Assembly (NCBI GenBank): GCA_934757845.1
Contig: CAKVLQ010000002.1
Location: forward strand, 54,958-118,957
Direction of reading: 5' to 3'
Length of the DNA: 64,000 nt
Source: an uncultured Clostridia bacterium
Lineage (GTDB): Bacteria > Bacillota > Clostridia > Christensenellales > UBA1242
Shown here piece after piece: positions 1 to 64,000 of this stretch. Below the pieces are notes generated by a model that saw only the letters and a list, made by a program, of their open reading frames with translations, was not told where the DNA came from and ran no database searches. The position numbers and the translations under genes are program-made. How positions within the stretch are numbered: position 1 is the first letter of the stretch; every line of letters starts with the position of its first letter.

Positions 1-84
1 CCAACAAGTTTTGTGAACAAACTTTGTTTAACACCGCAGACTTTTTTGAAACAAACAAAGGAGGGAACAACTAATGGAATATGA
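1..84 (+). CDS. 3' end of an upstream ORF running into the window (position fits gatA, unverified)
   Basis: Frame 1 is open from base 1 to TGA at 82-84, overlapping the gatB ATG (ATGGAATATGA). Too short to identify by sequence. Confidence 0.25.
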   Translation, partial: PTSFVNKLCLTPQTFLKQTKEGTTNGI

Positions 85-1507
85 AGCAGTTATTGGTCTT
101 GAAATTCACAGCGAATTAAAAACCAAAACAAAAAATTTTTGCAGTTGTCAAAATAAATTTGGTGCAAGCCCAAACAGCAAAGTTTGCCCAGTTTGTTTGG
201 GGCTTCCAGGGGCACTTCCAGTTCCAAACAAAAAAGCGTTTGAATATTGCATAAAAGCCGGGCTTTCGTTTGAATGCGACATTAACGACATGGCAATTTT
301 TGAACGAAAAAACTATTTCTATCCCGACCTTCCAAAGTCATATCAAATTTCGCAACTTGAAAAGCCAATTTGCTTGGGTGGAAAAATTGTTTTTGATGAC
401 GAAAACGGAAATGAAAAGTTTATAAGATTAAACAGAATACACCTTGAAGAAGACGCAGGAAAGTTGGTTCACGACAGCACATTAAACGCAAGTTTGGTTG
501 ATTTTAACCGTTGCAGTGTTCCACTTATTGAAATTGTAACCGAACCAGATATAAGGTCAAGCAGTGAAGCCGTTAAGGTTTTGGAAACAATAAAAGAAAC
601 ATTAAAATATATTGATGTGTCTGATTGCAAAATGCAAGAAGGCAGTTTAAGATGCGATGTTAATGTTTCTGTTCGTGAAAAAGGTTCAAAAAATCTTAAT
701 AACCGAACCGAAATGAAAAACCTTTCAAGTTTCAAAGCAGTTCAAAGGGCGATAGACTATGAAATTGCAAGGCAAATTAAACTTTATGAAAGTGGCAAGC
801 CTGTTATAACTCAAACTTTAAGGTGGGACGATGAACTTGGCGAAAATTTTGGTTTAAGAAGCAAAGAAGGAAGCAATGATTATAAATATTTTCCAGACCC
901 AGATTTGTTGAATATAAAAATTGATAAAGATTATGTTGATGATATAAAACAAAATCTTGCAAGGCTTCCAAGAGTAAGACGAAAAGAATACACCCAAAAA
1001 CTTGGTCTTCCAGATTATGACGCAAAAGTTTTAACAAATGACAAAAAAATTAGCGACTTTTTTGAAGCATCAATAAAAGGTTTTAACAATCCAAAACAAG
1101 TATCAAACTTTATCATGAGCGATATTTTAAGACTAATGAAACAAAATGAACTTAATTTGGAAGAAAATATTACAATTTCTGTTGACAATTTTGTAAATTT
1201 GCTTAAAATGTTAGATAGAAAAGAAATAACCCGAACAGCGGCAACAACAATTCTTGAAAATGTTTTTGAAACAAACGAAGATGTTAATGTGTGTGCTGAA
1301 AGGCTAAACTTAAAAATTTCAGACAACACAGATGAAATTGTTGAAGTTGTAAAACAAATTATTCAAAACAACCCACAAGCCGTTTCCGATTATAAAGGCG
1401 GAAATGAACGAACAATGACATTCTTTATGGGTCAAGTTATGAAAGCCTTAAAAGGCAAAGCAAAACCCGATGTTGTTACAAAAATTTTGAAAGAGAATTT
1501 AATTTAA
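74..1507 (+). CDS. gatB: Asp/Glu-tRNA amidotransferase subunit B
   Basis: GGAGG RBS upstream. N-terminus MEYEAVIGLEIHSEL and full-length GatB-like sequence with a C-terminal YqeY-like tail. Confidence 0.95.
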   Translation: MEYEAVIGLEIHSELKTKTKNFCSCQNKFGASPNSKVCPVCLGLPGALPVPNKKAFEYCIKAGLSFECDINDMAIFERKNYFYPDLPKSYQISQLEKPICLGGKIVFDDENGNEKFIRLNRIHLEEDAGKLVHDSTLNASLVDFNRCSVPLIEIVTEPDIRSSSEAVKVLETIKETLKYIDVSDCKMQEGSLRCDVNVSVREKGSKNLNNRTEMKNLSSFKAVQRAIDYEIARQIKLYESGKPVITQTLRWDDELGENFGLRSKEGSNDYKYFPDPDLLNIKIDKDYVDDIKQNLARLPRVRRKEYTQKLGLPDYDAKVLTNDKKISDFFEASIKGFNNPKQVSNFIMSDILRLMKQNELNLEENITISVDNFVNLLKMLDRKEITRTAATTILENVFETNEDVNVCAERLNLKISDNTDEIVEVVKQIIQNNPQAVSDYKGGNERTMTFFMGQVMKALKGKAKPDVVTKILKENLI

Positions 1508-1518
1508 GGAGATTTTAT

Positions 1519-1710
1519 ATGTTATTAGAACCACCAGTAGAAGAATTGGTTGATATTGTTGGAAACAAATATAAACTTTGCAACCTAACTGCAAGAAGAG
1601 CAAACGAAATTCAAAAAAAGAATTTGCTTGAAAATGTTGAATGTCATGAAAATGAACTTTCAATAGCAGCCGAAGAAGTTTACACAAAAAAAGTTGTTCC
1701 ACAAGATTAG
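1519..1710 (+). CDS. rpoZ: DNA-directed RNA polymerase subunit omega
   Basis: 63 aa. The stretch NKYKLCNLTARRANEI is typical of omega. AAGGAG RBS. Confidence 0.85.
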   Translation: MLLEPPVEELVDIVGNKYKLCNLTARRANEIQKKNLLENVECHENELSIAAEEVYTKKVVPQD

Positions 1711-1719
1711 TTTTTTGCT

Positions 1720-3972
1720 ATGATATGTGAAGTTATTGTTGACATTGCTTCTTCACCAGTTGACAGAATTTTTGACTATAATTTTTCAACCGACCTAAAC
1801 CTTAAAATCGGTCAACGAGTTCTTGTTCCGTTTGGAAACAGACAAATTGAAGGCTATGTTCTTGGTTTTAAAGAAAATTCAAATCTTGATTCATCTAAAC
1901 TTAAAAGCGTAATAAAAAGTTTAGATGATTTTTCATATCTAAACGATGAAACAATCGCATTAATGCAGTTTATGATAAAAACATATAATCTTCGTTATGC
2001 TGATTGTTTAAGGCTTTTTGTGCCTAATGTTATAAGAAAGAATGTTAAAGAAAAATATACAAAATATGTTAAACTTTGCGATAATTTTGAAAAAGATAGA
2101 TTAGGTTTTAACATAAACAATTCTTCCGCACAAAACCAAACAGATAATAAAACACACATAAAAAAAATAAACGAAAAACAAGCAAAAATCATTGAATTTT
2201 TAATGAAAAATTCGCCATTTAAGTTAAGTGAACTTAATGTTTTGTTTTCTTCGCAAAGCATAAAAACGCTAATTAAAAATGGTATAATTCAAACTTTTGA
2301 AGTTTTGGATAAACGAAGCCCATATTTGGGATTAAGTCAAAACAACAAAAAAACTGAAATTGTTTTAACAGATGCTCAACAAAATGCGGTTGACACCATA
2401 ATACAAAATCCACAAAACACATTTTTGCTTTTTGGCGTAACTGCAAGCGGGAAAACCGAAGTGTATATAAAAGTTATTGAGCATTGTTTAAGATTGGGGA
2501 AAACCGCATTATTGCTTGTTCCTGAAATTGGCTTAACGCCACAACTTTTCAAGCGCTTTACAACCGTTTTTGGGGATAATGTTGCAATTATTCACAGTGG
2601 ATTATCGCAGGGTGAAAAACTTGACGAGTGGCTAAAAATTAAGCGGGGAGAGGCAAAAGTGGTTATAGGGGCTCGAAGTGCAATATTCGCTCCGCTTGAA
2701 AATATTGGAGTTATAATAATTGACGAAGAACACGACACAAGTTATTATTCCGAAACAAATCCTCGTTATTACGCCAAAGATGTGGCAGAATTTAGGGCAA
2801 AATTCAATAACGCAAGTTTAATTCTTGGCAGTGCCACACCTTCAATCGAAACCTATTATTTGGCAAAACAAGGACAAATTAAACTTATCGAAATGAAACA
2901 GCGGGCAGTTGCAAAAAAACTTCCAGACATTTTTATTGTTGACATGATGAAAGAATTAAGAATGGGCAACACAAGTATGTTTTCAAAACTTTTGCAACTA
3001 AAACTTAAAGAGTGTTTAAACAAAAACCAGCAAGCCTTAATTTTTTTGAACAGGCGGGGTTACACTTCTTTTTTAAGATGCCTTGATTGTGGATATGTTC
3101 CAAAATGCGAAGATTGTGATGTTAGTTTGGTTTATCACAAAGAAGACGAAAAATTGAAATGCCATTATTGCGGAAATAGATATAAAGTTTTAACAAAATG
3201 CCCACAATGTGGAAGCACCAACATTCGTTTGGGTGCGGTTGGAACCCAGCAAGTGGTTGAAAAACTTGAACAAATTTTTCCAAATGTTAAAGTTTTTAGA
3301 ATGGATAACGACTCAACCACCACAAAAGATTCGGCAACAAACATAATTGAGCAATTCAACAACACAAAACCAGCAATTTTGGTTGGAACGCAAATGATAA
3401 GCAAAGGTCATAACTTTAATGGCGTAAGTTTGGTTGGAATTATTGATGCCGATTTAAGTTTGCATTATGCAGATTTTAGGTCAACCGACCGAACTTTCAA
3501 TTTGCTAACGCAAGTGGCAGGCAGGGCAGGGCGAACAAATCTTGATGGTGAAGTGGTTTTGCAAACTTATATGCCCAGGCATTTTGCTTATGCGTGTGTT
3601 TGCTCAAACAACTATGAAAAATTTTTTGAAAAAGAAATAAATTTAAGAAAAGTTACAAAATTCCCACCATTTTCAAAAATTGTTAGAGTTTTGGCAACAA
3701 GTGAAGATGACGAAAAAGTTAAAGAGTTTGTTCAAAATTTCTATCAAAAAGTGGTTGATATAAAAAACCAAAATTTGCCCGCATTTGTTTATGTTGGGGC
3801 AATGAAAAGCCCAGTTAAACGAGCCAAAAAGCAATATAGATATCAAATTTTGATGCGATTAAATAACGATTATGCCGATGAAATTATTTCAAAATTGTTT
3901 GAAATTAACAAAGAACTTTATAACAAAAATGTTACAAGTTTTGTTGAACTTGACCCACAAAATTTAAGTTAA
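1720..3972 (+). CDS. priA: primosomal replication restart helicase PriA
   Basis: Walker A GVTASGKTEVY, DEEH box IIIDEEHD, and paired CxxC zinc motifs (CLDCG..CEDCD..CHYCG..CPQCG). Confidence 0.92.
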   Translation: MICEVIVDIASSPVDRIFDYNFSTDLNLKIGQRVLVPFGNRQIEGYVLGFKENSNLDSSKLKSVIKSLDDFSYLNDETIALMQFMIKTYNLRYADCLRLFVPNVIRKNVKEKYTKYVKLCDNFEKDRLGFNINNSSAQNQTDNKTHIKKINEKQAKIIEFLMKNSPFKLSELNVLFSSQSIKTLIKNGIIQTFEVLDKRSPYLGLSQNNKKTEIVLTDAQQNAVDTIIQNPQNTFLLFGVTASGKTEVYIKVIEHCLRLGKTALLLVPEIGLTPQLFKRFTTVFGDNVAIIHSGLSQGEKLDEWLKIKRGEAKVVIGARSAIFAPLENIGVIIIDEEHDTSYYSETNPRYYAKDVAEFRAKFNNASLILGSATPSIETYYLAKQGQIKLIEMKQRAVAKKLPDIFIVDMMKELRMGNTSMFSKLLQLKLKECLNKNQQALIFLNRRGYTSFLRCLDCGYVPKCEDCDVSLVYHKEDEKLKCHYCGNRYKVLTKCPQCGSTNIRLGAVGTQQVVEKLEQIFPNVKVFRMDNDSTTTKDSATNIIEQFNNTKPAILVGTQMISKGHNFNGVSLVGIIDADLSLHYADFRSTDRTFNLLTQVAGRAGRTNLDGEVVLQTYMPRHFAYACVCSNNYEKFFEKEINLRKVTKFPPFSKIVRVLATSEDDEKVKEFVQNFYQKVVDIKNQNLPAFVYVGAMKSPVKRAKKQYRYQILMRLNNDYADEIISKLFEINKELYNKNVTSFVELDPQNLS

Positions 3973-4291
3973 TCCTAACTTTTTCAACTAAAAAAGTTAC
4001 AAAAAGGTTTGGTGGTTGCAATTCACCCAAACTTAAGGATAAAATTATTTGAAATTGATAATGTATTAAAATTATTATTTTTAATTAATAACAAAACAAT
4101 CAATAAAAAGGATAAAAATATATAATAACTTATTTTATATAAAATAATAAATCAATAAAAAAAATTGCATTGGCAATAAATAAAATTTTAAAAAAATTTG
4201 AAAACTCAAAAAAATTTTGCACTTTTGAAAAAATTAAAAAAAGAAAATAATCAAAAAAATTAAAAAAATTTTAAAAAAATGTGAAATATGC

Positions 4292-4321
4292 TTGACAAAA
4301 AATAGCGAAATATGGCATGAT
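4292..4321 (+). promoter_or_regulatory. candidate sigma-A promoter of the TasA-like gene leader
   Basis: TTGACA at 4292-4297, an 18-nt spacer, then TGgCATGAT (extended -10-like) ending at 4321. Confidence 0.35.
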
Positions 4322-4365
4322 TTTTAATGGATAGTAGATAATACTATAAACACGAAAAATAATAC

Positions 4366-4400
4366 ACGCTCTGGTTGACCACGCTCTGGTTGACCACGCG
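4366..4400 (+). repeat. perfect tandem 15-mer ACGCTCTGGTTGACC x2 plus a partial third copy (ACGCG)
   Basis: Read directly: copies at 4366-4380 and 4381-4395. Each copy carries GGTTGACC, which is complementary to GGTCAACC at 4432-4439. Confidence 0.95.
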
Positions 4401-4430
4401 ATTTAAGTGGAAGTATAAACTTTTTAAAAA

Positions 4431-4465
4431 GGGTCAACCTAAATTAGGCTGACTTTTTTGTTTTT
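4431..4465 (+). terminator. intrinsic terminator inside the 5' leader (attenuator candidate)
   Basis: Stem GTCAACCT/AGGCTGAC (7 bp, one mismatch) with a 5-nt loop, followed by TTTTTTGTTTTT. It lies 60 nt upstream of the 4525 start. Confidence 0.6.
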
Positions 4466-4524
4466 AATATTAATCCAAAACAAAAAGGCTCCAAGGGCAA
4501 AAAGCGTCATAAAAGGAGTTTTGT

Positions 4525-5802
4525 ATGGGAAAAAGAAAATTAAATTCAAAAACAAAATATGTTTCACTAATTTTGGTTTTTGCCTTGGTTGCAATCTCGT
4601 GCTTGTCTTGGATAACTTATGCATGGTTCACCGACAGAAAAGATTTTTCAGGCAATTTAACCTTTGGCACAGTTGAACTTGATGTTAGTGGCACAGGTGT
4701 TGACAACACAACAAAAAAACTAAAATTTTCAACCACAAGAAATGATTCAACATGGACAGGCAACATTATGCCGGGCGATACAATAAACATTCCGCTAACA
4801 ATAAGCTTAACCAGCACAAGTGAAGATGCTTATTATATTGTTCAAATTTCAGACGATAAAAATATATTTGAAAATGCTTATTATTACAGCCAAAACGGAA
4901 CAGATGTTTATGTAAATAACGGTTCAACAATAACAAAACAAGGCACAACAACCACAGTTACAAGCCCCGTAGTTGGCAAACTTTTGAAAGGCACAAGCGG
5001 GCATAATATAACAATAGGTGCAAAAATAAGTGAAGACTTTGAACAAAAAGGCATTTCCACAACAATCGAATGCAATATTTATGCAATTCAAGTTGCGAAC
5101 CTAACAGAAGCCGATGCATATATTCTTTTAAACAAAGAAGCAACAACCGTGGCACATTTTATAACTGGATGGCAATCAGCGATTGCAAATGTGGCTAATT
5201 TTACCACAATTGGATTTTATGAAAAAGGTAGTCAACCAGCAACCACTACATTTAATAGTGAACTAACAACATCATATAACAATGCGGTTACAAATGAAGC
5301 AGACAAAAACCTTATTGAAGTTTACACAAACGGAACAACAGAACTAGCATTTGTTAGTGAATACAAAATTTATGCACCAGAGAATTGTAAGTATTTGTTT
5401 GGGTGGAATATTCCATTGGGTATTGGTTTTTTGAAATGTGAGATATTTGAGTTTGAAAACTTTTATACGAATAAAGTAACTGATATGAGTTCTATGTTTT
5501 ACACAAATCGAAATGTGAAAAGCATAGATTTGAGTAATTTTAACACAGAAAATGTTGAAACAATGAGTAGTATGTTTAAAGCGTGTGGTGATAGTTTGAC
5601 TAGTCTTGATTTATCGAGTTTTAACACAACAAAAGTTAGTGATTTTGACGATATGCTTGGCAATTGCAACGGTTTGACTAGAGTAGATATACCTTTAAAG
5701 TTCACAAACAAAGGAACTGCTTTCACAAAAGCAACTTTATGTGAGACGACAGGTTTGTCAACCAGTGTGGCGGTTTATCGTGATGGAGAGTTGTTGGCAT
5801 AG
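4525..5802 (+). CDS. secreted protein: TasA/camelysin-type (SipW-class) signal peptide and N-domain fused to BspA/DUF285-type leucine-rich repeats
   Basis: AAAGGAG RBS. N-terminus is basic, then a TM segment, then YAWFTDRKDFSGNLTFGTVELDV (the AxFTD...GT..L motif of TasA/M73 family signals). C-terminal repeats: VTDMSSMF..IDLSNFNTENVETMSSMF..LDLSSFNTTKVSDFDDML. Confidence 0.6.
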   Translation: MGKRKLNSKTKYVSLILVFALVAISCLSWITYAWFTDRKDFSGNLTFGTVELDVSGTGVDNTTKKLKFSTTRNDSTWTGNIMPGDTINIPLTISLTSTSEDAYYIVQISDDKNIFENAYYYSQNGTDVYVNNGSTITKQGTTTTVTSPVVGKLLKGTSGHNITIGAKISEDFEQKGISTTIECNIYAIQVANLTEADAYILLNKEATTVAHFITGWQSAIANVANFTTIGFYEKGSQPATTTFNSELTTSYNNAVTNEADKNLIEVYTNGTTELAFVSEYKIYAPENCKYLFGWNIPLGIGFLKCEIFEFENFYTNKVTDMSSMFYTNRNVKSIDLSNFNTENVETMSSMFKACGDSLTSLDLSSFNTTKVSDFDDMLGNCNGLTRVDIPLKFTNKGTAFTKATLCETTGLSTSVAVYRDGELLA

Positions 5803-5894
5803 CAAACTTATAAGTTTGATTGCAAAATGCGTGCAACAAATTTGCAAACTCTTGCAAAGGGCAAGGGGGAACTTTATTAAATTTAATAATTTTG

Positions 5895-5935
5895 AAAAAC
5901 GGAAAGGTTATAAAACAATCTTTCCGTTTTTTTTT
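5895..5935. terminator. bidirectional intrinsic terminator between convergent genes
   Basis: Stem CGGAAAG/CTTTCCG, flanked by an A-run upstream and a T-run downstream. Confidence 0.7.
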
Positions 5936-5936
5936 G

Positions 5937-6164
5937 TTATTTAAAAAGCCAAATCAAAAATAAAAGTTTGCAGCACTCGTTTTTTTTGATGCAAGGCTTT
6001 GGTTTGCATTTTGGTTTGCAAGGAATGTAAGGTGCATCAATAACAGTTGTTTTTCGCTTTTTTGGCTGTATAACTTCAATAAAAAGTTCATTGCTTTTAT
6101 AGGTTTGCAAAACGCCATCTATTTTGCTTGTAACCTCTGACTGAAATTTTAAATATTTTTTCAT
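5937..6164 (-). CDS. small protein with a Cys/Lys/Pro-rich C-terminus, translationally coupled to the DUF11 gene
   Basis: Its ATG overlaps the upstream TGA (ATGA at 6161-6164). The tail reads PCKPKCKPKPCIKKNECCKLL. No homolog recognised. Confidence 0.45.
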   Translation of the reverse strand: MKKYLKFQSEVTSKIDGVLQTYKSNELFIEVIQPKKRKTTVIDAPYIPCKPKCKPKPCIKKNECCKLLFLIWLFK

Positions 6165-6928
6165 AGTTTAACAAGCACATCAAAAGTAACATTAATTTCA
6201 TCGTTTGGATTAAGGTTAGAAATGGCAAAACCTTTTGTTGGGTCCAATTCTTCTCGTGGGGTATTATCAATTTTAACGCTTTCAGCAACAAATTCTGTGC
6301 CTTCTGGAAGGTCGTCTTTAAACACAACATCAGTGTTAACAATAGAGCCGTCATTTGTTATTAAGTTAACAAAAGTTATTGTTTGACCTTTTATTACGGC
6401 TTTTTTGTTTGCAGTTTTTGTAATTGACAAACTTTGATTTAAAATGTTAAGTGCCACAACGTTTGAGTTTTCTTGAAAAACAAGATTGTCGGCTTCATAA
6501 TTAATCACGGCAACCATATTAACAACATCAGTTGTTGGCTCTTCTTTAATTTCAACATCAAATGTGATTTTTGCACTAGAATTTGGTGAAATATCACTGG
6601 GCAAGTTAAAACCTGTTACAATATCAAAGTTTGCATAACTAACATCGTCAATTTTAACCGAACCAGCCTTAAATGTTCCTTCATCAGAAATAGTTTCTTT
6701 AACATTAACATTCGTTATTACAAGTTCACTTTCGTTAGTAAGTGTTAGCGTTTGCGTGATAGTTTCACCTTTCATAACATTCATTTTTGGCGAAGTTTGC
6801 TGTTTTAAAAACGATGTTGTCATGTTTGTGGTTGAAGAAACATTGCTTAATGTTGTGGCTTCCATAATTGAACTGTCTGGTAGTTGATATTTTGATGTGA
6901 TTTGAGATTGATTATCAATTTTTGACAT
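6161..6928 (-). CDS. DUF11 (conserved repeat domain) protein with two Ig-like repeats and no signal peptide
   Basis: AAAGGAGAAA RBS before the ATG at 6928 (the track ORF extends to 6973). Repeat signatures: GETITQTLTLTNESELVITNVNV and LSITKTANKKAVIKGQTITFVNLITNDGSIVNTDVVFKDDLPEGTEFV. Confidence 0.6.
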   Translation of the reverse strand: MSKIDNQSQITSKYQLPDSSIMEATTLSNVSSTTNMTTSFLKQQTSPKMNVMKGETITQTLTLTNESELVITNVNVKETISDEGTFKAGSVKIDDVSYANFDIVTGFNLPSDISPNSSAKITFDVEIKEEPTTDVVNMVAVINYEADNLVFQENSNVVALNILNQSLSITKTANKKAVIKGQTITFVNLITNDGSIVNTDVVFKDDLPEGTEFVAESVKIDNTPREELDPTKGFAISNLNPNDEINVTFDVLVKL

Positions 6929-7117
6929 AATTTCTCCTTTGTAGCGTAAGGCTATTTTAATAGTTGCCAGCATGACTAAATGTGTTTACCGGTAACTATA
7001 GAATTTTAAACGGGGAAGTGTAAACATAAAATTTTGCAAGTTGATAGCATAAAATTTGAATTTCTTTCAAAATATACTCCCGATAGTCTATTTTATGGAA
7101 AAAATTTTTTTTGTGTT

Positions 7118-7148
7118 AAAAAAAAGCCCACGGATAATTTCCGCAGGC
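7118..7148 (-). terminator. intrinsic terminator of the 7165-7656 gene
   Basis: On the minus-strand RNA: GCCUGCGG-AAAUUAU-CCGUGGGC followed by U8. The two G-U pairs work only on the minus strand. Confidence 0.6.
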
Positions 7149-7164
7149 CATTTATTTTAAAATG

Positions 7165-7656
7165 TTAGTTTAAAACATAACCACAATAAGGGCAGTTTGT
7201 TTTTTCATTTCCAACAACTTCAACTTTTGCACCACAACCATTGCACATAACTGTTTGTTTCAAAATTTCGGCTTTTGAAAGAGTTTTGTTTTGGCTTTTA
7301 ACAACATATTTTTTATCAATAATTTCATAACCAGTTAAATATCTTTTTGAAATTAAGTGGTTAACCACACTTACCATTGTGTCAACATTTTTGTTGTTCA
7401 AACTTGCAAGTTTGTCAATTTCTTGAATGTTATCAAGCACAATTTGGTCACGAATAGATTTTTTAATTTTCATTTCGCCATAGTTTATCCACAAAATTGG
7501 GCAACCATAAAACCCCATAACGCACAAAATAATTCCGCAAACAAGGATAGCAGTGGAAGATTTTGCACCCAAAATAATCATAACAATTCCGCAAGGAAGC
7601 ATGATTGAAAATAATATTGAATAAATCAATAACCAAGTAACTCGTCTGTTTAACAT
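7165..7656 (-). CDS. membrane protein with two TM helices and a C-terminal zinc ribbon
   Basis: Hydrophobic N-terminal third. The C-terminus carries CNGCGAKVEV...CPYCGY. No family recognised. Confidence 0.5.
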   Translation of the reverse strand: MLNRRVTWLLIYSILFSIMLPCGIVMIILGAKSSTAILVCGIILCVMGFYGCPILWINYGEMKIKKSIRDQIVLDNIQEIDKLASLNNKNVDTMVSVVNHLISKRYLTGYEIIDKKYVVKSQNKTLSKAEILKQTVMCNGCGAKVEVVGNEKTNCPYCGYVLN

Positions 7657-7953
7657 AATATAATTATATTCAAAATAGTAAAAAAAGTAAAGAAAAAATA
7701 TAAATAAAATTTATATTAAAAAATTGACATATAAACAATCATATATTTAAAATGTTTTTAGAGTTCTATTTGCGTCAAAAAAATGGAAAAATAAAAATTA
7801 TTCTAGCCATTAATTAATTGTTTATTTCCTAAAATGTTTATAAAATTATATTAGCAATCAAATAAAAATTAATCGTAAAACCAAAAAAAAGAAAAACATA
7901 TAAAAAAGATTAAGAGCAAGACAAAAAAAGATAAATCACAAAACTTATATTTG

Positions 7954-7982
7954 TTGACAGAAAGGCATTAATGTGATAAACT
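7954..7982 (+). promoter_or_regulatory. sigma-A promoter of tRNA-Arg
   Basis: TTGACA, a 17-nt spacer, then TGaTAAACT (extended -10). The predicted TSS falls a few nt before the tRNA 5' end. Confidence 0.5.
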
Positions 7983-7991
7983 ATAATAGTT

Positions 7992-8067
7992 GACCTCATA
8001 GTAAAACTGGATATTACGGAGCCCTCCTAAGGCTTTGTTCTGGGTTCGAGTCCCGGTGGGGTCACCA
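7992..8067 (+). tRNA. tRNA-Arg (anticodon CCT), CCA encoded
   Basis: Folded manually. Acceptor GACCTCA/TGGGGTC, anticodon stem GAGCC/GGCTT with loop CTCCTAA, T-arm GGGTTCGAGTCCC, 3' ACCA. Length 76 nt. Confidence 0.85.
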
Positions 8068-8074
8068 AGGAACG

Positions 8075-8107
8075 AAAGGAAAGTCTTATTGGCTTTTCTT
8101 TTTGTTT
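8075..8107 (+). terminator. terminator-like hairpin after the tRNA
   Basis: Stem AAAGGAAAG/CTTTTCTTT (9 bp, one G-U) with a 9-nt loop and a T-rich tail. Confidence 0.4.
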
Positions 8108-8261
8108 ACAATGAAATTGAACTTTGGGTTTATGTAGTTATTAATTGATAATTGCTAATGCAAAAATTAAGTGTAAATTTTTATCAATTTTAAAACAATA
8201 TTAAAAAAATTAATGCAAATATTAAAAAAGTATGTTATAATATATTGTTATAGGAGATTTT

Positions 8262-8714
8262 ATGGCTTTAAGAAACATAGTTTATAGTGATGACAGTTTA
8301 ATAAGAAAGAAAAGCAAGGTTGTAACCGAATTTGACGAAAACCTTGATATTTTGCTTGATGATATGAAAGAAACAATGCGTCATAATGACGGCGTTGGTC
8401 TTGCTGCGGTTCAGGTTGGCGTTTTAAAAAGAGTTGTTGTTATTGAAGCGTGCGGGCAATATTTTGAATTAATCAACCCAAAAATTTTAAGTCAAGAAGG
8501 CTCTCAATGTGGTGTTGAAGGTTGTTTGAGTGTTAAAAATATTACTGGTGAAGTTATAAGACCAAACAAAATAACTGTTAATGCTCAAAATCGTTATGGC
8601 GACAATATGGTTTTTACTCTTGAAGGTTTGCTTGCTGTTGTTGTTTGTCATGAAGTTGACCACCTTGACGGAATTTTGTTTATTGACAAAATGATAAAAA
8701 AAGTTGAAAAATAA
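8262..8714 (+). CDS. def: peptide deformylase
   Basis: Motifs GVGLAAVQVG, EGCLS and HEVDHLDG. AGGAG RBS. Confidence 0.95.
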   Translation: MALRNIVYSDDSLIRKKSKVVTEFDENLDILLDDMKETMRHNDGVGLAAVQVGVLKRVVVIEACGQYFELINPKILSQEGSQCGVEGCLSVKNITGEVIRPNKITVNAQNRYGDNMVFTLEGLLAVVVCHEVDHLDGILFIDKMIKKVEK

Positions 8715-8747
8715 AACCACAAAAATTTTTTTTGTGTGGTTTTTTTG
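8715..8747 (+). terminator. terminator-like hairpin between def and fmt
   Basis: Stem ACCACA/TGTGGT with A-run and T-run flanks (AAAACCACAAAAATTTTTTTTTGTGTGGTTTTTTT). Confidence 0.4.
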
Positions 8748-8761
8748 TTTTTGGAGAAGTT

Positions 8762-9706
8762 ATGAAGATAGTTTTTTTTGGCTCACCAGATTTTTCTGGG
8801 TTGGTGCTTGAAAGTTTGATAAATTCAAAACATCAAGTTGTTGGTGTTGTTACAAATGAAGATAAAAAGGTTGGAAGAAAACAAATTTTAACCAAAACTC
8901 CTGTTAAAATTATTGCAGAAAATCATAATATACCTGTTTTTCAATTTCATAAAATTAGGCTTGAAGGATATGAAACACTTAAAAGTTTGAATGCAGATAT
9001 TTTTATAACTTGTGCTTATGGACAAATTATAAGCAAACAAATTTTGGAGTGCGCTAAATTTGGCACAATTAATGTTCATTTTTCACTTTTGCCAGCATAT
9101 CGTGGTGCAAGCCCAGTTCAAAGTGCTCTTTTGCAAGGCGAAAAAATAACAGGCGTTACAATTATGCGAACAGATGAAGGCATCGACACGGGTGATATTA
9201 TTTGTCAAAAATCTCTTGAAATTGAAAGTGCTGATAATGCTCAAACTCTTTTAAACAAACTTGCAATTCTTGGTGTTTCAATGCTTGGCGGGGTGCTTGA
9301 AAGTTTTGAAAATGGCACAATCAAATTCACAAAACAAGGCGATAATTTTTCTTATTTTGGAACAATCAAAAAAGAAGACGGACTTATTGATTTTGGAAAA
9401 AATAGCACGCAGATTGAAAACAAAGTTAAAGCTCTTTATTTGTGGCCCAATGCTTATGCATTTTTAAACGGAAAAACTTTAAAAATATTTAAGGCAAATG
9501 CTTTTGAATTTTGTGCAAGCAAAAATTATAATTTGGGTGAAATTGTTTTGGCAGACAAAACTGGTCTTATTGTGGCTTGTGGAAACAACACATTTTTGAA
9601 AATTGACGAACTTCAACTTGAAGGTGGGAAAAGGCTTTTTTATAAAGACTTTTTGAATGGAAATAAAAATTTATTAGGAACAATTTTGAATGGAAACTTT
9701 GCTTAA
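8762..9706 (+). CDS. fmt: methionyl-tRNA formyltransferase
   Basis: GGAGAA RBS before the ATG at 8762 (MKIVFFGSPDF). HFSLLPAYRGASP motif. The track ORF start at 8732 lies inside the hairpin. Confidence 0.92.
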   Translation: MKIVFFGSPDFSGLVLESLINSKHQVVGVVTNEDKKVGRKQILTKTPVKIIAENHNIPVFQFHKIRLEGYETLKSLNADIFITCAYGQIISKQILECAKFGTINVHFSLLPAYRGASPVQSALLQGEKITGVTIMRTDEGIDTGDIICQKSLEIESADNAQTLLNKLAILGVSMLGGVLESFENGTIKFTKQGDNFSYFGTIKKEDGLIDFGKNSTQIENKVKALYLWPNAYAFLNGKTLKIFKANAFEFCASKNYNLGEIVLADKTGLIVACGNNTFLKIDELQLEGGKRLFYKDFLNGNKNLLGTILNGNFA

Positions 9707-10733
9707 TTTTAGTTTGGAAGAAATGGAAAAAATAATTGTTGGCTTTGGCGAAGCAAAATTTCGTGCTGGTCAAGTTTTTAATGGGCTTTATCTTGGAAAA
9801 AGTTTTAATGAAATTTCAACTTTAAGCACCAACTTAAAAACTTTTTTGCAACAAAATTATTACAGTCAGCCACTTTCAATTTTAGATTATAAACTTTCGA
9901 AAGACGGAACGGTTAAATTTGTTTTAAAAACTCTTGACAATAATATTATTGAAAGTGTTTTGATGAAATATGAATATGGCTATACATTGTGCGTTACAAC
10001 TCAAATTGGTTGCAATATGCATTGCAAATTTTGTGCCAGCGGACTAAATGGCAAAGTTAGAGATTTGTCTTGTGGCGAAATTTTGGCAGAAGTTATTTTG
10101 GCAAACAAGTTTTTAGACGGAAAACTTGGCGAAAAGCGAAAGATAACTAACATAGTTTTGATGGGAAGTGGCGAACCACTTGATAATTATGATAATTGCA
10201 CCAAATTTATAAAATTAGTTGGTTTTGAAAAAGGTTTTAATATTTCACAGCGGAACATTTCACTTTCTACCTGTGGAATAGTTGAAAATATTTACAAACT
10301 TGCAGATGACGGATTTAAAGTTACTTTAACCATAAGTTTGCACGCAACAAATGATGAAGCCCGAAAACAAATTATGCCAATCGCTAGGCGTTATACAATA
10401 AAAGATATTTTAACCGCTTGTGAATATTATTACCAAAAAACAAATCGAAGAATTGTGTTTGAATATACTTTGATTAAAGGTGTTAATGACGATTTGAATG
10501 AGTGCAATCGTATTCAAAATTTGTTTAAACGCTATAAAATGCAATATCACTTTAACATTATTGCCTTAAACGAAAATGACGGCATGACAACTTTGACTTC
10601 AACAGGAAGGGAATATGCTCGAAAGTTTACAAATTATCTTTCAAAACTTGGGGTTTCTGCAAGTTTAAGGCGAACACTTGGAGAAGATATTGAAGGGGCT
10701 TGTGGAATGCTTCGCCAAAAATACCTAAAATAG
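9690..10733 (+). CDS. rlmN: 23S rRNA/tRNA A2503 methyltransferase, radical SAM
   Basis: CNMHCKFCAS (CxxxCxxC), GSGEPL, and a C-terminal GxxIxxACGML-like end. Overlaps the fmt stop. Confidence 0.9.
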   Translation: METLLNFSLEEMEKIIVGFGEAKFRAGQVFNGLYLGKSFNEISTLSTNLKTFLQQNYYSQPLSILDYKLSKDGTVKFVLKTLDNNIIESVLMKYEYGYTLCVTTQIGCNMHCKFCASGLNGKVRDLSCGEILAEVILANKFLDGKLGEKRKITNIVLMGSGEPLDNYDNCTKFIKLVGFEKGFNISQRNISLSTCGIVENIYKLADDGFKVTLTISLHATNDEARKQIMPIARRYTIKDILTACEYYYQKTNRRIVFEYTLIKGVNDDLNECNRIQNLFKRYKMQYHFNIIALNENDGMTTLTSTGREYARKFTNYLSKLGVSASLRRTLGEDIEGACGMLRQKYLK

Positions 10734-10775
10734 GGCAAAAAAAACTTCGCAATACTGCGTTAACTGAAAAACGAG

Positions 10776-10883
10776 CCAAAATGGTCATGTATTTATATAC
10801 ACTCCCACTTTGGCTCATTTTTCGAGCCTTGTCTTGCTTGTTTTTTTGCTCTATTTATATTTAAAGTTTGTGTTGGCAATTTG
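10776..10883. repeat. 108-nt intergenic repeat, copy A
   Basis: Direct comparison with 10987-11094 shows 104/108 identical and no indels. Confidence 0.95.
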
Positions 10884-10973
10884 AAAAAGTGCTTGTAGCA
10901 CCTTGTGGCATTTTTTGAGCCTAGCACTGCTTGTTTTTTAAACTAACTTATATTATTTCTTTAAAATGTAAAA

Positions 10974-10986
10974 GTGCCTGTGGCAC
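10974..10986. repeat. GTGCCTGTGGCAC hairpin motif (copy 1), preceded by AAATGTAAAA
   Basis: Perfect 5-bp stem with a 3-nt loop. Identical 13-mer at 11115-11127 and a degenerate form GTGCTTGTAGCAC at 10889-10901. Confidence 0.9.
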
Positions 10987-11094
10987 CCAAAATGGTCATT
11001 TATTTATATACACTCTCACTTTGGCTCATTTTTCGAGCCTTGTCTTGCTTGTTCTTTTGCTCTATTTATATTTAAAGTTTGTGTGGGCAATTTG
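10987..11094. repeat. 108-nt intergenic repeat, copy B
   Basis: See copy A. The offset between copies is 211 bp. Confidence 0.95.
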
Positions 11095-11114
11095 TTTAAA
11101 ATTAAATGTAAAAA

Positions 11115-11127
11115 GTGCCTGTGGCAC
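11115..11127. repeat. GTGCCTGTGGCAC hairpin motif (copy 2)
   Basis: Identical to 10974-10986 and also preceded by AAATGTAAAAA. Confidence 0.9.
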
Positions 11128-11137
11128 CTTATGCAAA

Positions 11138-11596
11138 TTAATCTTGGCTTACAAAAAACTGCTTTAAACTTTCAACAAATTCTTCATTTGTGGAAATAAG
11201 TTTTTTTATCAAATTTATTTCATCAAGGTCAGAAAAAATTAAAAATGAATATAATTTAGGGTTTGTTTCGCAAATAGTAAGATACAAAATTTCGGCAATT
11301 TCAAATGTCGATTTTTTTGTTAAGTTTGCAATTTTTAGTGATATGATATTTTGATATTTATCAAAAAAATTTGCTTCTTCAATCTCTCTATTATATGATT
11401 TTATCAACATCTTGCATTCGTCAATAATAACTCCATATTGTTGCACAAAATTTGCACATAAGTTTTTAAATTTTTCGGGTTTAATTTCAAGCAAAAAGTT
11501 GTCAATAGTCTTTTCAATTTGTTTTGCAATTTGGTATGACGAATTTATTATGTTTACGCTATTAGAATTATCCATATTCAGTATTTTTGGCATCAA
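11138..11596 (-). CDS. hypothetical helical protein
   Basis: 152-aa ORF, divergent from the cyclase gene across a 48-bp gap. No motif recognised. Confidence 0.5.
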   Translation of the reverse strand: MMPKILNMDNSNSVNIINSSYQIAKQIEKTIDNFLLEIKPEKFKNLCANFVQQYGVIIDECKMLIKSYNREIEEANFFDKYQNIISLKIANLTKKSTFEIAEILYLTICETNPKLYSFLIFSDLDEINLIKKLISTNEEFVESLKQFFVSQD

Positions 11597-11644
11597 TTTG
11601 TTTTTTATGCAATAATTTTACTAATTTGGCAAAAAATAATCTTG

Positions 11645-12898
11645 ATGAGCAAAGATTTAGTTTTGTTGTTATACACAATTTTAATTTCGCTTTTTGTGGT
11701 TGTTTTGTTAACCATGCTTTTTTATGTTTTTAACAAAAAAGTGCTTTCAAAATTAAAGTTGAGTTTAAAACTTTGTTTTTATATTGCAATTTATTCCATA
11801 TTTTTGATGATAACTGAATATTTTGTTGTTGACTATTTTTCAAACAATTATCAAATTTCAAAATATACAAATTGGGTTTTGTGTGGCGTGTTTGTGGTTT
11901 ATTTTTTGCTTGTTTTTTTAACACTTATAATAAATTTACACCCACTAAAAAACATTGAAAAAAACACTAAAAAACTTGCAAGTGGGGCAAAAAAATTAAG
12001 TGATGAAATTTCTGGAAGCAAAGAATTCGACAAAATTGAGCAAAACCTTAATGACATTAAAAACAAAGGAATATCAAGTGAAGAATATAAACTTAAATTA
12101 AAGCAAGAATATTACAAATTTGTTCCACGAGAATTTTATGACTATTTGGGAAAAAACGAAGTTTTTGAACTAACGCTTGGCGAGAATGTTCAAAAAGATG
12201 TTACAATTTTGTTTATTGATATAAGAAGAAGTTACAAAACGAGTGAAAGTTTAAGTTTGGACGACAACTTTAAGTTTATTAACAATTATTTAAGCACTGT
12301 TGGCGAAAGTGTTAGAGAAAACCACGGCTTTATTGACAAATTTTTGGGAGATGGTGTTCTTGCGGTGTTTTTAAGTGAACAAGATGCACTAACTTGCTCA
12401 ACAAAACTTGCTAACAAGTTTGAAAATATAAATTTAGTAAGCCTTGGCGAAGATAAAATTAAATATGGAATTGGTATTCACAGCGGGAAAGTTGTTATTG
12501 GCGTTGTTGGCGAAAAAGAAAGGTTAACTCCAACCATAATAAGCGATAGTGTTAATCTTGCTTATAAAATTGAAAGTTTAAACAAAATTTTTATGTCTAA
12601 CATTTTGTTCACAAAAGAAGTTTTGAACAATCTTCCAAAAAGTTTTGAAATAAATTATAGATATGTTGGCACTGTAAACATCGACGACTATGGTGTTTCG
12701 GTTTTTGAAAACCTTGACGGATTTGTTGGGGCAAACAAAACAGCATATTTAAAAACCAAATTAATTTTTGAAACCGCAGTTAGAAATTTTGAAGAAAAAA
12801 ATTATAAAAAGGCTCGCAAATTGTTTATTGATGTTTTGAAAATAAATGATGACGATAATCTTTCAAAATTTTATTTAAAAAAATGCAAAATAATATAA
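11645..12898 (+). CDS. membrane-anchored class III adenylate/guanylate cyclase with a TPR-like C-terminus
   Basis: Four N-terminal TM helices. Cyclase homology motifs VTILFIDIRRSY, KFLGDGVLAVF and GIGIHSGKVVIGVVGEKERLTPTIISDSVNLAYKIESL. Confidence 0.8.
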   Translation: MSKDLVLLLYTILISLFVVVLLTMLFYVFNKKVLSKLKLSLKLCFYIAIYSIFLMITEYFVVDYFSNNYQISKYTNWVLCGVFVVYFLLVFLTLIINLHPLKNIEKNTKKLASGAKKLSDEISGSKEFDKIEQNLNDIKNKGISSEEYKLKLKQEYYKFVPREFYDYLGKNEVFELTLGENVQKDVTILFIDIRRSYKTSESLSLDDNFKFINNYLSTVGESVRENHGFIDKFLGDGVLAVFLSEQDALTCSTKLANKFENINLVSLGEDKIKYGIGIHSGKVVIGVVGEKERLTPTIISDSVNLAYKIESLNKIFMSNILFTKEVLNNLPKSFEINYRYVGTVNIDDYGVSVFENLDGFVGANKTAYLKTKLIFETAVRNFEEKNYKKARKLFIDVLKINDDDNLSKFYLKKCKII

Positions 12899-12905
12899 AA
12901 AAACC

Positions 12906-12934
12906 GTTGACAAGAATGGTTTTTTTTAATATAA
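12906..12934 (+). promoter_or_regulatory. sigma-A promoter of ylxM-ffh
   Basis: TTGACA, 17-nt spacer, TATAAT. Confidence 0.55.
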
Positions 12935-12968
12935 TAAGTTCGTAAGGTAAAAAAGCCTTATTTAAGTT

Positions 12969-13283
12969 ATGAATTTAGAAAAATCAATAGAATTATCAAA
13001 TGTTTACAGTTTTTATAAAAACTTGTTAACAAAAAAACAGCAAGAAATTTTTGAAAGTTATTATTACAAAGATTTTGGCTTAACCGAAATTGCACAAAAC
13101 CAAGGCATAACAAAGCAAACGGTTTTGGACACGCTAAAAAAAACCGAAAAAAATTTGAAAGAGTTTGATGAAAAACTTAAACTTACAAAAATTTTTATAA
13201 GTCAAGAAAATTTGATTAATGAAATTAAGCAAAGCAAAAATTTGCAAAAACTAGATGAAATTTTGAATTTGTGGGAGAGTTAA
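12969..13283 (+). CDS. ylxM: UPF0122 HTH protein YlxM, SRP-associated
   Basis: The stretch LLTKKQQEIFESYYYKDFGLTEIA is typical of the family. Lies directly upstream of ffh, as in Bacillus. Confidence 0.8.
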   Translation: MNLEKSIELSNVYSFYKNLLTKKQQEIFESYYYKDFGLTEIAQNQGITKQTVLDTLKKTEKNLKEFDEKLKLTKIFISQENLINEIKQSKNLQKLDEILNLWES

Positions 13284-14603
13284 ATGGCACTATTTTCAAG
13301 TTTGAGTGAACGAATTGGAAGAATTTTTTCAAAAATGTCTAATCGTGGAAAACTAACTGAATATGAAATTAAAGATGCGATGCGAGAAATTAGAGTTGCA
13401 CTTTTAGAGGCCGATGTTAACTTTTTGGTTGTTAAAGATTTGATAAACAAAATAACTGAAAAAGCCCTTGGCGAGCAAATTTTAAAAAGTTTAACTCCAA
13501 CTCAACAAGTAATAAAAATTGTTAATGAAGAATTAACAAATTTGATGGGAAGTGTTAACAGCAAACTCAATTCAAGTTCAACTCCGCCAAACATAATTAT
13601 GCTTTGCGGTCTTCAAGGTGCAGGAAAAACCACAACGGTTGGAAAACTTGCTTTGATGCTAAAAAAACAAGGCAAAAAAGTGTTGACGGTTGGTCTTGAT
13701 ATTTATAGACCTGCGGCAATAAACCAACTTAAAGTTGTAAGTTCTAACGCTGGTGTTGAATGCTTTGAAAAAGGCACTCAAAACCCAGTTAAAACTGCAA
13801 ATGAAGCAATAGAGTTTGCTTTGAAACATGGTTATGACACTGTGATATTAGACACGGCCGGCAGGCTTTCGATTGACGAAGATTTGATGAACGAATTAAA
13901 GTCGATAAAACAAAAAGTTAACCCAACCGAAATTTTGCTTACTGTTGACAGTATGACAGGTCAAGAAGCGGTGAATGTTGCAAAAACTTTTGACGAATAT
14001 CTTGACATTACTGGCGTTGTGCTTACCAAACTAGACGGCGACACAAGGGGCGGTGCAGCTCTTTCAATTAAAGCCGTTGTTAACAAGCCAATTAAGTTTT
14101 GCTGTGTTGGTGAAAAAATTGGCGACATAGAACCTTTTTATCCTGACCGTATGGCTTCAAGGATTTTGGGAATGGGCGATGTGTTAACGCTAATTGAAAA
14201 AGCACAACAAGCGGTAACAGAAGAAGAAGCCAAAAAAATGGAAGAAAAATTCAAAAAGAACAAATTTGACTTTGAAGACTATTTGGTTCAATTTGAAAAT
14301 CTTAAAAAGATGGGAAGCCTAAAAGACATAATGGCAATGATTCCTGGGCTTTCAAGCAAAGCCAAAATGATTGACAGCATTGATGAAAAGGCTCTTGCCA
14401 AAAACAAGGCAATAATTCAAAGCATGACAATAGAAGAAAGGCGAAATCCTGATTTGATTAAAGGCTCTCGCCGAAAACGAATTTGCAGTGGAAGTGGCAC
14501 AACAATTCAAGAAGTTAATGCTCTTTTAAAGCAATTTGAACAAACAAAGGAAATGATGAAACAATTTAATAACAAAAAGGGTTTCAAAAAGTTTCCATTT
14601 TAA
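13284..14603 (+). CDS. ffh: signal recognition particle protein
   Basis: GLQGAGKTT, DTAGR, TKLDGD and a Met-rich M domain. Confidence 0.96.
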   Translation: MALFSSLSERIGRIFSKMSNRGKLTEYEIKDAMREIRVALLEADVNFLVVKDLINKITEKALGEQILKSLTPTQQVIKIVNEELTNLMGSVNSKLNSSSTPPNIIMLCGLQGAGKTTTVGKLALMLKKQGKKVLTVGLDIYRPAAINQLKVVSSNAGVECFEKGTQNPVKTANEAIEFALKHGYDTVILDTAGRLSIDEDLMNELKSIKQKVNPTEILLTVDSMTGQEAVNVAKTFDEYLDITGVVLTKLDGDTRGGAALSIKAVVNKPIKFCCVGEKIGDIEPFYPDRMASRILGMGDVLTLIEKAQQAVTEEEAKKMEEKFKKNKFDFEDYLVQFENLKKMGSLKDIMAMIPGLSSKAKMIDSIDEKALAKNKAIIQSMTIEERRNPDLIKGSRRKRICSGSGTTIQEVNALLKQFEQTKEMMKQFNNKKGFKKFPF

Positions 14604-14661
14604 CATTGATTAATTTTTTTAACAAAAATTAATATATACAAACTATAAAAGGAGAAAATTT

Positions 14662-14910
14662 ATGGCAGTTAAAATTAGATTAACAAGATTAGGAGACAAG
14701 AAAAATCCATTTTACAGAGTGGTAGTTGCAGATTCTCGTTATCCTCGTGATGGCAGATTTATTGAAATTCTTGGAACTTATAATCCGCTAAAAGAACCAG
14801 TTGAAATCAAAATTGACAACGAAAAAGCCGCTGAATGGATTAAGAAAGGTGCAAAACCTACTGAAACCGCTCACGCAATTTTGGTTAAAAGTGGCGCAAT
14901 AGAAAAATAA
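14662..14910 (+). CDS. rpsP: 30S ribosomal protein S16
   Basis: N-terminus [35 protein letters not shown]. Confidence 0.96.
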
Positions 14911-14929
14911 GCAATAAGGAGAAGTTTTT

Positions 14930-15163
14930 ATGGAAGAACTTGTAACCTACATTGTAAAATCGCTTGTTAACAACAAAGACGATGTTAAAGTTGAAAGCGT
15001 CGCTGAAAATGAAAACACTGTTATTATAAAAGTAACTGTTAATCCTGACGATTTGGGAAAAGTTATTGGAAAAAACGGCAAAATTGCAAATTCTATTAGG
15101 GCGATTGTAAAAAGTGCACAACTAAACAACAATGTAAAATATTTCGTTAAAATAATGGAATAA
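14930..15163 (+). CDS. KH-domain RNA-binding protein (YlqC family)
   Basis: VIGKNGKIANSIRAIV (GxxG loop). Conserved position after rpsP. Confidence 0.85.
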   Translation: MEELVTYIVKSLVNNKDDVKVESVAENENTVIIKVTVNPDDLGKVIGKNGKIANSIRAIVKSAQLNNNVKYFVKIME

Positions 15164-15168
15164 AAAAT

Positions 15169-15198
15169 ATCACCAATTTTTGTTGGTGATTTTTTTTG
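15169..15198 (+). terminator. intrinsic terminator after the KH gene
   Basis: Stem ATCACCAA/TTGGTGAT followed by T8. Confidence 0.7.
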
Positions 15199-15248
15199 TT
15201 TATAAGAAAACATTTTATGTCATCACTTTTTGTTTTTGGAAAAATAAT

Positions 15249-15277
15249 TTGTAATATATATGTTTTTTTGATATAAT
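15249..15277 (+). promoter_or_regulatory. sigma-A promoter of rimM-trmD
   Basis: TTGTAA, 17-nt spacer, TGaTATAAT. The -10 ends 7 nt before the rimM ATG and no SD is present. Confidence 0.5.
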
Positions 15278-15284
15278 AAAAATT

Positions 15285-15779
15285 ATGAAAGAAAAAATTG
15301 AAATCGGAAAAATAGTTAAGGCGCGTGGGCTTGATGGAACGCTTAAAGTTTTAAGCGGATTTTTGCCTTCTGATTTTGTAAATTTAAAACAAGTTAAAAT
15401 AGATAATAACTTTTTTGATGTTGAGAAATTAAGTGGCAAACAAGGGTCTTTGTTTGTTAAATTAAAAAGCATTAATAATATAGAAGATGCTGATAAACTA
15501 AAAGATAAAGTTATTTTTGTTCGTCACGAAAATATTGCCCTAAAAAACGAAGAATATTTGATTGACGACTTAATTAATATGCAAGTTTTCACAAATGATA
15601 ATAAGTTTGTTGGAAACATTAAAAGCATAGAAAATTTTGGAAGTAAAGATGTTTATACAACAAAAAATAAAAATATCGAACATAGTTTTTGTTTGGTTGA
15701 AGGTTTAATTGAAAGTGTTGACTTTAAAAACAACAAAATGATATTAAACTCAAAAGTTTTAAGCGAGGTTATTTTATGA
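15285..15779 (+). CDS. rimM: 16S rRNA processing protein RimM
   Basis: N-terminus IEIGKIVKARGLDGTLKV plus a PRC-barrel C-terminus. Synteny with trmD. Confidence 0.85.
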   Translation: MKEKIEIGKIVKARGLDGTLKVLSGFLPSDFVNLKQVKIDNNFFDVEKLSGKQGSLFVKLKSINNIEDADKLKDKVIFVRHENIALKNEEYLIDDLINMQVFTNDNKFVGNIKSIENFGSKDVYTTKNKNIEHSFCLVEGLIESVDFKNNKMILNSKVLSEVIL

Positions 15780-16441
15780 AAATAGACATTTTAACACTTT
15801 TCCCTGAAATGTTTATGCCTCTTAAAACTTCAATTTTAAAACGGGCACAAGACAAAAATTTGATTGAAATTAACATAATAAATTTTAGGGAGTTTGCAAA
15901 AAACAAACATTCACAAGTTGACGATGTTCCTTTTGGTGGTGGCGATGGCATGGTTTTAATGTGTCAGCCAATTTTTGATTGCATAAACTCAATAAAAACC
16001 GACAAATCAAAAATAATTTATATGAGCCCTCGTGGGAAAACCCTAAAACAAAATATGATAAAAAACTATCTTAATTATGAACATATTATAATTTTGTGCG
16101 GGCATTATGAAGGTGTTGACCAACGAGTTATTGATTATTTTGATATGGAAGAAATTTCTATCGGTGATTATGTTCTAACAGGTGGCGAACTTCCTTCAAT
16201 GGTGTTTGTTGATTGCTTGTCAAGGCTAATTCCAAATGTCCTTCACAATGAGCATTCAACTGAAAGTGAAAGTTTTTCAACGAACCTTTTGGAATATCCA
16301 CAATACACACGCCCAGCAAATTTTGAAGGGCTTGAAGTTCCAGGCGTGCTTATAAGCGGAAATCACAAACAAATTGATTTGTGGAGAAACGAGCAAAGTT
16401 TGATTATAACCAAAAAAAATAGACCAGATTTGCTTGATTAA
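15776..16441 (+). CDS. trmD: tRNA (guanine37-N1)-methyltransferase
   Basis: MKIDILTLFPEMF, DDVPFGGGDGMV, GHYEGVDQRV. ATGA overlap with rimM. Confidence 0.95.
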   Translation: MKIDILTLFPEMFMPLKTSILKRAQDKNLIEINIINFREFAKNKHSQVDDVPFGGGDGMVLMCQPIFDCINSIKTDKSKIIYMSPRGKTLKQNMIKNYLNYEHIIILCGHYEGVDQRVIDYFDMEEISIGDYVLTGGELPSMVFVDCLSRLIPNVLHNEHSTESESFSTNLLEYPQYTRPANFEGLEVPGVLISGNHKQIDLWRNEQSLIITKKNRPDLLD

Positions 16442-16568
16442 TTTTTGTGAAAACAAATTATTTTAAACAAATAATTGCAAAAGTTGTTTTACAAAAAATT
16501 GGAGATTTATTTAAACGAAATAAAAAATTCACATCTAAAAAATTGATTAACATTAAAAAGGAGATAAT

Positions 16569-17402
16569 ATGAAAATAAATTGGTTTCCGGGGCACATGAA
16601 AAAAACCATGGAAGAGTTAAACGACAAAATTAAACTTGCTGATGTTGTAATTTATGTTCTTGACAGCAGAGCCCCAATCTCAACCTTAAACCCCAAATTC
16701 AAGGCAATTTTGGGCTCAAAACCAATAATTTTTGTTTTGAATAAAGCCGATTTTGTCGTTCAAAGTGAACTTTCAAAATTTTGCGATAATTTCGTTTCAC
16801 CAAATTCAAGGGTTGTGATATTAAACAGCACACAGCCAAATGCCTATAAAGAAATAATTTCAAAAACAAATGAACTTATGATAAAAAAACTTGAACGAAA
16901 CAAGCAAAAAGGCATTAACATTCCGCTTCGCCTTATGGTTATTGGTGTTCCAAATGTTGGAAAAAGCACGCTAATCAACAATTTTGCGGGCAAAAACAAA
17001 GCCGAAGTTGGCAACAAGCCAGGGGTTACAAAATCCACCAAATGGGTTAAGGTTAATGGAAATATAGAATTATTAGACACCCCAGGAACTTTGTGGCCAA
17101 ATCTTGATGACGAAGTAGTGGCAAGGCATCTTGCGTATATTGGTTCTATAAAAGACGAAGTTTTGATTTTAACCGATTTGTGCTTTGAGTTTATAAAAGA
17201 ACTTGCTCCAAAATATCCACAAAATTTTGAAACTCGTTATGGGGTTAATGTTGTTAGCAAAGAGCCAATTCAAATTTATGATGAAATTTGTGAAAAACGC
17301 GGGTTTATAATGAAAAACAAAGAAATTGACTATGAGCGTGGTGCAAAAGCGATTTTAGATGATTATAGAAAAGGAAAACTTGGCAAGATTGTTTTGGATT
17401 AG
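16569..17402 (+). CDS. rbgA: ribosome biogenesis GTPase A (YlqF)
   Basis: Circularly permuted GTPase: NKADF, then GVPNVGKSTLIN, then DTPG. N-terminus INWFPGHM. Confidence 0.9.
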   Translation: MKINWFPGHMKKTMEELNDKIKLADVVIYVLDSRAPISTLNPKFKAILGSKPIIFVLNKADFVVQSELSKFCDNFVSPNSRVVILNSTQPNAYKEIISKTNELMIKKLERNKQKGINIPLRLMVIGVPNVGKSTLINNFAGKNKAEVGNKPGVTKSTKWVKVNGNIELLDTPGTLWPNLDDEVVARHLAYIGSIKDEVLILTDLCFEFIKELAPKYPQNFETRYGVNVVSKEPIQIYDEICEKRGFIMKNKEIDYERGAKAILDDYRKGKLGKIVLD

Positions 17403-17438
17403 CCAAAAATTTCCACCATTAATAATAGAAAATTTTTG

Positions 17439-17465
17439 CAAACAAGTTTGACTTGTTTGTTTTTT
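17439..17465 (+). terminator. intrinsic terminator after rbgA
   Basis: Stem CAAACAAG/CTTGTTTG followed by a T-run. Confidence 0.7.
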
Positions 17466-17481
17466 GTGATAAAATTTTTTT

Positions 17482-18111
17482 ATGACAAAATCAAAAGAAA
17501 ATGAAATTGATAAATTAAAGTTTGAAAACGAATATTTGCAAAAAGGCTATAAATATATTTGCGGTTGTGATGAAGCGGGCAGAGGTCCGCTTGCAGGACC
17601 AGTTGTGGTTGGTGCGGTTATTATGCCACTTGAAAAAAGCAAAATTATTGAAGGCATAGACGACAGCAAAAAACTTTCCGAAAAAAAGCGGGAAGAATTA
17701 TATCAAAAAATTATCAGCACAGCCCTTGCCTTTAAAGTTTCTATAATAAGTGAAAAAGTTATTGATGAAATAAATATTTTAAACGCCACAAAAAGGGGTA
17801 TGACGGAAGCGATAACAGGTTTAAGCATAAAACCTGATTTGGCTTTAATTGATGCTGTTGGCGGGCTAAATTTGGGCATAGAAACATTGTCTATCATAAA
17901 AGGCGATTATTTAAGTTATTCCATTGGCTGTGCCAGCATTTTGGCAAAAGTTACAAGAGATAGACTTATGAAAGAATATTCAATAAAATATCCAAATTAT
18001 CATTTTGACAAGCACAAAGGTTATGGCACAAAAGAGCATATTGAATTATTAAAAAAGTTTGGGAAATGTGAAATCCACCGAGATAGTTTTATAAAAAATT
18101 TTAATGTTTAA
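17482..18111 (+). CDS. rnhB: ribonuclease HII
   Basis: CGCDEAGRGPLAGPVV, DDSKKL, HKGYGT. Confidence 0.92.
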   Translation: MTKSKENEIDKLKFENEYLQKGYKYICGCDEAGRGPLAGPVVVGAVIMPLEKSKIIEGIDDSKKLSEKKREELYQKIISTALAFKVSIISEKVIDEINILNATKRGMTEAITGLSIKPDLALIDAVGGLNLGIETLSIIKGDYLSYSIGCASILAKVTRDRLMKEYSIKYPNYHFDKHKGYGTKEHIELLKKFGKCEIHRDSFIKNFNV

Positions 18112-18151
18112 TTTAGTTGACACAAAATTTTTTTAATTTTAAAATATTGTT

Positions 18152-18496
18152 ATGAACACAAAGGTTTTGGGAACCAAAGGCGAAACTCTTGCCGAAAAAT
18201 TTTTGCAAAAGAAAGGATATAAAATTTTGCAAAAAAATTATAAAAATTTTATTGGCGAAATTGACATTATTTGCTTTGACAAAAAAAATAACGAAACAAT
18301 TTTTGTTGAAGTTAAAACTCGGCAAAGTGCAAGGTATGGGCAACCCTGTGAGGCGGTTAATTATTTTAAACAACAAAAAATCTATAAAACAGCCACAGTC
18401 TATTTAAAGAAAAAACACCTTTTAGATGAAAAATTCCGCTTTGATGTTATAGAAATTTTGGGTGATGATATAAATCATATTGAATATGCTTTTTGA
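18152..18496 (+). CDS. yraN: YraN-family endonuclease (UPF0102)
   Basis: GETLAEKFLQKKGYKIL..GEIDII..VEVK. Conserved position after rnhB. Confidence 0.8.
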   Translation: MNTKVLGTKGETLAEKFLQKKGYKILQKNYKNFIGEIDIICFDKKNNETIFVEVKTRQSARYGQPCEAVNYFKQQKIYKTATVYLKKKHLLDEKFRFDVIEILGDDINHIEYAF

Positions 18497-18608
18497 TTAA
18501 ATTGTTAAAAAGTTATAAAATAATAACTAAATTAGTTTTTATTAAATTTTTAAATTTAAAAATTTGTAACAAACTAATTAAAAAATCACAAAAATTTAAG
18601 GAGAAAAA

Positions 18609-19244
18609 ATGAAGGTATCGGTTTCAAGTTTGCCATATAATGAAAATATATTTGAAAATCTTGCACAAATAATTTCAAGTGGTGCAGACTTTTTGCATCT
18701 TGACATAATGGACGGAAGTTTAACAGATTTTGTTACTTTTGATAGCAAAACAGTAAAGCAAATAAATGATAATTCAACTTTTGTTTTAGATTGCCACTTA
18801 ATGGCAAATGAGCCAAAAGAACTTGTGAAAGATTATGTTCAAAGCGGGGTTAATATTTTGAGTGTTCACTATGAAGCATTCAAAAATATTGAAGATTTGA
18901 TAAGCACCCTTTCATATTTAAAAGAGCAAAAAGTGATTGTTGGGCTTGCTATATATCCACAAACAAAACTTGAAAAGATAAAGCCACTTGAAAATTTGTT
19001 TGACCTTGTTTTGATTATGAGCGTAGAAATTGGAAAGTATGGACAAAGTTTTTTAGATGGAATGCTTGATAAAATAGTGCTTGCAAAAAAGATGTTTGAA
19101 AACAAACTTATTGAAGTTGACGGCGGAGTGAACACCGAAAATTGTGAATTAATAAAACAAGCAGGTGCTGATATTGTGGTTGTTGGCGGGGCGTATTATA
19201 AGTCTAACAACAAGGCGGAAACAATTTTAAAAATTAAACAATAA
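18609..19244 (+). CDS. rpe: ribulose-phosphate 3-epimerase (divergent)
   Basis: HLDIMDG, LDCHLM, SVHYEA, MSVEIGKYGQSF, EVDGGVN. Synteny with rpmB/yloU/yloV. Confidence 0.8.
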   Translation: MKVSVSSLPYNENIFENLAQIISSGADFLHLDIMDGSLTDFVTFDSKTVKQINDNSTFVLDCHLMANEPKELVKDYVQSGVNILSVHYEAFKNIEDLISTLSYLKEQKVIVGLAIYPQTKLEKIKPLENLFDLVLIMSVEIGKYGQSFLDGMLDKIVLAKKMFENKLIEVDGGVNTENCELIKQAGADIVVVGGAYYKSNNKAETILKIKQ

Positions 19245-19304
19245 TTTTTGTTTAATAACCAAAACAAAATTAATTTCATATCATATTTTAATGGAGGATA
19301 TAAT

Positions 19305-19382
19305 ATGATTATTTGCATAAAAGCACCAAAATTTTTAGTTCCACTTTTAAAACTTATTTTTAGGAAACAATTAAAGCAATAA
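19305..19382 (+). CDS. candidate 25-aa hydrophobic/basic micro-protein
   Basis: GGAGGA RBS 7 nt before the ATG. Peptide MIICIKAPKFLVPLLKLIFRKQLKQ, followed by a terminator. Below the ORF-track length cutoff. Confidence 0.25.
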   Translation: MIICIKAPKFLVPLLKLIFRKQLKQ

Positions 19383-19416
19383 CTATTACATAAAGTTTAT
19401 AAAAATTGTTGGGCAT

Positions 19417-19447
19417 AAAAAAACGAGCAAAATTGCTCGTTATTTTT
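19417..19447. terminator. bidirectional intrinsic terminator (rpmB and upstream + strand)
   Basis: Stem ACGAGCA/TGCTCGT flanked by an A-run and a T-run. Confidence 0.7.
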
Positions 19448-19456
19448 ATTTTAAAA

Positions 19457-19636
19457 TTAGTCTTTCAAAGTTTTTAAACATTTTGTGCAAACATATTCAC
19501 TTTTTGTAGTTCCGTCAATTTCAACTTTAACTTTTTGAACATTAGCGTTATAGTGTTTGTTTGTTTTAATGTTTGAGTGACTAACCATGTTACCTTTCAT
19601 TTTGCCTTTTCCGCAAATGCTACAAACTCTGCTCAT
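19457..19636 (-). CDS. rpmB: 50S ribosomal protein L28
   Basis: Not in the ORF track (59 aa). Hand translation: MSRVCSICGKGKMKGNMVSHSNIKTNKHYNANVQKVKVEIDGTTKSEYVCTKCLKTLKD. AAGGAG RBS. Conserved position before yloU. Confidence 0.9.
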   Translation of the reverse strand: MSRVCSICGKGKMKGNMVSHSNIKTNKHYNANVQKVKVEIDGTTKSEYVCTKCLKTLKD

Positions 19637-19834
19637 ATATAAACTCCTTTAATAGATTATCAAATTAAACTTTGATATTTTAGCACATTAAAAAGAATTT
19701 TGCAAGTGTTTTTATAAATTTCAAAAAATATTTGAAAAATTATTGCAATTAATAAAAAAATTGTGTAATATATTTATGTTACTAAAATAAATTGGTAATA
19801 ATTAAGAATAAAAAATTTATTAAGTGGAGTAAAT

Positions 19835-20185
19835 ATGCCTGTTAACACAACAAATTCTTATGGCAAAATTTCAATCACAGAAGAAGCAATAGAAAGCGTA
19901 TGTAGCAAAGTTGCTCTTGATTGTTATGGTGTTGTTGACCTTGTCGCTAAAAAGTTTAGCGATAATTTGCATGAACTTTTTAAGAAAAAAAGTTCAAATA
20001 AGGGTGTTAAAGTTATAACAGTAGACAACAAAATTTACATCGACTTATATGTTATTTTAAAATATGGCGTTTCAATAAACGCAGTTGCTGAATCTTTAAA
20101 AAGCACAATAAAATATTCTATTGAAAAATTCACTGGCATGATAGTTGACAGTGTAAATGTGAATGTTTTGGGTGTTAGGGTTTAG
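19835..20185 (+). CDS. yloU: Asp23/Gls24-family protein
   Basis: YGKISITEEAIESVCSKVALDCYGV and conserved pairing with yloV. Confidence 0.85.
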   Translation: MPVNTTNSYGKISITEEAIESVCSKVALDCYGVVDLVAKKFSDNLHELFKKKSSNKGVKVITVDNKIYIDLYVILKYGVSINAVAESLKSTIKYSIEKFTGMIVDSVNVNVLGVRV

Positions 20186-20223
20186 CATTTTTTTGTTGAA
20201 TTAATAGGGGGAATTTTGCTAAA

Positions 20224-21855
20224 ATGCAAAAAAATATAAATGGTGCCACATTCAGAAAAATGATAATAGCGGGTGGCAAAGTATTAGAAGAAAATCGAAG
20301 TTATGTTGATAGTTTAAATGTTTTTCCAGTTCCAGATGGCGATACAGGAACAAACATGAGTTTAACCTTAAACAGTGCAGTAAAAGAAGTAAATATGTGT
20401 CCAAACAATAATCTTGACAGTTTGTGTGAGGCTGTTCAAAAGGGGGCTTTAAGAGGTGCAAGAGGAAATAGTGGAGTTATTTTATCACAAATATTAAAAG
20501 GAATTTGCACGGTTTTGTGCACCGAAAAAGAAATTGACATAAAAAACTTTGCTCGCGCAATAAACAGCGGTGCAGAAGTTGCCTATAATGCGGTTACAAA
20601 ACCAAAAGAAGGCACAATTTTAACAGTTATTCGAATGATGAGTGAAGCCGCAACAAGGCTTTCAAAAAAAGCAAACTCTTTTGAAGAATTTTTGAAAGGT
20701 GTTATAGACGAAGGCGAACAGGCTCTTCAAATGACGCCAGAACTTTTGCCAGTTTTGAAAAAAGCAGGAGTTGTTGACAGTGGCGGTCAAGGATTAATGA
20801 TAATCTTTAATGGCTTTTATAAACTTTTAACAGGGGACGAAACTGTTGAAGTTAAAATGGCAGAAACCGTTGTTCCTGTTATAAAAAGCAATGCCGAAGT
20901 TAATTTGATGGACCTTGCCGACATAGAATTTGCTTATTGCACCGAATTTATGGTTATTCAAATGCACAAAAAAACCACAGTAAGCGATATTGACAGGCTT
21001 CGTGAAAAACTTATGGAAATTGGCGATTCTGTTATTTGTATTGGCGATTTAAGTTTGGTTAAAGTTCATGTTCACACAAATGAACCAAACAAAGCACTTG
21101 GCTATGGGTTAGAACTTGGCGAATTATTTAATTTGAAAATTGAAAATATGCTTGAAGAAAACAGGGAACTTAAAAAACAAAAAGCCCTTGAAGAAATGAA
21201 AGAATATGGTTTAATTTCAGTATGTGCGGGCGATGGACTTGTTTCAATATTTAAAGATGTTGGCGTAGACTATGTTCTGGAAGGCGGTCAAACAATGAAT
21301 CCGTCTGCTGATGATATTTTGAAAGGTGTTGACCAAATTAATGCAAAAAATATTTTTGTTTTGCCAAACAACAAAAATATTATCCTTGCTTGTGAACAAG
21401 CAAAACAACTTACAAACAAAAATTTGATTGTAATCCCTTCAAAAAACATTCCAGAAGGAATGAGTGCTTGTTTGTCGTTTAATCCAGAAGCATCGGTTGA
21501 AGAAAATCTTGGTGCAATGACTGATAGTTTGCAAACTGTAAAATCTGCAAGCGTAACTTATGCTGTAAGAAACACAAATGTTGACGGAATAAGCATTCAA
21601 AAAGGCGATATTATTGGCTTAACCGATAGCAGTATTTTAACAAAAGGCAAAGGAATTGACGAAACTGTTATTAGTTTGCTTGAAAAAATGATTAATGACG
21701 ATGTTATTAATATTTCGTTATTTTATGGCGAAGAAGTTGGCGAACAAGATGCACTAAAACTTCAAGAAAAACTATTTGAAATTTATCCTGAAAAGGAAAT
21801 TAGCGTTCTTTGTGGCGGTCAACCAGTTTATTATTATTTAATTAGTTTGGAATAA
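20224..21855 (+). CDS. yloV: DAK2-domain fusion protein YloV
   Basis: PVPDGDTGTNM and GARGNSGVILSQ, plus a DegV-like C-terminal half. Confidence 0.9.
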   Translation: MQKNINGATFRKMIIAGGKVLEENRSYVDSLNVFPVPDGDTGTNMSLTLNSAVKEVNMCPNNNLDSLCEAVQKGALRGARGNSGVILSQILKGICTVLCTEKEIDIKNFARAINSGAEVAYNAVTKPKEGTILTVIRMMSEAATRLSKKANSFEEFLKGVIDEGEQALQMTPELLPVLKKAGVVDSGGQGLMIIFNGFYKLLTGDETVEVKMAETVVPVIKSNAEVNLMDLADIEFAYCTEFMVIQMHKKTTVSDIDRLREKLMEIGDSVICIGDLSLVKVHVHTNEPNKALGYGLELGELFNLKIENMLEENRELKKQKALEEMKEYGLISVCAGDGLVSIFKDVGVDYVLEGGQTMNPSADDILKGVDQINAKNIFVLPNNKNIILACEQAKQLTNKNLIVIPSKNIPEGMSACLSFNPEASVEENLGAMTDSLQTVKSASVTYAVRNTNVDGISIQKGDIIGLTDSSILTKGKGIDETVISLLEKMINDDVINISLFYGEEVGEQDALKLQEKLFEIYPEKEISVLCGGQPVYYYLISLE

Positions 21856-21866
21856 TATTATTCAAC

Positions 21867-21896
21867 AAAAAAAGTTATCAAATGATAACTTTTTTT
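21867..21896. terminator. intrinsic terminator after yloV
   Basis: AAAAAAAGTTATC-AAAT-GATAACTTTTTTT. Confidence 0.7.
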
Positions 21897-21897
21897 A

Positions 21898-21922
21898 AAA
21901 TATTCGCTTATAACGAATATTT
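21898..21922. promoter_or_regulatory. perfect 9-7-9 inverted repeat, candidate operator
   Basis: AAATATTCG-CTTATAA-CGAATATTT, located 88 nt upstream of the HTH-like gene at 22010. Confidence 0.35.
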
Positions 21923-22009
21923 CTGCAAATTTTTTAAATTTTATAACTTTTTAGCGAACATTTTTTTTATTTTTTATGTTAATCTTTTTGATGTAAAGGA
22001 GAAATTAAA

Positions 22010-22330
22010 ATGAAAAATAAAATTTTGGAGCAAATTGATAATATTGTTGAAAGGATTTATTATTTCCAAAATCAAAAAAACAAAAGTTTAAAAACTTTGA
22101 GTTTGAAAATAAAAATGGACGAAAATATTAAAGATTTGAAAAATAATTTTGGGAATTTACCTTTAAAGGGGTTTTTAAAAATTTTAAAGAGTTTAAATAT
22201 TTCACTTGAAAAATTTTTTTCGACTGATTATCAGCATTACGATAAAAATATTGAGTTATTAAATTTAATTTGTAATCTTAATGATGAAATGAAAAATGCA
22301 GTTATTTCTGTTATCCACAATATGAAATAA
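22010..22330 (+). CDS. divergent XRE-like HTH protein
   Basis: AAAGGAG RBS. The segment LKGFLKILKSLNISLEKFFSTD resembles the IIRALGITVSKFFDS segment of the 29-30 kb HTH array. Confidence 0.45.
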   Translation: MKNKILEQIDNIVERIYYFQNQKNKSLKTLSLKIKMDENIKDLKNNFGNLPLKGFLKILKSLNISLEKFFSTDYQHYDKNIELLNLICNLNDEMKNAVISVIHNMK

Positions 22331-22377
22331 GCATAAATAAAAAGAGAAAGTTTTATAACCTTCTCTTTTTTTGAAAA

Positions 22378-22569
22378 CTATTTACTATTTCTGCTTCGTG
22401 TAGAACTTGATTTTGCACGAGTTGAAGTTGTTTTGCTTCTTTTTCCTGCACTTCTTGAAGTTTCTACTTGATTAGATTTAGTAGCACTTTTGCTTCTTCC
22501 GCATTTTCCGCAATTATTTGAGCAGTTAGAGCAATTTTGAGTTGTGCTTTCACTTTTCTTTCTCATCAT
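22378..22569 (-). CDS. small basic Ser/Thr/Arg/Lys-rich protein with a CX2CX3CX2C cluster
   Basis: AGGAGGTG RBS before ATGATG at 22569. Sequence MMRKKSESTTQNCSNCSNNCGKCGRSKS..., 63 aa. No family recognised. Confidence 0.5.
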   Translation of the reverse strand: MMRKKSESTTQNCSNCSNNCGKCGRSKSATKSNQVETSRSAGKRSKTTSTRAKSSSTRSRNSK

Positions 22570-22896
22570 AATAGTTTTCACCTCCTATAAATTGTAAAGT
22601 TTTTTCTTTACAATTATAGTTTGAGTTTTTATGTTTATTTTTATTATAATTTTTTTTGGAAATATTTGGGCATATTTTTTAGGTTGAATAAATGGAGTGT
22701 AAACTGTTTTATAAAAAATCTTAATCATTTTTTTGTCAAAAATTTTATGTTTTTTTATGCTAAAAATTTAAGCATATTGTTAATTATAACAGTAAAAAAT
22801 AGAGTTTTTTTGCTGTTTTTTATTATTTTTTTGGTTGATTTTATGCTGTTTTTTTGCCCATTTTTTAATGTTTTTTAACTTTATTTTTAAAAATTC

Positions 22897-22912
22897 ATGC
22901 ATAATTATGCAT
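22897..22912. promoter_or_regulatory. perfect 16-bp palindrome ATGCATAATTATGCAT upstream of feoAB
   Basis: Self-complementary as read. Lies 96 nt upstream of the feoA ATG. Candidate metalloregulator operator. Confidence 0.35.
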
Positions 22913-23007
22913 TATTTTTTCAAAAAACTTTTCAAAAAAAATTGATATTTTTGACCTAAAATTACAAATTTTTACATATTTTTTGAACTTTAAAAATATA
23001 ATTTATC

Positions 23008-23262
23008 ATGCAAGAAAAAAATGTTGATTTGATAAATTTAAAAAGCGGTGAAGCGGGATATATAACAAAAATAGGTGGAAGTTTGAAATTAAAAAATCGG
23101 CTTATGGAACTTGGTTTTGTTAAGGGGACACTGATTAGAGTTTTGAATATTTCAAGCCTAAAACAAAGTTTTTTAATTGAAATTAGGGGCTATATTTTGG
23201 CTTTAAGAGCGTCATGCGTTAGGCTAATTCAAGTTATTCCGTCAAAAGAAAGAAATGGTTAA
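23008..23262 (+). CDS. feoA: ferrous iron transport protein A
   Basis: Small SH3-like FeoA (LKSGEAGYITKI..RLMELGFVKGT) directly upstream of feoB. Confidence 0.8.
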   Translation: MQEKNVDLINLKSGEAGYITKIGGSLKLKNRLMELGFVKGTLIRVLNISSLKQSFLIEIRGYILALRASCVRLIQVIPSKERNG

Positions 23263-23365
23263 ACATTTTTGTTTCAACAAAATTTAATTAACAAATAAAC
23301 TTAAAATGGGCAAAAATTTGATTTTTGAATTTTGCCAGTAATATTTATTTTAAAAGGAAAGAACT

Positions 23366-25471
23366 ATGAAACACATTTTGTGTGGCAACCCAAATGTTGG
23401 AAAAACAACTTTTTTAAACAGCCTAACAGGGGCAAACGAACACGTTGGTAATTGGCACGGCGTAACGGTAGATTTTTTGGAGAAAAAATATAAAATTAAT
23501 AATGAAGAAAATGTGATAGTAGACCTTCCAGGACTTTATTCACTTTGTCCTTATTCGTTTGAAGAAGAAATTGCTCGAGATTATATTTTAAATCATAATG
23601 ATGACATTATTAACCTTGTTGATGCCAACAATTTGGCTCGAAATTTGTATCTTTCATTAAATCTTTTGGAATGCGGAAAAAATATTAAAATTTGCCTAAA
23701 CTTTGCAAATGAACTTAAAAAAACAAAAACTGAAATTGATACAAAAAAATTGTCAAAACTTCTTGGGACGGGCGTTCAACTTTTTGATGCCACAAAGAAA
23801 ACAGAAACAATTTCTCTTCTTGACAAAAATTTTTATAATCATTTTGAAGCCCCTTTCTATAAAGATTTGCCAATAAATAAGGTTTATGAAATTATAAAAA
23901 ACAACCTTAAAAATGTTGAAAATTTGAAAACAGACTATGTTTGTGTTAAGGTGATGGAGCAAGACGATTACATTTTGAATTTGTTAAAATTATCACCAAA
24001 TCAAATTCAAAAACTAAAAGAATTTGACCTTAAAGATAAGATTGTAGAGTTAAGATTTGCTTTTATTGAAAATGTTATAAAACAATGCGTAACAAAAAAG
24101 AGTAATAAAATTTATGGCTATAACTTTTTGGACAAAATTGTTTTGAACAAGTTTTTGGCTTTGCCAATTTTTGCAATAATTATGTTTGCAATTTTTTATT
24201 TAACTTTTTCTAGCCTTGGACCTATGCTTTCAGATGCAATAACAAATTTTATTGACAGGTTTATTAATGCACCGATTTTAAATCTTCTTTCAAAAATCAC
24301 AACAAGCACTTTTGTTTTAAGTTTTTTTGAAAATGGTGTTTTAACGGTGTTTAACACCCTTGCAAGTTTTTTGCCACAAATTGTTTTGCTGTTTTTGTTC
24401 TTGTCAGTTTTGGAAGACACTGGGTATATTTCAAGGCTTGCTTTTGTGTTTGAAGACATTTTTTGCAAAGTCGGGCTTAACGGAAAAAGTGTTTTTACAC
24501 TTTTGATGGGATTTGGTTGCTCAACAACCGCAGCACTCACCAGCAGAACGCTAGAAGATAGAAACAGTCAAATTAAAGCAACAATTTTGTGCGGTTACAC
24601 TTCATGCACGGCAAAAATTCCGTTATATTCGGTTATACTTGGAGCGTTTTTTAATAACAATATTTTTATAATCTTCTTCTTATATCTTTTGGGCACAATG
24701 GTTGCTCTTTGCGTTAGTATGATACTTGAAAGAACAAAACTAAAAAGCAAAGAAACAAGTTTTATTATGGAACTTCCAGCATATAGATTTCCAAGTTTTA
24801 AGCGTATTTTTAAAGTGATTTGGTTTAATATCGTTGACTTTTTAAAGCGTGTTAGTGGAGTTTTGTTTGTGTTTTCAATAATCATTTGGCTACTTCAAAA
24901 TGTGGGCACAGATTTTAGATTTATAACATCTTCAAATCAAACAAGCCTACTTGATTTTATTGGAAAAATTTTATCGCCAATTTTTGTTCCGCTTGGCTTT
25001 GGAACAAGTGGTTGCACGGCGGCTCTTATTTGCGGTGTTATTGCAAAAGAAGTTATTGTTTCAACAATGGCAATAATTAACAGTGTTGACATAAATCTTG
25101 GCGTAGAAAATTTGAGCAAATCATTTTTAAATCCGTCAAGCCCTATAAACTTCACACCAATTTCAGCATTCAGTTACTTGATATTTTCGCTTTTATATCT
25201 TCCTTGCATTGCAACAATCAGTGTTTACTTTAAAGAAATTGGGAAGAAATGGACATTTGTGGCTTTAATCATACAATTTGCTTTTGCCTACATTATAACA
25301 TTTGTTTTTTACAGAATGTTGCTTGCTTTTAATGGACTAAACTTTGTTTCTATTTTGCTTTCATTAATCATAATATCGTTAATTGTGTGTGCAATTTTGT
25401 TTGTAATAAAACTTTTCAAAAAGCCAAAAGTTTGTTGCTTTGTTTGTTCTAAATGCAAAAAATGCAAATAG
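23366..25471 (+). CDS. feoB: ferrous iron transporter FeoB with a Cys-rich C-terminal tail
   Basis: G-domain motifs GNPNVGKTT and DLPG, a polytopic membrane domain, and the tail KVCCFVCSKCKKCK. Confidence 0.92.
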   Translation: MKHILCGNPNVGKTTFLNSLTGANEHVGNWHGVTVDFLEKKYKINNEENVIVDLPGLYSLCPYSFEEEIARDYILNHNDDIINLVDANNLARNLYLSLNLLECGKNIKICLNFANELKKTKTEIDTKKLSKLLGTGVQLFDATKKTETISLLDKNFYNHFEAPFYKDLPINKVYEIIKNNLKNVENLKTDYVCVKVMEQDDYILNLLKLSPNQIQKLKEFDLKDKIVELRFAFIENVIKQCVTKKSNKIYGYNFLDKIVLNKFLALPIFAIIMFAIFYLTFSSLGPMLSDAITNFIDRFINAPILNLLSKITTSTFVLSFFENGVLTVFNTLASFLPQIVLLFLFLSVLEDTGYISRLAFVFEDIFCKVGLNGKSVFTLLMGFGCSTTAALTSRTLEDRNSQIKATILCGYTSCTAKIPLYSVILGAFFNNNIFIIFFLYLLGTMVALCVSMILERTKLKSKETSFIMELPAYRFPSFKRIFKVIWFNIVDFLKRVSGVLFVFSIIIWLLQNVGTDFRFITSSNQTSLLDFIGKILSPIFVPLGFGTSGCTAALICGVIAKEVIVSTMAIINSVDINLGVENLSKSFLNPSSPINFTPISAFSYLIFSLLYLPCIATISVYFKEIGKKWTFVALIIQFAFAYIITFVFYRMLLAFNGLNFVSILLSLIIISLIVCAILFVIKLFKKPKVCCFVCSKCKKCK

Positions 25472-25584
25472 AAATAAAACAATTTAAACAAAAATTTATA
25501 AAAAAGCAAAATGATTTTAAAAATAAAAAAACACATAAAATATAGACAAAATAATAATTATAAAAATCAATAAATCTAAAATAT

Positions 25585-25614
25585 AAAAAAAGCAACAAAT
25601 TTGTTGCTTTTTTT
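25585..25614. terminator. bidirectional terminator between feoB and the 25679 gene
   Basis: AAAAAAAGCAACAAATTTGTTGCTTTTTTT. Confidence 0.7.
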
Positions 25615-25678
25615 AAACACAAGTTAAAGTTTAAATTATATTTTAATAAGATAATTAATTTTTACAATTTTAAAAATT

Positions 25679-25996
25679 TTATAAAGTTTTTTCCATGTCT
25701 TTGTCATGCTTTTTTTGGCAAGATAAATATTCTTTTCCAAATTTTTCACTCAAAAAACCAAACCATCTTTTTTGCATACCTTTTGTTAATTTGTCATTAA
25801 AAAATTGACTTTTTTCAAGGGCGATACATTCAAAATCTTTAAGCAAAAATTTTGGGTGATTATTTTTTTGTGTTATAAAATCTATTGAAATAACGGGGAA
25901 TAATTCTTTGCCTGATTTTTTAAAGCCTTTAATGTGGCAATTATAAATTTCTGCAAACATATCAAGTTCATCTTTTTTAACTCTTTCAACGAACAT
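25679..25996 (-). CDS. hypothetical protein
   Basis: 105-aa ORF with an AGGAG RBS. No motif recognised. Confidence 0.5.
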   Translation of the reverse strand: MFVERVKKDELDMFAEIYNCHIKGFKKSGKELFPVISIDFITQKNNHPKFLLKDFECIALEKSQFFNDKLTKGMQKRWFGFLSEKFGKEYLSCQKKHDKDMEKTL

Positions 25997-26265
25997 AAAA
26001 ACTCCTAAAATAAAATTAATTTAAAACTTCTATAAAATTATTTTAAAATTCCTAAAATAAAATTAACTTATATAATTATAAATAAAAAAAACAATTAAGT
26101 CAAGGTTTATATTTTAAATTGGACTTTCTGTGATGAATAAGCATCATAATTGGCAACCGACTAAATATGCAATAAAATGAATAAATATAAATTTGAGTAA
26201 AAATAATCAGTTATCAACAAAAATTTGACAAACACAAAAAAATATTCAAATTCATAAACTAGAAT

Positions 26266-27519
26266 ATGAGTAAATACAAAATTTATGGTGGGAACTCCCT
26301 TTTTGGCAAAATTAATGTGGCAACAAGCAAAAATGCCACGCTTCCAATACTTGCGGGGGCGATTTTGTGTGAAAAAGAAGTTGTTTTGAACAATCTTCCA
26401 AAATTTTCAGATGTTGAAAATATGGAGAAAATTTTAGAGCATCTTGGGTGCGAAATTAACAAATCTCAAAACAAGACAATTATAAACACCGAAAATTTGA
26501 ATACATATTTTATTCCTAACATATTAACAAAAGGCATAAGAAGTTCAATTTTTATGCTTGGACCTATGCTTGCAAAATTTAAAAAAGCAAAAATTTCATT
26601 TCCGGGCGGGTGCAACATTGGAAATAGACCTATTGATTTGCATCTTAAAGGATTAAGAGCGTTAAACTGCCAAATTATTGAAGAACATGGCTATTTAGAT
26701 TGTGATGGAACAAACATGAAGCCAGCAGACATTCATCTTGATTTTCCGTCTGTGGGGGCAACCGAAAACATTATGATGGCGGCTGTAAACATTGCGGGAA
26801 GAACACGAATTTTTAATGCGGCACGAGAGCCTGAAATTGTTGACCTTCAAAATTTTTTGAACAAAATGGGAGCAAAAATTTCGGGTGCGGGCGATGGAAT
26901 AATTGTTATTGAAGGTGTTAAAACTTTTGCAAGGTTTGTTGAATATACGCCAATTTCTGACCGAATTATTGCGGGAACTTATCTTTTGGCGGGCATAATT
27001 TGTGGGGGAGATGTCGAAATTTGCAATATTAACCCCGACCATATTTATAGTTTAATTTCAAAACTTAAAAATAGTGCTTGCAATTTGGATATAAAAAATG
27101 ATAAAATAAAATTGAAAGTTAATTCAAAAATATCAAAAATTGATGTTGAAACAAATCCTTATCCAGGCTTTCCAACCGATTTGCAACCTCAACTTGTAAG
27201 TGCTTTGTCGGTGGCAAATGGAACAAGCGTTGTGAAAGAAAATTTGTTTGAAACTAGGTTTAAACATATTCCTGAATTAATCAAAATGGGTGCAAAAATA
27301 ACAGTTAAAGACAAACTTGCAATTATTAACGGCGTTGAAACATTAAGTGGGGCGGAAGTTTGTGCAACTGATTTGCGTGCTGGTGCGGCTTTGGTGCTTG
27401 CTGGGCTTAATGCAAAAGGTTACACTATTGTTGACGAAATTCACCACATTAATAGGGGTTATGAAAACCTTATGCAAGAACTTAACAGTTTGAATGCAAA
27501 CATTACACTAATTGAATAA
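26266..27519 (+). CDS. murA: UDP-N-acetylglucosamine 1-carboxyvinyltransferase
   Basis: N-terminus YKIYGGNSLFGKINVATSKNATLPILAGA, GGCNIGNRPIDLHL (catalytic Cys loop), full length. Confidence 0.95.
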   Translation: MSKYKIYGGNSLFGKINVATSKNATLPILAGAILCEKEVVLNNLPKFSDVENMEKILEHLGCEINKSQNKTIINTENLNTYFIPNILTKGIRSSIFMLGPMLAKFKKAKISFPGGCNIGNRPIDLHLKGLRALNCQIIEEHGYLDCDGTNMKPADIHLDFPSVGATENIMMAAVNIAGRTRIFNAAREPEIVDLQNFLNKMGAKISGAGDGIIVIEGVKTFARFVEYTPISDRIIAGTYLLAGIICGGDVEICNINPDHIYSLISKLKNSACNLDIKNDKIKLKVNSKISKIDVETNPYPGFPTDLQPQLVSALSVANGTSVVKENLFETRFKHIPELIKMGAKITVKDKLAIINGVETLSGAEVCATDLRAGAALVLAGLNAKGYTIVDEIHHINRGYENLMQELNSLNANITLIE

Positions 27520-28315
27520 TATGAAAAAAAACAAAAGTTTAACAATAGTTCTTATTATACTTGCATTTATTGTGCTTATGGTTATTTTGTCAAGCGCAAT
27601 TTTTTGCGTGAGAAATGTTGAACTTAATTTTTTGAGTGAAACAATAAATTTAACGGGTCAAAACGAGCAAATTTTGGCGTCTGGTGGCTTTAAAATGGGC
27701 AAGAGTGTGTTCTTTTGCAATAAAAATGAATATATTAAGAATTTGGAAGAAAACAACCCTTATATTAAAGTTTTGAACATAGAAACGATTTTTCCAAGCA
27801 CATTAAGAGTTAATGCTATTGAGCGAAATGAACTTTTGTGCATTAAAGGTTATGAAGATAATAGTTTGAAAGGTTATATGATTTTAGATGACGAACTTAA
27901 AGTTTTGAATAATCAAACAAGTTATCAAAACACCTATCTAAATTCAATTTTTGTGAATGTTGAAGGCGAATATTTTGAAAATGTTTTGGCTGGACAAGTT
28001 TTAAATAATGATTATAGCAACATTTTAAAAAGCCTTTCTGTTGAACTTTTGGCATATCGAAGTGATGTTAGGGTTTTGAAATCTGAATTTAAAGAAATTG
28101 ATTTGAGCCAAAATGCAACCACAAAAGAACTTAATATTACAATAAAAATGCGAACAGGGGCAGAAATTGTTTTGCAAAACGCAAATAATAGGCTTATGGG
28201 CAAATTTATGCTTGCACTTTCAACCTATGACAATGAAACTAACAAATCAAACATAAAAATTGTTGTTTATGAAAATAATGACGGCGAAATCGTTGGTTAT
28301 AAAACCACAAAATAA
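27512..28315 (+). CDS. ftsQ: cell division protein FtsQ/DivIB-like
   Basis: Single N-terminal TM helix followed by a POTRA-like segment (VRNVELNF..IKVLNIETIFPSTLRVNAIERNEL). Sits in the dcw context. Confidence 0.6.
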   Translation: MNNMKKNKSLTIVLIILAFIVLMVILSSAIFCVRNVELNFLSETINLTGQNEQILASGGFKMGKSVFFCNKNEYIKNLEENNPYIKVLNIETIFPSTLRVNAIERNELLCIKGYEDNSLKGYMILDDELKVLNNQTSYQNTYLNSIFVNVEGEYFENVLAGQVLNNDYSNILKSLSVELLAYRSDVRVLKSEFKEIDLSQNATTKELNITIKMRTGAEIVLQNANNRLMGKFMLALSTYDNETNKSNIKIVVYENNDGEIVGYKTTK

Positions 28316-28338
28316 TCAAGCAAAATGCTTGATTTTTT
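28315..28338 (+). terminator. intrinsic terminator after ftsQ
   Basis: Stem ATCAAGC/GCTTGAT followed by T6. A second weaker hairpin plus T7 follows at 28344-28368. Confidence 0.65.
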
Positions 28339-28392
28339 GTTAAAGCGGGTAATTAACCGGCTTTTTTTATTTTTAGAAATAATTTTAAACTT

Positions 28393-28893
28393 TTAAGGAG
28401 TTATAACAACAATTTTAACCCCTTGTTTTTTTGCATAATCAATAGTGCTTTTTGTTCCACCTGATTTTCCACCAAAAAGAGCAATTAAAAGCGAAGAATT
28501 GTTTATCATAAACCTATTTCGCTCTATCATGCACTCGCTTCCAATATAATTATCATAAATGCACCTTATGCTATCAAGTTTTTTAAGCAGACGCCTATAT
28601 CTTTTTTGGTCTTTTTCGCTCCATAGTTTGTCTTGCGTTTTGCAAGGAAGAGCGCCAATAAGTTTTATGTGCGGATAATGTTTTTTAAGTTTCAAAACCA
28701 TTTCGGCACAAATAGTGTCAAAGCCAAGTGCCATTCCACAAATAAATGTTGAATAACCATTATTTATTGCACTTATAATTTCTTTTTTAAGCCGAGATTT
28801 CATTTTTTTGCACCGCTCGTCTTTTTCATTAAACCCCCACGGCAAACTTTGTGCACGATGCCCCGAAAAGCAACAGGTGGTTGAGTTTAGCAT
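28393..28893 (-). CDS. DUF1273 / SLOG-superfamily protein (YpsA-like)
   Basis: GGAGG RBS. N-terminal TCCFSGHRAQSLPWGFNEKDERC and later GMALGFDTICAE..ALPC..Q..W are as remembered for clostridial DUF1273 proteins. Confidence 0.7.
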   Translation of the reverse strand: MLNSTTCCFSGHRAQSLPWGFNEKDERCKKMKSRLKKEIISAINNGYSTFICGMALGFDTICAEMVLKLKKHYPHIKLIGALPCKTQDKLWSEKDQKRYRRLLKKLDSIRCIYDNYIGSECMIERNRFMINNSSLLIALFGGKSGGTKSTIDYAKKQGVKIVVITP

Positions 28894-28908
28894 AGTTAAA
28901 CCTCCAAT

Positions 28909-28923
28909 GTCAAGAATATATCG
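28909..28923. promoter_or_regulatory. operator-like motif copy 1 (GTCAAGAATATATCG)
   Basis: One of three copies of GTCAAGGATATATCS in the divergent control region. Abuts the SLOG gene RBS. Confidence 0.5.
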
Positions 28924-28950
28924 TTTATATTCTCATATTGGGTCAAAAAA

Positions 28951-28965
28951 GTCAAGGATATATCC
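28951..28965. promoter_or_regulatory. operator-like motif copy 2 (GTCAAGGATATATCC)
   Basis: Contains the perfect 10-bp palindrome GGATATATCC. Confidence 0.5.
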
Positions 28966-28998
28966 CTGAATAATTAAAAATGTCAATGATAAACTAAA

Positions 28999-29013
28999 TT
29001 TAAGGATATATCG
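28999..29013. promoter_or_regulatory. operator-like motif copy 3 (TTTAAGGATATATCG)
   Basis: Ends 1 nt before the GGAG RBS of HTH gene 1, downstream of a TGaTAAACT extended -10 at 28987-28995. Confidence 0.5.
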
Positions 29014-29024
29014 TGGAGATTTTT

Positions 29025-29264
29025 ATGAAAACATTGCAAGCAATAACAAAAAGAATTTTGGATTTGTGTGAAGAAAGGGATATAACGCCTAACAAACTTG
29101 GCACAATTTCGGGCGTTGAGCCAAGCACTATAACAAGTATATTTTATGGGAAAAGTAAAAATCCTGGCATTATAACATTAAAGTCAATTTGCGATGGTCT
29201 TGAAATTTCAATTTTTGATTTTTTCAATGACCCGATGTTTAAAACTACTGATTTGGAAGATTGA
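29025..29264 (+). CDS. small XRE-family HTH protein, array member 1
   Basis: 79 aa, GGAG RBS. Cro/C1-like pattern ITPNKLGTISGVEPSTITSIFYGK..ITLKSICDGLEISIFDFF and an acidic tail DLED. Confidence 0.75.
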   Translation: MKTLQAITKRILDLCEERDITPNKLGTISGVEPSTITSIFYGKSKNPGIITLKSICDGLEISIFDFFNDPMFKTTDLED

Positions 29265-29267
29265 AAA

Positions 29268-29507
29268 ATGAAAATATCAAATGCAATTTCAATAAGATTA
29301 AGAGAGATTTTTAAAGAAAAGAATATAACACAATATAGGTTAGAGCAAAATGCTGGGATTTCTCACGCAACAATGATGGACATAATGAATGCAAAAAGAG
29401 ATAGTTGCAATGTTAAAACATTAATAATAATCATTAGAGCATTAGGTATAACTGTATCTAAATTTTTTGATAGCCCGATTTTTGAAAGTGAAGAATTAGA
29501 TTTGTAG
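29268..29507 (+). CDS. small XRE-family HTH protein, array member 2
   Basis: 79 aa. ITQYRLEQNAGISHATMMDIMNAK..IIIRALGITVSKFFDSPIFESEELDL. Confidence 0.75.
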   Translation: MKISNAISIRLREIFKEKNITQYRLEQNAGISHATMMDIMNAKRDSCNVKTLIIIIRALGITVSKFFDSPIFESEELDL

Positions 29508-29518
29508 GAGTTTGTTTT

Positions 29519-29761
29519 ATGAAAATTAATGAAGCAGTGGCAAAAAGAATTGATGAGTTGTTATTTAAAAATGGTTGGTCTTTATATAAATTATCAAAAA
29601 TTTCATGTATCCCACTTTCGACTTTAAAAAATTTATATACAAATCACACAAAAAGCCCAACACTATCTGTTGTGTTTAAAATTGCCGATGCTTTTAATAT
29701 TACAGTTATAGAATTTCTTGATTGTTCTTTGTTTAAAAGTGAAGATTTGGAGATTGGCTAA
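29519..29761 (+). CDS. small XRE-family HTH protein, array member 3
   Basis: 80 aa, AGGAG RBS. WSLYKLSKISCIPLSTLKNLYTN..KIADAFNITVIEFLDCSLFKSEDLEIG. Confidence 0.75.
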   Translation: MKINEAVAKRIDELLFKNGWSLYKLSKISCIPLSTLKNLYTNHTKSPTLSVVFKIADAFNITVIEFLDCSLFKSEDLEIG

Positions 29762-29762
29762 T

Positions 29763-30005
29763 ATGAAAATATCTATGGCGGTAGCAACAAGAATAAGAGA
29801 AATTTTGGCAGAAAAAAACATGACGCAATATAGGTTAGAAATAAATTCAGGTTTATCAAAAGGCACTTTAACTTCACTTATGTATGCAAGATATAAAGGT
29901 GTTAATTTAACAACATTAATAACAGTTATAAGAACTCTTGGAATTACTGTTGACGAATTTTTTAAAAGTTCGCTTTTTGATGAAGAAAATTTAGATTGTG
30001 AGTAA
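29763..30005 (+). CDS. small XRE-family HTH protein, array member 4
   Basis: 80 aa. The ATG lies 1 nt after the member 3 stop (the track ORF starts earlier, at 29718). MTQYRLEINSGLSKGTLTSLMYAR..VIRTLGITVDEFFKSSLFDEENLDCE. Confidence 0.75.
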   Translation: MKISMAVATRIREILAEKNMTQYRLEINSGLSKGTLTSLMYARYKGVNLTTLITVIRTLGITVDEFFKSSLFDEENLDCE

Positions 30006-30014
30006 GGATTAAAA

Positions 30015-30257
30015 ATGAAGTTAAACAAAGCGTTTGCAAGCAGAGTAAGAGAAGTTTTAAAGAATAAAAATATGACACAATATAAACTTGGTCAACAAAC
30101 GGGTTTATATCACAGCACGCTTACTGATATTTTAAATTGTAAATATCAAACACCAAATTTTAAAAATATGGCTTTAATAATTCGTGAACTTGGCATGAGT
30201 ATGCAAGAATTTTTTGATAGTGAAGTTTTTAATTTTGACAATTTGGAGATTGATTAA
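30015..30257 (+). CDS. small XRE-family HTH protein, array member 5
   Basis: 80 aa. MTQYKLGQQTGLYHSTLTDILNCK..IIRELGMSMQEFFDSEVFNFDNLEID. Confidence 0.75.
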   Translation: MKLNKAFASRVREVLKNKNMTQYKLGQQTGLYHSTLTDILNCKYQTPNFKNMALIIRELGMSMQEFFDSEVFNFDNLEID

Positions 30258-30393
30258 TTGCTTTTGTTTTAATAAATATGCAAAAATATAAATTTTTATA
30301 AATTTTTTTTGGTTTTGCTTGATTTGTGCAAAATTTTGTATTATAATGACTTTATAAATTGCTAAAATTTGGCATAAAAAATGTTTTTTTATG

Positions 30394-30423
30394 TTGACAT
30401 TTTGTGATTTGATTTTATATAAT
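30394..30423 (+). promoter_or_regulatory. sigma-A promoter of ftsA-ftsZ
   Basis: TTGACA, 18-nt spacer, TATAAT. A second TTGATT-17-TATAAT lies about 60 nt upstream. Confidence 0.6.
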
Positions 30424-30442
30424 TTAAACAAAGGATAATGCG

Positions 30443-31609
30443 ATGATGAGTTTGGACACTGCGGTTTTGGATATTGGTTCGTCTAAAATTTCAGTTATTA
30501 TTGGCGACAAAGGAATAAACAACACTTTCAACATTAAATCTAGTGCGGAAGAAAATTATGATGGATTTAGTGGGGGAGAGTTTTTTGACGAAGCGGGCTT
30601 TGCTTTGGCAATCCAAAATTGCGTTAAAAAAGCCGGCGAAAATTTGAGATACAAAATTAAAAAAATATATGTTAGTGTTCCAAGCGAATTTAGTTATGTT
30701 GAAACAAAAGAAGTTAATGTTACTTTTCCAAAACGAAAACGAGTGAAAGATGCTGACATTTTTGAAATTTTTGACGCAAGCCAAAAGTTTGACGAAAACA
30801 CTTTTGTGATTAATCGAAGCCCTATTTTCTTTATTTTGGACGATAATCGAAAAGTTGTGAACCCTGTTGGCGAAGTTACAAGCAAACTTAATGTTTTAAT
30901 ATCTTATATATTAACCGACAAAAAATTTATTAACCTTGTTAGTAGTGCTTTGAATGATATTGATATTTATAATGTTGAATTTATTTCATCAAGTTTAAGT
31001 GAAGCATTATATTTGCTTGACCCAGAAGTTAGGGACAGCGGGGCAATTTTGATTGACTGCGGTTATATCACAACCAGTGTTTGTTTGGTTAAAGGCGATG
31101 GACTTTTGGCGTTAAAAGCGTTTAGTATGGGCGGTGGACATATAACAGGAGATTTGTGTCAATGTCTTAATCTTTCGTTTGCACAAGCCGAAAATTTGAA
31201 ACGAAAAGTGGTTTTGAGTTTAGATGCAACTGATAATGATTTTTATGAAGTGAATGTGGGCTCAAATGTTCAACCAGTTTCGGCAAAACTTGTTAATGAA
31301 ATTATTTTGGCAAGGCTTGAAATGTTTAGCGATGTGTTTAAAAAAATATTAAATACCAACGAATTTAATGCACCAAAAACTTATTTACCTATTTATATTA
31401 CTGGTGGCGGTCTTAATTATTTGAAAGGAGCAAAAGACTATTTGGGCAAGCAAATGGGCAAAAATTTTGAATTTATTGCACCAAGTGTTCCACAAATGAA
31501 CAGACCACACTTTTCAAGTTTGTTATCGTTACTAGATTTAGCAATTACACAAGAAAAAAGCATCAAAAGAAGTTTTTTTCAAAAGATTTTTAAAAGAGGA
31601 GAAAATTAA
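30443..31609 (+). CDS. ftsA: cell division protein FtsA
   Basis: Actin-fold N-terminus [13 protein letters not shown], a GGG..TGD phosphate loop, and a C-terminal amphipathic helix [10 protein letters not shown]. Directly upstream of ftsZ. Confidence 0.85.
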
Positions 31610-31611
31610 TT

Positions 31612-32838
31612 ATGTTTAATGACCAAGTTGCTGTTGCAAGAATTAAAGTTATCGGAGTTGGCGGAGGCGGTTGCAATGCTGTTAACCGAATGATTAATTA
31701 TGAATTTAAAGGTCCTGAATTTTGTGCCATGAACACAGATAAACAAGCCTTGATAACTTCAAAAGCCGAAACAAGAATTCAAATTGGCGAAAAACTTACA
31801 AAAGGTTTGGGCGCTGGTGCTGACCCTGAAGTTGGAATGAAGGCTGCCGAAGAAAGCAAGCAAGAAATTATGCAAGCGTTGGAAGGAACAGACCTTGTGT
31901 TTATTACTGCTGGTATGGGCGGTGGAACAGGAACTGGTGCTGCTCCTGTTGTTGCACAAATTGCCAAAGAAATGGGAATTTTGACCGTTGCTGTTGTTAC
32001 AAAACCTTTTGGATTTGAAGGCTCACGAAGGCTTGCTCATGCTGAAAAAGGTATTGATAATCTTAAAAAATATGTTGACACTTTGGTTGTTATTCCAAAC
32101 GAAAAACTTTTGCAAGTTATGCCAAAAGGAAGTATGCTTGATGCGTTTAGATATGCTGACGATGTTTTAAGACAAGGTATTCAAGGAATTACTGACCTTA
32201 TTATAACTCCAAGTTTGATTAACCTTGACTTTGCTGATGTTAGAACTGTTATGAAAAACAAAGGTTTTGCTCACATGGGAATTGGCAAAGCAAAAGGCGA
32301 AAACAAAACTTTTGAAGCAGTTAAAAATGCTGTTTATAGTCCTCTTTTGGAAACTGAAATTAGCGGAGCAACTGGCGTGCTTATTAATGTTAAGGGCGAT
32401 GTTGATTTGCCACTTGAAGAAATTTATCAAGCAGTTGACCTTGTTAAAGAAGTTGTTGACCCAGATTGTAACATTATTTTTGGTGCAGGAATTGACGCTA
32501 ATATGGACGATGAAGTTGAAATTACTTTGATTGCAACAGGTTTTGACGGGGCAAGTTTTGAAAAATCTTTGTCTAATGCCAATGTTGAAGAAAACAACAA
32601 AAATCGTTATGAAAAATTTATTAATCAATATAAAAACAATCCAAACATCACTTTGCAAAAACCACAACCAAGTGTTCCAACTCATCAAAGTTTGTTTAAC
32701 AAACAACAACAACAAGAAGTTCAACCAGAACCTGCTCAAAGTGCTCCAAGTTATTCAAGCAACAGCGCTTTAAACAATACAAGAGTTGAAATTGATAGTG
32801 ATATTCCTCCATTTTTACGAAAAATTAAAGGTAAATAA
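31612..32838 (+). CDS. ftsZ: cell division protein FtsZ
   Basis: [13 protein letters not shown], the tubulin signature [10 protein letters not shown], a Q/N-rich linker and a C-terminal DIPPFLRK peptide. Confidence 0.98.
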
Positions 32839-32843
32839 AAATA

Positions 32844-33254
32844 ATGAAAAAACAAGAATATTTTGAAAGTAGTGCAGAACTAACCATATTTTTTGATAGC
32901 GATTTTAATCCTAATATTTTAACCAAAATTTTGAATGTTAACGCAAGCAGAATTGTTCAAAAAAAAGATGCAACACAAAATTTATTTAACCCAAAAGGGC
33001 TTGGATTTTTTCAAATTGCAACAAATTCGGCAAAAAGCAAAGAACCTGAAATTGCGATTGCCACAATTTTGCAGTTGTTTATTTCAAAAGTTGATATGGT
33101 TAACAAAATTGTTAAAGAAAATAATGGGTTTATTCAACTTGAACTTTTTGTTAAAGTTTCAAAGGGTGGAAAAGCACCTTTTATAAATTTGTCAAAAAAT
33201 GCAATAAAATTGCTTTCTCAACTTGATGCTAATTTTAAAATTAATTTGATTTAA
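32844..33254 (+). CDS. DUF4279-like protein
   Basis: The N-terminal pattern AELTIFFDSDFNPNILTKILNVNASRIVQKKDA and the C-terminal INLSKNAIKLLSQLDANFKINLI match my recollection of the DUF4279 profile. No search was run. Confidence 0.5.
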   Translation: MKKQEYFESSAELTIFFDSDFNPNILTKILNVNASRIVQKKDATQNLFNPKGLGFFQIATNSAKSKEPEIAIATILQLFISKVDMVNKIVKENNGFIQLELFVKVSKGGKAPFINLSKNAIKLLSQLDANFKINLI

Positions 33255-33279
33255 AATGCCAAATTTTTGGCATTTTTTT
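33253..33279 (+). terminator. intrinsic terminator after the ftsZ/DUF4279 unit
   Basis: AAAATGCCAAATTTTTGGCATTTTTTT. Confidence 0.7.
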
Positions 33280-33461
33280 ATTAAAAAAAGATAAAAAAAT
33301 AAACTAATTGAAAAAAGAGAGAAAAAGCCAAATAAAAAATAGAACAAATAAAAAATACTAATAAAACAACAAACAAATAAAAATAAAAAATTTTAAACAT
33401 ATATTAAATAATTTTAAAAAGCAAAAATAGAAATATTACATTAAAATAAACTTGTCAAGAA

Positions 33462-33495
33462 ATGAGAAAATAATATTATTTTTCTCATTTTTTTT
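33462..33495 (+). terminator. 9-bp hairpin plus T7 abutting the spoIIGA ORF
   Basis: ATGAGAAAA-TAATATTAT-TTTTCTCAT followed by TTTTTTT. Overlaps a TTGTCA-16-TATTAT promoter-like element at 33452-33479. Confidence 0.45.
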
Positions 33496-34383
33496 ATGCT
33501 TTTTTATTTTATAATTTTAGTAAACATGGTTATATACATAGAACAAATTTTGATTGATAATTTTGTTATTAATTTTTTTATTTTGTTATCTTTAAAAGGC
33601 GTTTTAAAGGCGAAAATAAAAAAACTGAACATTGTTTTATCAAGTTTGCTTGGAAGCGTTATTTCGCTTTGTTATCCATTGTTTTTGAACATTTTTTGGT
33701 TTTCGATTTGCCTTAAAATTTTATTAAGTTTGGTTATGGTTTTGATGCTAAAAAAATGGCAAAAGGCAAAAGAATTTGTGCTTTATTATTTAACTTTTTT
33801 GCTTTTGACCTGTTTGTTTGGCGGAGTTTGTTTGTTTTTACTTGTTATGTTTGATAAAAACTTTTCGCCGTCAAATTATTCAAGTTATAGTTTGCCACTT
33901 GGAGTTATTTGCGTAATTGTATTTTTTGTTTTTTTGGTGGTTAAAAACATATTCAAAAATTTTTATAAACGAAAAAATGTTAATAATTTTGTTTATAAAA
34001 TTGTTTTAGAAAATAATGGAAATTTTGACGAAATTTTGGGCTTTTTGGATAGTGGGAATAATTTGGTTGACAACATAACAAAAAAGCCAATAACTATTGT
34101 TGACTTTTTTAGCCTGAAAAACTTAACAAAAGAAGTTAATCTTGCCGATATAGTTTTGAATAAGCAGGGCAACATTAACAAGGTGTTTAAAAATGCCCAC
34201 ACGATTGAAACTTTGAGCATTGGCAAAAATGTGAACAAAATTTTGGTTGTCCAAATTGATAAGTTAGAGATTTATATTCAAAATTCGGTGCATATAATTA
34301 ATGACGCAATAATTGGACTAACACTTAAAAGTTTTGTTTCGGACATTGGATATAGTGCATTATTAAATAAAAATTTGATGTAG
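33496..34383 (+). CDS. spoIIGA: sigma-E processing aspartic peptidase SpoIIGA
   Basis: Five N-terminal TM helices, GFLDSGNNLVD (the DSGN active-site motif), and a position upstream of sigE. The true start may be the ATG at 33526 (MVIYIEQ). Confidence 0.8.
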   Translation: MLFYFIILVNMVIYIEQILIDNFVINFFILLSLKGVLKAKIKKLNIVLSSLLGSVISLCYPLFLNIFWFSICLKILLSLVMVLMLKKWQKAKEFVLYYLTFLLLTCLFGGVCLFLLVMFDKNFSPSNYSSYSLPLGVICVIVFFVFLVVKNIFKNFYKRKNVNNFVYKIVLENNGNFDEILGFLDSGNNLVDNITKKPITIVDFFSLKNLTKEVNLADIVLNKQGNINKVFKNAHTIETLSIGKNVNKILVVQIDKLEIYIQNSVHIINDAIIGLTLKSFVSDIGYSALLNKNLM

Positions 34384-34393
34384 GAGAGAATTT

Positions 34394-35134
34394 ATGAAAT
34401 TGCCTTTTTTGATTAAAAAAATTATAAAAAAACTTTTTGATTTTGACTTTGATTTAGATGCAAAAACTATTTTTTATCTTTGTCAAAACGAAGCGTTGCC
34501 AAGCCCATTATCGCTTGATGAAGAAAATTATTATGCTCAAAATCTTTCTTTAATTGGCGATGAATATGAAGAAATTAGAAACGAAGCCCGAAATAAACTT
34601 ATTGAACATAATCTTCGGCTTGTTGTTTATATTGCCAAAAAGTTTGATAACACGGGTGAAAGTTTGGAAGATTTGATTTCGGTTGGTTCTATTGGGCTTA
34701 TTAAGGCAATTAAAAGTTTTAATTTGGAAAAGAATATAAAACTTGCCACTTTTGCTTCAAGGTGCATAGAAAATGAAATTTTAATGTTTTTGCGAAAAAC
34801 AGTTAAAACCAAAAATGAAATTAGTTTGGAAGAACCACTTAATGTTGATAGTGAAGGAAATGAACTTGTGCTTGCTGATGTAATAACGCTTGATAGTGAT
34901 AGTGTTACAAAAAATTTGGAGAGTGCTTGTGAACAAAAAATTTTGCTAGACCTAGTAAGCAAACTTGGAAAACGAGAGCAGGAGATTATAAACTTGCGGT
35001 TTGGGCTTAATAATTTTGAAGAAAAAACTCAAAAGGAAGTTGCCGATATGCTTGGAATTAGTCAAAGTTATATTTCAAGAATTGAAAAAAAGATTATAAT
35101 GAAACTTAAAAAAGAGATTGTTAAAGTGATTTAA
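34394..35134 (+). CDS. sigE: sporulation sigma factor E (pro-sigma-E)
   Basis: Pro-sequence followed by NEALPSPLSLDEE, NLRLVVYIAKKFDNTGESLEDLISVGSIGLIKAIKSF, ATFASRCIENEILMFLRK, and the region 4 HTH TQKEVADMLGISQSYISRIEKK. Confidence 0.92.
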   Translation: MKLPFLIKKIIKKLFDFDFDLDAKTIFYLCQNEALPSPLSLDEENYYAQNLSLIGDEYEEIRNEARNKLIEHNLRLVVYIAKKFDNTGESLEDLISVGSIGLIKAIKSFNLEKNIKLATFASRCIENEILMFLRKTVKTKNEISLEEPLNVDSEGNELVLADVITLDSDSVTKNLESACEQKILLDLVSKLGKREQEIINLRFGLNNFEEKTQKEVADMLGISQSYISRIEKKIIMKLKKEIVKVI

Positions 35135-35241
35135 TCTTTATTTATTAAATTTATTATTAATTACTTTTTGATTGAAAATTAATTCTTGATAAAAATATTA
35201 TTTTAATGAAATTCTGTTTTATGTTAACAAAATATTTTTAT

Positions 35242-35275
35242 AAAAAAGGAAGCATGATTGCTTCCTTAATTTTTG
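35242..35275. terminator. bidirectional terminator (sigE / ABC binding protein)
   Basis: Stem AAGGAAGC/GCTTCCTT with A-run and T-run flanks. Confidence 0.7.
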
Positions 35276-35317
35276 CTTATTAAATTTTATGGTTTTGTTG
35301 AAAGTTTGATTTTATCA

Positions 35318-36301
35318 TTATGCAACAATTTTTTTTGCTATTGTGTTGTCAACAACTTTGCCAATATCAACTCTTGTTGTAAGTTCGCCAGCATTAATTA
35401 GCATATCTAACAATCGATTATATGATTGTTCTGTCATAACTGGACTTGAACACCAAGCATCAATTCTTTTATAACTTTCAATGCTTGCTTTTATGCTTTC
35501 ATCACTTGAAGATGAGAAACTTGGTTTTAAACTTTTAACAACATCATCAATGTCAGCGGTCATAATAAAGTTATATGCTTTTTGAATTGCTTTTAAGAAG
35601 TTTTCAATTTTTTCTGGGTTTGATGCAATATAACTTTTGTTTGCCGAGAAACAAGTGAAAGGAATTTCTCCTGCTTCTTGACCAACGGAAGCCACAATAT
35701 AGCCTTTATTTTCACGCACAAGTTCGCTTGCAGTTGGCTCAAAAACAGTAACATAATCAGCAGTTCCGCCAGTGAAAGCACCAACAGTGTTATTAAATGA
35801 TACACTCAAATCAAAGTTTAGGTCGGTTTTTATGTTAAGACCATTTTTTTCGATTGCGTATTGCAAACTCATGGCAGGTGAGCCACCTTTTCTTCCAGCA
35901 ATGATGTGTTTGTCTTTTAAGTTTTTCCAATCAAAATTAGGCTCGTTAACTTTTCCAACAAGGAAACTTCCATCACGCTTTGTTAATTGACCAAAAATCA
36001 ATGGAGCGTCTTGTTTTCCGCCAGCGTTAACATAAACACCAGTTTCAGGTCCCATTAAGGCAATATCGGCAGAATCGCTTAATAACGCTGTCATTGAAGC
36101 ATCTGAACCACCGCCGTTTGTAAGTTCAATTTTGTAGCCATATTCTGCAAAATATCCATTATTTATTGCCACATATAATGGGGCATAGAATATGCTGTGA
36201 GTAACTTCGTTTATTCTTATCAAATTATTGTCTTTGCAACCAAAAAGCATGGTGCTAAATCCAATAAAAAAAGCAAGAATAACTATTGCTATTTTTTTCA
36301 T
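35318..36301 (-). CDS. ABC transporter substrate-binding lipoprotein, NMT1/THI5 (NitT/TauT) type
   Basis: Lipobox MLFGC, AGGAGG RBS, periplasmic-binding-like sequence. Confidence 0.75.
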   Translation of the reverse strand: MKKIAIVILAFFIGFSTMLFGCKDNNLIRINEVTHSIFYAPLYVAINNGYFAEYGYKIELTNGGGSDASMTALLSDSADIALMGPETGVYVNAGGKQDAPLIFGQLTKRDGSFLVGKVNEPNFDWKNLKDKHIIAGRKGGSPAMSLQYAIEKNGLNIKTDLNFDLSVSFNNTVGAFTGGTADYVTVFEPTASELVRENKGYIVASVGQEAGEIPFTCFSANKSYIASNPEKIENFLKAIQKAYNFIMTADIDDVVKSLKPSFSSSSDESIKASIESYKRIDAWCSSPVMTEQSYNRLLDMLINAGELTTRVDIGKVVDNTIAKKIVA

Positions 36302-36391
36302 TTTTTCCTCCTTATAAAATTATCATATTAAAATTTTAAAAAAAATGTTAAATTATTGTTTTTTTTAATAATTTGTGATAATATATTTGTT

Positions 36392-36940
36392 ATGGATAGA
36401 AAATTAACTACTGCAAACATTTTAACAATTTTCAGAATCGTATTGGTTCCGTTTTTTATTCTTTTTTATTTGGACGCAACTTTTTATCTTGATGGTTTTC
36501 CACTTTTTGCTGTTCTAACTTTTTTGCTTGCGTTCTTTACGGATATTTTAGATGGTCTTATTGCAAGAAGTGCAAATCAAATAACAAATCTTGGAAAAGT
36601 TTTAGACCCACTAGCCGACAAAATTTTAAGATTAAGCATTATGTGTTGCTTTATGATAAAACAAGTGCTTCCATTTTATTTGTTTGTTATTCTGCTTTGC
36701 ATTGATTTGGTTTCTATAATATTAAGTTCAATTTTGTATTTTAACAAAATAACTGTTAAAGCAAATTGGTTTGGAAAATTAACAACCATGTTTATGGGGG
36801 CAGCATTATTTTCGTGCTTCTTTCATATTGCAATTAATCCTTATGACATAATTGCAGTGGCTGTGGCAGTGGTTCTTGCTATTATAGCAATCATTCAATA
36901 TATTGTTAAATATGTTAAAATTTACAAAAAAACCAAATAA
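36392..36940 (+). CDS. pgsA: CDP-alcohol phosphatidyltransferase (PgsA-like)
   Basis: ANILTIFRIVLVPFF and FFTDILDGLIARSANQITNLGKVLDPLADK (the DGx2ARx8Gx3Dx3D motif). Confidence 0.8.
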   Translation: MDRKLTTANILTIFRIVLVPFFILFYLDATFYLDGFPLFAVLTFLLAFFTDILDGLIARSANQITNLGKVLDPLADKILRLSIMCCFMIKQVLPFYLFVILLCIDLVSIILSSILYFNKITVKANWFGKLTTMFMGAALFSCFFHIAINPYDIIAVAVAVVLAIIAIIQYIVKYVKIYKKTK

Positions 36941-37008
36941 ATTTTAAATTGGGTATTGACGAAATGTTTTTTATTGACTATAATAAAAATATATTTTAGG
37001 AGAATTTT

Positions 37009-37257
37009 ATGTTAATCAGTTTATTAAATGCAACAAAAACATTAATTGATGCACTAACAACAACAGAATTTTTAACTTCTTTAATTTTGGGTGCTTTGGG
37101 CTTTGCCATTATTTGTCTTGCAAGACGAATTACAAAAACAATAAGAAAAACCAATTTTATTGCAAGTGATGACAGAGTTTATATTTCATTTAAACTTGTT
37201 GGAATGATTTTGGTTGTTATTGCCTTTGTTATGCTTATGGTTGGAAGTTTAAAATAA
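37009..37257 (+). CDS. small two-TM membrane protein
   Basis: AGGAG RBS, two hydrophobic segments, 82 aa. Confidence 0.45.
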   Translation: MLISLLNATKTLIDALTTTEFLTSLILGALGFAIICLARRITKTIRKTNFIASDDRVYISFKLVGMILVVIAFVMLMVGSLK

Positions 37258-37349
37258 CAAAAAATCCATTTTTGGTGGATTTTTTTTATATTAAAAAAAT
37301 TTATTAATTGATTAATTTTTAAAGGCTTATTAATTTCGATAAGTCTTTT

Positions 37350-38177
37350 TTAATATTTTTTGAAATGCTTTTCAAACAAGGCAACAAAATAATACATAAG
37401 CCCTGCAAGAATGCATAAAATTACTGTTGCGGTCATAACCAAATCAAGTTTAAACACTTGACCGCCATAAACAATCAAATATCCAAGACCGGCTTTGCTA
37501 ACAAGATATTCGCCCATAATTGTTCCAATCCATGTCATACCAACATTTATTTTTAGCAAACTTATAAATTCGGGCATAGCGTTTGGAATTATTAATTTTG
37601 TTAAGATTTGAAATTTGTTTGCTCCCATGCTTTTTAGAAGCATGATTTTGTCATTGTCGCAAGAAATAAAGGCAGAAAGCATAGTTAAAATTGTGATAAT
37701 TATTGTGATTAATATTGCCATAACAATTATGCTTTTTGTTCCTGCACCAAACCAAATTATGATAATTGGTCCAAGGGCAATTTTTGGAAGACTGTTTAAA
37801 ACAACAATATATGGTTCTAATATTTTTCTTGTATATTCACTCCACCATAAAATAATTGCAATTAGAGTTCCAAGACCTGTTGCCAAAACAAAACCAATTA
37901 TGGCTTCTTTTAAAGTTATCCAAATATGATAGAAAAGTTCGCCCGAATTATAGAGCATAACTGTTTGATTGATTATTCGTGATGGGGAACTGAAAATAAA
38001 ACTATCCATCACTCCAACGCGTGTTAAAAGTTCCCACAAGGCAAGCAAAAAAACAAGAAGCAAAATTCGTGCTGATATTATAAAAGCCTTTTTTTGCTTT
38101 TCTTTTTTCAAATATTTTTTGTGTTCTTGTGAAAAATTTAATGAATTTATCTTTTTGTTTTTTTTATTATTTTTCAT
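37350..38177 (-). CDS. ABC transporter permease (NitT/TauT family)
   Basis: Polytopic protein with an EAA-like loop LLKSMGANKFQILTKLIIPNAMP. The ATG at 38177 overlaps the ATPase stop. Confidence 0.85.
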   Translation of the reverse strand: MKNNKKNKKINSLNFSQEHKKYLKKEKQKKAFIISARILLLVFLLALWELLTRVGVMDSFIFSSPSRIINQTVMLYNSGELFYHIWITLKEAIIGFVLATGLGTLIAIILWWSEYTRKILEPYIVVLNSLPKIALGPIIIIWFGAGTKSIIVMAILITIIITILTMLSAFISCDNDKIMLLKSMGANKFQILTKLIIPNAMPEFISLLKINVGMTWIGTIMGEYLVSKAGLGYLIVYGGQVFKLDLVMTATVILCILAGLMYYFVALFEKHFKKY

Positions 38178-38967
38178 CTTTAATATTACTCCAAATTTGT
38201 TCAAAATATTTTGAAAAATTTTTGTTTTCCCGTCTTTTAAGCGGAAGCCCGCTTTCTTTTAAGTTTATGTCAACAATTTGTTTAATTTTTGCGGGTCTTT
38301 TTGTTAAAATTATAACTTTGTCTGCAAGACTTATTGCTTCGCTGATATCGTGAGTTACCAAAATTGCCGTTTTGTGTTCTTTGCTGATTATTGAACTTAT
38401 GTCATCGCAAACATTAAGCCGTGTTTGAAAGTCTAGGGCAGAAAAAGGCTCGTCAAGAAGCAAAATTTTTGGATTTAGTGCTAAAGTTCTAATTAACGCC
38501 ACCCGTTGACGCATTCCGCCTGAAAGTTCCCGAGGGTGTTTGTTTTTAAAATCTTTTAATCCATATTTTTCAAGCAAAAAAGATATATATTCTTCTTTTG
38601 CCTTTTTGTCTTGTTTAGTAAGTTTTTTGTCAAATTCAAGACCTAATTTTACATTTTCAAAAATTGTTCGCCATTCAAAAAGGTGGTCTTTTTGAAACAT
38701 ATAGCCAATAGTGTTTTCAAAAGAGGTTTTGCCACCAGTTTTTTCATGAATTTTTTTGTTTTCAAGCAAAATTTCGCCCGATGATTTTGAAATTAATCCG
38801 CCAATCATATTAAGTATTGTTGTTTTTCCACAGCCTGACGGACCAACTATGGCAACAAATTCGCCACTGTTAACATCAAACGAGATGTTGTCAACGGCTT
38901 TTATTTCGCCGTCTTTTGAATGATATGTTAAACTTAAATTTTTTATTGATAGTAATGGTTCTTTCAT
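38167..38967 (-). CDS. ABC transporter ATP-binding protein
   Basis: GPSGCGKTT, LSGGMRQRVALIRTL, LLLDEPFSALD, VTHD. Confidence 0.92.
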   Translation of the reverse strand: MKEPLLSIKNLSLTYHSKDGEIKAVDNISFDVNSGEFVAIVGPSGCGKTTILNMIGGLISKSSGEILLENKKIHEKTGGKTSFENTIGYMFQKDHLFEWRTIFENVKLGLEFDKKLTKQDKKAKEEYISFLLEKYGLKDFKNKHPRELSGGMRQRVALIRTLALNPKILLLDEPFSALDFQTRLNVCDDISSIISKEHKTAILVTHDISEAISLADKVIILTKRPAKIKQIVDINLKESGLPLKRRENKNFSKYFEQIWSNIKDEK

Positions 38968-39063
38968 GATTTTTCCTTTTTATCTTTCGATATATTTCAT
39001 TATATTTAAACAAAACTTTTAAGGTTACTTTACAAAATTTTTTGTTTTTGATAAAATAAAAAT

Positions 39064-39654
39064 ATGAAAAATTGTGAATATGTAAAAGGGTGCTATAAAA
39101 AATCTGATTTTATTTTTGACGATAAGTTTGAAGTTTGCTTTGCTGGAAGGTCGAATTGTGGAAAAAGCAGTTTGATTAATGCAATTTTTAATAACAATCG
39201 TTTGGCAAAAACAAGCGGGACGCAAGGCAAAACTAAACTAATAAATTATTTTTTGGTTGACAAAAGTTTTTATTTGGTAGATTTGCCAGGATATGGGTTT
39301 CATAAGGCAGGAAAGCAAAATGAAAAAAATTGGTCAAGTTTGATTGAAGATTATTTTGCCGAAAAGGAAGATAAAAAATTTGTGCTTTTGCTTGTGGATA
39401 TTAGGCATAATCCAAGTGAAGACGACAAACAAATGTTAAAATTTTTAAATTTCTATAATCTTCCTTTCAAAATCATTGCAACAAAAAGCGACAAAATTGC
39501 AAAAAGCAAGCGTAACAACCAAAAACTTATGCTTGCAACAAACATGAATGTTGGAAAAGATGATATTATATTTTGTTCAAGCCAAACGAAAGAAAATATT
39601 GATTTAATAAAAAATTTGATTAAAGAAAGGGTAGAGTTAAATGAGATGTCCTAA
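39064..39654 (+). CDS. engB: ribosome biogenesis GTPase EngB/YsxC
   Basis: GRSNCGKSSLINAIF, DLPGYG, TKSDK. Confidence 0.9.
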   Translation: MKNCEYVKGCYKKSDFIFDDKFEVCFAGRSNCGKSSLINAIFNNNRLAKTSGTQGKTKLINYFLVDKSFYLVDLPGYGFHKAGKQNEKNWSSLIEDYFAEKEDKKFVLLLVDIRHNPSEDDKQMLKFLNFYNLPFKIIATKSDKIAKSKRNNQKLMLATNMNVGKDDIIFCSSQTKENIDLIKNLIKERVELNEMS

Positions 39655-40096
39655 TTGTTATGGAAAAGTTGATGGCAAAAATGGAATTTGCCTTAAATGC
39701 GGATTTAAAATGAATAGCCTTGAAAATGCTTCAAACAAAAAAGCAAAAGAACTTAAACGAAGTGGTGATGGCGACCTTGTTATTGAAACAAATGTTTTGC
39801 CAAGTGATGTTAGCAAAAAAAAGTTGCTTTTGTATTGCGGGTTATTAGGTTTTTTTGGCGGTCATTATTTTTATGTTGGAAAATATGTTAGGGCAATATT
39901 AAACCTTGTTATTTCGGTGTATTCTTTTGTTTTTGCATTTTTTGAAGTGTTAAAAATTTCAGGCGACAAAACTTTTGCCTATTTTGAATTTTTTGCATCA
40001 ATATTATTTGCTTTTGTTTTTGTGTTTACTATCATTGATTTTATTAATATTGCTTTAAACAAATTTAAAGTTCCAGTTTATGTTCCAAAAAAGTAA
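39641..40096 (+). CDS. zinc-ribbon plus TM2-domain membrane protein
   Basis: N-terminal CPNCYG...CLKCG. TM2-like segment LLLYCGLLGFFGGHYFYVGKY. Overlaps engB by 14 nt. Confidence 0.6.
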   Translation: MRCPNCYGKVDGKNGICLKCGFKMNSLENASNKKAKELKRSGDGDLVIETNVLPSDVSKKKLLLYCGLLGFFGGHYFYVGKYVRAILNLVISVYSFVFAFFEVLKISGDKTFAYFEFFASILFAFVFVFTIIDFINIALNKFKVPVYVPKK

Positions 40097-40109
40097 AGGA
40101 AAAAGATAT

Positions 40110-40316
40110 ATGAAAAACGAAAAGAGTAAATTTATATTAAAAGAAAAAAGTGGAAATTTTGATTTTGAAAATTTAAAATTAGATGAAAATGGAAAATTTA
40201 TAAACGATAAAACTAAAATTGAAATTGATAAAGAGCAAGGCATTGTTACTTTTACAAATGTTTATCCAAATGGTGAAACTCAAAAAATGACTTTGAAATT
40301 AAAAGATAAAAAATAA
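40110..40316 (+). CDS. small hypothetical protein (68 aa)
   Basis: AAAGGAAAAAG RBS-like stretch before the ATG at 40110. The track ORF starts at 40080, inside the previous gene. Confidence 0.4.
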   Translation: MKNEKSKFILKEKSGNFDFENLKLDENGKFINDKTKIEIDKEQGIVTFTNVYPNGETQKMTLKLKDKK

Positions 40317-40323
40317 TACAACC

Positions 40324-40352
40324 TTGACAAATATTGAATTATGAGATATAAT
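40324..40352 (+). promoter_or_regulatory. sigma-A promoter of the 40384 micro-gene
   Basis: TTGACA, 17-nt spacer, TATAAT. Confidence 0.55.
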
Positions 40353-40383
40353 AAAAATATAATTTTTTTATTGGGGGAGTGTT

Positions 40384-40542
40384 ATGGAAAAAGATTATCT
40401 TGATGGTTGGAGAGAATCAACAAGAAAATATGAAGGCGATGGCGAATATGATGCAACCGCTATTGCTATAAAGGCTTATCTTGAAAAACAAGAAGAATTG
40501 AAAAAAGCAAAAAAAGACGAAGAAGAAGGTTTGTCTAAATAA
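40384..40542 (+). CDS. small acidic protein (52 aa), not in the ORF track
   Basis: GGGGAG RBS. Hand translation: MEKDYLDGWRESTRKYEGDGEYDATAIAIKAYLEKQEELKKAKKDEEEGLSK. Confidence 0.4.
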   Translation: MEKDYLDGWRESTRKYEGDGEYDATAIAIKAYLEKQEELKKAKKDEEEGLSK

Positions 40543-40598
40543 TTTTTAATTTTATTATTTTCTTTTAAAAAAAATTTTTACATTTTTAAAAAATTTCG

Positions 40599-40627
40599 TT
40601 GACAAACAAAAAAAAGTGAGATATAAT
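40599..40627 (+). promoter_or_regulatory. sigma-A promoter of the infC-rpmI-rplT operon
   Basis: TTGACA, 17-nt spacer, TATAAT. Confidence 0.6.
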
Positions 40628-40633
40628 AATCAT

Positions 40634-40750
40634 GTTAAAAGTAGAAATATCCATTTCTCACCAAAAAGGCTTAGCTTAGTTGGTCCTAAAAATTTTATTT
40701 AATATAATTTTTTAGTGTGGATATTTGTATATTCACTTTTTTCTTTTATA
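40634..40750 (+). ncRNA. infC operon leader with terminator/antiterminator (L20-leader-like attenuator)
   Basis: Terminator GTGGATAT-TTGT-ATATTCAC plus TTTTTTCTTTT at 40717-40747. The upstream ATATCCA (40647-40653) can pair with TGGATAT of the terminator 5' arm. The position matches the Firmicute L20 leader. Confidence 0.45.
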
Positions 40751-40762
40751 AGGGGGATTTTA

Positions 40763-41272
40763 ATTATTAAAGAATTATTAATTAACGAACAAATTGTTGC
40801 AAAAGAAGTTAGGCTTGTTGGTGAAAACGGCGAGCAACTTGGAATTGTAAGTTTGAGTGAAGCATTAAATTTAAGCAAAGAAAAAGACCTTGACCTTGCT
40901 TTGATTTCACCAAATGCAAATCCTGCTGTGTGCAAACTTATGGATTATGGCAAATATAGATTTGACCAAATCAAAAAAGAAAAAGAAGCACGCAAAAAAA
41001 ACAAGGCTCAAGAAATTAAAACAATTCAATTATCATTAACTATTGGCGACTATGATATTAATTATCGTGTTAAAAACGCCAAAAATTTCTTGGAAGAAGG
41101 CAATAAAGTTAAAGTTAGCATTCGATTAAAAGGTCGTCAACAGGCTTATCCAGAACAAGGCATTGAAATTATGAAAAAATTTGCAAGTCTTATTGGTGAT
41201 GCTGGGGTGATTGAAAAAGAACCTAAACTAGAAGGAAGAGATATAACCATGATAATTGGTCAAAAAAAATAA
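40763..41272 (+). CDS. infC: translation initiation factor IF-3, non-canonical ATT start
   Basis: AGGGGGA RBS followed by ATTATT. Homology begins at IIKELLINEQIVAKEVRLVGENG. The track ORF N-terminus (from 40715) is the leader terminator. Confidence 0.9.
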   Translation: MIKELLINEQIVAKEVRLVGENGEQLGIVSLSEALNLSKEKDLDLALISPNANPAVCKLMDYGKYRFDQIKKEKEARKKNKAQEIKTIQLSLTIGDYDINYRVKNAKNFLEEGNKVKVSIRLKGRQQAYPEQGIEIMKKFASLIGDAGVIEKEPKLEGRDITMIIGQKK

Positions 41273-41290
41273 TTTAAAGGAGAATTTATT

Positions 41291-41485
41291 ATGCCAAAAC
41301 AAAAAAGTCATAGTGGCGCAAAAAAACGATTTAAAGTTTTAAAAAGCGGTTTAGTTAAAAGAAACAAACAAAACAGAAGACACATTTTAACTAAAAAAAC
41401 AACAAAAAGAAAAAGAGATTTAAGACAAGCAACTTATGTTTCTAAAGCACAAGAAAAAACTATTAGAAACATGGTTAGCGTATAG
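41291..41485 (+). CDS. rpmI: 50S ribosomal protein L35
   Basis: [16 protein letters not shown]. Confidence 0.96.
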
Positions 41486-41496
41486 GGGGCTAGGAT

Positions 41497-41847
41497 ATGA
41501 GAATTAAAAGAAGTAATAACGCATTAAAAAAGCGTAGAAAAGTTTTAAAACAAGCAAAAGGATATTGGGGAAGTCATTCAAGACTATATCGTGTTGCAAA
41601 ACAAAGCGTTAGAAAAGCCGAAAGCCATGCTTATATTGGAAGAAGAAACAAAAAACGAGATTTCAGAACACTATGGATTGCTCGTATCAATGCTGCTTGC
41701 AGACTAAACGACATTAGTTATTCAAAATTCATGCATGGTCTTAAAGCAAACAATATTAACCTAAACAGAAAAGTTTTAAGCGAAATGGCAATTAGTGATG
41801 CTGAAGCATTTAAACTACTTTGCGAAACTGCTAAAAAATCAATCTAA
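41497..41847 (+). CDS. rplT: 50S ribosomal protein L20
   Basis: MRIKRSNNALKKRRKVLKQAKGYWG. Confidence 0.96.
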   Translation: MRIKRSNNALKKRRKVLKQAKGYWGSHSRLYRVAKQSVRKAESHAYIGRRNKKRDFRTLWIARINAACRLNDISYSKFMHGLKANNINLNRKVLSEMAISDAEAFKLLCETAKKSI

Positions 41848-41948
41848 TTAATTTTGTTTTAAAAGTGCCTTGTGCACTTTTTTTAAAAAAATTTTTAATT
41901 AAAAGTAAAATTAAATTTTGGTTTTACATATAAATTTAAGTGAAAGTT

Positions 41949-43115
41949 ATGAATTTAATCAAAAAGGTTTTTATAAAAAATTATCAAAACACAGAAGATA
42001 GTGCCGTTAGAATTAGATACGGCTTTTTTGCTGGAATATTTGGGCTTGTTACAAATCTTATTTTGTTTGCAACAAAATTTTTTATTGGATTTTTTTGTGG
42101 AAGCATAACTATTATTGCAGATGCTATTAATAACTTATCTGATGTGGGAAGTTCAATTATTATGCTTGTGGGATTTAAACTTTCAAACAAGCCAGCCGAC
42201 AGCAAGCATCCCTTTGGGCACGCAAGATATGAACAAGTTATGGCATTGATTATAAGCGTTGTTGTTTTGATGATTGGTGCAATTTTGTGCAAAAGTTCAA
42301 TCGAAAAATTGGTTTCAAACGAACCCGTTGTTGTAAATAAATTTGTTTATATAATTTTGGGAGTGGGTGTTTTTATAAAGTTTCTTCAAATGATTTTGTA
42401 TTCTAATTTTGCAAAAGCAATTAAAAGTGAAGTTTTGAAGGCTAGTAGTATTGATAGCCGAAATGATATTATTTCAACACTTTGCACAATTTGTGCTATG
42501 ATCTGTATAAACATATTTGGTCAAATCAATTTTAGTTTGGACGGATTGTTTGGGCTTTTGGTTTCAATCTTTATTATTTTTAACAGCATCAAACTGGTTA
42601 AAGATACAATAAGCCCGCTTTTGGGTGAAAGTTTAGACCCAAAATTTGTTCAAAATTTGAAAAATCGAATTTTAAGTTATAGATATGTTTTGGGTGTTCA
42701 TGATTTTATTTTTCACAGTTATGGTGCAAATCATAATTTTGCATCTGTTCATGTTGAAGTTGACAGCAAAACAAACATGATTAAGGCACATAATGTTATT
42801 GACAAAATTGAGCGAACTTTTAAAGAAGATTATAATATTAGTTTGTCTATTCACATTGACCCAGTGCAAATTGGAAATGAAAAAGTTAACAAAAACAAAG
42901 CAAAAATTATTGAAATTTTAAAATCTATTGACAAATCAATTTCAATTCATGATTTTAGAATGATTTTTGAAAAAACTTATGTTAGAGTGTTTTTTGATGT
43001 GGTTATTCCTTTTGGAAAAGACATTAAACTTGAAGACATCAAGCAAACGATAAATGATAAATATAAAAATGAAAAAATTAAATATTTTTTTACAATTAAT
43101 TTGGATAGGGCGTAA
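41949..43115 (+). CDS. cation diffusion facilitator family transporter
   Basis: Six TM helices, IIADAINNLSDV, HPFGHARYE, and a C-terminal cytoplasmic domain. Confidence 0.85.
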   Translation: MNLIKKVFIKNYQNTEDSAVRIRYGFFAGIFGLVTNLILFATKFFIGFFCGSITIIADAINNLSDVGSSIIMLVGFKLSNKPADSKHPFGHARYEQVMALIISVVVLMIGAILCKSSIEKLVSNEPVVVNKFVYIILGVGVFIKFLQMILYSNFAKAIKSEVLKASSIDSRNDIISTLCTICAMICINIFGQINFSLDGLFGLLVSIFIIFNSIKLVKDTISPLLGESLDPKFVQNLKNRILSYRYVLGVHDFIFHSYGANHNFASVHVEVDSKTNMIKAHNVIDKIERTFKEDYNISLSIHIDPVQIGNEKVNKNKAKIIEILKSIDKSISIHDFRMIFEKTYVRVFFDVVIPFGKDIKLEDIKQTINDKYKNEKIKYFFTINLDRA

Positions 43116-43209
43116 AATTGAATTTCATTTTGCTGATTAAAATAAAAATAAATGTTATAAATAAAAAGTGTATTTTTGGCACTTTTTGTTTTTTTTAATC
43201 AAATTTTGT

Positions 43210-43238
43210 TTGACAATATGTTATATAATTTATATAAT
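43210..43238 (+). promoter_or_regulatory. sigma-A promoter of the 43308 gene
   Basis: TTGACA, 17-nt spacer, TATAAT. Confidence 0.55.
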
Positions 43239-43307
43239 TAATATAGAAAATAATCAAACAAGCAAAACAAGTTTTTGTTTGTTAATTTAACATAAAGGGG
43301 AACATAT

Positions 43308-43730
43308 ATGGCAAATGCGTTTGAAGGAACATTTTTAAAAGATTTTGGGAAAAAAGAACTTGATGAATTTTTTGGCAAGTTTTTTAATCTTGACGAAGTT
43401 AGTTATAAGGTTGGAAAAACAAAACAAGGAGAGCCTTATTTTGTTGCAAAAATAACAAATGCGGGCAAAGAATTTAATAGTTACAAATTTAACCAATTTT
43501 GCCTAAATAGTGAAATTAATCCAACTCCTATTTTTGATGATTTTGATTTGATGCAAAAAGCATGGCTAAAATTTGTTGCATCAAAAAACAAAGAAGTTGA
43601 TATAAACGGCATTCCTTATGAAAAAGCATTAGAAAACTATTATTATAATCTTTATATTTCAAAAGCCCTTAAAAAAGACAAAGAACTTAAAGCAATTTTT
43701 GAAAATAAAGAAGAAGAACTTGCAAGATAG
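43308..43730 (+). CDS. hypothetical protein
   Basis: AAGGGGA RBS, 140 aa. No motif recognised. Confidence 0.5.
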   Translation: MANAFEGTFLKDFGKKELDEFFGKFFNLDEVSYKVGKTKQGEPYFVAKITNAGKEFNSYKFNQFCLNSEINPTPIFDDFDLMQKAWLKFVASKNKEVDINGIPYEKALENYYYNLYISKALKKDKELKAIFENKEEELAR

Positions 43731-43866
43731 TTCTCAAAAATTATTTTAAAATAAAAGCCCGATTGTTTTTGCAATTTGGCTTTTTTTGTGATATAACTTT
43801 TTGTGAATACAAATTAATTTTGTTTTGGAAAGTATTTTTGCAAGTTTTGAAATTAAAAGGATTTTT

Positions 43867-44604
43867 ATGAAAGAGATTGTAAGTGTTAATAATGAAAAAA
43901 TTAAAGGAATAATGAAACTTCAACAAAAAAAATATCGAGAATTAAGTGGTCAAGTTTTGATTGAAGGCTATAAGATTTTTTTGGAAGCAGTTAAAGCAAA
44001 TGCCGAGATATTGGAAATTCTTTTAACAAAAAAAGAACTTGAAAAACATAATCTTTCGGCATATAAAGATAAAATTAATTTGATTAGTGATAATGTTAGC
44101 AAGAAGTTAAGTTTTAATCAAACAAGCCAAAACTTTTTTGCGGTGGTTAGACCAAAAAAACAAAAAGTCGAAAGTGGAAATTTTTTGATTTTGGATAAAA
44201 TTCAAGACCCACAAAATTTGGGTGCGATAATAAGAACAAGTGTTGCGTGCAATATAAAAAAGATTTTTTTGCTTGATTGCGTTGATGAGTTTAACGACAA
44301 AGTAATTCGAGCCAGTATGGGCAATGTCTTTAAGGTTTGCTTTGAAAAAATCGAAGTTGAAAATTTAAAAGAAATTTGCAAAAAAACGCCTGTTTATTGT
44401 GCTGATATGTTTGGTGAAAACCTTTTCGACCTTAAACAAAAGCCAAAAGTTTTTGGTCTTATTTTGGGAAATGAAGGGAATGGTGTTAGAAGCGAAGTGA
44501 AAAATCTTGCATCAAAAACAATATCAATTCCTATGCAAAACAATGTTGAAAGTTTGAATGTTGCAGTTTCTATGGCAGTTATAGCATATAATTTAACAAA
44601 TTAA
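43867..44604 (+). CDS. TrmH/SpoU-family RNA 2'-O-methyltransferase
   Basis: AAAAGGA RBS. DKIQDPQNLGAIIRT, LILGNEGNGV, IPMQNNVESLNVAVSMAV. Confidence 0.8.
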   Translation: MKEIVSVNNEKIKGIMKLQQKKYRELSGQVLIEGYKIFLEAVKANAEILEILLTKKELEKHNLSAYKDKINLISDNVSKKLSFNQTSQNFFAVVRPKKQKVESGNFLILDKIQDPQNLGAIIRTSVACNIKKIFLLDCVDEFNDKVIRASMGNVFKVCFEKIEVENLKEICKKTPVYCADMFGENLFDLKQKPKVFGLILGNEGNGVRSEVKNLASKTISIPMQNNVESLNVAVSMAVIAYNLTN

Positions 44605-44694
44605 TAAAAATATTGATTACACAAAAAAATCTTTGACAAAACTAACAAAAAGTTTTATAATAAAAAGCAAACTTATTTTTTTAAGGGGAATTTT

Positions 44695-45417
44695 ATGAGT
44701 GGACATAGCAAATTTAACAATATAAAACACACAAAAGAAAAAATGGACGCACAACGAGGCAAAGTTTTTACTAAAATTGGAAAAGAAATTGCTGTTGCTG
44801 TTAAAATGGGTGGAAGCGACCCAAATTCAAATCCAAAACTATATAACCTTATTGTTAAAGCAAGAAACAATAATATGCCAAATGATAACATTCAAAGGTC
44901 AATCAAAAAAGCGGCAGGCGAACTTGGTGGCGGAAATTATGAAGAAATAACTTATGAAGGTTATGGCGTTGGCGGAAGTGCTGTTATTGTTAATGTTTTA
45001 ACTGATAACAAAAACAGGGCAGCTGGTGATGTTCGACATATCTTTGACAAATTTGGCGGAAGTTTGGGGCAAACTGGTTGCGTTTCGTTTATGTTTGAAC
45101 GAAAAGGTGTTTTTGTTATTGAAAAAACTGAAAATCTTTCAGAAGACCAACTTTTTGAATGGGCAATAGAAGCCGAAGCAGACGATGTTGTTGATGACGG
45201 CGATGTTTTTGAAGTTTATTCATCTCCTGACAAATTTAATGGTGTTCAAGAAAGTTTGAAACAAAAAGGTGTTAATTTTTTAAGTGCCAACATTGAACTT
45301 GTTCCAAACAGTTATATCGACCTTGACGAAAAAAGCAGTGAAAGTTTTGAAAAAATGATTGACGCATTAGAAGATAATGACGATGTGCAAGATGTTTATC
45401 ATAATGTAAACTGCTAA
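44695..45417 (+). CDS. yebC: YebC/PmpR-family transcriptional regulator
   Basis: MSGHSKFNNIKHTKEKMDAQRGKVFTK. Confidence 0.95.
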   Translation: MSGHSKFNNIKHTKEKMDAQRGKVFTKIGKEIAVAVKMGGSDPNSNPKLYNLIVKARNNNMPNDNIQRSIKKAAGELGGGNYEEITYEGYGVGGSAVIVNVLTDNKNRAAGDVRHIFDKFGGSLGQTGCVSFMFERKGVFVIEKTENLSEDQLFEWAIEAEADDVVDDGDVFEVYSSPDKFNGVQESLKQKGVNFLSANIELVPNSYIDLDEKSSESFEKMIDALEDNDDVQDVYHNVNC

Positions 45418-45537
45418 AAATTTTATTGTATTATTTTAATAATTTCAATTAGTATGAACAGAAGTTCACTTCTATTTTGAAATTTTTTTATGTTAGCATT
45501 CATATTTTTATAATTTTTAAATTTGAGAATTTACATT

Positions 45538-45571
45538 GTTATAAGACTGCTTATGTTATAAGACTGCTTAT
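45538..45571 (+). repeat. perfect tandem 17-mer GTTATAAGACTGCTTAT x2
   Basis: Read directly: copies at 45538-45554 and 45555-45571. Confidence 0.95.
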
Positions 45572-45587
45572 ATTGAAATTAAAAGTT

Positions 45588-45620
45588 GCTTTAATTTGGG
45601 TTAAGGCACTTTTTTGTTTT
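45588..45620 (+). terminator. terminator-like hairpin plus T-run in the yebC-ruvC spacer
   Basis: Stem GCTTTAA/TTAAGGC (one G-U) with loop TTTGGG, then ACTTTTTTGTTTT. Confidence 0.45.
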
Positions 45621-45644
45621 ATTTTCTTTTTAATAATTTATTGA

Positions 45645-45673
45645 TTGACTAAACTTTGTTTTTTATTTATAAT
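45645..45673 (+). promoter_or_regulatory. sigma-A promoter of ruvC
   Basis: TTGACT, 17-nt spacer, TATAAT. The -10 ends 6 nt before the GTG at 45680. Confidence 0.6.
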
Positions 45674-45679
45674 ATATTT

Positions 45680-46171
45680 GTGATTATTTTGGGAATTGAC
45701 CCCGGTTATGCGATTGTGGGGTATGGTGTTATTGAAAAAATTGGAAGCAATATTAAGTGTTTAGATTATGGGGTTATAACAACCGATAAAGACACTGATT
45801 TTCCAACAAGGCTTGTTGAAATTGCTGACGGCATTGAATATTTGATTGAAAAATATAAGCCTGATTGCATGGCACTTGAAGAATTGTTTTTTCAAAACAA
45901 CCAAAAAACCGCAATTAACGTCGCAATGGCAAGGGGTGTGATTGTTGAAAGGGGCAAACAAAAACTTGGAAATTTGTTTGAATACACGCCACTTCAAATT
46001 AAGCAAGCACTAACTGGGCAAGGCAGGGCGGAAAAAGCCCAAGTTCAATATATGGTTAAGGCAATTTTGAACTTAAATCAAATTCCAAAGCCTGATGATG
46101 CAGCCGATGCTTTGGCGGTGGCAATTTGTCATGGGCAAACAAATCAGCAAATTGGAAACTTTAAATATTAA
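45680..46171 (+). CDS. ruvC: Holliday junction resolvase RuvC, GTG start
   Basis: (V/M)IILGIDPGYAIVGYGVI aligns with the canonical MRILGIDPG N-terminus. The track ORF start at 45656 lies upstream of the -10 box. Confidence 0.88.
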   Translation: MIILGIDPGYAIVGYGVIEKIGSNIKCLDYGVITTDKDTDFPTRLVEIADGIEYLIEKYKPDCMALEELFFQNNQKTAINVAMARGVIVERGKQKLGNLFEYTPLQIKQALTGQGRAEKAQVQYMVKAILNLNQIPKPDDAADALAVAICHGQTNQQIGNFKY

Positions 46172-46259
46172 CAACCACTTTGCTTGTTTTGTAGATTATA
46201 TCTTTGTAAAAAATAAAAAAATTTAAACAAAATTAATTAAACAATTAAAGAAGGGTAAA

Positions 46260-46859
46260 ATGATAGCATATTTGAAAGGAAAAATTATTGATAAAACTGA
46301 AAATTCGGTTGTTGTTGAAGTGAATGGTGTTGGCTATGAAGTTAGCATTTCGTTAAACACAAATTTAAGTTTATCAAACAAAACTGAATGTGAATTATTC
46401 ACATATATGCAAGTAAGAGAAGACGGCGTGTTTTTGTTTGGGTTTTCAACAAAGCAAGAAAAAGAATTGTTTTTGAAACTAATAACCGTTAGTGGTGTTG
46501 GTCCTAAAATGGCAATAACAATTTTGGGCGGGGCAAGTTTAACTGATATTATAACAGCAATAGTTTGTGAAGATAGTGCGATGCTTTCAAAATTTAAAGG
46601 CGTTGGCAAAAAAACTGCCGAACGAATTGTTTTGGAACTTAAAGAAAAAGTGAACGAAAACTTGAAAGAGCAAAATTCGATGTTTGATTTTAATATGAAT
46701 ATCGACTTAAAAAACAATGTTATTGACGACACAATAATGGCTTTAACTGCTCTTGGGCTTAACAAAAGTGATGCGGTTAAAAAAATTAGAGAAAATTATG
46801 TTAACGGCGACAGCGTTGAAGTTTTGATTGAAAAGATTTTGAAAAATATGAGTAGGTAG
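46260..46859 (+). CDS. ruvA: Holliday junction DNA helicase RuvA
   Basis: [15 protein letters not shown], and HhH motifs [12 protein letters not shown] and [11 protein letters not shown]. Confidence 0.92.
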
Positions 46860-46860
46860 T

Positions 46861-47901
46861 ATGGAAGAAAGATTTATTACAAGCACAAAAAATGAGAGTG
46901 AACTTGAAGTTGAAAACAAATTAAGACCAACTAGGCTTGAAGATTATGTTGGTCAAGAAAAAATTAAAAACAACTTGAAAGTTTTTATAAAAGCGGCAAA
47001 AGCACGAGATGAAGCGTTAGACCATGTTTTGCTTTATGGTCCACCAGGGCTTGGAAAAACCACGCTTTCGCACATTATTGCAAACGAACTTGGAAGTCAA
47101 ATTAAAATTACAAGCGGACCAGCAATAGAAAGTGCTGCCGACCTTGCAAGTATACTTACTAACTTAAGCAAAAACGATGTTTTGTTTATTGATGAAATTC
47201 ACAGGCTTAACCGAAGTGTTGAAGAAATTTTGTATCCAGCAATGGAAGATTATGCACTTGATTTTGTGGTTGGAAAAGGTCCAAGTGCAAGAGCAATGAG
47301 ATTGAAAATTCAACCTTTTACACTTATTGGCGCAACAACAAAGGCTGGAAACCTTACCGCTCCGCTTCGTGATAGATTTGGAGTTATCGCAAGGCTTGAA
47401 ATGTATTCTAGTGATGAACTTAAACAAATAATTTTGCGTTCAAGTTCTATTCTGGGCATAAAAATTGACGATGATGCTTGTTTGTGTCTTGCAAAACGAA
47501 GCAGGGGAACACCACGAATTGCAAACAGATTGTTAAAACGAATAAGAGATTTTGCTTTGGTTGAAGATAGTGATAGAATTACGCTTGACATTGCAAAAAA
47601 GAGTTTAGATTTGCTTGAAGTTGACGAATATGGGCTTGACTATACCGACCGAAGAATTTTGGAAGTTATGATTGACAAATTTAATGGTGGTCCTGTTGGG
47701 CTTGACACTTTGTCGGCTTCAACCAACGAAGAAGCAACTACTATTGAAGATGTTTATGAACCTTATTTGTTGCAAATGGGCTTTATTGCCAGAACTCCAA
47801 GGGGAAGAATTTGTTTGCCACTTGCATATGAACATTTGAACAAAAAATTGAGTGATGAAAAAAAGATTGAACTATCAACTATAAAAAATGAAGAAAATTA
47901 G
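46861..47901 (+). CDS. ruvB: Holliday junction DNA helicase RuvB
   Basis: [31 protein letters not shown]. Confidence 0.96.
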
Positions 47902-47909
47902 GGGGATAA

Positions 47910-48977
47910 TTGCAAAGAAAAATCTTTGCTTTAAATATGGATATTTACAAAAAAGAAACTTATTATTATAATTTGCCAGAAGAACTTATTGCTCAAACTC
48001 CTGTTGAACCAAGAGACCATAGTCGTATGCTTGTTTATGACCGAAAAACAAAACAAATTTGTCATGAGCATTTTTATGACATTGAAAAATATCTTAAAAG
48101 TGGTGATGTTTTGGTTGTTAACAACACAAGAGTTATTCCCGCTCGGCTTATTGGAACAAAAACTGAAACAGGTGCAAAAATTGAAGTTTTTTTGCTTAAA
48201 AAATTTGAACAAAACAAATATGAAGTTTTGCTTAAACCTGCAAAAAAAGCAAAAGTTGGAAGCGAAATAAAATTTTCTGACACGCTTTCATGCATCGTAA
48301 AAAGTAAAGGCGAAATGGGGCTTGGCGAAGTTGAATTTTTGTGCAAGGGGATTTTTGAAGAAGAACTTGACAAAGTTGGAACAATGCCACTTCCACCATA
48401 TATTCATGAAAAACTTAAAAACCAAGAAAGATATCAAACCGTTTATTCAAAAACAAAAGGTTCAAGTGCTGCACCAACGGCGGGGCTTCACTTTACAAAC
48501 GAACTTTTGGAAAAACTTAAACAAAAAGGTGTTATTATTGTTAATGTGCTTTTGCACGTGGGGCTTGGAACTTTTAGACCGGTAAGCGTTGATAATATTC
48601 TTGCTCATGATATGCATAGTGAATATTACGAGATTAGCGAAGAAAGTGCAAACATAATCAACAAAGCAATAGAAGAGAATAGGCGAGTTTTTGCTGTTGG
48701 AACAACAAGTGTAAGAACATTAGAAAGCAGTAATGAAAAAATTGGCGATAAGTGGTTTGTTAAGGCTGGAAAAGGAAATACTAATATTTTTATTTATCCT
48801 GGTTATGAATTTAAAATTGTAAAAGGATTAATAACAAATTTTCATCTTCCAGAAAGCACGCTTATAATGCTTGTTTCGGCTTTTTGTGGAACCAATGAAA
48901 CACTTAATTTTTATAATGAAGCCGTTAAAGAAAAATATAGATTTTTTAGTTTTGGCGATGCTTGTTTGTTAATTTAA
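47910..48977 (+). CDS. queA: S-adenosylmethionine:tRNA ribosyltransferase-isomerase
   Basis: YNLPEELIAQTPVEPRDHSRML, GSSAAPTAGLHFT. The TTG start follows an AGGGGGA RBS. An alternative ATG lies at 47937. Confidence 0.93.
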   Translation: MQRKIFALNMDIYKKETYYYNLPEELIAQTPVEPRDHSRMLVYDRKTKQICHEHFYDIEKYLKSGDVLVVNNTRVIPARLIGTKTETGAKIEVFLLKKFEQNKYEVLLKPAKKAKVGSEIKFSDTLSCIVKSKGEMGLGEVEFLCKGIFEEELDKVGTMPLPPYIHEKLKNQERYQTVYSKTKGSSAAPTAGLHFTNELLEKLKQKGVIIVNVLLHVGLGTFRPVSVDNILAHDMHSEYYEISEESANIINKAIEENRRVFAVGTTSVRTLESSNEKIGDKWFVKAGKGNTNIFIYPGYEFKIVKGLITNFHLPESTLIMLVSAFCGTNETLNFYNEAVKEKYRFFSFGDACLLI

Positions 48978-49054
48978 TTTTAAAAATAAATCAATTATAA
49001 TTTTAAAATATTAAAAAAGTGTAAGGCAAAAAACAAATAAAAACAAAACACTAA

Positions 49055-50200
<1,146 letters not shown>

Positions 50201-50270
50201 AATATTGTTTTTAAATGTTTGTAAATTGAAAATTATTTTGCTAAAATAAAACTATCAAAAGGAGAATTTT

Positions 50271-50726
50271 ATGAATTTATTATTAGATGGAACAAATAAC
50301 AGTAGCACTGGAAATATTATTTTAATTATTGTTTTGCTTGTTGCTTGTGTTGGTATGTTTGTTTTAAGTTATTTTAAAAACAAAAAATATATGCAAAACC
50401 AACAAAACTTGCTTAACGAAATTAAAGTTGGTTCAAAGGTTTTAACAAAAACTTTTATTTATGGAACTATTGAAAAAATAACTGAAACAACTGACGGTAA
50501 AATTGTTTTGATTAAAACTGGCGAAGGCAACAAATGTTCTTATATTGAAATGAACATTGATGGAATTTATTCGGTTGACCAAAAAGAAGAAGTTGTTGAT
50601 GTTGACAGCGTTATGAGCGATGGAAGCGAACTTTCTCAAGAAAAAGAAGCGACAGAGGCTTTTGAAGTTAAGGAAGAAGTTGAAACTGATAACAAACCAA
50701 AACGAAAGCCAAGAGCAAAAAAATAA
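50271..50726 (+). CDS. yajC: preprotein translocase subunit YajC with an acidic/basic C-terminal extension
   Basis: One TM helix followed by QQNLLNEIKVGSKVLTKTFIYGTIEKI. AAGGAG RBS. Position after tgt. Confidence 0.75.
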   Translation: MNLLLDGTNNSSTGNIILIIVLLVACVGMFVLSYFKNKKYMQNQQNLLNEIKVGSKVLTKTFIYGTIEKITETTDGKIVLIKTGEGNKCSYIEMNIDGIYSVDQKEEVVDVDSVMSDGSELSQEKEATEAFEVKEEVETDNKPKRKPRAKK

Positions 50727-50737
50727 TAATATTTTTA

Positions 50738-50767
50738 AGAGCATATTTCAAAATATGTTCTTTTTTT
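50738..50767 (+). terminator. intrinsic terminator after yajC
   Basis: Stem AGAGCATATT/AATATGTTCT (one G-U) followed by T7. Confidence 0.7.
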
Positions 50768-50888
50768 AAGGAATTATTGTTTGAAATTGTTTAAAAAATT
50801 GAAAAATTTTTGACCATTATAAATAAGAACTGAAAATGCTATTTGATATTAAATGAGAATATTAGCGGGCAAAAATAAAAATTGAATA

Positions 50889-50917
50889 TTGACATATAGT
50901 AAATTGTGAGTTATAAT
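50889..50917 (+). promoter_or_regulatory. sigma-A promoter of the 50948 gene
   Basis: TTGACA, 17-nt spacer, TATAAT. Confidence 0.6.
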
Positions 50918-50947
50918 TGTTAAACATTAATTTATAGGTGGGTTTTT

Positions 50948-51373
50948 ATGGAATATTTGATGAAAAAACTAAATTGGGCTGTTAATGCTGAAACTGGCGA
51001 ACTTTTTGCTTGCGTGTGGAACAAAAATAATACACAACTAAAAATTTTAAATTATCCAGAAATGTATGATGAATTTACAATTTCGTTGAAAAGTGATGAT
51101 TATGATTATGTTACAAAAACATTAGCACCATATTTGCATCTTGATAATGCAGAAAGTGTTGCGTTTGTAAGGTTATTTAACATGGTTGAAATGCTTAATG
51201 TGGAAGGAAGAAAAGTTCAAAAACTTATGGATAAATTTACTTTACATTATGATGACGCAACAATTAAAGATTATGAAATTGAATATTTGAACAAAATATT
51301 TGAAAAGAAAATTGAAGATGTTTGCGAGCAACGAAAACTAAAAATGAAAGCCGAAGAACTTGTTAAAGCATAA
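50948..51373 (+). CDS. hypothetical protein
   Basis: AGGTGG RBS, 141 aa. No motif recognised. Confidence 0.5.
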   Translation: MEYLMKKLNWAVNAETGELFACVWNKNNTQLKILNYPEMYDEFTISLKSDDYDYVTKTLAPYLHLDNAESVAFVRLFNMVEMLNVEGRKVQKLMDKFTLHYDDATIKDYEIEYLNKIFEKKIEDVCEQRKLKMKAEELVKA

Positions 51374-51390
51374 AATTTTTAAGATTAAAT

Positions 51391-51423
51391 AAAAGCATTA
51401 TCAAATTTGATAATGTTTTTTTT
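51391..51423 (+). terminator. intrinsic terminator
   Basis: Stem GCATTATCA/TGATAATGT followed by T8. Confidence 0.7.
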
Positions 51424-51493
51424 AGTTAAATTTTGTTTTTAAAATTGTTCTAATTGCAAGATTGATTTCATAAAATTTGTTAAGAGGGGATTT

Positions 51494-51892
51494 ATGAAAA
51501 CAAAAAAATTGAAGTTAGGAAATTCTAGTAGTGTTTTAACAATTTTGAAAGGGGCATTAAATGCGTTGATTGTAAGTTTACTATCTATTTTGCTTTTTGC
51601 GTTTATAATAAAACTTACAAGCATAAGCGATGGCCTTATTAAACCTATTAATCAGGTTATAAAAGTTTTGTCGATATTTTTGGGTTGTTTGTTTGCCTTT
51701 AAAAAAGACGGCGAAAAAACAATTTTGAAAGGTGCGATAATTGGTGTGGTTTACACAATTTTGGCATTTGTTTTGTTTAGCATTTTAAACGGAAAATTTG
51801 AATTTTCGGCAAGTTTGATTTATGATTTGTTGTTTAGCATTGCTATTGGTGTTATATGTGCAATAATTTGCAATATTTTTAGGAAAAAATAA
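51494..51892 (+). CDS. small polytopic membrane protein (YrzE/TIGR04086-like, tentative)
   Basis: GAGGGGA RBS. Four hydrophobic segments, 132 aa. Confidence 0.5.
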   Translation: MKTKKLKLGNSSSVLTILKGALNALIVSLLSILLFAFIIKLTSISDGLIKPINQVIKVLSIFLGCLFAFKKDGEKTILKGAIIGVVYTILAFVLFSILNGKFEFSASLIYDLLFSIAIGVICAIICNIFRKK

Positions 51893-52059
51893 TTTAAAAT
51901 TTTTTGATTTGCATTAAAATAAAAGCATTAGTTTAATATGCGAAAGGTAAAATTGACAAAAATTTATTTTTGGGCATTTGAGCCCAAGCATAATACAAAT
52001 TTAATTGATATATTTTATAAAAAATAAAGACTAAAATTTAAAATTAAGTTAATAATTGA

Positions 52060-52091
52060 AGATAAACAAGCAAAATGTTTATCTTTTTTTT
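52060..52091 (+). terminator. intrinsic terminator about 170 nt downstream of the 51494 gene
   Basis: Stem AGATAAACA/TGTTTATCT followed by T8. Confidence 0.6.
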
Positions 52092-52135
52092 AAATATAAT
52101 TGTTTTTAAAAAAATTTATCTTTTGCTTAAAATTG

Positions 52136-52164
52136 TTGACTAATTAGTTTAATTTCATTATAAT
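52136..52164 (+). promoter_or_regulatory. sigma-A promoter of secDF
   Basis: TTGACT, 17-nt spacer, TATAAT. Confidence 0.6.
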
Positions 52165-52196
52165 TATAAAGATAATAAGGAGTTTTGACCACTAAA

Positions 52197-53522
52197 ATGA
52201 AAAAAAGAACAATTACTAAATTTATAGTTACTGGTGTTTTGGTTATAATTGGCTTGGTTTTAAGCATTTTTAGTTTCGATATAGGAATTTACACCTTTAA
52301 TGGTTTTGCAAAATCAATCAAACTTGGAATTGACCTTGAAGGTGGGGTGTTGGCTGTTTATAATGTTAAAAACAAAGATGGTAATGAATCTAATTTTGAC
52401 CAACAAGTTGATGCAACAATCGCTCGAATTTCAAACTTGCTTTTGAAAGATTTTTCGGAAGCAACCGTTGTTAAACAAGGAAATGGGCTTAACAACACAC
52501 AAATTCGTGTTGAAGTTCCTGATGTTGAAGACCCAGAAGAAATTTTAAGCCTAATTGGGCTTCCACAAGAACTTGAAATTAAAAAATCTGATGACGAAAA
52601 TGCTGAAGCGGTTTTAACAGGCGAGGATATAAAATCAGTTACTGCGGCACAACAACAAGATTCAAATGGCTCTTATGTTTGGGGTGTTTCGGTTGAATTT
52701 AATGAAGAAGGAACTTATAAATTTAAAGAATTAACCACAGAACTTGCATCTAGTGGTGGAAAAATTTATATGTTTTTGGGTGGAGAACAATTCTCGGCAG
52801 CAACTGTTCAAAGTGCAATAACAGACGGAAAAACATTTATTTCAGGTGGCGGAAGCAACAGCGATGGTTCTATGTCGCAAAGTGATGCACAAAGTTTTGC
52901 AACAAAAATTATGAGCGGAACTTTTGATGTTGAACTTACTCTTTCATCAAGCGAATATGTTAGTGCAACTCTTGGAAAAGATGCTTTGAAATGGGCTATT
53001 ATTGGTGGCGTAATTGGTCTTTTGATTATTTTTGCTATTATGTATGCAAGATATAGAGATTTTGGATTGATTGCAAATTTCAGTTTGATTATTTATGCCA
53101 TTTTAATGCTATTCTTCTTGCAAGCAATACCTTTTGTTCAATTATCTCTTGCAGGCATTGCGGGCATAATTTTAAGTTTGGGTATGGCGGTTGATGCTAA
53201 TATCGTTATTTTTGAACGAATGAGAGATGAATACGCTCTTGGAAAGAAAATTCCAACAGCGGTTGAAAATGGCTTTAAAAAAGGTTTAATCACAATTTTG
53301 GATAGTAACATTACAACCTTAATTGCGTGCCTTGTTCTTTATATTTTTGGTGGTGGCACAATTCAAAGTTTTGCAATAACTTTGGCTCTTGGTATTTTGC
53401 TATCTATGTTCACAGCACTTGTTTTGACAAAAATATTCTGCAAATGGTATTTGCATCTTAACAGCAAAAACCCTAAAAAGTTAAACTTTAAAAGGGAGGC
53501 TAGTTTAGATGAAAACGAATAA
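52197..53522 (+). CDS. secD: protein translocase subunit SecD
   Basis: N-terminal TM helix, GIDLEGG, a large periplasmic domain and a C-terminal six-TM block with DANIVIFERMRDE. The start could instead be the TTG at 52185. Confidence 0.9.
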   Translation: MKKRTITKFIVTGVLVIIGLVLSIFSFDIGIYTFNGFAKSIKLGIDLEGGVLAVYNVKNKDGNESNFDQQVDATIARISNLLLKDFSEATVVKQGNGLNNTQIRVEVPDVEDPEEILSLIGLPQELEIKKSDDENAEAVLTGEDIKSVTAAQQQDSNGSYVWGVSVEFNEEGTYKFKELTTELASSGGKIYMFLGGEQFSAATVQSAITDGKTFISGGGSNSDGSMSQSDAQSFATKIMSGTFDVELTLSSSEYVSATLGKDALKWAIIGGVIGLLIIFAIMYARYRDFGLIANFSLIIYAILMLFFLQAIPFVQLSLAGIAGIILSLGMAVDANIVIFERMRDEYALGKKIPTAVENGFKKGLITILDSNITTLIACLVLYIFGGGTIQSFAITLALGILLSMFTALVLTKIFCKWYLHLNSKNPKKLNFKREASLDENE

Positions 53523-54489
53523 TAAATTGAAAGAAAAAATTAATAAGTTTGATTTTTGCTCAAAATTTAAAATTTGTGCAATAATAAGTTTAACTTTGGT
53601 TTTGATAGGCGTTTTAATTGTTTCTATTTTTGGATTTAATTTGGGAATAGACTTTACGGGCGGAACAGTTTTGAATGTTAAAGTTGGGGCAGTTTTGGAA
53701 GAAGGCAACAACTATTCTATTGTTTCAAATCAAGTTTCAAACATTTTCAAAAATGAAGGATATGAAATTGGATATATCCAACAAGAAGGCGAAGGGGAAG
53801 ATGCTTCGCTTACAATTAGATTTAAAGATAAATCAGGGCTTACAGAAGCACAAATGCAAGAAGAAATTGAAAATCTTAAAACACGAATTTCAAACGAAGT
53901 TACAATTCATGATGAACAAGTGGTTATTAATGTTTCTAATGGGTCAAGAATTGCGGCAAGTGCAAGCACATCGCTTTTGATGAATTCACTTTTGGCAATT
54001 TTGATTGCAGTTATTTTAATTCTAATTTATATTGCAATTAGGTTTGAACTTTTAAGCGGACTTGTTGCAATTATTATGCTTGTGCATGATGTCTTGATAA
54101 TGTGCGCTTTGGTTGCTGTGTTCCGAATTCAAATAAATGCTGGTTTTATTGCTGCATTAATTACTATTATCGGTTATTCAATCAACAATGTTATTATTGT
54201 GTTTGACCGAATAAGAGAAAACAAAAAGAAAGACGAATTTAAAGGTTTGGCAAGCACCGAACTTGCAAATGCGTCAATAAGACAAGTTTTGAACCGAACA
54301 TTCTTAACAGCCTTAACAACCATTGTGTCTATTTTGGTGTTAACCATTGTTGGTGTTCCAAGCATTCGAGAATTTTTGCTTCCAATTTTGTTTGGGCTAT
54401 TCTCTGGTATTTATTCTTCAACAATGCTTGCTGGTCCACTTTGGGCATTAATCAACGACAAAACAACAAAAAAATCAAAAAAACAATAA
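53509..54489 (+). CDS. secF: protein translocase subunit SecF
   Basis: GIDFTGGT and YSINNVIIVFDRIREN. Overlaps the secD end. Confidence 0.9.
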   Translation: MKTNNKLKEKINKFDFCSKFKICAIISLTLVLIGVLIVSIFGFNLGIDFTGGTVLNVKVGAVLEEGNNYSIVSNQVSNIFKNEGYEIGYIQQEGEGEDASLTIRFKDKSGLTEAQMQEEIENLKTRISNEVTIHDEQVVINVSNGSRIAASASTSLLMNSLLAILIAVILILIYIAIRFELLSGLVAIIMLVHDVLIMCALVAVFRIQINAGFIAALITIIGYSINNVIIVFDRIRENKKKDEFKGLASTELANASIRQVLNRTFLTALTTIVSILVLTIVGVPSIREFLLPILFGLFSGIYSSTMLAGPLWALINDKTTKKSKKQ

Positions 54490-54589
54490 TCAAATTGTTG
54501 CCAAAATATTGCAAAAATTAAGTTTTGTAACTTAAATTTTGTTTTATGCAAATTGGCAACAATTTTTTAATATTAAGGTAAATTCACAA

Positions 54590-56917
54590 ATGAACATAAC
54601 AACAAATAATAACAACATAACAAATGAAATGTCTTTTGAAGAGATTTGCAAATCGTTTGGATTATCACAAAAAGTTGCAGAAATTTTGGTGAAAAGGGGA
54701 TATAACACCCAAAACAAAATTAACTCTTTTTTGTTTGACGATATAAGCAATTTGAAAGACCCTTTTTTGATGCTTAATATGAAAGAAGTGGTTTCAAGAA
54801 TTGAAAAAGCAATTAAAAACAATGAAAAGATTTTGATTTTTGGTGATTATGATGTTGACGGAATTTGTGCAACAAGCATAATGTATAACTATTTAAAAAC
54901 AAAAACTGGCAATGTTTTTGCATATCTTCCAAACCGATTTGAAGATGGTTATGGGCTAACTTGCCCATGCATTGACAAAATTGCAAAAAAAGAAAAACCC
55001 GACCTTATTATAACAGTTGATTGTGGAATTTCGTGTGCAAAAGAAGTGGAATTTGTAAAACAAATGGGGATTGATATTATTGTAACCGACCATCATGTTA
55101 TTCCAAATGAAGTGCCAAAATGTTTGTGTGTTAATCCAAAATTTATTCAACCATATAATTTTAATGGCTTGTGCGGGGCAGGCGTTGCTTTCAAAATTGT
55201 TCAAGCACTATGTTTTAATCAAAAAGAAAATTTTGAACCTTATATTGCCCTAGCGTCTATTGCCACAATAGCCGATATTGTGCCACTTTGTGATGAAAAT
55301 CGAATTATTGTTAAGGAAGGATTAAAAAGGCTTGATATGCTTCCTATTGGCGTCAAAATTTTGCTTAAAGACACCTTTAAAACTTTAAAAAATCTTTCTT
55401 CAAATGATATTGCTTTTAAAATTGCACCAAAAATAAATTCGGCAGGAAGGCTTGACGATGCGAGCATTGCGTTAACTTTGTTTATTTCAACAAATTTAAA
55501 AGATATAAACAACAGTTTAAAGCAACTTGAATATTTGAACAACAAAAGAAAATCTTTGTGTGAAAAAATTTTTGAAGATGCAAAAGAACTTGCCAAAAAT
55601 TTGAAAGATAATAAGATTATAATTTTGTTCAAAAAAAATTGGGATATTGGCGTTTTGGGCATTGTTTGTGCAAAAATGTGCGATGAATTTGGGCTTCCAG
55701 TTTTGTTGTTTGGTGAAAATAATGGCGAACTTAAAGGATCGATGCGAACTGTTGGAAATATTGATGCGGTTAAAATTTTTGAACATTCAAAAGAATTACT
55801 TAATAATTATGGTGGGCATCAAAAAGCAGGCGGGGTTAGCATTTATGAAAAGAACTTAAAAGAATTTATTAAAAAATCAAACGAGTTTTTGAAACAAAAC
55901 TACTGTGAAGAAGATTTTAAAGTTTTAAGGCATTTTGATTTGGAAATTGACGAAAGTGAAATTTCAAGCAAATTTGTTCAAGAACTTAACATTTTTGAGC
56001 CTTGTGGATTTGAAAATCCAACACCTGTTTTTAAAACAAATTTGTTTGTAACAAAAGTTTCAAAACTAAAAAACATGGGGCATTTGATTATTAAAACTAA
56101 TAATGCCGAATATATTTCGTTTAACGATGAAAAAAATTTTGAAAACTATTTGAATTTTGACAAAAAAACTATTCTTTGTGAATTTTCGCTAAACAAATTT
56201 AGAAACAAAGAAAGTGTGAAAGGAATAATTAAATATTCAAGATTTTTTGAACCTAACAAAACATTAAAAAGCAAACTTTGTGCAAATTATTTTTGGGGGT
56301 TAGGATTTGATAGCGATTGTGATTTTAGACCAAAATATTACACAAGTTTGAAGCAAATTGAAAATATTTTTGACAACAAAACTGCAATTATTTGCTATGA
56401 TACGCAAAAAAATTTTGACAATGAGAAGTTTTGTTTTAGTTCGTTTTTTGCAGGTGGAGTTGAAAAAACAAATGTTATTTATGGGCTAAAAAACATAGAG
56501 GATTTGAAAAACTTTAATAAAATTGTTTTTTGTGAAAAACCAGCAAATTTGGGCTTTGCAAAACAAATTCAAACCTTTTTGAAAGCGAATGTTTATTTGC
56601 CAATTAATGATAATTTTGAAATTAAGCCAATAAAGCAAAGAGAAGAATTTTTGAATGTTTATTATGTCCTTATTAAAGGCATAAACAAAAATATTTTTGC
56701 TCAAAGCGAATATGAATATTTTGAACTTTTGCAATCTAACTTTAAACCAAACTTTGATTTTTTAACATTTTTTTTGGCTATAATGGTTTTTAAAGAGTTA
56801 AAATTGATTGACGAAAAGCATAATGATTGTGGTAAAATAGGGTATAAACTTAACAAGATTAAAACTGATTTAGAAAATTCTAGTATTTTTCAAAAATTAA
56901 AAAATTTTGGGGACTAA
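54590..56917 (+). CDS. recJ: single-stranded-DNA-specific exonuclease RecJ
   Basis: DHH motifs ILIFGDYDVDGICA, TVDCG and VTDHH, plus the DHHA1 motif GGHQKAGG. Start uncertain (54539 TTG, 54590 or 54629 ATG). Confidence 0.88.
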   Translation: MNITTNNNNITNEMSFEEICKSFGLSQKVAEILVKRGYNTQNKINSFLFDDISNLKDPFLMLNMKEVVSRIEKAIKNNEKILIFGDYDVDGICATSIMYNYLKTKTGNVFAYLPNRFEDGYGLTCPCIDKIAKKEKPDLIITVDCGISCAKEVEFVKQMGIDIIVTDHHVIPNEVPKCLCVNPKFIQPYNFNGLCGAGVAFKIVQALCFNQKENFEPYIALASIATIADIVPLCDENRIIVKEGLKRLDMLPIGVKILLKDTFKTLKNLSSNDIAFKIAPKINSAGRLDDASIALTLFISTNLKDINNSLKQLEYLNNKRKSLCEKIFEDAKELAKNLKDNKIIILFKKNWDIGVLGIVCAKMCDEFGLPVLLFGENNGELKGSMRTVGNIDAVKIFEHSKELLNNYGGHQKAGGVSIYEKNLKEFIKKSNEFLKQNYCEEDFKVLRHFDLEIDESEISSKFVQELNIFEPCGFENPTPVFKTNLFVTKVSKLKNMGHLIIKTNNAEYISFNDEKNFENYLNFDKKTILCEFSLNKFRNKESVKGIIKYSRFFEPNKTLKSKLCANYFWGLGFDSDCDFRPKYYTSLKQIENIFDNKTAIICYDTQKNFDNEKFCFSSFFAGGVEKTNVIYGLKNIEDLKNFNKIVFCEKPANLGFAKQIQTFLKANVYLPINDNFEIKPIKQREEFLNVYYVLIKGINKNIFAQSEYEYFELLQSNFKPNFDFLTFFLAIMVFKELKLIDEKHNDCGKIGYKLNKIKTDLENSSIFQKLKNFGD

Positions 56918-56918
56918 C

Positions 56919-59039
56919 ATGAAAGAAAATCTTTTTAAAAGTTATGAGCATTTATCAAATGACGAAAAACAAAAAATATCAAAAATTTTAAAGCAATTTG
57001 AAGAAATTGACCCAAGAAGTGAAAAAATTGCTGAAATTTTGATGCAAAATAATGCTGATTTTATAACACTTTTAAGTGGAATTTTGCTGATTGATTATAG
57101 AAAACATAATATTGCTTTTGATGATATAGAGTGCTTAACAAATGAAGAAAAAACAGAGTGTCAAGACATATTGAATGGAATTTTGAAAAGCGAAGAAGTT
57201 AAACTTAATCACAATGAAATTAGCACTGAAAACATTAAAAATTTGTTGCTATCTATTGCAAACGACATAAGGGTTATTTTGGTTAAACTTGCCGAAGTTG
57301 TGGCAAAAGCCGAATATTATAATAAAAAACTTGACGGGGAACTTAACAGCGAAGAAAAAGAAAAAATTTCACATTTTCATTTGCTTGTTAAAGAACTTTA
57401 TGCGCCAATTTCTGCAAGGCTTGGATTAAGTGTTATAAAAAGCAAACTTCAAGACTATAACATAAGATTTTATCACAAAGATGAGTATGATAAAATTAGC
57501 AAAGACCTTGACCGAATTTGCAAAAATCGAAATGAAGAAATTGAAATTAACATAAAAAAAATAAGCGATTTGATGCAAAAAAATAATATTAAAGCCAAAG
57601 TTTATGGAAGGGTTAAACACATTTCAAGTATATTTAACAAACTTCAAGACAAAAATTATAACATTTCGCAAATTTATGACCTTTTGGCGGTTAGAATTTT
57701 GGTTAATTCAGTTGAAAAATGTTATGAAGTTTTATCTATCATAAATTCTTGCTATACACCAATAGATAACAGGTTTAAAGACTATATAGCAAGACCAAAA
57801 CCAAATGGCTATCAAAGCATTCACACAACGGTTATCACCGAAAATAACGACCCGCTTGAAATTCAAATAAGAACAAATCAAATGCACGAATTTGCTGAAT
57901 ATGGTGTTGCGGCACACTTTTTATATAAAGAAAAACAAACAAAAAAATCAACTCTTGACGAAAAACTTATTTGGGTTAAAAAACTTATTGAAAGCAATGA
58001 GTTTTGTTCGGCACAAGATTATTTAACCGAACTTAAAAATGATTTATATGCCAATGAAATATTTGTTCAAAGCCCTCTTGGAAAGGTTATAAGTTTGAAA
58101 GAAAATTCTTCTCCAATAGATTTTGCATACGCAATTCACAGCGATGTTGGAAATCATTGTGTTGGTGCAAAAATTAACGGGAAATTGTTGCCATTAAACA
58201 CGGCACTTAATAATGGTGATGTGGTTGAAATATTAACCAATCAAAACGCAAAACCAAGCCGAGATTGGCTTAAATTTATCAACACAAAAGAAGCCCGAAA
58301 CAAACTTAATTCTTATTTTAGAAAAGAACTTAAAGACGAAAATGTTAAGCGTGGAAAGCAAATGTTAGAGGAAACTTGCAAATCAAAGCACGTTGAACTT
58401 AAAAGTTTGTTGAACGCAGAATGGCTTGAAGAGTTATTTGACAAATGGACTTTAAAAAGTTTAGATGATTTGTATGCATCTGTTGGCCATGGAACGCTAA
58501 CAAGCACGCAAGTTGTTAACAAACTTTTAAACAAATTTAAACAAAACGAAAAACAAGAAGAAATTAGCATAAAAACGCCAAAAATAAAAAACTATGAAAA
58601 AGGCATTGTTTTTGAAAACGGTATTAGTGGGCTTTTGGTTAGGTTTGCAAAATGTTGTTTGCCTGTTCCTGGTGACGAAATTGTTGGTTTTATTTCACAA
58701 GGCAGGGGAATAACAATTCATACAAAAGATTGCAAAAATGTTAATAACTTGAACAAAGAAAGGTTGATAAACGCTTATTTTGCGGGCGACCAAAAAGAAA
58801 AATTTAATGCTCATTTGCAAATTATTGCAAACAAAAACAATAATATTGTTTTGAGCATAACAAAAATAATTATAAATGAAAAATTAGATTTAACGGGGGT
58901 TAATGTTAATAATTTATCCGATCAAATTTTGGTTGATGTTTTTGTTGATGTTAAAAACCTTGAAGAATTGAATATGCTTATGAAAAAATTAAAGTCGGTT
59001 AGCGATGTTATTGAAGTTAAACGGGCGAAAGGAGAATAA
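56919..59039 (+). CDS. relA: long RelA/SpoT-homolog: intact (p)ppGpp synthetase, TGS and ACT domains, degenerate hydrolase domain
   Basis: Synthetase motifs GRVKHISSIFNKL, YDLLAVRILV, YIARPKPNGYQSIHTTV and EIQIRTNQMHEFAEYGVAAHFLYKE. The HD-domain signature positions read LLID and KLAEVVAKAEYY instead of LHDV and KLADRLHNMRTL. Confidence 0.9.
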   Translation: MKENLFKSYEHLSNDEKQKISKILKQFEEIDPRSEKIAEILMQNNADFITLLSGILLIDYRKHNIAFDDIECLTNEEKTECQDILNGILKSEEVKLNHNEISTENIKNLLLSIANDIRVILVKLAEVVAKAEYYNKKLDGELNSEEKEKISHFHLLVKELYAPISARLGLSVIKSKLQDYNIRFYHKDEYDKISKDLDRICKNRNEEIEINIKKISDLMQKNNIKAKVYGRVKHISSIFNKLQDKNYNISQIYDLLAVRILVNSVEKCYEVLSIINSCYTPIDNRFKDYIARPKPNGYQSIHTTVITENNDPLEIQIRTNQMHEFAEYGVAAHFLYKEKQTKKSTLDEKLIWVKKLIESNEFCSAQDYLTELKNDLYANEIFVQSPLGKVISLKENSSPIDFAYAIHSDVGNHCVGAKINGKLLPLNTALNNGDVVEILTNQNAKPSRDWLKFINTKEARNKLNSYFRKELKDENVKRGKQMLEETCKSKHVELKSLLNAEWLEELFDKWTLKSLDDLYASVGHGTLTSTQVVNKLLNKFKQNEKQEEISIKTPKIKNYEKGIVFENGISGLLVRFAKCCLPVPGDEIVGFISQGRGITIHTKDCKNVNNLNKERLINAYFAGDQKEKFNAHLQIIANKNNNIVLSITKIIINEKLDLTGVNVNNLSDQILVDVFVDVKNLEELNMLMKKLKSVSDVIEVKRAKGE

Positions 59040-60460
59040 TGGAAATTATAACAAACATAGAAAACAATTATGAATTTCAAGACATAATTAAACTTTTTGT
59101 TCCGCAAAATTTTGAAGAATATGATATTATTGTTGACCACAATATGGAAGAAAAAGATGGAAAAATTTTTAATTTTTATAAAGTTAAAAATTTGGGTCAA
59201 GAGTTTGAATATGAAAAGATAAGTGAAGTTTCACCTTTTATTTCGGCAAAAAGTTTTGCCAAAATTGGTCTTTATGAAATTTTAAGTAAAATTTTTAACA
59301 AGCAAATGCCTTATGGCGCTTTAACAGGCATAAGACCAGTTAAGTTTTGCTATGACCTTTTTAAAAAAGGGCTTAAAAAAACTTCAATAAAAAACTTTTT
59401 GATAAATAATTATCATGTATCAGAAGAAAAAGTTGATTTGATTATTGATATAATTATAAATCAAAGCAATTTGGAACTTAACGACAAACTTGTTGACTTT
59501 TATGTTAACATTCCTTTTTGTCCGTCAAGATGTTCTTATTGCAGTTTTATTTCTATGGAAATTGGCAAGGCTGGAAACCTTGTTGATGAATATGTTGACA
59601 AACTTGTTTATGAGATTGAAAAAACCAAACAATTTTTGATGGAAAATTATTTTATTGTAAAAAGCGTTTATATTGGTGGTGGAACTCCAACAAGTTTAAC
59701 TTGTCAGCAACTTGAAAAGATTTTGCAAAGCGTAAGTTTCAAAACAAAAGAATTTACTGTTGAAGCGGGAAGACCCGACACAATAACAAAATCTAAACTT
59801 GAACTTTTAAAAAAATATGGAGTAACAAGAATATCAATTAATCCACAAACATTTAATGACAAAGTTTTGGAATCTATTGGCAGAAAGCACACAGCAATGG
59901 ACGCTGTTAATGCATATAAACTTGCAAGAGAATATGGCTTTGACATTAACATGGATTTGATTATGGGGCTTAACAAAGACACAATTAAAAGTTTTGAAAA
60001 TACTATGGAAGTTACAACATTTCTTAAGCCCGACAATATAACAATTCACACATTATCTTTAAAACGGGCATCAAAACTTAAAGAAGAAAATGCCAATATC
60101 TTTAAAAACGAAAGTCGAGTTTTAAAAATGGGCAAAATTGCATCAAACCTTTTAAAACAAAATGGATATAAGCCATATTATCTTTATAGACAAAAAAATA
60201 TGGTTAGTGGGCAAGAAAATGTGGGATATTTTGTTGATAACAAAATTTGTTATTTTAACATTGATTCTATGGACGAACTTTCAAGCATTGTTGCGTGTGG
60301 TGCAAACGGAATTAGCAAACGAATTTTTAGTTTAACAAACCGTATTGAACGCTTTGCAAATGTTAAAGATATAAAAGAATATAATAATCGTGTTGACGAA
60401 ATGATTGAAAAGAAAAAAGAACTTTTTTCGGAAAGCGAGTTTAAAAAGCAAACAAAATAA
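59039..60460 (+). CDS. radical SAM coproporphyrinogen dehydrogenase-like protein (HemZ/HemN family)
   Basis: IPFCPSRCSYCSF (CxxxCxxC), GGGTPT, and a HemN-like C-terminus with an N-terminal extension typical of HemZ. Confidence 0.8.
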   Translation: MEIITNIENNYEFQDIIKLFVPQNFEEYDIIVDHNMEEKDGKIFNFYKVKNLGQEFEYEKISEVSPFISAKSFAKIGLYEILSKIFNKQMPYGALTGIRPVKFCYDLFKKGLKKTSIKNFLINNYHVSEEKVDLIIDIIINQSNLELNDKLVDFYVNIPFCPSRCSYCSFISMEIGKAGNLVDEYVDKLVYEIEKTKQFLMENYFIVKSVYIGGGTPTSLTCQQLEKILQSVSFKTKEFTVEAGRPDTITKSKLELLKKYGVTRISINPQTFNDKVLESIGRKHTAMDAVNAYKLAREYGFDINMDLIMGLNKDTIKSFENTMEVTTFLKPDNITIHTLSLKRASKLKEENANIFKNESRVLKMGKIASNLLKQNGYKPYYLYRQKNMVSGQENVGYFVDNKICYFNIDSMDELSSIVACGANGISKRIFSLTNRIERFANVKDIKEYNNRVDEMIEKKKELFSESEFKKQTK

Positions 60461-60570
60461 AAAATGTTGTAAAATGCTTATAAGCAAATAAATATAATTG
60501 TTTTGCGGTTTTTAAATTATTTTAAATTTTTTTGGCGAATAAAAAAGAAAATTGTTTCATATATTTATTT

Positions 60571-60993
60571 ATGCAATGCGGGCAAGAATTTTCTTTTCAA
60601 GACCTTAAATGCAAAACTGTGATTAATGTTTTGGACGGCAAAATTTTAGGAAATATAATTGATATTATTTTCTTTCCTCAAACGGGAAAGATTTTGGGCT
60701 TTATTGTGCCTGGCGAAAAGAAAGGTTGGTTTAAGCCATGTGATAATATATTTATTCCTTATTCGTGCGTTTGCAAAGTTGGCATTGATTGCATTTTGGT
60801 TAGGCTTTGCGTGGAAACAAAAAATCCTTTGTCTTGTCCGCCAAAAGGAAAACTTGGCGAAATGATTGGCATATTAGATGATAATGAAAACAATCAATCT
60901 TCTTTTGACAAAAATTTTGATTATCAACAAAGTCAAAATTTGCAAAATAACAACATACAACAACAATATCAAAATTATTATAAAAACGAATAA
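60571..60993 (+). CDS. YlmC/YmxH-family PRC-barrel sporulation protein with a Q/N-rich tail
   Basis: FQDLKCKTVINVLDGKILGNIIDIIFFPQTGKILGFIVPG, followed by about 50 aa rich in Q and N (QQSQNLQNNNIQQQYQNYY). Confidence 0.7.
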   Translation: MQCGQEFSFQDLKCKTVINVLDGKILGNIIDIIFFPQTGKILGFIVPGEKKGWFKPCDNIFIPYSCVCKVGIDCILVRLCVETKNPLSCPPKGKLGEMIGILDDNENNQSSFDKNFDYQQSQNLQNNNIQQQYQNYYKNE

Positions 60994-61014
60994 ATATATT
61001 ATTCGTTTTTTTTT
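60982..61014. terminator. bidirectional terminator (ylmC-like gene / ZIP transporter)
   Basis: Stem ACGAATA/TATTCGT followed by T9. Confidence 0.7.
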
Positions 61015-61058
61015 GTTGTCAAAATAAAAAAGATTTAGTTAGATTTTAACGAAAGTTT

Positions 61059-61817
61059 TTAAAACACAATATCCAAAATCATCATAAGGCAAAAACCAAT
61101 AATAAAACTCCAAGTGCCAAGATTATTGTGTCCATCTAGGCTTGCTTCGGGCAAAAGTTCTTCAATCAAAACATAAATCATAGTGCCAGCAGCAAAACTC
61201 AAAACATAGGGGAACAATCCTTGCAAACTGAACGCTAAAAACAGCCCAAGAACGCTTGCAATGGGTTCAACCACAGCAGAAAGCACACCAAACATAAACG
61301 CTTTAAATCGGCTGTTTAAACTGTCTTTCATGGGAAGGGAAATTGCACTGCCTTCTGGGAAGTTTTGAATGCCCATGCCAATGGCAAGGCTTAAAGCCGA
61401 CAAACAAAGGGGCATACTTCCAGACGAAATTGCAATTCCAAACGCAAAGCCCACGGCAAGACCTTCGGGAATGTTGTGAACGGTTACGGCAATAAAAAGT
61501 TTTGTATTTTTTGAAAGTCCGTTTTGGTTCTTGCTTAATTTTTGCGAAATAAAGTCTAGAAAAACAATAAACAAAGCCCCCAAAATTATGCCCAAAACTG
61601 CGGGGACAAATTTAAAATCACCATAACTTTGGCTTGCTTCTATTGACGGAATGATTAATGACCAAATTGTGGCGGCAAACATTATTCCTGCACTTAAACC
61701 ATAAAAAATGGTGTTTAGTTTTTTGCTTATTGGTTTTTTGAAAAAGAAAACTAAACTTGAACCTAATATTGTCATAATTAAAGCAAATGATATTCCAAGA
61801 ATTGTGTAGCAAATCAT
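61059..61817 (-). CDS. ZIP-family zinc/metal transporter (ZupT/GufA-like)
   Basis: Polytopic. HNIPEGLAVG and QNFPEGSAIS motifs. Start taken at MICYTILG. Confidence 0.85.
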   Translation of the reverse strand: MICYTILGISFALIMTILGSSLVFFFKKPISKKLNTIFYGLSAGIMFAATIWSLIIPSIEASQSYGDFKFVPAVLGIILGALFIVFLDFISQKLSKNQNGLSKNTKLFIAVTVHNIPEGLAVGFAFGIAISSGSMPLCLSALSLAIGMGIQNFPEGSAISLPMKDSLNSRFKAFMFGVLSAVVEPIASVLGLFLAFSLQGLFPYVLSFAAGTMIYVLIEELLPEASLDGHNNLGTWSFIIGFCLMMILDIVF

Positions 61818-62029
61818 ATTAGCATTATATGAAATCTTGTTTTTTTGTGCTAAACAAAAAATAGGCACAAAAATTTTATTCTTTTTTTTTGTTTACGCTT
61901 TAAAATTTTAATTAAAAATTTAACATTTTTTGCATTAGAAATTTTTAATAAAAAAGTTTTTTGGCAATTTTTTTTATATATTTTTATAAATTATTGACTA
62001 TTATTTGTTTTTGATTTAAAATATTATAT

Positions 62030-62626
62030 ATGAACAAATATAAATTTTTAAGTTGGTTTTTGTGCATATTTGCATTAATTTGGGCATTTTTTGCTTTTGT
62101 TAATATATTTAATGCCACTTTAAGTGAAGTGAACTATAATTATAACAAGCAGTTTGATGCTGAAATTGATGGAATTATTCAAAATCAATCAAATTTTGGA
62201 TATATTAAATATGGTTTTGGAAATATTGCGGACAATGGCTGTGGTGCGATAAGTTTGTATAACATTCTTTGCCTTGACGGAAAGCCTGAAAAACTTTCGG
62301 AGATTATAAGAAGCATAGACAAAAATGGGCTTAATTTTTATGGCTTTGTTGGAACAAATCCGTTCACTCTTTCACGAAAATTGGCTGAGAAAGGTTATAG
62401 TGTTAGTTTAACAGTTGAAAATGATAATTTTGAAAGTCAACTTAAAAGCAATAAACATTCAATTTTGGTTTATTTTTCACTAGAAAGCGGACATTTTCAA
62501 CTTATTGATTATGACAAAGAAATTCAAAAATTTCAACTAATAAATCCTTATCAAAAACTAACTTATAATCAACTTTTGACGAGTATAAAAAAATATCCTT
62601 TTAGGCTTTTGATTAATGTTAATTAG
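62030..62626 (+). CDS. secreted or membrane-anchored hypothetical protein, possible papain-like cysteine peptidase fold
   Basis: N-terminal TM/signal segment. NGCGAISLYN (candidate catalytic Cys) and later SGHFQLI (candidate His). Weak, from motifs only. Confidence 0.45.
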   Translation: MNKYKFLSWFLCIFALIWAFFAFVNIFNATLSEVNYNYNKQFDAEIDGIIQNQSNFGYIKYGFGNIADNGCGAISLYNILCLDGKPEKLSEIIRSIDKNGLNFYGFVGTNPFTLSRKLAEKGYSVSLTVENDNFESQLKSNKHSILVYFSLESGHFQLIDYDKEIQKFQLINPYQKLTYNQLLTSIKKYPFRLLINVN

Positions 62627-62680
62627 TTTTTTTAAAATTATAATTTAATTTACTTATTTTAATAACAAATATTTAAAATT

Positions 62681-62707
62681 ACAAACTTTTTTTAAGTTTG
62701 TTTTTTT
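62681..62707 (+). terminator. intrinsic terminator
   Basis: Stem ACAAACTT/AAGTTTGT followed by T7. Confidence 0.65.
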
Positions 62708-62710
62708 GTT

Positions 62711-62738
62711 TTGAAAACAAAATATTTTTTGATATAAT
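62711..62738 (+). promoter_or_regulatory. sigma-A promoter of nrdR
   Basis: TTGAAA, 16-nt spacer, TGaTATAAT. The -10 ends 6 nt before the nrdR ATG and no SD is present. Confidence 0.55.
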
Positions 62739-62744
62739 TAAAAT

Positions 62745-63209
62745 ATGAAATGTTTAAATTGTGGTCATGATGAAGACAAAGTTATTGACAGCCGTGTTAT
62801 AGATGACGGAACTTGCATAAGAAGAAGGCGAGAATGCATAAATTGTGGAAAAAGATTTACAACCTTTGAAACTATTGAAACAACGCCTATTTTGGTTATT
62901 AAAAACGACCAAACACGAGAACCGTTTAACAAAGAAAAAATAAAAAATGGGGTTATCAAAGCGTGCGGAAAGCGTCCAGTTTCGATTGAACAAATAAACG
63001 AACTTGTTGACAGTGTTGAAAAAGAAATTCAAAACACATTAAAAAGTGAAGTTGAAACCAAGTTTATTGGAAAACTTGTTATGGACAAACTTAAAACTCT
63101 TGACGAAATTGCGTATATTAGGTTTGCAAGCCTTTATAGATATTTTACAGATGCAACAAATTTTATTGACTTTTTGAATGAGTTTAACAAAAAAAATGAA
63201 AGAAAATAG
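62745..63209 (+). CDS. nrdR: transcriptional repressor NrdR
   Basis: MKCLNCGHDEDKVIDSR...CINCGKRFTTFE zinc ribbon plus an ATP-cone. Confidence 0.96.
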   Translation: MKCLNCGHDEDKVIDSRVIDDGTCIRRRRECINCGKRFTTFETIETTPILVIKNDQTREPFNKEKIKNGVIKACGKRPVSIEQINELVDSVEKEIQNTLKSEVETKFIGKLVMDKLKTLDEIAYIRFASLYRYFTDATNFIDFLNEFNKKNERK

Positions 63210-63324
63210 AATTAAAACCACAAATTTTTGTTGTGGTTTTTTTATGTGAACATATTTGCACTTTTTTAAAATTCTTTAAATTTTGTTTTTGAAAAATTAA
63301 AATATTTGCTATAATGTTATGTTT

Positions 63325-64000
63325 ATGATTAGTAAAGTTTTTAGTTTTGGATTAGTAGGAATTGAGGGGTATAGCGTTCAGGTTGAAGTTGATATTCATA
63401 ATGGTCTTCCGGGCTATGATGTTGTTGGGCTTGCCGATACAGCAATAAAAGAAAGCAAAGAAAGGGTTAAAAGTGCCATAAAAAACACCGAAAATCTTGA
63501 CTTTCCAAAATATAAAATTGTTGTTAATCTTGCCCCAGCCGACACAAAAAAAGAAGGGGCTTATTATGACCTTGCTATCGCAACAGGCATTTTGCGTGCA
63601 ACTGACCAAATAAAAAATGATAGCCTTGATGAATTTGTTTTGATTGGCGAACTTTCGCTTAATGGCGATATAAGAAAAGTTAATGGAATTTTGCCTGTTT
63701 TAATTTCTATGCGTCAACATGGCTTTAAAAAAGTTATTATTCCGTTTGAAAACGCCCAAGAAGCAAGTTTTATTGAAGGTGTTGAAACTTATGCTTTTAA
63801 AACTTTAAAAGAAGTTGTTGAATTTTTTAATGGCGAAATTTCAAAAGAGCCAGTTAGTTCAACAAACTATGAAGAAATTAAAGCAAAAAACATAACAACC
63901 GAAGATTTTTGCCAAGTTAAGGGGCAATACACCGCAAAACGAGCACTTGAAATTGCGGCAGCGGGTGGGCACAATATGCTTATGATTGGGCCACCAGGAA
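63325..64000 (+). CDS. comM: YifB/ComM-family Mg-chelatase-like ATPase, 5' part (runs off the window)
   Basis: Not in the ORF track (no stop in the window). Hand translation: MISKVFSFGLVGIEGYSVQVEVDIHNGLPGYDVVGLADTAIKESKERVKSAI...GGHNMLMIGPPG. An in-frame ATG also lies at 63319. Confidence 0.85.
   Translation, partial: MISKVFSFGLVGIEGYSVQVEVDIHNGLPGYDVVGLADTAIKESKERVKSAIKNTENLDFPKYKIVVNLAPADTKKEGAYYDLAIATGILRATDQIKNDSLDEFVLIGELSLNGDIRKVNGILPVLISMRQHGFKKVIIPFENAQEASFIEGVETYAFKTLKEVVEFFNGEISKEPVSSTNYEEIKAKNITTEDFCQVKGQYTAKRALEIAAAGGHNMLMIGPPG

Follow-up and report, generated by a model that had tools for sequence, protein, structure and literature searches.

Which protein reads a motif that stands three times in the short spacer between a ypsA-like SLOG gene and a divergent array of five helix-turn-helix (HTH) genes, and which of these genes does it control? 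The question is raised by a locus of an uncultured gut member of the Christensenellales, of which one stretch of 64 kb (hereafter the window) was analysed. YpsA has been linked to cell division in Firmicutes. When overproduced, YpsA stops division and the assembly of FtsZ rings in Bacillus subtilis and impairs division in Staphylococcus aureus; ypsA is coupled to gpsB in Firmicutes, and a G-x-D motif of the protein has been described (PMC6459960). In the window, the block formed by ypsA and the HTH genes is flanked by a divIB-like POTRA gene and by ftsA-ftsZ, with spoIIGA and a sigma factor gene further downstream. An earlier note on this DNA had drawn attention to the three sites and read them as autoregulatory operators of an adjacent dimeric HTH protein, with five candidate binders encoded next door.

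Homology searches with the window YpsA returned 317 sequences at E<=1e-10, and the best 120 of these 317 are 65-98% identical to it. Residues G56-F57-D58, corresponding to the G-x-D/E motif of YpsA, are invariant in 18 sequences. The closest relatives are of the extension-bearing type represented by L003-L005. A recombinant origin of the window YpsA was considered and rejected, as identity to the two closest, L003 and L004, is uniform over its length (71-82% in each third) and reveals no internal breakpoint. A genome scan with the YpsA alignment yielded 80 related loci, and in none of these 80 is murA, divIB, ftsA or ftsZ found within 4 kb. The location in a division gene cluster is peculiar to the lineage of the window.

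Concerning the HTH array, all five proteins match HTH_26, share a conserved C-terminal tail and exhibit a pairwise identity of approximately 30%. With HTH_26, HTH-1 reaches 27.8 bits (cut-off 22), and with HTH_3 24.2 bits (cut-off 23); it is devoid of a sensor or cleavage domain. Its AlphaFold model (pLDDT 86.8) consists of five helices (3-18, 22-29, 33-41, 49-58, 63-67), with 3b7h and C.Esp1396I as the closest folds, followed by DdrO, CapH, ClgR and SinR. PHROGs matches of the array are to generic phage repressor families, and known phages encode distant homologues only, at most 51% (HTH-1) and 43% (YpsA) identical. The features of the locus are collected in the table.

Table. Genes, repeat copies, predicted operators and predicted promoter elements of the ypsA/HTH locus (positions in the window)
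Feature	Position	Strand	Sequence	Remarks
ypsA-like SLOG gene, 166 aa	28393..28893	minus		Pfam PF06908, E=1.3e-30, 107 bits
Spacer, 131 bp	28894-29024			between ATG 28893 (minus, ypsA) and ATG 29025 (plus, HTH-1)
HTH-1, 79 aa, Cro/C1-type	29025..29264	plus		Pfam HTH_26; proposed binder of O1-O3
HTH-2 to HTH-5, four paralogues of ~80 aa	29268..30257	plus		same operon, gaps 1-11 nt
Copy 1	28909-28923		GTCAAGAATATATCG	
Copy 2	28951-28965		GTCAAGGATATATCC	
Copy 3	28999-29013		TTTAAGGATATATCG	
Partial fourth copy	28979-28991		AATGTCAATGATA	repeat finder; overlaps HTH-operon -10
O1, predicted operator	28910..28927		TCAAGAATATATCGTTTA	core AAGAATATATCG 28912-28923
O2, predicted operator	28952..28969		TCAAGGATATATCCCTGA	
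O3, predicted operator	29000..29017		TTAAGGATATATCGTGGA	core 29002-29013; abuts HTH-1 ribosome-binding site
HTH-operon extended -10, predicted	28987-28995	plus	TGATAAACT	predicted start ~29002
ypsA extended -10, predicted	28935..28927	minus	TGAGAATAT (TGaGAATAT)	predicted start ~28920
ypsA -35, predicted	28955..28950	minus	TTGACT	17 nt from -10; left flank of O2

The coordinates that the earlier note had given for the three copies and for the 131-bp spacer all match the sequence, and a repeat finder recovered its spacings of 42 and 48 bp between copies. The 15-nt motif is present as described, but the true repeat unit is longer, a 17-nt family AAWGTCAAGRATATATC. An 18-bp palindromic frame accommodates all three copies, with starts at 28910, 28952 and 29000, respectively. 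The best palindrome is the middle copy (TCAAGGATA/TATCCCTGA), which has one mismatch to the ideal; O1 is the weakest, carrying a G to A exchange in the AAGG arm (AAGA). As had been claimed, copy 3 ends 1 nt before the HTH-1 ribosome-binding site GGAGA (29015-29019), and copy 1 is close to that of ypsA (CCTCC on the plus strand, 28901-28905), the two being 3 nt apart.

Three perfect matches to AAGRATATATCS are found in the 64-kb window, all of them inside the spacer and within 105 bp. The count against a shuffled background that the earlier note had proposed was run on the window; with up to one mismatch allowed, it gave 6 matches compared to 0.64 expected, and 0 of 100 shuffles attained 6. A chance origin of the three-site cluster is excluded.

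Several further candidate sites were inspected and discarded. The partial fourth copy is probably not an operator, since GTCAA at that position is not kept in other HTH-1-class spacers. A similar sequence at 38988-38997, which the earlier note had suspected to be fortuitous, lacks the AAGG arm, has more than two mismatches to AAGGATATATCS and is indeed best read as chance. GGATATATCC at 53770-53779 is a single copy within coding sequence. In L030, both neighbouring matches to GATATATC that were examined (2511, 2577) lie inside the coding sequence of an ABC ATPase and are attributed to chance. A scan of metagenome and viral contigs with GTCAAGGATATATCC gave at least 220 loci. Among the matches listed, a second GATATATC-like word stands close by in two; the three-site layout was not found in the printed flanks of those two, and the matches to the GTCAAGGATATATCC 15-mer in public collections, as far as they are listed, are read as chance. 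Resemblance to a Spo0A box (TGTCGAA versus TGTCAAG) was also considered and dropped, because the motif differs between HTH classes.

Promoter positions were predicted from extended -10 elements that are conserved at constant distances. Of 46 distinct spacers of the family, 34 have an extended -10 (TGnTAnnnT) that ends 25-45 nt ahead of the HTH start, as compared to 2.9 expected. On the opposite strand, TGnTAnnnT ends 15-45 nt (mostly 30-45) before the ypsA start in 39 of the 46 (3.7 expected). The extended -10 of the HTH operon lies where the earlier note had placed it, and its form TGnTAAAnT is conserved in eight other HTH-1-class contexts. From the end of the predicted ypsA -10 to the ypsA start the distance is 33 nt, which is at the mode of the family; the hexamer of this -10 in the window, GAATAT, is a weaker match than the family pattern. 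Beside O2, where the putative ypsA -35 is situated, AGTCAA is found in eight of nine contexts keeping O2, and TGTCAA in L090. The earlier note had copy 2 at the position of a -35. This holds for ypsA, whose predicted -35 is overlapped by the copy, but not for the HTH operon, whose -35 position (28967-28972) is merely touched.

The centre of O1 (28918.5) would be at about +2 of the ypsA promoter and the centre of O3 (29008.5) at about +7 of the HTH-operon promoter, so that each would cover the respective predicted start (~28920 and ~29002). The centre of O2 (28960.5) would be at about -40.5 from the ypsA start and about -41.5 from the HTH-operon start. From this arrangement, with the flank of copy 2 overlapping the predicted -35 of ypsA, control by the sites is predicted to extend to the divergent ypsA promoter.

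Many homologues of HTH-1 exist at 71-86% identity, and ten contexts besides the window were examined, in which the homologues are 72-85% identical. Two variants are found beside YpsA-WYL-BrxA-BrxB (L083; L312-315, also L333). Two contexts are at uvrB-uvrA, one with a short YpsA and with operators present (L086/87), the other with the upstream region replaced and operators absent (L084/85). A SNIPE nuclease together with a diverged YpsA-like gene accompanies L088/89/91 and, in a deleted variant, L090. The remaining HTH-1-class genes face a 56-aa ORF (L317/318), a 173-aa YpsA (L328) or RadC (L329-332), or are located upstream of infC without a divergent partner (L319-323).

AAGGATATATC, corresponding to O3, is kept in nine of the ten contexts and is centred 10-21 nt before the start codon; the exception is L084/85. 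It is the only site kept upstream of infC. AAAGTCAAGGATATATCCC, corresponding to O2, is kept 47-49 bp upstream of O3 in eight of ten, with TGnTAAAnT between the two sites, and the AAAGTCAAGGATATATCCC block is nearly invariant in nine contexts. O1 is kept 41-42 bp beyond O2 in five of ten, always with a YpsA-like gene opposite; it is missing in L090, which has a YpsA-like gene opposite, and where the partner is RadC, the 56-aa ORF or none. The register is rigid: the TG of TGnTAAAnT follows the O2 centre by 27 nt in each of the eight contexts that have O2, and the O3 centre comes 20-22 nt after this TG. In an alignment of eight spacers, conservation is restricted to the three sites and the -10. 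A perfect 14-bp palindrome, AAGGATATATCCTT, constitutes the first site of L088. On the protein side, the HTH segment ITPNKLGTISGV(E/D)PSTITSIFYGKSKNPG is nearly invariant in HTH-1-class proteins with the same operators and differs in HTH-2 to HTH-5. The sites are real, their occurrence is not random, and they are passed on with the HTH-1 class in a fixed geometry.

The exceptional L084/85 encode an identical HTH-1-class protein and have the operators replaced by a tRNA gene; hence the sites are not obligatory for an HTH-1-class gene. Comparison of L084/85 with L086/87 reveals an indel with its breakpoint just downstream of O3. Modules elsewhere adjoin defence genes (BREX, type I restriction, SNIPE) as well as repair genes (uvrBA, YolD with a Y-family polymerase, RadC). 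An SOS-like regulon was rejected, as L086 has no operator upstream of uvrB and a terminator after the HTH gene. Due to the lack of an operator upstream of uvrB, we attribute the adjacencies to defence and repair genes to insertion preferences rather than to a regulon.

About 50 of the 80 related YpsA loci possess one or more HTH genes of the family of the array, divergent from ypsA. GATATATC is found upstream of ypsA in none of the 80. Where the HTH genes are of other classes, as in 46 YpsA loci, GATATATC is missing and class-specific repeats stand at matching positions. A separate word of 14-20 nt recurs in the spacers of each lineage, e.g. TTATGTTTTTACATAA, GACYAATCYACAMTAC, TTCGATTTATACTA, TGGGTATTTATATACC, TGAATGTTTTTAC or TTGGTnnACCAA. 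In many loci the copies are at approximately -130, -80 and -45 to -25 from the HTH start, and it is this position that counts as evidence, the count statistic being weak in AT-rich DNA. The copies in the window, at -119, -77, -46 and -29, fit the family positions. Sorted according to the recognition-helix segment that their proximal HTH protein carries, the loci fall into motif groups.

Relatives of the other array members are found within these groups. The lone regulators of L051, L031, L013, L005 and L061, all of them paired with TTATGTTTTTACATAA, share 82-92% identity with HTH-4. HTH-5 is 86% identical to the regulator of L069, which has GGTTTTCC-type sites, and HTH-2 shares some 60% identity with the TGAATGTTTTTAC class; for HTH-3 no close relative was found in the comparison with regulators of related loci. 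Operators of other classes (TTATGTTTTTACATAA, TGGGTATTTTTAC, GGTTTTCC-type and others) have only chance-level near-matches in the 64-kb window. In other multi-HTH arrays, the comparison being limited to those whose members have close single-gene relatives, the spacer matches the operator of the proximal member at 14-16 of 16 positions and those of the distal members at 10-12 of 16. By these comparisons, HTH-2 to HTH-5 appear to be orphans with respect to the spacer of the window.

Two independent lines of evidence point to HTH-1 as the cognate binder. Of the five candidate binders put forward in the earlier note, HTH-1 is the likely one and HTH-2 to HTH-5 are not, as recognition segments and class operators differ. 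Its broader suggestion of autoregulatory operators of an adjacent dimeric HTH protein is strongly supported by comparison, with motif, spacing and -10 register all following HTH-1-class genes into unrelated loci. We consider it highly probable that O1-O3 are operators of HTH-1 around two back-to-back promoters, from which HTH-1 would repress ypsA and its own operon.

Other readers of the sites have to be weighed. HTH-2 to HTH-5 have the fold and the conserved C-terminal tail in common with HTH-1 and are co-transcribed from a promoter surrounded by the sites, so that they, or mixed dimers, might bind instead of or besides HTH-1. We regard this as quite unlikely: their recognition helices differ from that of HTH-1, the kin of HTH-4 and HTH-5 pair with operators of their own, and the motif also accompanies lone HTH-1-class genes without an array. 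A protein other than HTH might be the reader, either YpsA itself or a global regulator. SLOG/DprA-like proteins can bind nucleic acid, and a weak match of the window YpsA to the DprA family (DNA_processg_A) supports possible binding by YpsA. Yet O2 and O3 are retained opposite RadC or the 56-aa ORF, and O3 is retained where there is no partner. Moreover, the motif switches with the HTH class among close YpsA relatives, unlike the box of a global regulator, and within 64 kb the perfect motif is confined to the spacer, which leaves a reader of this kind very improbable.

It is exceedingly improbable, in our view, that the repeats act as RNA, be it as a leader or antisense structure or as a terminator. 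The RNA of the spacer does fold better than shuffled sequences (z = -4.0 on the plus strand, -3.0 on the minus strand), and O2 together with a T-run is flagged as terminator-like on the minus strand. However, good folding is expected from repeated palindromes, and the T-run beside O2 amounts to only 3-4 T in other contexts. The predicted starts leave O2 untranscribed, and neither predicted RNA holds two copies; upstream of infC, O3 stands alone without a pairing partner. Rfam gave no match in 28700-29200, and the site sequences are identical everywhere, so that no covariation is available. The sites might also serve recombination or cassette exchange and thereby move the HTH-plus-spacer block, which is found in many unrelated loci and has the indel breakpoint of L084/85 versus L086/87 next to O3. 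We find this hardly credible, as there is no recombinase gene beside the block in any context and the fixed register with the -10 elements suits promoters, not recombination sites.

Under the preferred reading of O1-O3 as HTH-1 operators, the ideal site would be the 14-bp palindrome AAGGATATATCCTT, bound by an HTH-1 dimer. Transcription of ypsA would start from the minus-strand promoter composed of TTGACT, 17 nt and TGaGAATAT, and that of the HTH operon from the plus-strand promoter with TGATAAACT. HTH-1 at O2 and O1 would keep the SLOG/YpsA gene off, and at O3 it would cap its own five-gene operon by negative autoregulation; the sign of this regulation is inferred, and so is any inducing signal. 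Lambda CI activates from OR2, and in a similar manner HTH-1 at O2 may also activate the HTH-operon promoter from about -41.

Among known systems, the C proteins of restriction-modification systems are an obvious comparison. They are small autoregulators which bind several palindromic operators in or around their own promoter, with the operator sets OM, OL and OR. C.Esp1396I is, like HTH-1, a five-helix Cro/C1-type protein of about 79 aa (TM ~0.78 to the HTH-1 model, 28% identity), and it has been crystallised bound to several of its operators, as the entry titles indicate. In contrast, no restriction or methylase genes lie beside the window module, the controlled gene would be the divergent SLOG/YpsA gene, and the operator sequence is AAGGATATATCCTT-like. 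In PADLOC, HTH-2 and HTH-5 hit Control_protein or CapH weakly (Control_protein E ~1e-4 to 6e-4); HTH-1 has no PADLOC match and falls short of the Control_protein models. In L324, a type I restriction system is present downstream of ypsA-WYL, and the regulator there is not of the HTH-1 class.

The lambdoid OR regions (lambda, 434, P22) have three operators between the divergent promoters PRM and PR. The window resembles them in that three partly palindromic 14-18-bp sites span about 100 bp between two promoters predicted to stand back to back; in both systems, the promoter of the regulator has one outer site on it and the middle site some 41 bp upstream. The layout AAGG-N6-CCTT is reminiscent of the ACAA-N6-TTGT sites of 434. 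The window differs in having one regulator class without a Cro-like antagonist and a divergent partner that is SLOG/YpsA and not an HTH protein. Furthermore, HTH-1 is without a C-terminal oligomerisation or cleavage domain, the locus lies in the chromosome between divIB and ftsA without any phage genes, and the sites are spaced more widely than in lambda, at 42 and 48 bp.

In lexA-yneA of B. subtilis, a repressor gene is divergent from the gene of a cell-division inhibitor, with several boxes in the shared spacer. The window likewise has a repressor gene divergent from a putative division-inhibitor gene and several sites in between. LexA possesses a self-cleaving peptidase domain, whereas HTH-1 has none, and YneA is unrelated to YpsA; nor is a damage signal evident in the window, and the neighbouring uvrB in L086 has no operator upstream. 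As a clear PF06908 member with the G-x-D motif, the window gene resembles B. subtilis YpsA (PDB 2NX2) and prophage YoqJ. Unlike Firmicute ypsA coupled to gpsB, it is paired with a divergent HTH repressor gene inside a division gene cluster, and no gpsB-like gene is seen next to it, the neighbours being the divIB-like POTRA gene and the HTH array. The closest solved relative of HTH-1 is protein 11 of prophage Lp1 (3b7h; E=5.6e-13, TM 0.84, 33% identity), a structural-genomics entry to which, to our knowledge, no operator or function has been assigned. The module would represent a known kind, in which a small Cro/C1-type protein regulates itself from a divergent control region with three operators, and it belongs to an undescribed, highly diversified YpsA-linked family. 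Our literature search found no paper linking YpsA to a dedicated repressor.

Sequencing run ERR7738630 contains both the window-type module L002 and the BREX-adjacent module L333, the HTH proteins of which are 80% identical and have the same operators. The two modules probably share one genome and would cross-regulate. This leads to a picture that we put forward tentatively, as a possibility which is rather doubtful at present: the ypsA-HTH pair would be one of a large family of mobile 'heteroimmune' switches in gut Christensenellales, each gating a SLOG/YpsA effector that may halt division, with the four orphan repressors acting on other modules and the BREX-adjacent module cross-regulated. 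The family may comprise about ten repressor/operator classes on one rigid architecture of two promoters and two to four operators. The orphan repressors, which are of foreign classes and would be driven by the promoter of the switch in the window, could silence other YpsA modules in trans or give immunity against incoming ones. Greater novelty lies in this broader view of the family, which is speculative.

The analysis gives a regulator family not described so far, from uncultured gut Clostridia, a concrete, AAGGATATATCCTT-like operator and a predicted binder, HTH-1. With some ten natural repressor/operator pairs built on a single fixed promoter scaffold, the family could supply orthogonal parts and a case study of regulator-operator co-change. 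For the organism itself, a YpsA-type SLOG gene under a predicted dedicated repressor between divIB and ftsA suggests an inducible division brake, since the Bacillus homologue blocks FtsZ-ring formation when overproduced.

Comparison of four relative loci that carry the identical HTH protein and the identical uvrB-uvrA flank (L084/L085 versus L086/L087, around positions 3800-4000 of these loci) revealed a presence/absence polymorphism: in L084/L085 a tRNA gene stands in place of ypsA and all three operators of the spacer, and the two arrangements part a short way downstream of operator 3. The window YpsA (166 aa) lacks an N-terminal extension of approximately 21 aa (M..EKAKKEI..L), which most YpsA relatives at 65-77% identity carry together with a good ribosome-binding site. 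No breakpoint was found inside the window YpsA protein. The YpsA partners of HTH-1-class homologues (72-85% identical to HTH-1) are likewise short (165-166 aa), a pattern that fits an exchange in which the 5' end, the spacer and the repressor were replaced together as one block.

The HTH array varies in length within a species, since the same YpsA is accompanied by one HTH gene in one strain and by two in another (L325 versus L326, about 5300-5860). Within the window, the TGA stop codon of HTH-1 is in frame with HTH-2 (TGA AAA ATG), and read-through may give a tandem HTH-1/HTH-2 fusion; in a public gene call both are fused into a single 160-aa product (L001, 5387-5869). TGA is a rare stop codon in the window: one of the 35 ORFs that reach 200 aa or more ends in it. 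Read with code 11, the long conserved genes show no interruption, which makes recoding of TGA in the window unlikely.

Coordinates of window features at and around the HTH operon
Feature	Position	Strand	Remark
105-aa ORF	25679-25996	-	Upstream of murA; no Pfam match
5' end of ypsA	28831-28893	-	Region compared with L003-L082
HTH-1/HTH-2 junction	29262-29270	+	HTH-1 stop codon
Promoter match	30394-30423		Perfect TTGACA-18-TATAAT, within the 185 bp that separate HTH-5 from ftsA
DUF4279 gene	32844-33254		Between ftsZ and spoIIGA

Given the perfect promoter match ahead of ftsA, ftsA-ftsZ are probably driven by their own predicted promoter and not read from the HTH operon.

Sequencing run ERR7738630 is the source of both the window-type module L002 and a second module, L333, which encodes an HTH protein 80% identical to HTH-1 and a 166-aa YpsA, carries the same three operators and has a WYL-domain gene with BrxA/BrxB. 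The longest contig of the HTH cluster equals the window's scaffold in length (553,348 bp). The L002-type and L333 modules are probably two cross-talking modules of one genome. The surroundings of YpsA-HTH modules recur (L312-L314, L333, L324, L088-L091): either a WYL-domain gene comes immediately downstream, with BrxA/BrxB or a type I restriction system behind it, or a SNIPE nuclease is adjacent. This recurrent neighbourhood suggests that YpsA-HTH modules are linked to defence islands.
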